Below are positions 1 to 13,904 of a stretch of 13,904 nt of DNA, in pieces (positions within the stretch are counted from its first letter, which is position 1; each line of letters starts with the position of its first letter). Origin of the DNA: a virus (lineage: Duplodnaviria > Heunggongvirae > Uroviricota > Caudoviricetes). The stretch lies in IMG/VR virus record IMGVR_UViG_2778261674_000001, positions 1 to 13,904 of that record. One strand, given 5' to 3'. The notes under the pieces are model-generated. The model worked only from the letters and a program-made list of their open reading frames with translations. It ran no database searches and had not been told where the DNA came from. The translations under genes were made by a program, and so were the position numbers.

Positions 1-623
1 AGAGTGTTAATCTCCTGCATGGTTTCATCGTTAACCGGAGTGATGTCGCGTTCCGGCTGACGTTCTGCAGTGTATGCAGTATTTTCGACAATGCGCTCGG
101 CTTCATCCTTGTCATAGATACCAGCAAATCCGAAGGCCAGACGGGCACACTGAATCATGGCTTTATGACGTAACATCCGTTTGGGATGCGACTGCCACGG
201 TCCGGTGATTTCTCTGCCTTCGCGGGTTTTGAATGGTTCGCGGCGGCATTCATCCATCCACTCGGTAACGCAGATCGGATGATTACGGTCCTTGCGGTAA
301 ATCCGGCATGTACATGATTCATTGTCCTGCTCAAAGTCCATGCCATCAAACTGCTGGTTTTCATTGATGATACGGGACCAGCCATCAACGCCCACCACCG
401 GAACGATGCCGTTCTGCTTGTCAGGGAAGGCGTAAATTTCTTTCGTCCACGGATTAAGGCCGTACTGGTTGGCGACGATCAACAATGCGATGAACTGCGC
501 ATCGCTGGCATCACCTTTAAATGCCGTCTGGCGAAGAGTGGTGATCAGTTCCTGTGGGTCGACAGAATCCATGCCGACACGTTCAGCCAGCTTCCCAGCC
601 AGCGTTGCGAGTGCTGTACTCAT
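1..623 (-). CDS. bet: Bet (Red-beta) single-strand annealing protein, N-terminal part only; the 3' end runs off the window edge
   Basis: Minus-strand translation from the ATG at 623-621 reads MSTALATLAGKLAERVGMDSVDPQELITTLRQTAFKGDASDAQFIALLIVANQYGLNPW..., matching lambda Bet as I recall it. The ORF track shows only a fragment (155..388) because the reading frame is open to the window edge. Confidence 0.9.
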   Translation of the reverse strand, partial: MSTALATLAGKLAERVGMDSVDPQELITTLRQTAFKGDASDAQFIALLIVANQYGLNPWTKEIYAFPDKQNGIVPVVGVDGWSRIINENQQFDGMDFEQDNESCTCRIYRKDRNHPICVTEWMDECRREPFKTREGREITGPWQSHPKRMLRHKAMIQCARLAFGFAGIYDKDEAERIVENTAYTAERQPERDITPVNDETMQEINT

Positions 624-628
624 CCGTT

Positions 629-1045
629 TTATACCTCTGAATCAATATCAACCTGGTGGTGAGCAATGGTTTCAACCATGTACCGGATGTGTTCTGCCAT
701 GCGCTCCTGAAACCCAACATCGTCATCAAACGCACGGGTAATGGCTTTTTTGCTGGCCCCGCAGCGTTGTAAATGATCGATGCAGAGCGATTCAAACAAA
801 TGCTGGGGCAGGCCTTTTTCCATGTCGTCTGCCAGTTCTGCCTCTTTCTCTTCACGGGCGATCTGCTGGTAGTGACGTGCCCAGCTCTGAGCCTCAAGAC
901 GATCCTGAATGTAATAAGCGTTCATGGCTGAACTCCTGAAATAGCTATGAAAATATCGCCCGCGAAATGCCGGGCTGATTAGGAAAACAGGAAAGAGGGT
1001 TAGTGAATGCTTTTGCTTGATCTCAGTTTCAGTATTAATATCCAT
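629..1045 (-). CDS. gam: Gam, host RecBCD inhibitor (138-aa long form; short GamS form would start at the ATG at 925-923)
   Basis: ORF-track protein ...[98 protein letters not shown] matches lambda Gam. The internal start MNAYYIQ is preceded by an AGGAG Shine-Dalgarno. The stop lies 5 nt upstream of the bet ATG, as in lambda. Confidence 0.9.
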
Positions 1046-1143
1046 TTTTTATAAGCGTCGACGGCCTCACGAAACATCTTTTCATCGCCAATAAAAGTGG
1101 CGATAGTGAATTTAGTCTGGATAGCCATAAGTGTTTGATCCAT
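1000..1143 (-). CDS. kil: Kil, host cell-division inhibitor (47 aa)
   Basis: Within track ORF 1000..1269 the internal start at 1143 gives [47 protein letters not shown], which is lambda Kil. It overlaps the gam and cIII ends as in lambda. Confidence 0.85.
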
Positions 1144-1276
1144 TTTTTGGGACTCCTGGCTGATTAAGTATGTCGATAAGGCGTTTCCATCCGTCACGTA
1201 ATTTACGGGTGATTCGTTCAAGTAAAGATTCGGAAGGGCAGCCAGCAACAGGCCACCCTGCAATGGCATATTGCAT
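1112..1276 (-). CDS. cIII: CIII, FtsH inhibitor that stabilises CII (54 aa)
   Basis: Within track ORF 1112..1348 the start at 1276 gives [54 protein letters not shown], which is lambda CIII. There is a 32-nt overlap with kil, as in lambda. Confidence 0.9.
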   Translation of the reverse strand: MQYAIAGWPVAGCPSESLLERITRKLRDGWKRLIDILNQPGVPKNGSNTYGYPD

Positions 1277-1348
1277 GGTGTGCTCCTTATTTATACATAA
1301 CGAAAAACGCCTCGAGTGAAGCGTTATTGGTATGCGGTAAAACCGCAC

Positions 1349-1717
1349 TCAGGCGGCCTTGATAGTCATATCATCTGAATCAAATATTCCTGATGTATCG
1401 ATATCGGTAATTCTTATTCCTTCGCTACCATCCATTGGAGGCCATCCTTCCTGACCATTTCCATCATTCCAGTCGAACTCGCACACAACACCATATGCAT
1501 TTAAGTCGCTTGAAATTGCTATAAGCAGAGCATGTTGCGCCAGCATGATTAATACAGCATTTAATACAGAGCCGTGTTTATTGAGTCGGTATTCAGAGTC
1601 TGACCAGAAATTATTAATCTGGTGAAGTTTTTCCTCTGTCATTACGTCATGATCGATTTCAATTTCTATTGATGCTTTCCAGTCGTAATCAATGATGTAT
1701 TTTTTGATGTTTGACAT
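1349..1717 (-). CDS. ea10: Ea10 (lambda early protein, 122 aa)
   Basis: The 122-aa ORF MSNIKKYIIDYDWKASIEIEIDHDVMTEEKLHQINNFWSDSEYRL... has the same length and position as lambda ea10 (between ral and cIII), and the sequence is recalled as lambda-like. Confidence 0.8.
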   Translation of the reverse strand: MSNIKKYIIDYDWKASIEIEIDHDVMTEEKLHQINNFWSDSEYRLNKHGSVLNAVLIMLAQHALLIAISSDLNAYGVVCEFDWNDGNGQEGWPPMDGSEGIRITDIDTSGIFDSDDMTIKAA

Positions 1718-1736
1718 CTATTCATATCCTCATAGA

Positions 1737-1763
1737 TAAAAAATCGCCCTCACACTGGAGGGC
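1737..1763 (-). terminator. Rho-independent terminator on the minus strand between ral and ea10 (tL2-like position)
   Basis: Perfect 6-bp stem GCCCTC(1746-1751)/GAGGGC(1758-1763) with a 6-nt loop. On the minus strand the hairpin is followed by a U-run (complement of AAAAAAT at 1737-1743). Confidence 0.55.
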
Positions 1764-1899
1764 AAAGAAGATTTCCAATAATCAGAACAAGTCGGCTCCT
1801 GTTTAGTTACGAGCGACATTGCTCCGTGTATTCACTCGTTGGAATGAATACACAGTGCAGTGTTTATTCTGTTATTTATGCAAAAAATAAAGGCCACTA

Positions 1900-2100
1900 T
1901 CAGGCAGCTTTGTTGTTCTGTTTACCAAGTTCTCTGGCAATCATTGCCGTAGTTCGTATTGCCCATTTATCGACATATTTCCCATCCTCCATTACAGGAA
2001 ACATTTCTTCAGGCTTAACCATGCATTCCGATTGCAGCTTGCATCCATTGCATCGCTTGAATTGTCCACACCATTGATTCTTATCAATAGTCGTAGTCAT
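1900..2100 (-). CDS. ral: Ral, restriction-alleviation protein (66 aa)
   Basis: The 66-aa ORF MTTTIDKNQWCGQFKRCNGCKLQSECMVKPEEMFPVMEDGKYVDKWAIRTTAMIARELGKQNNKAA matches lambda Ral in length and sequence as recalled. Confidence 0.85.
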   Translation of the reverse strand: MTTTIDKNQWCGQFKRCNGCKLQSECMVKPEEMFPVMEDGKYVDKWAIRTTAMIARELGKQNNKAA

Positions 2101-2170
2101 ACGGATAGTCCTGGTATTGTTCCATCACATCCTGAGGATGCTCTTCGAACTCTTCAAATTCTTCTTCCAT
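2084..2170 (-). CDS. Small ORF of 28 codons (MEEEFEEFEEHPQDVMEQYQDYPYDYDY) overlapping the ral start by 17 nt; corresponds to lambda orf28
   Basis: Hand-translated from the ATG at 2170-2168 to the TGA at 2086-2084. The length of 28 aa and the 17-nt overlap with ral match the lambda orf28 arrangement. Too short to appear in the ORF track. Confidence 0.6.
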   Translation of the reverse strand: MEEEFEEFEEHPQDVMEQYQDYPYDYDY

Positions 2171-2178
2171 ATCTCACC

Positions 2179-2505
2179 TCAAATAAGTGGTTTGCTGCCT
2201 AATTTCATTTTCTGGCGACCAACACAAGTCACACCTATTTCACTGCGTGGCTTGCTGTACCATGTGCGCTGATTCTTGCGCTCAATACGTTGCAGGTTGC
2301 TTTCAATCTGTTCGTGGTATTCAGCCAGCACCGTAAGGTCTATCGGATTCAGTGCGCTTTCTACTCGTGATTTCGGTTTGCGATTCAGCGAGAGAATAGG
2401 GCGGTTAACTGGCTTTGCGCTTACCCCAACCAACAGGGGATTTGCTGCTTTCCATTGAGCCTGTTTCTCTGCGCGACGTTCGCGGCGGCGTGTTTGTGCA
2501 TCCAT
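2179..2505 (-). CDS. N: N-type transcription antiterminator; lambda N-like with a diverged C-terminal third
   Basis: MDAQTRRRERRAEKQAQWKAANPLLVGVSAKPVNRPILSLNRKPKSRVESALNPIDLTVLAEYH... The arginine-rich N-terminus that binds boxB is lambda N. The C-terminus (...SKPRSEIGVTCVGRQKMKLGSKPLI) differs from the lambda sequence I recall. Shine-Dalgarno GGAGAA lies upstream of the ATG at 2505. Confidence 0.9.
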   Translation of the reverse strand: MDAQTRRRERRAEKQAQWKAANPLLVGVSAKPVNRPILSLNRKPKSRVESALNPIDLTVLAEYHEQIESNLQRIERKNQRTWYSKPRSEIGVTCVGRQKMKLGSKPLI

Positions 2506-2703
2506 CTGGATTCTCCTGTCAGTTAGCTTTGGTGATTGGATGGCCGGCGCTGAACCCCGGCTTACTGGTTAGAGCGCCCGCACTACCAGTGACGCTGTCT
2601 TGAGGCGCAGATTGGTTACTGCTTGCCATGAGCGCTGTTTATACATTGGTCGAGCATCAGCCTGCTCATTCATCCAATCCCAAAGCCTTCTGCTTTGAAT
2701 GCT

Positions 2704-2734
2704 GCCCTTCTTCAGGGCTTAATTTTTAAGAGCC
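2704..2734 (-). promoter_or_regulatory. nutL: boxA (GCTCTTAAA) followed by the boxB hairpin (GCCCTGAAGAAGGGC) on the minus strand
   Basis: The reverse complement of 2704-2734 reads GCTCTTAAAAATTAAGCCCTGAAGAAGGGC, which is the lambda nutL sequence. It lies between pL and N. Confidence 0.9.
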
Positions 2735-2766
2735 TCACCTTCATGGTGGTCAGTGCGTCCTGCTGA

Positions 2767-2817
2767 TGGGTAAACTTTATCGAAATGATAAATTAATGGC
2801 AATAGCAAAATGATAAA
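2767..2817 (-). promoter_or_regulatory. pL-like promoter with overlapping OL operators of non-lambda specificity
   Basis: The minus-strand transcript start region ATCAGCAGGACGCACTGACCACCATGAAGGTGA is as in lambda pL. Inferred -10 TAAAGT (plus 2774-2779) and -35 TTGCCA (plus 2797-2802) with a 17-bp spacer. One 17-bp palindromic operator TTTATCgaaatGATAAA at 2776-2792 and a weaker second site at 2801-2817 (AATAGCaaaatGATAAA). Lambda OL sequence is absent. Confidence 0.6.
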
Positions 2818-2995
2818 TTTCTTTGATTTTAAAATATCATATTGATTTTCATGGTGTTTTATTTTTGTTGCAGGAATTCGACAGGAGAAATGAAGAGGCT
2901 TGAGGGAGATCTGGATTGCGTGGTTTAGCAAGTTGTATTTATCAATTTTTCACTAAATACAATTGGTTATGTGTTTTTAGGTGGGGCGATCGTGA

Positions 2996-3026
2996 GGCAA
3001 AGAAAACCCGGCGCTGAGGCCGGGTT
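2996..3026 (-). terminator. Rho-independent terminator ending the minus-strand immunity-side operon (timm-like position)
   Basis: 8-bp stem AACCCGGC(3005-3012)/GCCGGGTT(3019-3026) with a 6-nt loop. On the minus strand it is followed by UUUUCUUUG (complement of 2996-3004). It sits just downstream of the stops at 3039/3055. Confidence 0.6.
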
Positions 3027-3038
3027 GTGAGGAATTAA

Positions 3039-3224
3039 TTACAGAGCAAAGAGATCATGCATTAGGTTGCTGTTCATCTGGTGGTTGAATTGATACGGCT
3101 CCAATTCCTTCTTGATCTCGTTCAGGTGTTGTTCCGCTTTTTTTGCCAGATCGTGACCTTCTTGGATCTGGCTTTCCAACATCTTGTTGAGAATTTCCAT
3201 CTCCGGTTGCAGATTCTTCGGCAT
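3039..3224 (-). CDS. Small ORF (61 aa from the ATG at 3224; up to 91 aa if started at 3314), predicted helical; nested out of frame in the 3' end of the protease-like gene
   Basis: Track ORF 3039..3314. The internal ATG at 3224-3222 is preceded by a strong Shine-Dalgarno AAGAGGAAA (complement of 3231-3239). The product MPKNLQPEMEILNKMLESQIQEGHDLAKKAEQHLNEIKKELEPYQ... looks like real helical protein. No homologue recognised. Confidence 0.4.
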   Translation of the reverse strand: MPKNLQPEMEILNKMLESQIQEGHDLAKKAEQHLNEIKKELEPYQFNHQMNSNLMHDLFAL

Positions 3225-4056
3225 TAGCTTTTTCCTCTTTTTGTAGATACGTTGTACAATCAATAACCCTCGGCTTTCCAAATGTTGGAATGTCACCATT
3301 ATGAATTTTGTCACAGAAAAGATTATAGAGTATTTCTGTTATACCTTTAGGATGCTCAACACACTTGAAAAGTTCCTTGGCTTCTTTTCTGTCGATAACA
3401 AATCCATGTGAAGGATATGAGGCTATTAGTTTGCCTAACGCCCCTTCTTTTAGGCTGCTTGGTTTGTCTGCTAATCGTTGGCCATAAGTGATAGCTATAC
3501 TCATTGCGCGCTGATGTTCACCAAGCTTTATTGGATCTATCTGTGCGGCCATAGGTGCTATCAACGCTTCTGTAAGTCTGGTCGCGATATCAGCAGACAT
3601 TTTGGTACTTATCTGATTTTCGTATCTTATCTTAACAAGGTGTGAGTTAAACGCTGAAATAGAGCGTTCCTTTAGAGCATCAAGAGCTGTCATGATAGCT
3701 AAACCAGAACTCATCTCACCTATTTCATCGTTTTTTTTCAGTTGGATATCTAATGGCCCAAGCTCCCCCATGTCACCAATAACAAGTTTATTGGCTGCTA
3801 TAGCTATTAGTGTACCAGCACTTTTGCATGGTCCAACAACTAAAAGTGTTACCGTTTCATAATGGTGCTGTAGAGCTCTACCTATACGATAACCTGCATT
3901 TGGATCACCGCCATAAGTAGCAACACAGAAGATAACATTCTCTTTTAATCCATGTTGTGACTTACGTTTCTTGATTTCATTGGTGAGATCAAGATAACCA
4001 TCACGATGAATATCGCCTGTATACACATAAACATCATGATTTTCAATAGAATTCAT
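3055..4056 (-). CDS. ClpP-fold serine-protease-like protein (SDH / peptidase S49-like), 333 aa; occupies the slot where lambda has rexAB
   Basis: ATG at 4056-4054 with Shine-Dalgarno AGGGAG upstream. Motifs TYGGDPNAGYRIGRAL ... VVGPCKSAGTLIAIAANKLVIGDMGELGPLDIQL resemble the SDH/S49/ClpP nucleophile region (G-x-x-x-S-x-G, Ser codon at 3822-3820). A possible catalytic His sits in YPSHGF. The last ~75 residues are low-complexity and overlap the nested ORF. Family assignment is from recalled motifs, not a search. Confidence 0.65.
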   Translation of the reverse strand: MNSIENHDVYVYTGDIHRDGYLDLTNEIKKRKSQHGLKENVIFCVATYGGDPNAGYRIGRALQHHYETVTLLVVGPCKSAGTLIAIAANKLVIGDMGELGPLDIQLKKNDEIGEMSSGLAIMTALDALKERSISAFNSHLVKIRYENQISTKMSADIATRLTEALIAPMAAQIDPIKLGEHQRAMSIAITYGQRLADKPSSLKEGALGKLIASYPSHGFVIDRKEAKELFKCVEHPKGITEILYNLFCDKIHNGDIPTFGKPRVIDCTTYLQKEEKANAEESATGDGNSQQDVGKPDPRRSRSGKKSGTTPERDQEGIGAVSIQPPDEQQPNA

Positions 4057-4222
4057 TCGTTAAACTCCCTGCTGTGGTTACGATGAATGTATTCATGTTG
4101 AAGCTAAGCCATAGCGGCTTGTCATCATCACCAATCTGGCGGAATTGACTGTTCATAAATCACAATTGGAATTACCCAAACGTCTCTTCAGGCCACTGGC
4201 TACCAGCTATGTGACGATGAAG

Positions 4223-4927
4223 TCACGAATTTTTCAGCCACTCCCTTGCCTCGATGTCATCCAGATGGCGAGATTGCTTCAGAATACCAGCCACATACTC
4301 CACCTTTGCTACTTGATGATAAGGCAACGTTATTGGCCTGTGGTCCTGGTTAATGCTTGTAAATTGGTATTCTCCATCTCTGTCATAGCCAAGAACCTTA
4401 ATCATGTTGTGTCCTTCAACGGTTCTGACAAACACCTCATCACCCGGGAATACTTTGGTGTTAGGCTCAATGAGTACATATTCTCCTGATTTTATTCTGG
4501 GCCACATGCTGTCTCCTTTCACACGAAGACCAAAGGCATCTGGATCATCGCTATAAATTTTGAGCCACCCATCGCGCTCTTCGGTCATCTCGATGGCACC
4601 ATCAACACCAAGAATTGCCTCACCAACCACGCGCACTAACCCTTTTCTTACCTGACCTACAAAAGTTAAAGAATCTGAGCATGATGCAATTGGTGTTACA
4701 TCATGTACCAAATCAAGCCACCCATTAGGTAACCCAAGTGCAGCTTCAAATTTTCTTGCTAGTTTATCCCCTATGTTTCGAGTGCTTTTTTCACCGGAGA
4801 CTTGCGTGAGTTGAGAAGGGCTAACCCCAAGCTTATCGGCAAAGCTTGCATTAGTGTTACCCGCGATTTTTTTATGCTCATCTAGCAAAAACGCCAGATT
4901 CGATTTGCGAATATCTTTGTTTTCCAT
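4223..4927 (-). CDS. CI-type prophage repressor: N-terminal HTH plus C-terminal LexA-like S24 autopeptidase domain; non-lambda immunity
   Basis: 234 aa. HTH-like segment NASFADKLGVSPSQLTQVSGEK near the N-terminus, and an S24 signature GDSMWPRI ... with the conserved Lys (MIKVLG) in the C-terminal half. Divergently arranged with the cro-like gene across the operator region. Shine-Dalgarno AGGGAG before the ATG. Confidence 0.85.
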   Translation of the reverse strand: MENKDIRKSNLAFLLDEHKKIAGNTNASFADKLGVSPSQLTQVSGEKSTRNIGDKLARKFEAALGLPNGWLDLVHDVTPIASCSDSLTFVGQVRKGLVRVVGEAILGVDGAIEMTEERDGWLKIYSDDPDAFGLRVKGDSMWPRIKSGEYVLIEPNTKVFPGDEVFVRTVEGHNMIKVLGYDRDGEYQFTSINQDHRPITLPYHQVAKVEYVAGILKQSRHLDDIEAREWLKNS

Positions 4928-5040
4928 CTCACAATTCTCCCTCTATTTAGCAAATGGATAAATACGCAATATGATAAATTTACATTGCAGTTGATTTATC
5001 AAAATGGTAAAGTTATTCTGTATGATAAACGGAGGCACTA
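4928..5040. promoter_or_regulatory. OR region: divergent pRM-like and pR-like promoters with at least three 17-bp operators of consensus TTTATC-N5-GATAAA
   Basis: Sites at 4946-4962 (TTTAGCaaatgGATAAA), 4995-5011 (TTTATCaaaatGGTAAA) and 5014-5030 (TTATTCtgtatGATAAA), plus an extra GATAAAT motif at 4973-4979. The same consensus occurs in OL (2776-2792). Candidate pR -10 TAAAGT at 5008-5013 and candidate extended -10 for pRM (TGcTAAAT on the minus strand, 4945-4952). Promoter hexamers are tentative. Confidence 0.6.
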
Positions 5041-5274
5041 ATGAGTAATGAACTACTACGCTGGCGAAAAGAGGCTTCTAGTGAGGAATGGAAGCGACTC
5101 GCCGCATTAGCGAAAACTTCAGTTGGCTATCTTGACCAGATTGCATATGGATTTCGAAGAGCTTCCCCTGATAAAGCGAATGCAATCGAAGAAGCTACTC
5201 GTAATTTCACGGCTTATAAACCCGTGAAAAAGGAAAACCTGGTGTTCGTATCGCGTAGAGCATCAGCAGCATAA
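5041..5274 (+). CDS. Cro-like first gene of the rightward operon (YdaS/Cro-family HTH protein, 77 aa)
   Basis: First ORF downstream of OR with Shine-Dalgarno GGAGG at 5031-5035. The segment RRASPDKANAIEEATRNFTAYKPVKKENL resembles the YdaS/Cro family signature (...P.AIE.AT...). Not lambda Cro. Confidence 0.7.
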   Translation: MSNELLRWRKEASSEEWKRLAALAKTSVGYLDQIAYGFRRASPDKANAIEEATRNFTAYKPVKKENLVFVSRRASAA

Positions 5275-5281
5275 ATAACCC

Positions 5282-5313
5282 CGCTCTTACACATTCCAGC
5301 CCTGAAAAAGGGC
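5282..5313 (+). promoter_or_regulatory. nutR: boxA CGCTCTTAC plus boxB GCCCTGAAAAAGGGC
   Basis: CGCTCTTACACATTCCAGCCCTGAAAAAGGGCA at 5282-5314 is the lambda nutR sequence as recalled. The 15-nt boxB forms a 5-bp stem with a GAAAA loop. Confidence 0.9.
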
Positions 5314-5389
5314 ATTACCAGAAACAAATCTCTATGGTTTTGCGTTTCTTTGCGAAGCCAACTCTATCTAATCATTAAGGAAATTATCT

Positions 5390-5671
5390 ATGGGTACTAT
5401 TGCAACTAAAAGCAAGAAAGCGGCTCGCATCGAGTCAGCCTTGCTGAACAAACTGGCACTGATGGGGCAGAAGACATTCGCTCGAGCGATGGGGGTTCCT
5501 GAATATCAGGTAAGCCGATGGAAGAATGGTTTCTTCTCGCAGGTAAGCATGATGCTGGCTGTTCTGGAATACGGAATCGAAGACGATGAAATGGCTGAGC
5601 TGACTAAGCGGCTTGCCAATTACCTGACAAAAGAAAAAGCCCCGAAGAACGGCGAATTCTTCGAGGCCTGA
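5390..5671 (+). CDS. cII: CII-like transcriptional activator (93 aa)
   Basis: MGTIATKSKKAARIESALLNKLALMGQKTFARAMGVPEYQVSRWKNGFFSQVSMMLAVLEYGIEDDEMAELTKRL... aligns by eye with lambda CII (..ALRIESALLNKIAMLGTEKTAEAVGVDKSQISRWKRDWIPKFSMLLAVLEWGVVDDDMARL..). Shine-Dalgarno AAGGA upstream. Confidence 0.85.
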   Translation: MGTIATKSKKAARIESALLNKLALMGQKTFARAMGVPEYQVSRWKNGFFSQVSMMLAVLEYGIEDDEMAELTKRLANYLTKEKAPKNGEFFEA

Positions 5672-5705
5672 TGTAGAAAGACTGGATCAATCCACAGGAG
5701 TCATT

Positions 5706-5867
5706 ATGACAAAACGTCGTAAGAAATACCAGGAAAAAGAAGAGATTCGACACCCTGATTCACCTGAGGGATTAGTGGTAGCCGCAGCAAATAACAGGGC
5801 GTTCGCAGAGCGCCTTGTTGGTGTTTACAGACTAGCCAAAGCAGGAGTGAAACATGGGCGTCGTTAA
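5706..5867 (+). CDS. Small basic ORF (53 aa, [53 protein letters not shown]) overlapping the start of the O-like gene
   Basis: Hand-translated and absent from the ORF track. ATG at 5706 preceded by Shine-Dalgarno AGGAG (5697-5701). It ends 14 nt inside the O-like ORF, suggesting translational coupling. No homologue recognised. Confidence 0.4.
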   Translation: MTKRRKKYQEKEEIRHPDSPEGLVVAAANNRAFAERLVGVYRLAKAGVKHGRR

Positions 5868-6675
5868 GTTAGCTGATTACAGGCCTCAACTTGAGGTCGT
5901 GGAGCATCGCGTGGCAGATACCGAAGATGGTTTCATGCGCGTTGCTAACGAGATTACCGACAGTCTGCTGATGGCTGATTTAACCGTCCGGCAGTTGAAG
6001 GTGATGCTCGCTATCATGCGCAAGACATACGGATTCAATAAGCCGATGGATCGACTCACAAACACGCAGATAGCAGCCATGACAGGTATTCATCACACTC
6101 ATGTTTGCGCTGCCAAGCGCCAGCTTATCGAGCGTAAATTCCTCATTGCTGATGGCGTGAAAATCGGAGTGAACAAGGTGGTTTCTCAGTGGATTAGCCA
6201 GGACAGCTTAACATTAGCTAAAACAGCTAATAAAACATTAGCCGAGTCGGCTAATGGGTATAAGCCAAGTCAGCTAAACACAAAAGACAATATACAAAAG
6301 ACAATAAATACAAATACCCCCTTACCCCCTAACGGGGGAGGCGATGGGCAGGTTAAACCTGAACGTCGCAAGGCAGAACGAATCGACTACGAATCCTTCC
6401 TGAACGCCTACAACACCGAAGTCGGTGACAGACTTCCACATGCTGTTGCGGTCAACGAGAAACGCAAACGCCGCCTGAAGAAAATCATCCCGCAACTGAA
6501 AACGCCAAACGTGGACGGTTTCAGAGCGTATGTCAGGGCGTTTGTGCATCAGGCCAAGCCGTTTTACTTCGGAGACAACGACACGGGCTGGACGGCAGAT
6601 TTTGATTACCTGCTGAGGGAAGATTCGTTAACGGGAGTACGGGAAGGGAAGTTTGCAGACAGGGGGATTGCATGA
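5854..6675 (+). CDS. O: Replication initiator, lambda O-like N-terminal domain with a different C-terminal domain (273 aa)
   Basis: [39 protein letters not shown] aligns with lambda O (ADLTKRQFKVLLAILRKTYGWNKPMDRITDSQLSEIT). Shine-Dalgarno AGGAG before the ATG. The gene contains iterons plus an AT-rich stretch, as expected for a lambdoid origin. Confidence 0.85.
6193..6316. repeat. Putative replication origin inside the O-like gene: four ~19-bp iterons (consensus ATTAGC-N7-GCTAAT) followed by an AT-rich segment
   Basis: Iterons at 6193-6211 (degenerate), 6213-6231 (ATTAGCTaaaacAGCTAAT), 6237-6255 (ATTAGCCGAGTCGGCTAAT, a perfect palindrome) and 6260-6278 (degenerate). AT-rich ACAAAAGACAATATACAAAAGACAATAAATACAAATAC at 6279-6316. 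Architecture parallels ori-lambda. Confidence 0.6.
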
Positions 6676-8048
6676 GACAGGATATCGAAGCGAGCGTTAT
6701 CGGTGGCCTGCTGATTGGTGGATTAACACCAACCGCCAGCGACGTTCTGGCAACGCTGGAGCCGGAAGCGTTTTCAATTCCGCTCTACCGGAAAGCCTTC
6801 GAGGTTATCCGCAAGCAGGCGAGAAACAGAAACCTAATCGATGCGCTGATGGTTGCCGAGGCGTGCGGAGAGGAGCATTTCACGTCAATCCTGATGACCA
6901 GCAAAAACTGCCCGAGTGCCGCAAACCTGAAGGGATATGCCGGAATGGTCGCGGATAACTATCACCGCCGTCTGGTGCTGGAAATCATGGATGAAATGCG
7001 TGAACCAATTCAGAGCGGAACCATCGACGCATCGAGTCAGGCGATGGATGAGCTTGTAAAGCGTCTTTCAGCCATCAGAAAGCCCCGTGACGAGGTTAAA
7101 CCTGTACGGTTAGGGGAAATCATTACTGACTACACTGACACGCTTGACAGGCGTCTGAGGAACGGAGAAGAGTCAGATACCCTGAAGACCGGAATCGAAG
7201 AACTTGACGCCATCACCGGAGGGATGAACGCGGAAGACCTGGTGATAATCGCTGCTCGTCCTGGTATGGGGAAAACCGAACTGGCGCTGAAGATTGCCGA
7301 AGGCGTTGCAAGCCGCGTTATTCCTGGTTCTGACGTCCGGCGCGGGGTATTGATTTTCTCAATGGAAATGAGCGCATTGCAGATTGCAGAGCGAAGCATT
7401 GCCAACGCCGGGAGGATGTCGGTTAGTGTGCTGCGAAATCCTGCAGCGATGGATGACGAAGGCTGGGCGCGCGTTGCTAACGGCATGAGTCAGCTTGCAG
7501 ATTTGGATGTATGGGTAGTCGATGCCTCGCGGTTATCGGTCGAAGAAATACGCTCAATCGCAGAACGGCACAAACAGGAAAATCCAAACCTCTCACTCAT
7601 CATGGTGGATTATCTTGGCCTGATTGAGAAGCCGAAAGCAGACCGCAACGACCTCGCAATTGCTCACATCTCCGGAAGCCTGAAGGCGATGGCGAAAGAC
7701 CTGAAAACGCCCGTTATCTCCCTGAGTCAGCTTTCTCGCGATGTTGAGAAGCGACCAAACAAACGCCCGACAAACGCAGATTTGCGTGATTCAGGAAGCA
7801 TTGAACAGGACGCAGACTCAATCATCATGCTCTATCGGGAAGCGGTATATGACGAGAACAGTAGCGCCGCGCCATTTGCTGAAATCATCGTAACGAAAAA
7901 CCGTTTTGGCTCGCTTGGTACGGTTTACCAGCGGTTCTGCAACGGACACTTTGTTGCATGTGACCAGGATGAAGCCAGACAGATTTGCACAACATCAAAT
8001 GCACCTGCTGCACGTGGCAGACGATATGCACAAGGGGCTGACGTATGA
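6672..8048 (+). CDS. DnaB-family replicative helicase (P22 gene 12-like), 458 aa
   Basis: Walker [16 protein letters not shown], DnaB-like N-terminal domain ([12 protein letters not shown]...) and C-terminal RecA-like motifs ([20 protein letters not shown]). The start overlaps the O-like stop (ATGA). This replaces a lambda P-type loader. Confidence 0.85.
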
Positions 8049-8125
8049 CCATCTACATCACTGAGCTTGTAACAGGCCTGCTGGTAATCGCAGGCCTTTT
8101 TATTTGGGGGAGAGGGAAGTCATGA
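8045..8125 (+). CDS. Possible 26-aa hydrophobic peptide ([26 protein letters not shown]) translationally coupled between the helicase and ninB
   Basis: Its ATG overlaps the helicase stop (ATGA at 8045-8048) and its TGA overlaps the ninB ATG (8122-8125). It has a single predicted transmembrane-like segment. Speculative; it could simply be an intergenic spacer. Confidence 0.25.
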
Positions 8126-8562
8126 AAAAACTAACCTTTGAAATTCGATCTCCAGCACATCAGCAAAACGCTATTCACGCAGTACAGCAAATCCTTCCAG
8201 ACCCAACCAAACCAATCGTAGTAACCATTCAGGAACGCAACCGCAGCTTAGACCAAAACCGAAAGCTTTGGGCTTGCCTTGGTGACGTCTCTCGTCAGGT
8301 TGAATGGCATGGTCGCTGGCTGGATGCAGAAAGCTGGAAGTGTGTGTTTACCGCAGCATTAAAGCAGCAGGACGTTGTTCCTAACCTTGCCGGGAATGGC
8401 TTTGTGGTAATAGGCCAGTCAACCAGCAGGATGCGTGTAAGCGAATTTGCGGAGCTATTAGAGCTTATACAGGCATTCGGTACAGAGCGTGGCGTTAAGT
8501 GGTCAGACGAAGCGCGACTGGCTCTCGAATGGAAAGCGCGATGGGGAGATCGGGCTGCATGA
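8122..8562 (+). CDS. ninB: NinB (Orf family recombination mediator), 146 aa
   Basis: [74 protein letters not shown]... matches lambda NinB. Shine-Dalgarno GGGAGAGGGAAG upstream. The track ORF start at 8104 is a spurious upstream extension. Confidence 0.9.
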   Translation: MKKLTFEIRSPAHQQNAIHAVQQILPDPTKPIVVTIQERNRSLDQNRKLWACLGDVSRQVEWHGRWLDAESWKCVFTAALKQQDVVPNLAGNGFVVIGQSTSRMRVSEFAELLELIQAFGTERGVKWSDEARLALEWKARWGDRAA

Positions 8563-9086
8563 CTATCAAATCAAATACGCCAGCACACGACAAGGACTGC
8601 TGGCAAACGCCGCTTTGGCTTTTTGATGCACTGGATATTGAGTTTGGATTCTGGCTGGATTCGGCAGCGAGCGACAAAAATGCTCTGTGTGCTCACTGGC
8701 TAACTGAGTCCGACGACGCTCTCAATTCTGAGTGGGTAAGCCACGGTGCAATCTGGAATAACCCACCGTACAGCAATATCAGGCCGTGGGTGGAAAAAGC
8801 CGCTGAGCAGTGCATACAACAACGACAGACGGTAGTGATGCTTGTGCCAGAGGATATGTCAGTCGGATGGTTCAGCAAGGCTCTGGAGAGTGTCGACGAA
8901 GTTCGCATTATCACTGATGGACGGATTAATTTTATCGAACCATCGACAGGGCTGGAGAAGAAGGGAAACAGCAAAGGCTCCATGCTGCTGATTTGGCGAC
9001 CGTTCATCAGTCCTCGACGGATGTTTACTACCGTATCCAAAGCGGCATTGATGGAGATCGGGCAGGGCGTCAGGAGGGCGGCATGA
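8559..9086 (+). CDS. Phage Dam-family DNA N6-adenine methyltransferase (orphan), 175 aa
   Basis: Internal start [25 protein letters not shown]... overlaps the ninB stop (ATGA). The catalytic NPPY motif lies at nt 8760-8771. The CWQTP...NPPY arrangement is typical of the small phage Dam family. Confidence 0.8.
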
Positions 9087-9259
9087 GGCGACAGCGACGA
9101 AGCATCACCGACATAATCTGCGAAAACTGCAAATACCTTCCAACGAAACGCTCCAGAAATAAACGCAAGCAAATCCCAAAAGAATCTGACGTAAAAACCT
9201 TCAACTACACGGCTCACCTGTGGGATATCCGGTGGCTAAGACATCGTGCGAGGAAATGA
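9083..9259 (+). CDS. ninE: NinE-like protein (58 aa)
   Basis: [58 protein letters not shown] matches lambda/DLP12 NinE as recalled. The start overlaps the methyltransferase stop (ATGA). Confidence 0.75.
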
Positions 9260-9261
9260 CA

Positions 9262-9603
9262 ATGGATTATTCACAGTTAAGTGATTTTGAAATTAACAGA
9301 ATGGTAGGAGACATAATTTTTAAAGGACTTTGGGCATGTAAACCGGAAACGTCAGGGAATAACACCAACAAATGGTATTACGGAAATGCTGATACAACTT
9401 TTGAGCCATTAAATCATTTGCCTGACTACTGCAATGATCCGAGCGCTTCATGGCCGATTATTGAGAAATACAGGATTTCTATCTTAGACCAGTTAACTGA
9501 ATGGTGTGTGGATGCAAAAGGCGTAAGCCCAATATTTGATACCAGACCTCTCCGCGCCGCCATGATTGTCTTTCTCCTGATGCAGGAGGCCAATAATGCT
9601 TAG
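9262..9603 (+). CDS. Hypothetical nin-region protein (113 aa)
   Basis: ORF with Shine-Dalgarno GAGGA 7 nt upstream of the ATG at 9262 (an alternative ATG at 9256 overlaps the ninE stop). [70 protein letters not shown]... No function recognised. Confidence 0.6.
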
Positions 9604-9772
9604 CCCATCCCAATCCCTTCAATACCAGAAAGAAAGCGTCGAGCGGGCTTTAACGTGCGCTAACTGCGGTCAGAAGCTGCATGTGCTGGAAGTTCACATG
9701 TGTGAGCACTGCTGCGCAGAACTGATGAGCGATCCGAATAGCTCAATGCACGAGGAAGAAGACGATGAATGA
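9596..9772 (+). CDS. ninF: NinF (58 aa, Cys-rich)
   Basis: Hand-translated: [58 protein letters not shown], matching lambda NinF as recalled. Absent from the track because it is under 60 aa. Confidence 0.75.
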
Positions 9773-10487
9773 GTTAATAAATGGCAATGCCATCAAAATG
9801 ACAAGCATTGAAATCGCTGAGTTGGTTGGTAAGCGTCATGACAATGTGAAACGTACCATCGAAACGCTGGCTAAAAATGGTGTTATCCGGCTTCCTCAAA
9901 TTGAGGTTTCCGAAAGAATCAATAACTTAGGGTTCAATGTTCAGTACGAGCATTACGTTTTCGAAGGCGAACAAGGTAAGCGAGACAGTATTGTCGTTGT
10001 TGCCCAGTTGTCGCCGGAATTCACCGCTCGCCTTGTTGACCGCTGGCGAGAGCTTGAAGAAGCTGCGGTTAATATCCCCAAAACGCTACCAGAAGCGTTG
10101 CGCCTTGCTGCTGATCTTGCTGAGCAGAAAATGCAACTGGAAAACCAGCTCGCAATTGCCGCACCTAAAGTTGAGTTTGCCGATCGCGTTGGCGAGGCCA
10201 GCGGAATTTTGATTGGAAACTTTGCAAAGGTTGTCGGTATTGGTCCAAACAAACTGTTTGCGTGGATGCGCGATCACAAAATCCTTATTGCTTCAGGTTC
10301 CCGGCGCAATGTGCCAATGCAGGAATATATGGATCGCGGCTATTTCACAGTGAAAGAAACAGCGGTCAACACAAATCACGGAATACAGATATCGTTCACC
10401 ACAAAAATCACCGGGCGTGGTCAACAGTGGCTGACCAGAAAGCTGCTCGATAACGGAATGCTGAAAGTAACAGGTGAGGCTGCTTAA
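9765..10487 (+). CDS. Rha-N / KilA-C (ANT) domain protein, antirepressor-like or Roi-like (240 aa)
   Basis: N-terminus MTSIEIAELVGKRHDNVKRTIETL is a Rha-family signature. The C-terminal half (ILIGNFAKVVGIGPNKLFAWMRDHKILIASGSRRNVPMQEYMDRGYFTVKE...) resembles the KilA-C/ANT domain. Domain calls are from recalled motifs. Confidence 0.7.
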   Translation: MNELINGNAIKMTSIEIAELVGKRHDNVKRTIETLAKNGVIRLPQIEVSERINNLGFNVQYEHYVFEGEQGKRDSIVVVAQLSPEFTARLVDRWRELEEAAVNIPKTLPEALRLAADLAEQKMQLENQLAIAAPKVEFADRVGEASGILIGNFAKVVGIGPNKLFAWMRDHKILIASGSRRNVPMQEYMDRGYFTVKETAVNTNHGIQISFTTKITGRGQQWLTRKLLDNGMLKVTGEAA

Positions 10488-10777
10488 TGGCTAATCTACG
10501 CAAAGAAGCACGCGGCAGAGAATGCCAGGTACGTATTTACGGCGTATGCAATGGCAACCCTGAAACTACAGTTCTGGCACATTATCGGATGGCTGGAATT
10601 TGCGGAACGGGAATGAAGCCTGACGACCTGATCGGCGCATGGGCTTGTAGCGCGTGTCACGATGAAATCGACCGACGCACCCATAATCTCGACAACAAAG
10701 ACGCCAGACTTTACCACCTCGAAGGCGTGATCAGGACGCAGGCGATACTGCTGAAGGAGGGGAAGATTAAGTCATGA
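10487..10777 (+). CDS. ybcO: YbcO-like DUF1364 protein (Cys/His-rich, putative nuclease), 96 aa
   Basis: MANLRKEARGRECQVRIYGVCNGNPETTVLAHYRMAGICGTGMKPDDLIGAWACSACHDEIDRRTH... closely resembles DLP12 YbcO as recalled. Confidence 0.8.
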   Translation: MANLRKEARGRECQVRIYGVCNGNPETTVLAHYRMAGICGTGMKPDDLIGAWACSACHDEIDRRTHNLDNKDARLYHLEGVIRTQAILLKEGKIKS

Positions 10778-11136
10778 ACGAATATCAGTTTGTGCTTCCA
10801 TACCCGCCGTCGGTGAACACCTACTGGCGAAGACGGGGAAGCCAATACTACATCAGCGATAAAGGCCAGAAATACCGAAAAGACGTTCAGCAAATCATCC
10901 GCCAACTCAAGTTAGACATTTTCACCAAATCACGACTCCGCATCAAAGTCATCGCAGACGTTCCAGACTCCCGCCGCCGCGACCTCGACAACATCCTGAA
11001 AGGTTTACTCGATTCCCTTATCCACGCCGGATTTGCGGAAGACGACGAGCAATTCGATGACATTCGCGTAATTCGTGGTGTGAAAGTACCAGGCGGACGG
11101 CTTGGAATAAAAATCACCGAACTGGAGAACGCATGA
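10774..11136 (+). CDS. rusA: RusA Holliday-junction resolvase (120 aa)
   Basis: LPYPPSVNTYWRRRG...PDSRRRDLDNILKGLLDSLIHAGFAEDDEQFDDIRV parallels E. coli RusA (LPWPPSNNRYY...[24 protein letters not shown]..DD). The catalytic Asp cluster is conserved. Confidence 0.85.
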   Translation: MNEYQFVLPYPPSVNTYWRRRGSQYYISDKGQKYRKDVQQIIRQLKLDIFTKSRLRIKVIADVPDSRRRDLDNILKGLLDSLIHAGFAEDDEQFDDIRVIRGVKVPGGRLGIKITELENA

Positions 11137-11321
11137 ACGCCACAATTCAAACGATACCAGAGCTTCTTATCCAGACACGAGGCAATCAGACCGAAGTGGC
11201 AAGGATGCTTTCCTGCGCAAGAGGAACAGTGCTCAAGTACAACCGAGACAGCAAAGGCGAGCGTCACGTAATAGTTAACGGCGTCCTGATGGTCAAACAG
11301 GGCAAGAGGGGTAGACCATGA
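11133..11321 (+). CDS. ninH: NinH-like small DNA-binding protein (62 aa)
   Basis: MNATIQTIPELLIQTRGNQTEVARMLSCARGTVLKYNRDSKGERHVIVNGVLMV resembles lambda NinH (..KTIPDMLVEAYGNQTEVARRLKCSRGTVRKY...VLMV). Confidence 0.8.
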   Translation: MNATIQTIPELLIQTRGNQTEVARMLSCARGTVLKYNRDSKGERHVIVNGVLMVKQGKRGRP

Positions 11322-11941
11322 GACTCGAAAGTGTAGCTAAATTTCATTCGCCAAAAAGCCCGATGATGAGCGACTCACCACGGGCTACGGCTTCTGACTC
11401 TCTTTCCGGTACTGATGTGATGGCTGCTATGGGGATGGCGCAATCACAAGCCGGGTTCGGAATGGCTGCATTCTGTGGTAAGCACGAACTCAGCCAGAAC
11501 GACAAACAAAAGGCTATCAACTATCTGATGCAATTTGCACACAAGGTATCGGGGAAATACCGTGGCGTGGCAAAGCTTGAAGGAAATACTAAGGCAAAGG
11601 TACTGCAAGTGCTCGCAACATTCGCTTATGCGGATTATTGCCGTAGTGCCGCGACGCCTGGCGCAAGATGCAGAGATTGCCACGGTACAGGTCGGGCGGT
11701 TGATATTGCCAAAACGGAGCAGTGGGGGAGAGTTGTTGAGAAAGAGTGCGGAAGATGCAAAGGTGTCGGCTATTCAAGAATGCCAGCAAGCGCCGCATAT
11801 CGCGCTGTGACGATGCTAATCCCAAACCTTACTCAACCCACCTGGTCACGCACTGTTAAGCCTCTGTATGACGCTCTGGTGGTGCAATGCCACAAAGAAG
11901 AGTCAATCGCAGACAACATTTTGAATGCGGTCACACGTTAG
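11318..11941 (+). CDS. Q: Q late-gene antiterminator, lambda type (207 aa)
   Basis: MRLESVAKFHSPKSPMMSDSPRATASDSLSGTDVMAAMGMAQSQAGFG... through ...CHKEESIADNILNAVTR is lambda Q essentially throughout, as recalled. Confidence 0.95.
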   Translation: MRLESVAKFHSPKSPMMSDSPRATASDSLSGTDVMAAMGMAQSQAGFGMAAFCGKHELSQNDKQKAINYLMQFAHKVSGKYRGVAKLEGNTKAKVLQVLATFAYADYCRSAATPGARCRDCHGTGRAVDIAKTEQWGRVVEKECGRCKGVGYSRMPASAAYRAVTMLIPNLTQPTWSRTVKPLYDALVVQCHKEESIADNILNAVTR

Positions 11942-11983
11942 CAGCATGATTGCCACGGATGGCAACATATTAACGGCATGATA

Positions 11984-12025
11984 TTGACTTTTTGAATAAA
12001 GTTGGGTAAATTTGACATCAACGAT
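11984..12025 (+). promoter_or_regulatory. pR' late promoter with overlapping qut site
   Basis: -35 TTGACT (11984-11989), 17-bp spacer, -10 TAAATT (12007-12012). The sequence is near-identical to lambda pR' with a few substitutions. Confidence 0.85.
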
Positions 12026-12212
12026 GGGTTAATTCGCTCGTTGTGGTAGTGAGATGAAAAGAGGCGGCGCTTACTACCGATTCCGCCTAGTTGGTCACTT
12101 CGACGTATCGTCTGGAACTCCAACCATCGCAGGCAGAGAGGTCTGCAAAATGCAATCCCGAAACAGTTCGCAGGTAATAGTTAGAGCCTGCATAACGGTT
12201 TCGGGATTTTTT
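12019..12212 (+). ncRNA. 6S RNA: short pR' transcript ending at tR' (about 194 nt)
   Basis: The region between pR' and the T-tract at 12207-12212 is lambda-identical as recalled. The inferred length of about 194 nt equals that of lambda 6S RNA. Confidence 0.7.
12154..12212 (+). terminator. tR' terminator (read through under Q antitermination)
   Basis: ATCCCGAAAC (12154-12163) pairs with GTTTCGGGAT (12198-12207), followed by a T-run to 12212. Same sequence as lambda tR'. Confidence 0.8.
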
Positions 12213-12618
12213 ATATCTGCACAACAGGTAAGAGCATTGAGTCGATAATCGTGAAGAGTCGGCGAGCCTGGTTAGCCAGTGCTCTTTCCGTTGTGCTGAA
12301 TTAAGCGAATACCGGAAGCAGAACCGGATCACCAAATGCGTACAGGCGTCATCGCCGCCCAGCAACAGCACAACCCAAACTGAGCCGTAGCCACTGTCTG
12401 TCCTGAATTCATTAGTAATAGTTACGCTGCGGCCTTTTACACATGACCTTCGTGAAAGCGGGTGGCAGGAGGTCGCGCTAACAACCTCCTGCCGTTTTGC
12501 CCGTGCATATCGGTCACGAACAAATCTGATTACTAAACACAGTAGCCTGGATTTGTTCTATCAGTAATCGACCTTATTCCTAATTAAATAGAGCAAATCC
12601 CCTTATTGGGGGTAAGAC

Positions 12619-12942
12619 ATGAAGATGCCAGAAAAACATGACCTGTTGGCCGCCATTCTCGCGGCAAAGGAACAAGGCATCGGGGCAATCCTTGCGTTTG
12701 CAATGGCGTACCTTCGCGGCAGATATAATGGCGGTGCGTTTACAAAAACAGTAATCGACGCAACGATGTGCGCCATTATCGCCTGGTTCATTCGTGACCT
12801 TCTCGACCTCGCCGGACTAAGTAGCAATCTCGCTTATATAACGAGCGTGTTCATCGGCTACATCGGTACTGACTCGATTGGTTCGCTTATCAAACGCTTC
12901 GCTGCTAAAAAAGCCGGAGTAGAAGATGGTGGAAATCAATAA
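12619..12942 (+). CDS. S: S holin (S107/S105 dual-start motif ATG AAG ATG)
   Basis: [62 protein letters not shown]... is lambda S, 107 aa. The second start codon is at 12625. Confidence 0.95.
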
Positions 12943-13402
12943 TCAACGTAAGGCGTTCCTCGATATGCTGGCGTGGTCAGAGGGAACTGATAACGGACGG
13001 CAGAAAACCAGAAATCATGGTTATGACGTCATTGTTGGCGGAGAGCTATTCACTGATTACTCCGATCACCCTCGCAAACTTGTCACGCTAAACCCAAAAC
13101 TCAAATCAACAGCCGCCGGACGTTACCAGCTTCTTTCCCGTTGGTGGGATGCCTACCGCAAGCAGCTTGGCCTGAAAGACTTCTCTCCCAAAAGCCAGGA
13201 CGCTGTGGCACTGCAACAGATTAAAGAGCGTGGCGCTTTACCGATGATTGATCGCGGTGATATCCGTCAGGCAATCGACCGTTGCAGCAATATCTGGGCT
13301 TCGTTGCCCGGGGCTGGTTATGGCCAGTTCGAGCATAAGGCTGACAGCCTGATTGCAAAATTCAAAGAAGCTGGCGGAACAGTCAGAGAGATTGAGGTAT
13401 GA
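12926..13402 (+). CDS. R: R endolysin (lytic transglycosylase), 158 aa
   Basis: [77 protein letters not shown]... is lambda R. It overlaps the 3' end of S as in lambda. Confidence 0.95.
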
Positions 13403-13836
13403 GCAGAGTAACCGCGATTATCTCCGCTCTGGTTATCTGCATCATCGTCTGCCTGTCATGGGCTGTTAATCATTACCGTGATAACGCCATCGCCTACAAA
13501 GAGCAGCGCGATAAGGCCGCATCCATCATCGCTGATATGCAGAAGCGTCAACGTGATGTAGCAGAACTCGACGCCAGATACACAAAGGAGCTTGCTGATG
13601 CTAACGCGACTATCGAAAGTCTCCGTGCTGATGTTTCTGCTGGTCGTAAGCGCCTGCAAGTCGCCGCCACCTGTGCAAAGTCAACGACCGGAGCCAGCGG
13701 CATGGGCGATGGAGAAAGCCCAAGACTTACAGCAGATGCTGAACTCAATTATTACCGTCTACGAAGCGGAATCGACAGGATAACCGCGCAGGTTAACTAC
13801 CTGCAGGAGTACATCAGGACTCAGTGCCTGAAATAA
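13399..13836 (+). CDS. Rz: Rz (i-spanin), 145 aa; N-terminus is lambda-like, the remainder diverged
   Basis: [31 protein letters not shown]... matches lambda Rz for about 30 residues and then diverges. Start overlaps the R stop (ATGA). Confidence 0.85.
13592..13783 (+). CDS. Rz1: Rz1 (o-spanin lipoprotein), embedded in the +1 frame of Rz
   Basis: 63-aa [32 protein letters not shown]... with a signal peptide, a lipobox-like VSAC and a Pro-rich mature region. It lies wholly inside Rz in another frame, the canonical Rz/Rz1 arrangement. Confidence 0.75.
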
Positions 13837-13867
13837 TTTTTTTGCAAATCACAAAGTCCATTTAATG

Positions 13868-13891
13868 AGCCTCGCGATGCGGGGCTTTTTT
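13868..13891 (+). terminator. Rho-independent terminator downstream of Rz
   Basis: Stem AGCCTCGC (13868-13875) / GCGGGGCT (13879-13886), with one G-U pair, a 3-nt loop GAT, and TTTTTT at 13886-13891. Confidence 0.6.
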
Positions 13892-13904
13892 GCAATAAAT
13901 GCGT

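Follow-up and report, generated by a model that had tools for sequence, protein, structure and literature searches.

The rexAB slot of a lambdoid immunity region holds a gene for a serine protease-like protein of the ClpP/crotonase fold, together with a second, unannotated gene that overlaps its 3' end in another reading frame. Both lie in an E. coli prophage, within a 13,904-nucleotide stretch of a Caudoviricetes record (IMGVR_UViG_2778261674_000001), hereafter called the window. We estimate a probability of roughly 0.4 that the pair is a lysogen-expressed, toxin-antitoxin-like module of protease and partner that serves exclusion or abortive infection. The features on which this reading draws are listed in Table 1.

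Table 1. Features of the immunity region and its cargo in the window (positions in nucleotides).
Feature	Position	Strand	Detail or evidence
N gene	2179-2505		Pfam N36 E=1.5e-26
pL-like promoter (2802-2774) and nutL, driving N	2704..2802	-	sequence and scan
nutL parts	2718-2704 (boxB)	-	boxA-like gctcttaa; lambda-type boxB GCCCTGAAGAAGGGC
Intrinsic terminator	2996..3026	-	hairpin 3026-3005 and T-run; scan; shared flank
Mobile cargo cassette: leader, protease gene, overlapping small gene	3028..4170	-	breakpoints, GC
Small gene, unannotated, +1 frame	3039..3224	-	61-aa amphipathic single-helix protein MPKNLQPEMEILNKMLESQIQEGHDLAKKAEQHLNEIKKELEPYQFNHQMNSNLMHDLFAL
Small-gene signals	3237-3233; 3224-3222	-	SD GAGGA; ATG
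Dual-coding overlap, 170 nt	3055..3224	-	frame 0 encodes the protease tail, frame +1 the small protein
ClpP/crotonase-fold serine protease ORF	3055..4056	-	333 aa
Candidate catalytic residues	3822-3820; 3750-3748; 3408-3406	-	S79; D103; H217
Cassette leader	4057..4170	-	RBS AGGGAG at 4070-4065, 8 nt ahead of the protease ATG
Junction 3' of cI, common to all cargoes	4171..4222	-	homology to mEp506, BP-4795 and AU5Stx1 restarts at 4171
Conserved element in the shared cI-side junction	4172-4194	-	GGCCTGAAGAGACGTTTGGGTAA
cI-type prophage repressor, HTH and Peptidase_S24	4223..4927	-	Pfam Peptidase_S24 E=3.8e-16; PHROG transcriptional repressor

The protease locus is literally the rexAB slot. The repressor protein accession of the window recurs in prophages that carry rexAB or a different cargo, and the identical cI protein (WP_021572762.1) precedes rexA-rexB in E. 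coli 23CRST013, which bears out the original prediction on this point. Between the same flanks, other phages hold a HigB-type TA system (BP-4795), a HicAB(C) TA system (mEp506), or almost nothing. The protease gene shares the strand of the repressor, as had been claimed, and lies upstream of the pL-like promoter, the nutL boxB and N, with the pL-like promoter and nutL forming the downstream boundary of the slot. In location, from the repressor to the terminator and OL-pL, and in strand, it is cargo of the cI-N interval, which is a recognized hotspot (PMC8585504). A hotspot position amounts to guilt by association, and the slot also houses genes without an assigned role.

We set the cassette breakpoints (3027/4171) by comparison with phages of the same immunity that carry different cargo. 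The range first proposed, 2830-4222, takes in about 200 nt of shared OL/pL flank, and the mobile part is 3028-4170. On the cI side, the conserved element of the junction is present in nine compared sequences (L003, L006, L024-L029 and L040). The terminator that had been read as dedicated to the cassette does have its hairpin and T-run (3026-3005/2996), but it belongs to a flank shared with phages carrying rexAB and other cargo, and the same hairpin is found downstream of HicABC, of the near-empty slot, of rexAB and of divergent protease variants. This tIMM-like terminator is common to the slot and lies outside the cassette. The AT-richness of the cassette, also part of the original prediction, is real but modest, with a GC content of 0.399 compared with 0.437 in the remaining immunity region and 0.475 in the whole window.

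The repressor is presumed to be the opening gene of a lysogenic operon. Since the module sits between cI and the tIMM-like terminator, it is likely transcribed with the repressor from pRM/pRE up to that terminator, and judging from this arrangement it is plausible that both genes of the pair are transcribed together with cI in the lysogen. Promoter and terminator prediction in the 166-nt gap between cI and the protease gene gave none, and a scan of the cassette leader detected neither a sigma-70-like promoter nor a terminator. The RBS of the protease gene is good, and the cassette runs straight into the shared terminator.

The predicted 333-aa ORF was found with its motifs GPCKSAGT, ELGPLDIQL and YPSHG, and it is a real gene. 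Its core is under strong purifying selection (pN/pS 0.02-0.23), with a codon-position diversity of 0.18/0.08/0.53. The protein consists of a folded core, approximately residues 1-277, and a disordered tail (approximately residues 278-333) which is encoded in the overlap. The three motifs hold S79, D103 and H217, respectively. These residues, together with K78, C77, D222 and E225, are invariant in 69 of 69 distinct homologues, and S79, whose codon lies at nt 3822-3820 as predicted, aligns with the ClpP nucleophile. On the basis of this conservation, we regard S79, D103 and H217 as the candidate catalytic residues, which would follow the order Ser, Asp, His along the sequence; the YPSHG histidine had been proposed earlier. 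H181 (in GEHQRA) was also considered as the catalytic His and was ruled out, as the position is His in only 34 of the 69 homologues.

The original description of the protein as ClpP-fold protease-like holds at the level of the fold, but the profile scores lie below the thresholds of the families concerned. PF01972, the best Pfam match, reaches 29.6 bits, short of its gathering score of 31.3, and covers residues 44-108 only, while NF047768 gives 36.7 bits against a cut-off of 250, i.e., by both thresholds the protease falls outside the SDH-type family. Because the protein is itself sub-threshold and many of its homologues carry a precomputed PF01972 match, we consider it a divergent branch at the edge of that family. 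The CLP_protease match (19 vs 20.2) leaves it outside ClpP (S14), and the Peptidase_S49 profile gave no match at E<=0.1, so that it is not an SppA member. A sequence search of solved structures found no significant match; the closest solved folds are SppA and ClpP. Some records name homologues "SppA protein", a name with no model behind it. Compared with SDH-type (PF01972/NF047768), SppA, NfeD 1510-N and ClpP proteins, the protease has a sub-threshold HMM match of only about 65 residues, a family-specific C-terminal half (helical at residues 118-270, with H217), and no membrane anchor or ATPase partner. No N-terminal signal, membrane anchor, transmembrane segment or secretion signal was found in it, and its hydropathy peak over 19 residues (1.71) coincides with the buried nucleophile strand.

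The nearest solved folds, the "SppA protein" label used by some sources and the weak head-maturation matches (phrog_1684, E=4e-7; phrog_53; NF045542, 34.4 bits) might suggest that the gene simply encodes a prohead protease for capsid maturation, or else a ClpP/SppA homologue with a housekeeping role. However, the NF045542 score is far under its cut-off of 120, the CLP_protease and Peptidase_S49 results and the lack of a transmembrane anchor point the same way, and the invariant residue 24 positions past S79 is D103 and not a His. In ClpP, the triad His is found nearby, at Ser+25. Moreover, the gene belongs to the lysogenic strand of the immunity region and not to the head module, and it is exchangeable cargo that is missing from sister phages. 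Position and scores effectively refute this explanation.

The nested small ORF noted earlier exists as well. It spans 3039..3314 (91 aa from a GTG) and contains a 61-aa gene that begins with the ATG at 3224. This nested ORF is a genuine gene in a dual-coding overlap, across the protease family. As the hydrophilic tail encoded in frame 0 is in itself enough to keep the +1 frame open, we used selection signatures as evidence. From about nt 840 of the protease gene, the signature moves to the +1 frame, where the codon-position diversity (0.31/0.22/0.44 for positions 1/2/3) has the canonical coding pattern. Within the overlap, pN/pS is 0.35-0.55 in the +1 frame, where pS is near-saturated, and 0.6-1.6 in frame 0, which is nevertheless open. 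The frame switch is reproduced in five independent subclades and continues past the protease stop, and the overlap fraction is 0.71 compared with 0.36 in codon shuffles (Fisher p 8e-11, 39 lineages).

The openness expected behind a hydrophilic tail would also fit the +1 ORF being no independent gene, either an artefact of the low-complexity tail or a helix that a programmed +1 frameshift fuses to the protease. Consistent with this, an HMM of the E. coli-type small peptide retrieved 25 loci only and could not be extended beyond the enterobacterial clade, and only some 60% of the lineage representatives had a flagged SD-like motif ahead of the small ORF. Against it stand the canonical +1 pattern, the lower pN/pS in the +1 frame than in frame 0 (about 1) and the recurrence in independent subclades. 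In addition, GAGGA-N8-ATG is conserved across the enterobacterial clade, and in seven distant lineages, where start codons were assigned heuristically, a Met precedes the QTP motif of the peptide by 3-4 residues. In about seven lineages the small ORF lies mostly beyond the protease stop, and neither a slippery site nor a stop-codon shift site was seen. The small peptide family is conserved, control frames gave zero matches, and the peptide has already been called independently as a 61-aa protein in eight database clusters. We therefore find an artefact or a frameshift very unlikely. AF2 models the small protein as a helix over residues 3-60 (pLDDT 86). With the nested ORF as a conserved partner gene, the cargo is therefore a two-gene unit.

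The protease gene recurs behind S24 repressors in a survey of viral contigs. An S24 repressor is the upstream neighbor in 33 of 71 loci, always on the same strand, and after dereplication the linkage holds for 15 of 35 protease clusters, with 23 different S24 repressor clusters. The repressor-then-protease order is also found in Bartonella and in Klebsiella Rac-type prophages, where the gene follows an HTH-only repressor. Approximately half of the upstream neighbors are unrelated genes; other homologues are located at prophage ends adjoining an integrase, and chromosomal orphans without phage or defense context occur in Mannheimia and Neisseria. A further conserved partner gene was sought among the neighbors of the protease and none was found. 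In Klebsiella phage ST13-OXA48phi12.4, a small upstream "hypothetical protein" was weighed as a possible partner and rejected as a gene, since the peptide is not conserved and its ORF overlies a conserved promoter-like nucleotide block, a block without counterpart in the window.

This recurrent position directly after same-strand repressors, S24-type and HTH-only alike, raises the question of whether the module serves the lysis-lysogeny circuitry of the prophage itself, e.g., by a protease acting on the repressor or its fragments, on antirepressors or on a host factor that governs induction or maintenance. ImmR-ImmA are repressor-protease pairs with the operon order immR-immA, which the order seen here resembles. 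However, the same cI/cro/operator set occurs with rexAB, with TA genes or with nothing in the slot, so the lysis-lysogeny switch does not need the module. Furthermore, the repressors already own an S24 autocleavage domain, and the gene is also found far from repressors, next to integrases or as a chromosomal orphan, and about half of its upstream neighbors are unrelated genes. A role in the circuitry thus seems quite improbable to us.

Several known systems resemble the pair in part. Like lambda RexA/RexB, it is a two-gene unit in the identical slot, with the orientation of cI, the same presumed promoter and the same terminator hairpin. There is no relation in sequence or fold, and instead of a sensor (RexA) and a membrane protein (RexB), the products here are a soluble protease of the ClpP fold and a helix of 61 aa, encoded in overlapping frames. 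RexA and RexB are an abortive-infection pair, and the present pair is a candidate for such a role only. Identity with Tai (tail assembly inhibition) was ruled out, as Tai has no protease component and a different location.

PADLOC models gave no match above chance to the protease or the small protein (the best, E=0.023, was to the small ORF), and a literature search on the protease family and an anti-phage role returned no relevant publication. The earlier statement that no named system uses a ClpP-fold protease as effector is nonetheless doubtful. Fillol-Salom and colleagues reportedly described in 2022 a PICI-encoded two-gene anti-phage system, FS_HP_SDH_sah, consisting of a hypothetical protein and an SDH_sah (PF01972) protease, and the system is said to occur in enterobacterial mobile elements. 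This DefenseFinder entry may be related to the protease pair. The likeness would lie in PF01972, the best Pfam match here too, and in the presence of a small partner. The two differ in that FS_HP_SDH_sah belongs to PICIs and the present pair to prophage immunity regions. In addition, the present protease scores below the PF01972 and NF047768 cut-offs, and its partner is encoded by a downstream ORF that is overprinted.

Type II TA systems (the higBA-like system of BP-4795 and hicAB(C) of mEp506) occupy the same slot between the same flanks, and share a compact, co-oriented layout with the presumed effector first and a small partner second. The two genes described here are co-oriented, overlapping and co-conserved. 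In contrast to these systems, with their RNase effectors, the putative effector here is a 30-kDa protease; its putative partner lacks an HTH or other DNA-binding domain, and the overlap is 170 nt and out of frame instead of a short junction overlap. The validated Abi gene bstA is located directly downstream of a cI-type repressor and shares its strand (Owen et al. 2021, PMC8585504), an architecture which the repressor-then-protease arrangement parallels. bstA embeds its own control element, aba, a DNA-based anti-BstA (PMC8585504), which conceptually resembles a partner encoded inside the protease gene. BstA is otherwise an unrelated single protein with a DNA element, as opposed to a second protein in another frame.

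The TA-like layout, with co-oriented overlapping genes and the small one downstream as in higBA and hicAB, would also suit a selfish addiction or stabilization module, or a lysogenic-conversion "moron" that alters host physiology by proteolysis and has no anti-phage role. The orphan chromosomal copies agree with this, and bstA itself was initially tied to virulence phenotypes (PMC8585504). On the other hand, most characterized cargo of the slot (rexAB and bstA, and TA systems by analogy) affects other phages, and the protease lacks any secretion signal or transmembrane segment pointing to a surface or virulence role. We consider such a module unlikely.

In the exclusion or abortive infection that we favor, the gene of a cytoplasmic ClpP-fold serine protease would share the pRM/pRE transcript of the repressor in the lysogen. 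The small helix, of coiled-coil type, might bind the protease and, much as in a toxin-antitoxin pair, inhibit it, gate it or adapt its specificity. An infecting phage would then upset the balance between protease and helix or supply a trigger, and the triggered protease would cleave a host or phage protein so that the infection fails. In function, such a module would be an analogue of RexAB, of BstA and of the TA systems found in this slot. If the small protein is a labile inhibitor, silencing of pRM upon induction would leave the prophage itself open to attack by the protease, and a form of self-immunity would be needed. It is a tentative and somewhat doubtful suggestion that the pair represents a new class of prophage Abi/TA-like system, i.e., a ClpP-fold protease effector with an overprinted single-helix controller, conserved across Proteobacteria and wired into the repressor operon.

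Whatever the function, the protease family offers a clean case for the study of overprinting, because a conserved overlap hides a gene. The 170-nt dual-coding overlap conceals a gene missed by PGAP and most phage annotations, and anyone cloning or deleting the "SDH family protease" alone would add or remove a second protein without noticing. The two can be separated by single substitutions on the minus strand: T3223C abolishes the small ORF and leaves Asn278 of the protease unchanged, while G3219T cuts off the protease tail (E280stop) without altering the Pro encoded in the small ORF. In temperate phages, classic exclusion systems such as RexAB and BstA reside in the slot downstream of the repressor, whose cargo is a rich source of new immunity mechanisms. 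If the self-contained protease is the effector, it would bring in a proteolytic mechanism of which characterized defenses offer hardly any examples, and the proposed module, if true, would be a dedicated protease switch coupled to the lysogenic state.

The slot downstream of the cI-type repressor, which otherwise holds RexAB and toxin-antitoxin modules, here contains a two-gene, co-oriented and co-conserved module made up of a protease gene and a small gene encoding a predicted helix. The window comes from a lambdoid E. coli prophage and covers its early/immunity region, with genes for Gam, cIII (with its thermoregulator), Ral, N, cI, a cro-like protein, cII, O/P-type replication, Nin, Q and lysis, and positions 2401-5400 are 99.97% identical to a prophage of strain STEC346. 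The protease gene lies 166 nt 3' of the repressor gene on the same strand, and the order cI, cargo, terminator, OL/pL, nutL and N is exactly that of cI-rexA-rexB-tIMM in lambda.

Features of the repressor-downstream slot and its surroundings in the window
Feature	Position	Strand	Remark
cIII thermoregulator element (Rfam Lambda_thermo)	1231-1289	-	
N, lambda-like	2179-2505		
nutL, lambda-type	2718-2704		boxB GCCCTGAAGAAGGGC
pL-like promoter	2802-2774		protease gene upstream of promoter
Terminator hairpin	3026-3005		followed by T-run; downstream of protease gene
Mobile cassette	3028-4170		
Small gene	3039..3224	-	61 aa; +1 frame over protease 3' end
GAGGA of small gene	3237-3233		8 nt 5' of ATG 3224
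Protease gene	3055..4056	-	333 aa
Protease S79 codon	3822-3820		
Element GGCCTGAAGAGACGTTTGGGTAA	4172-4194	-	just 3' of cI stop
Hairpin TGTGACG-ATGAAG-TCACG	4210-4227		across cI stop codon
cI-type repressor	4223..4927	-	HTH + Peptidase_S24

Three further observations concern this region. The Lambda_thermo match scores 88.5 bits (gathering score 50); this part of the window, around cIII, is lambda-like. The hairpin across the cI stop codon has a terminator-like score on the plus strand only; as the coding (minus) strand shows no U-run after it, cI transcripts should read through. From N through cII the STEC346 prophage (locus L003) essentially matches the window; it carries sieB (superinfection exclusion B) between ral and N (L003 4870-5352), which is absent from the window (~1700-2180 compared); this indicates mosaicism directly left of N.

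The protease frame proved to be real, and its motifs GPCKSAGT (S79), ELGPLDIQL (D103) and YPSHG (H217) are present as originally claimed. Homologues number at least 1,574, from Enterobacterales, Bartonella, Neisseria, Pasteurellaceae and Malonomonas. PGAP names the protein 'SDH family Clp fold serine proteinase', other sources 'SppA protein', and among the PHROGs it belongs to phrog_21683, 'unknown function' (E=8e-185). Its scores stay below the cut-offs of Pfam SDH_protease (29.6 bits, gathering score 31.3), CLP_protease (19 against 20.2), NCBIfam Clp_like_SDH (36.7 against 250) and a head-maturation ClpP-related model (34.4 against 120), and PADLOC models gave no match. ClpP, SppA and prohead protease are ruled out as identities, and the explanation that this is an ordinary prohead or housekeeping protease is effectively excluded.

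The AF2 model, built on 36 aligned sequences, has high confidence over residues ~10-270, while residues 278-333 come out as disordered. A Foldseek search agreed with the fold, and the nearest viral models were 'serine dehydrogenase proteinases'. S79 aligns with the ClpP nucleophile. Among 69 distinct homologue sequences, S79, D103, H217, K78, C77, D222, E225 and R57 are invariant, which makes S79, D103 and H217 a candidate Ser-Asp-His set in SDH order. D103 follows S79 by 24 residues, near the position at which ClpP has its His (Ser+25). H181 is not conserved (His in only 34/69). Strong purifying selection acts on the core (pN/pS 0.02-0.23), and no signal peptide or membrane segment was found in the protein. 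Together, the sub-threshold models, fold, invariant residues, selection and lack of a membrane segment point to a soluble serine protease that is very probably active and forms a divergent branch at the SDH family's edge.

In phages of the same immunity carrying other cargo, homology is lost at 3027 and returns at 4171, and these breakpoints define the mobile cassette. Within this immunity region, the slot holds HicA/B/C in mEp506, a HigB-family toxin with an HTH protein and one further gene in BP-4795, and is nearly empty in AU5Stx1. Several cargoes occupy this site in a spread sample of 1,332 E. coli genomes with common flanks, among them HigB-type modules, a DUF3024 gene, unnamed small genes and RexA/RexB. 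The name 'rexAB slot' is literally correct, as an identical cI protein (WP_021572762.1) precedes rexA-rexB in strain 23CRST013. Contrary to the original prediction, however, the terminator is not dedicated to the cassette, because it is located in the shared flank and the same hairpin, AACCCGGC-N6-GCCGGGTTTT, is also found after HicABC, after the near-empty slot, after rexAB and after divergent variants of the protease. The cassette is indeed more AT-rich than its flanks, although the difference is modest: its GC is 0.399, while the remainder of the immunity region has 0.437 and the window as a whole 0.475. Owen et al. (PMC8585504) describe the interval between cI and N as an established hotspot of mosaicism, occupied in lambda by rexAB.

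The same protease allele is also found behind a different cI/cro allele. In L004 (E. coli WP4-S18-ESBL-08, 4782-6293) it is joined to that allele together with the OL/pL-side flank, flank and protease being 94% identical to window 2681-4202. The element GGCCTGAAGAGACGTTTGGGTAA is common to loci with different cargo. It also occurs in L040, where another S24 repressor precedes a cassette variant of 72% identity, and it may serve as a joint for recombination or as a signal for processing the immunity transcript. In some prophages (E. coli genomes H91-H93) a gene annotated 'NYN domain-containing protein' adjoins the terminator-side flank and is a candidate for another nuclease-type cargo of the hotspot.

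The nested small ORF of the original prediction was borne out as a conserved gene. Over the last ~55 protease codons, dN/dS in frame 0 is ~1 and dS unusually low; resolved by frame, the 3' end has pN/pS of 0.35-0.55 with near-saturated pS in frame +1, and 0.6-1.6 in frame 0. In a sliding window the canonical coding pattern changes sharply from frame 0 to frame +1 at gene nt ~840, with diversity at +1 codon positions 1/2/3 of 0.31/0.22/0.44. This switch is repeated in independent subclades (the L049 group, L091/L096, L076/L078, L074/L098 and L068/L095), and the +1 signature runs beyond the protease stop wherever the +1 ORF is longer. An open +1 frame alone is expected from a hydrophilic tail, and openness was therefore not used as evidence. 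The +1 peptides are related family-wide: the enterobacterial type reads MPKNLQPEMEILNKML...LEPYQFN...DLFAL, distant types begin M-x-[KT]-x-[HY]-Q-T-P-x2-[LVM]-x2-A-[LM], and an HMM of the enterobacterial type matched 25 loci, whereas frame 0, frame +2 and shuffled controls gave no match.

The +1 product might alternatively not be independent, being a frameshift fusion or an artefact. In most lineages the small ORF overlaps the protease ORF by 100-212 nt, but in ~7 by only 12-62 nt, so the two genes are separable, and the GAGGA and ATG of the small gene are both kept in the clade. All loci checked outside IMG/VR, from Mannheimia, Neisseria, Bartonella, Burkholderia, Klebsiella and E. coli, contain the ORF, chromosomal orphans included. 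Across 39 lineages the protease frame is open over on average 71% of the small ORF, where codon shuffles give 36% (Fisher p ~8e-11), showing that both frames are maintained; the 'disordered tail' of the protease is the overprinted frame. Gene finders occasionally called exactly this 61-aa protein, in 8 clusters, unnamed or 'hypothetical' and with no Pfam match among them, and RefSeq and phage records carry no annotation of the gene. This conserved out-of-frame partner appears to be unrecognised in annotation.

AF2 predicts the small protein as one long helix (residues 3-60, pLDDT 86) with hydrophobic residues in heptad-like spacing. Its acidic-then-hydrophobic C-terminus, conserved in enterobacterial clades (DLFAL, ELFAL, ELFSF, EYCSF, DYFCM), looks like a tail used for docking, or like a degron. 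According to the title of entry 4kwb, the active sites of B. subtilis SppA, which is among the top structural neighbours, hold that protein's own C-terminal peptide.

The module is recurrently wired behind repressors. Among 80 viral-contig loci with protease relatives (39-100% identity), the immediate upstream neighbour carries Peptidase_S24 in 33/71, always on the same strand and 16-491 nt away, and in 15/35 protease clusters after dereplication at 70% identity. These neighbours form 23 repressor clusters at 50% identity, in 22 distinct pairings; by our estimate, random placement in a prophage of ~50 genes would hit the repressor-adjacent spot a few per cent of the time. The arrangement recurs in Bartonella, where locus L010 has two HTH + Peptidase_S24 repressor-like genes (2078-2857 and 5227-5922) within 4 kb on one strand, the second directly 5' of the protease homologue. 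In Klebsiella Rac-type prophages the protease follows an HTH-only repressor divergent from YdaS/YdaT. Other copies adjoin the integrase at prophage ends, lie opposite an XRE/ImmA pair or are found beside phage or satellite genes, and the chromosomes of Mannheimia and Neisseria carry orphans. Upstream neighbours other than repressors are mixed (nuclease, SRAP, tail protein, unknowns), and no conserved partner other than the small ORF was found among neighbours of the analysed loci. Cassettes away from repressors (L001, L031-L037) share a conserved nucleotide block, TTTGAAAAA...TCCGATATCTT (4802-5017 in L001), ~200 nt 5' of the protease. It was rejected as a gene (a 71-aa hypothetical protein in MK422450) as the peptide is not conserved, and is probably a promoter or operator. 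A module so placed might act in the prophage's own switch; against this, sister phages with the same repressor lack it, and copies exist far from repressors.

We favour a toxin-antitoxin-like exclusion model, in this specific form with a probability of roughly 0.4. The module would be transcribed together with cI in the lysogen, ending at the shared terminator, and the small helix, bound to the protease, would act as its inhibitor, gate or adaptor; another phage, on infecting, would then cause proteolysis to be released or redirected, and its infection would fail. Alternatively, the module could be a 'moron', selfish or of the conversion type, that plays no part against phages. We lean slightly towards an anti-phage role of some kind. 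Reportedly, a PICI-derived system in DefenseFinder, FS_HP_SDH_sah (Fillol-Salom, 2022), consists of a hypothetical protein and an SDH_sah protease; the present family may be the same system, a relative or an unrelated one. Our literature searches found no paper mentioning the present protease family. As lysogeny-expressed cargo of a repressor-downstream hotspot, the element is of a well-known kind, while the protease/small-protein cargo itself is uncharacterised; it may, as a rather unlikely prospect, represent a new protease-based class of Abi or toxin-antitoxin system with an overprinted controller.

Follow-up and report, generated by a model that had tools for sequence, protein, structure and literature searches.

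The window, by which is meant the whole stretch of 13,904 nucleotides that was analysed, is a mosaic lambdoid E. coli prophage. On its minus strand, a cI-like repressor gene with HTH and Peptidase_S24 domains (4223..4927; Pfam PF00717, E = 3.8e-16) lies directly upstream of a 333-aa ORF encoding a predicted protease (3055..4056), which is followed by a small ORF (3039..3224), an intrinsic terminator made of a hairpin and then a T-run (3005..3026, 13 nt past the stop of the small gene) and, beyond the terminator, the antiterminator N gene (2179-2505). The small gene, likewise on the minus strand and in the +1 frame relative to the protease gene, specifies 61 aa (MPKNLQPEMEILNKMLESQIQEGHDLAKKAEQHLNEIKKELEPYQFNHQMNSNLMHDLFAL). 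The two genes share 170 nt (3055..3224, minus strand), which carry residues 278-333 and the stop codon of the protease as well as codons 1-57 of the small protein. A Shine-Dalgarno sequence for the nested gene, AAGAGGAAA, is found on the same strand at 3231-3239, with its GAGG at 3234-3237 ending 9 nt before the ATG. Within the overlap, an A7 homopolymer (3138..3144, minus strand) that is specific to the window allele reads A_AAA_AAA in the small frame.

Matches to the region around the terminator (2950-3037) occur in over 900 E. coli genomes whose slot is occupied by different genes, for example rexB or a gene for an NYN-domain protein, and the module therefore sits in the rexAB position. Like a repressor-linked moron, it follows the repressor directly, is read from the same strand and precedes the terminator. 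The cI-N region has been described as a mosaic hotspot that houses the abortive-infection systems rexAB and BstA (Owen et al., PMC8585504). The order of repressor then protease recurs in Rac-like prophages of Klebsiella, in the immunity region of a Klebsiella phage and in Bartonella, as well as at 11 of 77 distant loci. Other relatives of the module adjoin integrases, a type I restriction subunit, and PIN and Fic proteins, all recognised by eye from translated sequences, and toxin genes are also found among their neighbours.

The 333-aa ORF is named 'SDH family Clp fold serine proteinase' in RefSeq (WP_001084325). Its sub-threshold Pfam and NCBIfam matches span the nucleophile region, with a score of 29.6 bits against a cut-off of 31.3 for PF01972 and of 36.7 bits against 250 for NF047768; the protein is therefore a divergent relative of the SDH family and no core member, while the precomputed Pfam annotation of its homologues includes PF01972. 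Weak PHROG and NCBIfam matches to head-maturation proteases were far under their cut-offs (34 bits versus 120), and a sequence search of solved structures yielded only marginal ClpP/NfeD matches (E 0.2-1). In the AF2 model, residues 1-283 are folded, with most of residues 10-100 at pLDDT >90, and the best PDB matches found with Foldseek were the stomatin-specific protease 1510-N (NfeD), SppA and ClpP (probability 1.0, E ~1e-4), with matches in BFVD to the 'serine dehydrogenase proteinases' of giant viruses. S79 of the CKSAGT motif, corresponding to the nucleophile serine, is invariant in 61 sequences. Taken together, the model, the Foldseek matches and S79 identify a ClpP/crotonase fold with a conserved nucleophile serine, to which an extra helical domain (residues 118-283) is added; as modelled, the protease is soluble and has no membrane anchor.

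The part of the protease that lies in the overlap is a low-complexity, hydrophilic tail, with residues 284-332 modelled at pLDDT <50. Such a disordered tail is the type of region able to tolerate a second frame. A total of 1574 protease homologues were found. Those at 45-96% identity are almost all 320-340 aa long with a similar tail, and homologues longer than usual proved to be N-terminal over-calls. Some family members are short-tailed (282-284 aa in total), so the tail and the nested gene are not universal.

An earlier note on this DNA had described the 333-aa ORF and a same-strand ORF of 61 to 91 codons overlapping it by about 260 nt in a different frame, with an internal Shine-Dalgarno sequence before ATG 3224, a plausible helical peptide as the product and a low-complexity tail on the larger protein. 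All of these features are indeed present; only the length of the small ORF needs correction. The listed ORF is 91 aa long, running from GTG 3314 to 3039, and its internal ATG at 3224 gives the 61-aa form, so that the overlap with the protease ORF measures 260 nt for the longer form and 170 nt for the shorter. The 61-codon ATG form is conserved, and only this ORF is considered real because stops interrupt the 91-codon extension in close relatives: the E. coli alleles at 96% and 90.5% identity have a stop in the +1 frame 14 codons before the ATG, and among relatives this frame is closed 9-22 codons upstream of it. The GTG-initiated extension (3225..3314, minus strand) was accordingly excluded from the gene, and its substitution pattern is that of the protease frame (linker diversity 0.30/0.22/0.55). 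At the nucleotide level, the tail region is more conserved than this linker.

Despite the hypervariability of the adjoining linker, GAGGA (or GGAG, AGGA) is kept at a constant distance from the ATG in enteric relatives. The out-of-frame gene thus has a conserved start and ribosome-binding site of its own across 17 loci (ATG 3224, GAGG 9 nt upstream), and in most of these it ends 16 nt beyond the protease stop. It is unannotated in RefSeq and GenBank in all records inspected. A word-indexed search of 5.8 billion proteins returned only 61-aa ORFs and one 55-aa chimera (P0128), gene finders having called the small gene just 8 times, and a profile search of 1.84 billion representative proteins with the small protein gave four matches, all of them the nested ORF.

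AF2 models the small protein as one long helix (residues 3-60, pLDDT 86), in agreement with the helical peptide anticipated from its sequence, and the helix is predicted to be single and amphipathic with a heptad-like pattern. Its 61 residues include no Cys, it lacks a signal peptide, and NLQPEMEILNK, MLESQIQEGHDLAK and ELEPYQFNHQMNSNLMHDLFAL are among the peptides expected from it. Across 17 non-redundant enteric phage loci the protein is 59-61 aa long and aligns nearly without gaps, with EMExLN, QIQE, LEPYQ and NQM as conserved elements. No significant match in Pfam, PHROGs, NCBIfam or PADLOC was obtained for it or for ten small proteins of distant clades.

The frame of selection was studied in an enteric set of 27 viral contigs and one Aeromonadaceae genome, which gave 17 non-redundant sequences with 59-100% protease identity. 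Complete E. coli genomes that carry the gene number 28 and fall into three allele classes (13 at at least 99%, 7 at ~96% and 8 at ~90.5% identity), in all of which the ATG, the GAGGA and the 61-aa product are kept. Among the checks proposed in the earlier note were aligning homologues to see which frame is conserved and whether fused versions exist, and comparing silent sites in the overlap. The alignment revealed that the small frame is conserved in the 17 enteric loci, with no fused versions, and the silent-site comparison that the wobble signal has moved to the third position of the small frame. For protease codon positions 1/2/3, the catalytic domain has a mean pairwise nucleotide diversity of 0.11/0.06/0.49 and the overlap one of 0.33/0.18/0.165, the corresponding overlap values at small-frame codon positions being 0.19/0.16/0.35 (17 enteric loci). 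The coding signature thus changes frame exactly at the overlap, and the position that varies there is the wobble position of the small frame.

Individual variants follow the same pattern. Among eight gapless close sequences, 31 variants in the overlap are synonymous in the small frame only, 16 in the protease frame only and 18 are non-synonymous in both, against a random expectation of 20%/29%/51% (chi-square p = 8e-8, binomial p = 6e-4), p-values that are approximate and indicative only because sequences inside clades are related and phylogenetic non-independence is ignored. For instance, three substitutions of the 90.5% allele in ATC AAG AAG GAA TTG GAG are silent for IKKELE and change EGI to KRT in the protease. 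The protease frame carries a signal of its own, since resampling the synonymous codons of the small protein generates 3.2-6.8 protease-frame stops with a probability of an open frame of 0-0.023, and no stop is observed in the 17 sequences. Both frames are thus under selection, and the openness of the protease frame against this expectation, together with the small-frame signature, indicates that the overlap is truly dual-coding. It also follows from the stop-free protease frame that the protease keeps a disordered hydrophilic tail of ~55 residues, the exact sequence of which is barely constrained. Judged from the sequences compared, a nested, independently translated and dual-coding architecture is very probable.

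To assess the depth of this arrangement, 80 distant loci at 34-57% identity were taken from contigs of one genome per species. Small +1-frame helical ORFs accompany the protease tail in relatives from Beta-, Gamma- and Alphaproteobacteria, Chlorobi and Bacteroidetes. In an all-against-all phmmer comparison, the +1-frame segments gave 65 significant pairs versus 24 for the protease tails encoded by the same DNA, with +1-frame peptide clusters formed by, among others, Betaproteobacteria, whose peptides share an HQMPxxVQxALRQAS motif, enterics plus Bartonella, Bacteroidetes, and Chlorobi/Nitrosomonas/Electrothrix. Overlap diversity peaks at the third position of the small frame in Betaproteobacteria (0.48/0.44/0.61), Proteus/Rahnella (0.42/0.39/0.60) and Nitrosomonas (0.49/0.44/0.62), and the pair of loci L023 and L024 gives 0.22/0.20/0.39 at small-frame positions. 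The Bacteroidetes overlap has no third-position peak (0.58/0.47/0.50), and the small ORF there begins in the tail and extends 150-250 nt past the protease stop. Stop-to-stop distance, which ranges from -29 to +256 nt in the distant loci, was dropped as an uninformative test. When all six-frame ORFs of the 80 distant loci were searched with an HMM of the enteric small protein, only its training member was recovered, with two ORFs in the expected position at E 5-10. Homology across clades is therefore not demonstrable with this model, and the nested genes may have a single ancient origin or have arisen by repeated overprinting.

The earlier note had offered three accounts of the overlap: a same-strand nested pair like Rz/Rz1, a programmed frameshift producing a fusion, and a frameshift mutation or assembly error in a once longer gene. 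The conserved start, the Shine-Dalgarno sequence and the small-frame selection signature support the nested pair. A programmed +1 (or -2) ribosomal frameshift in the linker would fuse the protease to the helix, and the window is compatible with it in that the 38 codons ahead of the ATG are free of stops in the +1 frame, and an SD-like GAGGA lies just before that ATG. An SD-like element of this kind is used in the +1 frameshifting of prfB. In relatives, however, the stops 9-22 codons upstream of the ATG confine any shift to a hypervariable stretch that shares no slippery motif, while the ATG and its spacing from the SD, which a mechanism relying on the shift only would not need, are conserved. 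Neither the 5.8 billion nor the 1.84 billion proteins include one of fusion length that contains the peptide, although gene callers would not predict trans-frame products. A programmed frameshift is very unlikely overall. The A7 run as a programmed -1 site was ruled out separately, as the 96% and 90.5% alleles read GGCAAGAAAAGC there. This homopolymer, together with the metagenome ORF P0128, which switches frames at it, could also be read as the mark of a mutation or assembly error in a formerly longer single-frame gene. Yet the same two-frame layout is present in the 28 complete E. coli genomes and their three alleles, in the 27 viral contigs and in diverged loci from dozens of genomes of other genera, the homologues are almost all ~320-340 aa long with the same type of tail, and the A7 is missing from the other alleles. 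So many independent genomes share the layout that error or mutation is in effect excluded, its chance being negligible.

A different possibility is that the small ORF is a non-coding by-product of the hydrophilic tail, its conservation stemming from an RNA element or from constraint on the tail. When the tail is recoded synonymously, 43-100% of trials do keep an open +1 frame, and openness is uninformative by itself, T being nearly absent from codon position 2 of the hydrophilic tail; the tail is also better conserved in nucleotides than the linker. A by-product, however, would not account for a three-base substitution periodicity in phase with the small frame and out of phase with the protease frame, for the excess of changes silent solely in the small frame, for the conserved ATG and SD and the heptad-like amphipathic helix, or for +1-frame peptides conserved in clades whose tails are not. 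An RNA element would not yield three-base periodicity either, and an Rfam scan of 2400-4300 found nothing. The conserved start, Shine-Dalgarno sequence, protein sequence and codon-position pattern of the small ORF are beyond chance, and the by-product explanation is very unlikely. The converse view holds that the overlap is selected for the small gene only, the protease tail being functionless read-through of incidental length. It draws on the weak amino-acid constraint on the tail, the lack of enrichment of protease-only silent changes (16 observed, ~19 expected), the predicted disorder and the few short-tailed homologues. Against it, 3-7 protease-frame stops are expected given the small protein and none occurs in 17 diverged sequences, and protein length stays close to 320-340 aa in homologues of 45-96% identity, which makes this view unlikely. 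A genuine dual-coding region that contains a nested, independent 61-aa protein is the best explanation overall, and is put forward with good confidence.

Based on this dual-coding reading, a mechanism can be proposed. The cI-like repressor, the protease and the small gene probably form a shared lysogenic transcript ended by the terminator at 3005-3026, so that both products would be made in the lysogen. The helix would come from ribosomes that start at ATG 3224, while others would read the same RNA through to the protease tail. The small helix would most likely act on the ClpP-fold protease by binding it, whether as regulator, adaptor or inhibitor, and nesting would keep the two genes inseparable during the mosaic exchange typical of the cI-N slot. 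The rexAB/BstA slot and the occurrence of relatives beside repressors, integrases, restriction and toxin genes favour, tentatively, a lysogen-expressed protease system that acts against superinfecting phages or otherwise in prophage-host conflict. A scan of PADLOC-DB v2 returned zero families at E <= 1 for the protease or the small protein, and literature searches by family name, PF01972 and RefSeq accession, and for ClpP-like genes in the setting of rexAB, turned up no relevant paper. A broader and more doubtful proposal is that the protease and the overprinted helix form an unrecognised two-component system in the prophage immunity regions and mobile elements of several phyla, nested since before the lineages split, in which the helix gates an anti-phage or prophage-control protease switch.

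Bacteria and their phages offer few long same-strand, out-of-frame overlaps for which maintenance of both frames is demonstrable. The present case is notable for its clear dual-frame maintenance, its wide distribution and its complete absence from the annotation inspected, and through it a widespread and uncharacterised family of ClpP-fold proteases, recurrent in a repressor-linked slot, gains a hidden partner. In practical terms, anyone testing the activity of the protease would unknowingly be testing two genes, and tagging or truncating its C-terminus would destroy the partner. The system is also directly testable, since either frame can be disabled by a single-base change that leaves the protein of the other unaltered. 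As checked on the sequence, the minus-strand change T3223C turns the ATG of the small frame into ACG and leaves N278 of the protease as N, and the minus-strand change G3219T is silent for a Pro codon of the small frame and creates a stop at E280 of the protease.

Several known systems offer points of comparison. The Rz and Rz1 spanin genes of lambda are nested out of frame, and the present locus resembles them in carrying, in a lambdoid phage, a small +1-frame gene in the 3' part of a larger same-strand gene, with its own SD and start and on one transcript, the expression here being inferred. The proteins themselves are unrelated. A spanin pair consists of lipoprotein and membrane products, whereas the small protein here has no Cys, signal peptide, lipobox or other lipoprotein signal and the large product is predicted to be a soluble protease rather than a membrane spanin. 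Furthermore, the small ORF runs 16 nt past the stop of the large gene, unlike the fully embedded Rz1, and the locus lies in the immunity region, whereas the spanins belong to the lysis cassette. Lambda C/Nu3 encodes an S49/ClpP-fold prohead protease with a nested scaffold gene, and shares with the present pair a ClpP-superfamily protease gene with an internally initiated helical product in its 3' part. However, Nu3 is in frame with C, while the nested gene described here is out of frame and outside the head-gene cluster. A further parallel is comS, embedded out of frame in srfAB of Bacillus subtilis. It is likewise a small regulatory peptide gene overprinted on a large bacterial gene, and its product interacts with the Clp protease system, but sequence and context are unrelated, comS being narrowly distributed and located in the middle of an NRPS gene.

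With SppA, 1510-N (NfeD) and ClpP, the protease shares the fold and the conserved nucleophile serine, here in CKSAGT, but only 12-16% identity, and it differs in its predicted solubility, its extra helical domain and its disordered tail. To our knowledge, no nested partner gene is known in these families. The self-processed C-terminus of B. subtilis SppA, bound in the active site according to the title of PDB entry 4kwb, provides a possible analogy for the tail. With rexAB of lambda and BstA of BTP1 there is no relationship in sequence or fold, and the module has no PADLOC match, so the comparison is one of placement: all occupy the same slot, directly downstream of the repressor and upstream of the terminator and N.

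The terminator-bearing segment just downstream of the module (positions 2950-3037 of the window) is matched in over 900 E. coli genomes; the protease is present in just 28 of these. The remaining genomes have rexB or a gene for an NYN-domain protein beside the segment, or else no annotated feature. Position 2950-3037 is thus a recombination edge of an exchangeable cargo slot located between cI and N. Further downstream on the minus strand lie the N antiterminator (2179-2505; PF11438, E = 1.5e-26), a 66-aa ORF (1900-2100), which we take to be lambda Ral, and a gene for a DUF2528 protein (1349-1717). To the left of N, the window diverges from its closest full-length relatives, and is therefore mosaic. 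On the other side of the module, 166 nt (4057-4222) lie between the stop codon of the repressor gene and the start of the protease gene, and a simple scan for sigma-70 promoters detected none on the minus strand there. The gene rexB has its own promoter, pLit.

Within the overlap of the protease and small genes, an A7 run (3138-3144, minus strand) is read in the small-gene frame as A_AAA_AAA, a classic -1 slippery pattern that leads into the protease frame. The 55-aa metagenome protein P0128 is a chimera of exactly the kind that a -1 shift at the A7 run gives, with the protease C-terminus fused onto the small-protein N-terminus. The run is interrupted (AAGAAAA) in both the 96% and 90.5% E. coli alleles of the module, and because of this a homopolymer indel, rather than programmed frameshifting, is probably responsible.

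The same gene order with a smaller overlap is encountered in Bacteroidetes (loci L039, L044, L049, L068, L070, and L073), where a +1-frame small ORF begins within the protease tail and extends beyond the protease stop by 150-250 nt. The conserved portion of this ORF (e.g., DLTRKxxExQSxGxxEIY) is located downstream. This less overlapped layout may represent an ancestral or alternative state. The surroundings of distant relatives of the module, with neighbours judged by eye from translated ORFs, appear mobile-element or defence-island-like: presumably an integrase together with a HExxH protein resembling ImmA/IrrE at L019 (which, with L021, belongs to the Cellvibrio group), a putative type I restriction R subunit at L018, a likely PIN-domain protein at L029, and an apparent Fic-motif protein with a transposase at L070.

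In Klebsiella phage ST13-OXA48phi12.4 (L112), where the nested small gene is likewise unannotated, the protease again has immunity-type surroundings. Here, a 71-aa hypothetical gene (3495-3710, minus strand) overlaps the protease gene start by 14 nt and is divergent from an XRE regulator/ImmA metalloprotease pair. In Klebsiella Rac-like prophages (L113-L116), a 59% identical protease directly follows a CI-type repressor, opposite ydaS/ydaT, a position which we take to be that of sieB in E. coli Rac.

Follow-up and report, generated by a model that had tools for sequence, protein, structure and literature searches.

The cI–cro spacer of a mosaic lambdoid prophage very probably carries the right operator of the Shiga-toxin phage H-19B immunity region

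The 113-bp spacer at positions 4928-5040 of the analysed DNA (the window, 13,904 nucleotides of the IMG/VR virus record IMGVR_UViG_2778261674_000001) fills the gap between the start codon of a cI repressor gene on the minus strand (4925-4927) and the ATG of a cro gene (5041). The question raised by this locus is which immunity its sequence specifies. The first-pass annotation, made from the letters alone, had described repeated 17-bp palindromes in this spacer as operators of a non-lambda immunity and had left the immunity group unnamed. Sequence comparison indicates that the spacer is very probably the right operator (OR) of a lambdoid prophage carrying the immunity region of the Shiga-toxin phage H-19B. 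This region is already known, having been described since 1998-2001, and the finding of the first pass is therefore correct but ordinary.

The cI gene (4223-4927, minus strand), identified as an open reading frame, encodes a protein of 234 aa in which an HTH domain at the N-terminus (residues about 1-70) precedes an S24 autopeptidase domain at the C-terminus. The latter matches Pfam Peptidase_S24 (PF00717) with E=3.8e-16, and its best Foldseek matches are lambda repressor C-terminal fragments and LexA C-terminal domains. The protein contains GDSM at 138-141 with Ser140, as well as Lys177 (full-length numbering), and both the catalytic Ser and Lys are invariant in an alignment of 36 homologues. 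At the position of the Ala-Gly cleavage site of other repressors, cI has Leu106-Gly107, and the cleavage-site region of the alignment shows the invariant motif GEA-x-LG-x-x-G. The 933W repressor is reportedly cleaved at a Leu-Gly bond. The AF2 model shows helices at 2-18, 25-32, 36-42 and 53-63 (pLDDT 78-89, numbering without Met1) and then a beta domain. The Pfam match and this model bear out the HTH plus S24 architecture proposed in the first pass. The N-terminal domain matches Pfam HTH_3 at E=0.0061, below the family cut-off, and PHROG repressor families match residues 1-78. The cI gene has a Shine-Dalgarno sequence and a leader, unlike in lambda, where the transcript from PRM begins without one.

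The cro gene (5041-5274, plus strand) is preceded by the Shine-Dalgarno sequence GGAGG (5031-5035) and encodes 77 aa with a match to PHROG 35 'transcriptional repressor' (E=3.4e-7). No Pfam family matches Cro at E<=10, although a very weak match could have been lost, as most matches above about 0.1 are removed by the HMMER filters. Its earlier description as YdaS-like (Pfam YdaS_toxin) was not borne out. PDB sequence searches with the cI N-terminal domain and with Cro gave non-significant matches only. The statement that both proteins are unrelated to those of lambda holds for the DNA-binding domain of cI and for Cro. It does not hold for the S24 domain, which is a distant homologue of its lambda counterpart (BLASTP E=6e-5; Foldseek).

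The GC content of the spacer is 31%, compared with 47.5% in the window. Dyads were searched with the pattern TTTATCNNNNNGATAAA, against which all mismatches were counted. Nearest to cI lies the dyad TTTAGCAAATGGATAAA (4946-4962, 1 mismatch), which is probably an OR3-like site. It shares one base with the next dyad, ATACGCAATATGATAAA (4962-4978), which has a strong right half and a weak left half and was missed in the first pass. The dyad TTTATCAAAATGGTAAA (4995-5011, 1 mismatch) is located within the spacer and -10 of pR and is the putative OR1-like site. The fourth dyad, TTATTCTGTATGATAAA (5013-5029, 2 mismatches), has a poor left half and spans about -8 to +10 of the predicted pR. The centre-to-centre spacings of the four dyads are 16, 33 and 18 bp. 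An unbiased repeat finder also detects the dyads matched at OR and pL, in families D1, D2 and D6, with the 4962-4978 dyad in family D2. The TTTATC-N5-GATAAA-like dyads between cI and cro appear, from their sequence, to be real repressor operators, and the consensus of the 17-bp dyads predicted to be bound by cI is TTTA(T/G)C-N5-G(A/C)TAAA. The three dyads between cI and cro and the two at pL that had been reported earlier were all located by the pattern search. Four of the reported positions (4946-4962, 4995-5011, 2776-2792 and 2801-2817) were reproduced, whereas the dyad given as 5014-5030 is actually at 5013-5029, a shift of one base. The earlier count of three OR and two OL sites is incomplete: those sites exist, but OR has four candidates and OL probably three.

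The predicted pR (4985-5013, plus strand) consists of the -35 hexamer TTGCAG (4985-4990), a 17-bp spacer and the -10 hexamer TAAAGT (5008-5013), and its start is expected near 5020. Its geometry and -10 hexamer are the same as those of pL, which was found by the promoter scanner, and a 31-nt inverted repeat, I1, joins pL/OL1 to pR/OR. TTGC and TAAA(C/G)T are kept at the pR hexamer positions in 63 distinct related OR sequences. With 8 of 12 matches at a threshold of 9, pR was not reported by the scanner, which gave instead a rightward promoter-like match at 4947-4975. A search for PRM by consensus and conservation yielded no convincing hexamer pair, and the conserved final T is lacking from candidates like TGcTAAATA, which lies in the 4946 dyad.

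At the left operator (OL), the promoter scan placed pL at 2774-2802 on the minus strand, with -35 TTGCCA (2802-2797), a 17-bp spacer and -10 TAAAGT (2779-2774). OL1, TTTATCGAAATGATAAA (2776-2792, 0 mismatches), is a perfect 6+6 dyad within the pL spacer and -10. OL2, AATAGCAAAATGATAAA (2801-2817, 3 mismatches), overlaps the pL -35 by two bases. A candidate OL3, AATATCATATTGATTTT (2833-2849), was missed in the first pass; it has 5 mismatches to the consensus and 5/6 internal dyad symmetry, and together with the 4962-4978 region it forms inverted repeat I2. It may tentatively be regarded as a third, weak OL site. The centre-to-centre spacings in OL are 25 and 32 bp. The start of pL is probably at 2767, a position taken from homology to the lambda pL start. 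The region 2679-2768, transcribed downstream of pL, shares 98.9% identity with lambda 35494-35583, nutL included, and the lambda-type identity stops at 2768. The N antiterminator gene transcribed from pL (2179-2505, minus strand; Pfam N36, E=1.5e-26) is likewise of the lambda type.

The assignment to the H-19B immunity group is carried by the comparison with H-19B itself, a Stx1 phage (GenBank AF034975). The cI proteins are identical in 233 of 234 residues and the Cro proteins in 75 of 77. The OR dyads at 4946, 4962 and 4995 are base-for-base the same, OL2 is identical, and OL1 differs at one central base only. Five base differences occur across the OR spacer, and none affects a half-site of the first three dyads. 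One distinguishes the -35 hexamers (TTGCAG here, TTGCGG in H-19B), and two fall in the fourth dyad, at a left-half position and at a central one. The immunity group that had been left unnamed is thus that of H-19B, and the earlier reading of the dyads at both OR and pL as operators that define a non-lambda immunity group is supported.

The first 91 aa of cI are 100% identical in H-19B, BP-4795, ST2-8624, AU5Stx1 and many Stx1a phages. The H-19B immunity region is found in these phages and also in mEp506 and E. coli strain H19, and it is present in 216 of 5426 complete E. coli genomes. When OL is compared with H-19B-type phages, the differences in OL1 are confined to the central N5, at 2783 and 2785, and OL2 is invariant in four such phages. 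The candidate OL3 is conserved except for one central and one outer position, with variable flanks. The surroundings of the immunity region are not those of H-19B. The flanking N and nutL are of the lambda type here and not of the H-19B type; a gene for a 333-aa SDH/Clp-fold protease lies between OL and cI, where other carriers of H-19B immunity have different genes; and replication relies on an O-like protein and a DnaB-type helicase instead of O/P.

The operators of H-19B are reported to have been described in Neely & Friedman 1998 and Shi & Friedman 2001, and the literature treats them as known sequences. A review citing Shi & Friedman 2001 gives four operators in the H-19B OR. By this count, we infer that the four dyads found here would correspond to the four published operators. 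The public record of ST2-8624 annotates oR1-3 only, roughly at the 4946, 4962 and 4995 dyads. Its oR3 is the equivalent of 4944-4960 (-2 bp from the 4946-4962 dyad), oR2 of 4967-4983 (+5 bp from the 4962-4978 dyad) and oR1 of 4993-5009 (-2 bp from the 4995-5011 dyad). A full-text literature search gave no match for the operator strings or for the H-19B repressor/operator.

Related immunity regions of other genera were represented by Klebsiella phage vB_Kpn_Chronis, a Klebsiella pneumoniae prophage, an Erwinia endophytica prophage and the prophage locus L016. Their repressors belong to the same N-terminal domain family, with whole-protein identities of 55-73%, and Cro is homologous in the two Klebsiella elements and in Erwinia. 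All share with the window the first three OR dyads, the TTGC and TAAA(C/G)T elements of pR, OL1-3 and equal spacing; the fourth OR dyad is not present in them. The 4946-4962 dyad is found at the same place in the Klebsiella, Erwinia and L016 relatives. The counterpart of the 4962-4978 dyad reads ATGCTC-N5-GATAAA in L016, whereas the other three relatives have ATATGC-N5-G(A/C)TAAA. A perfect OL1 dyad occurs at the same place in loci L015, L016 and L017, in which all 17 bases of OL2 are identical as well; the right half of OL2 in the Chronis phage is GCTAAA. At the position of the candidate OL3, a better dyad is found in L015 (TTTATCTTGATGATTAA) and in L016.

A broader sample was obtained by picking viral contigs with a composite of the first and second OR dyads, which gave 120 contigs with 80 distinct OR sequences. 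A homologue of the cI N-terminal domain is encoded on the opposite strand in 117 of the 120 contigs, and in 115 contigs its start codon is exactly 19 bp from the composite dyad. Synteny alone explains part of this association, since the loci are homologous. A dyad with at most one mismatch lies 47-51 bp after the first dyad in all 80 distinct sequences, and this site was absent from the search pattern. Many of the related ORs have TTTAGC/GCTAAA half-sites instead of TTTATC/GATAAA. Across repressors with 33-73% identity from E. coli, Klebsiella, Erwinia and many uncultured phages, TTTA(T/G)C-N5-G(A/C)TAAA dyads are kept at fixed spacing. A dyad with at most three mismatches occurs at the fourth position in only 13 of the 80 sequences, and on this sequence comparison the fourth OR dyad (5013-5029) is specific to H-19B-type alleles.

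The general layout of the locus resembles that of lambda, with divergent cI and cro genes, an autocleaving S24 repressor and partly symmetric operators of 17 bp that overlap both early promoters, pR and pL. On the left side, N and nutL are of the lambda type. The operator sequence, however, is unrelated to that of lambda and has no match in the lambda OR; the cI N-terminal domain and Cro have no sequence similarity to those of lambda; and OR has four sites with other spacing. The Stx2 phage 933W is similar in that its lambdoid switch also departs from the lambda pattern in operator number and in that the C-terminal S24/oligomerisation domain is 94% identical (cI residues 81-234). The N-terminal DNA-binding domains of the two repressors do not align. 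The operators of 933W are 15 bp long, and their conserved base pairs are G-C at position 2 and C-G at position 5; there are three in OR and two in OL, and stk and other genes lie between OL and cI. The immunity of 933W, first suspected from the pattern of three OR and two OL sites, was rejected, as only the C-terminal domain matches and the operators differ. The repressor of O104:H4 (BAA2326) was also discarded, its operators being unrelated. HK022 immunity was set aside as well: the N-terminus of HK022 cI reads differently by eye, and the 8-kb HK022 stretch contains only one match with two mismatches.

The dyads could in principle be nothing more than AT-rich promoter, UP-element or IHF/Fis sequence without dyad-specific repressor binding. 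The low GC content of the spacer and the overlap of a half-site with the -10 TAAAGT of both promoters speak for this explanation. It is nevertheless extremely improbable. At up to two mismatches the window contains 5 matches against 0.64 expected, a number reached in 1 of 200 shuffles, although these tests are partly non-independent of the sites because the pattern was derived from the first-pass reading of them. Four of the five matches fall in the two regulatory spacers. At OR, none of 5000 dinucleotide-preserving shuffles of the 113-bp spacer reached the observed three sites with up to two mismatches (mean 0.028). AT-richness is thus not the explanation. For the OL stretch, a site with at most one mismatch appeared in 9 of 5000 shuffles. 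The same dyad is present at two promoters 2.2 kb apart and also upstream of the -35, where promoter elements are not expected. Furthermore, variation is seen in the central five bases and in the flanks, with the half-sites unchanged. In seven homoimmune alleles the 4946-4962 and 4995-5011 dyads are invariant, so that none of their 24 half-site positions varies, compared with 9 variable positions among the 46 that lie outside the sites (Fisher p=0.023). In the 4962-4978 dyad GC...TGATAAA is invariant, and two of the three variable positions are in the central N5. The occurrence of the motif also follows the N-terminal domain family, and few matches were present in the short stretches of other phages that were searched: at up to two mismatches none was found in 933W (12 kb) or lambda (1.3 kb), one in HK022 (8 kb) and two in SfV (5.2 kb). 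Two further matches in the window are not regarded as operators. The one at 1875-1891 (2 mismatches) is outside any regulatory spacer and was treated as chance, and the one at 4541-4557 within the cI coding sequence (3 mismatches, with better counterparts in L016 and L017) is accounted for by conservation of the encoded peptide IYS-x-D.

The dyads being read as repressor operators, it may be asked whether all four OR sites function. On one account only those at 4946, 4962 and 4995 do, and 5013-5029 is a fortuitous half-site in the cro leader. The left half of this dyad indeed varies among homoimmune alleles (TTATTC, TTGTTC, TCGCTC, TTGCTC), neither the Klebsiella, L016 and Erwinia relatives nor 67 of the 80 distinct related ORs have the dyad, and the ST2-8624 record lists three OR operators. 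Against this, the review gives four OR operators for H-19B, the spacer holds no other candidate for a fourth, and TC-N5-GATAAA is invariant in all seven homoimmune alleles, with variation at the three preceding positions (2-4 of the left half). We consider a three-site OR unlikely. A switch that is lambda-like in detail, with pairwise cooperative dimers and OL-OR looping setting the order of occupancy, is also unlikely. It is suggested by the divergent cI and cro, the multiple operators at both early promoters and the distance of about 2.2 kb between OL and OR. For the repressor of 933W, whose C-terminal domain is 94% identical, binding to adjacent sites is reported to be non-cooperative, and the H-19B repressor is presumed to behave likewise; OR moreover has four sites. 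Operators in lambda are spaced roughly 23-24 bp centre-to-centre, a value unlike the 16/33/18 bp of OR and the 25/32 bp of OL. The proposal that the locus reproduces the OL/OR logic of lambda therefore holds only in part: the general layout agrees, the number and spacing of the sites do not, and the C-terminal domain belongs to the 933W type.

For the four-site H-19B-type OR, we propose that cI dimers would bind the dyads at 4946, 4962, 4995 and 5013, and in OL two strong sites (2776 and 2801) and a weak one (2833). Repressor bound at the 4995 and 2776 dyads would occupy the spacer and -10 of pR and pL, respectively, and so block RNA polymerase, and the rightward cro-cII-O-helicase and leftward N transcription would be shut off. 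The dyads at 4946 and 4962 adjoin the cI start and presumably set the transcription of cI itself, while the H-19B-specific dyad at 5013 would cover the pR start. Activation of RecA in the SOS response would lead to self-cleavage through the S24 domain and release the promoters, and Cro would then be expected to bind the same sites as cI. The position of pR, the role of each operator site and Cro binding are predictions of this scheme.

The use of the result is a practical one: with the mosaic prophage placed in the H-19B immunity group, the Stx1 and Stx2 phages that it would exclude or co-repress can be predicted. The assignment also shows the immunity cassette (OL, cI, OR, cro) moving between lambda-type and Stx-type backbones. 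A modestly useful by-product is the comparative evidence from the 80 distinct ORs on fourth-site specificity and on operator register, which they pin to TTTA(T/G)C-N5-G(A/C)TAAA. It is tentatively conceivable that the H-19B-type N-terminal domain represents one broad operator-specificity family in Enterobacterales, to which the fourth dyad is a recent addition of the H-19B lineage. Since the dyads and their spacing are shared, partial cross-immunity could then exist between prophages of different genera, and the fourth dyad over the pR start would, if this is true, tune the induction of Stx phages.

The immunity region is assigned by sequence identity to imm H-19B. A megablast search of the segment 4100–5400 against phage records retrieved the cI–cro regions of mEp506, AU5Stx1, BP-4795, ST2-8624 and many Stx1a phages with 98% identity. 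Over its first 91 residues, the repressor matches cI of the classical Stx1 phage H-19B with 100% identity, and 233 of the 234 residues of the whole cI and 75 of the 77 residues of Cro are shared with this phage. Of 5426 complete E. coli genomes, 216 carry the cI–OR–cro segment, strain H19 and the O26:H11 strain 11368 among them. The first-pass annotation had described a non-lambda immunity that defines an immunity group and had suggested a search of phage and prophage genomes for the repressor; this search returned the homoimmune phages and gives the group its name. The H-19B operator sequences were treated as known by Chen et al. (2005), citing Neely and Friedman (1998). The switch itself is already known, and its earlier interpretation was right in kind and incomplete.

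The immunity of 933W was rejected, as just residues 81–234 align with 933W cI (94% identity) and the 933W operators are different 15-bp sites. The O104:H4-type immunity was also rejected. The same applies to lambda immunity: the S24 domain of cI gives a distant match to lambda cI (E = 6e-5), and no similarity of Cro to lambda Cro was found. The proposal that both proteins are unrelated to lambda holds for Cro and has to be qualified for the S24 domain of the repressor.

The OR spacer (4928–5040, 113 bp) lies exactly between the leftward cI ORF (4223–4927, 234 aa) and the rightward 77-aa cro ORF (5041–5274). The window was searched with the operator pattern TTTATCNNNNNGATAAA, which was derived from the sites as read in the first-pass annotation, so that the tests are not fully independent. 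At pL, the OL1 dyad (2776–2792, centre 2784) matches the pattern perfectly, with 0 mismatches, and OL2 (2801–2817, centre 2809) with 3 mismatches. In the OR spacer, the dyads 4946–4962 (centre 4954) and 4995–5011 (centre 5003) show 1 mismatch each, and the dyad 5013–5029 (centre 5021) shows 2. These are the three OR and two pL dyads predicted previously, at the predicted coordinates except for the last, which had been placed one base off at 5014–5030. Two dyads had been overlooked. The dyad 4962–4978 (centre 4970; ATACGCAATATGATAAA) combines a strong right half with a weak left half, and its first base is the last base of the 4946 dyad. The candidate OL3 dyad (2833–2849, centre 2841; AATATCATATTGATTTT) matches the consensus weakly and has an internal symmetry of 5/6. 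In the OR region there are thus four candidate dyads, spaced 16, 33 and 18 bp apart from centre to centre; the OL region contains two strong dyads and a weak one.

The operator motif is AT-rich and the GC content of the spacer is 31%, so these sites could have been merely AT-rich sequence. This is contradicted by dinucleotide-preserving shuffles of the OR spacer, none of which (0/5000; mean 0.028) contained three sites at ≤2 mismatches. Shuffling of the OL stretch yielded a site with ≤1 mismatch in 9 of 5000 cases. In the window, five matches at ≤2 mismatches were found against 0.64 expected, four of them in the two regulatory spacers. A repeat finder blind to the consensus recovered the operator sites as the repeat families D1, D2 and D6. 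The operator dyads are real and not an artefact of composition. In heteroimmune controls, matches at ≤2 mismatches numbered 0 in 933W (12 kb), 0 in lambda (1.3 kb), 1 in HK022 (8 kb) and 2 in SfV (5.2 kb), a control that is weak because the stretches are short. In the GenBank record of ST2-8624, oR3, oR2 and oR1 are annotated at the equivalents of 4944–4960, 4967–4983 and 4993–5009. These annotations correspond to the first three OR dyads in slightly shifted registers. According to a review citing Shi and Friedman (2001), H-19B has four operators in OR, and the 5013 dyad is probably the fourth.

The promoter scan placed pL on the minus strand at 2802 to 2774 (TTGCCA-17-TAAAGT), with OL1 filling the spacer and the −10 hexamer. 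The transcribed DNA just downstream (2679–2768) shares 98.9% identity with nutL and the pL leader of lambda, and by homology with the lambda start we take pL transcription to begin near 2767. A 31-nt inverted repeat returned by the repeat finder links the pL and pR regions; together with conservation it suggests a pR laid out like pL, with the −35 hexamer TTGCAG at 4985–4990, a 17-bp spacer and the −10 hexamer TAAAGT at 5008–5013. The 4995 dyad lies in its spacer and −10 hexamer, and the 5013–5029 dyad would cover about −8 to +10. The putative pR is missing from the list of the scanner because it scores only 8/12 against the consensus. PRM was not located in the OR region. The scanner also reported a rightward sigma-70-like match at 4947–4975 on the plus strand (TTAGCA-17-TATGAT, 9/12), which sits inside the first two OR dyads. 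It may be a real promoter upstream of the putative pR, or it may be a chance match, since its −10 hexamer reads TTTGAT in three of seven homoimmune alleles.

Seven spacer alleles were compared (the window, H-19B, ST2-8624 and four E. coli prophages), and 16 of the 113 positions are variable. All 24 half-site positions of the 4946 and 4995 dyads are constant, whereas 9 of the 46 positions that belong to no site vary (Fisher p = 0.023). Of the other variable positions, three lie in the central N5 and four in the poorly matching left halves of the 4962 and 5013 dyads. In the OL region, identity between the window and H-19B-type phages reaches only about 89%, but no half-site position of OL1 or OL2 differs. 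The differences are confined to the centre of OL1 (2783 and 2785), the DNA between the sites, and the centre and one outer base of OL3. Upstream of pL (2923–2969), half-site-like strings TTTAGCAAGTTGTATTTATCAATTTTTCA and a 16-nt inverted repeat (2926–2941/2954–2969) are present; here TTTAGC is conserved in H-19B-type phages and TTTATC is not.

Full-length cI homologues with a similar N-terminal domain share 47–73% identity. Four related loci were read: Klebsiella phage vB_Kpn_Chronis, a K. pneumoniae prophage (73% cI identity), a prophage encoding the homologue P0011 (60%) and an Erwinia endophytica prophage (55%). In each of them the first dyad lies 19 bp from the start codon of cI and is directly abutted by the second; a 15–16-bp gap with a TTG-initial −35 hexamer (TTGC in three) follows, and then the third dyad, often a perfect palindrome, with the −10 hexamer TAAA(C/G)T. 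Order and spacing are those of the window. OL1 is also kept, and OL2 is almost invariant (AATAGCAAAATG(A/C)TAAA). About 32 bp further on stands a third OL dyad that matches better than that of the window, e.g. TTTATCTTGATGATTAA, and it is chiefly for this recurrence that OL3 is tentatively assigned. When viral contigs were scanned for the composite of the first and second dyads, at least 120 loci (L018–L137) were retrieved. Among the matches listed, 117 of 120 carry a homologue of the N-terminal domain (33–100% identity) on the opposite strand, and in 115 of them the distance to the upstream start codon is exactly 19 bp. A dyad with ≤1 mismatch follows 47–51 bp after the first, outside the composite search pattern, in all 80 distinct spacers among these matches; the fourth-dyad position matches at ≤3 mismatches in 13 of the 80, essentially H-19B-type alleles. 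Synteny is to be expected of homologous loci such as these; what carries information is the constancy of the half-sites and promoter hexamers against diverging central bases and inter-site DNA. Both the operator architecture and the family of N-terminal domains are widely distributed, occurring in at least 120 viral contigs plus the Klebsiella relatives L013 and L015, the P0011 prophage locus L016 and the Erwinia prophage L017. Many relatives have TTTAGC/GCTAAA half-sites where H-19B has TTTATC/GATAAA, so a switch of specificity may lie in position 5 of the half-site.

An operator-like 17-mer also occurs within the cI coding sequence (window 4541–4557, 3 mismatches; L016 3904–3920; L017 3865–3881, TTTATAGCGGAGATAAA, 1 mismatch). 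It encodes the conserved S24 peptide IYS-x-D and is therefore most likely a by-product of coding.

The repressor was predicted to combine a helix-turn-helix with an S24 autopeptidase. The Pfam search of cI returned only Peptidase_S24; HTH_3 on the isolated N-terminal part stayed below the cut-off (E = 0.0061). In an AlphaFold2 model built on 36 homologues (mean pLDDT 83.6; numbering without Met1), four helices at 2–18, 25–32, 36–42 and 53–63 (pLDDT 78–89) are followed by a disordered linker (76–91) and a beta-rich domain, whose best structural matches are the C-terminal domains of lambda repressor and LexA. The modelled helices 25–32 and 36–42 (ASFADKLG/SPSQLTQ) are likely to form the helix-turn-helix. 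Residues Ser140 and Lys177 do not vary among the homologues, and Leu106-Gly107 stands where Ala-Gly is usually found. The prediction agrees with both domains. A 2022 survey of Stx-phage CI proteins described a 'Clade III' without an HTH domain and about 60% identical to another clade. The cI of the window, about 62% identical overall to 933W cI (145/235), may belong to this clade. Its residues 1–70 (4717–4927) lack a Pfam HTH call, yet they are modelled as a confident four-helix HTH domain.

A classical repressor–operator immunity switch is the reading with the best support, and we infer the following roles for the individual sites and for Cro. At pR and pL, repressor dimers bound to the internal dyads would exclude RNA polymerase, and the two cI-proximal dyads would govern the promoter of cI itself. 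RecA-stimulated self-cleavage of the repressor would lead to prophage induction, and Cro would then act on the same sites. By analogy with the 933W repressor, which is reported not to bind adjacent sites cooperatively, as is presumed for H-19B too, the C-terminal domain of the repressor is probably non-cooperative. The order in which the dyads are occupied would then depend on their individual intrinsic affinities, as shown for 933W. The lambda OL/OR logic proposed earlier applies in outline; in detail, the switch differs from lambda in its four OR sites, their spacing and its probable lack of cooperativity.

The element is a mosaic, and none of the complete E. coli genomes covers 80% of the window. 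N and nutL are of lambda type, with lambda-type identity ending at 2768; H-19B-type DNA spans 2735–2950 (about 89% identical to the H-19B OL region) and 4171–5285. Just downstream of pL, the two homologies overlap by about 35 bp (2735–2768), probably the recombination joint of the lambda-type N module and the H-19B immunity cassette. Between OL and cI lies a minus-strand gene for a 333-aa SDH-family/Clp-fold serine protease (3055–4056; weak Pfam SDH_protease and CLP_protease matches, RefSeq naming), followed by a terminator-like hairpin (3026–3005). In other carriers of H-19B immunity, this cargo slot contains a TolA-like pseudogene, a DUF1828 protein or hypothetical proteins. To the right of cro lie cII, an O-like initiator, a DnaB-type helicase, nin genes, a KilAC/Rha antirepressor-like gene and Q. 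The antirepressor-domain protein (Rha + KilAC (ANT), 240 aa, 9765–10487) is encoded in the nin region; in 933W, the corresponding region carries a gene annotated roi ('anti-repressor', similar to Roi of H-19B and HK022). Whereas H-19B, 933W and lambda have an O/P pair, the replication module of the window (5854–8048) consists of the O-like initiator (273 aa) and the DnaB-type helicase (458 aa), a further sign of the immunity cassette moving between backbones.
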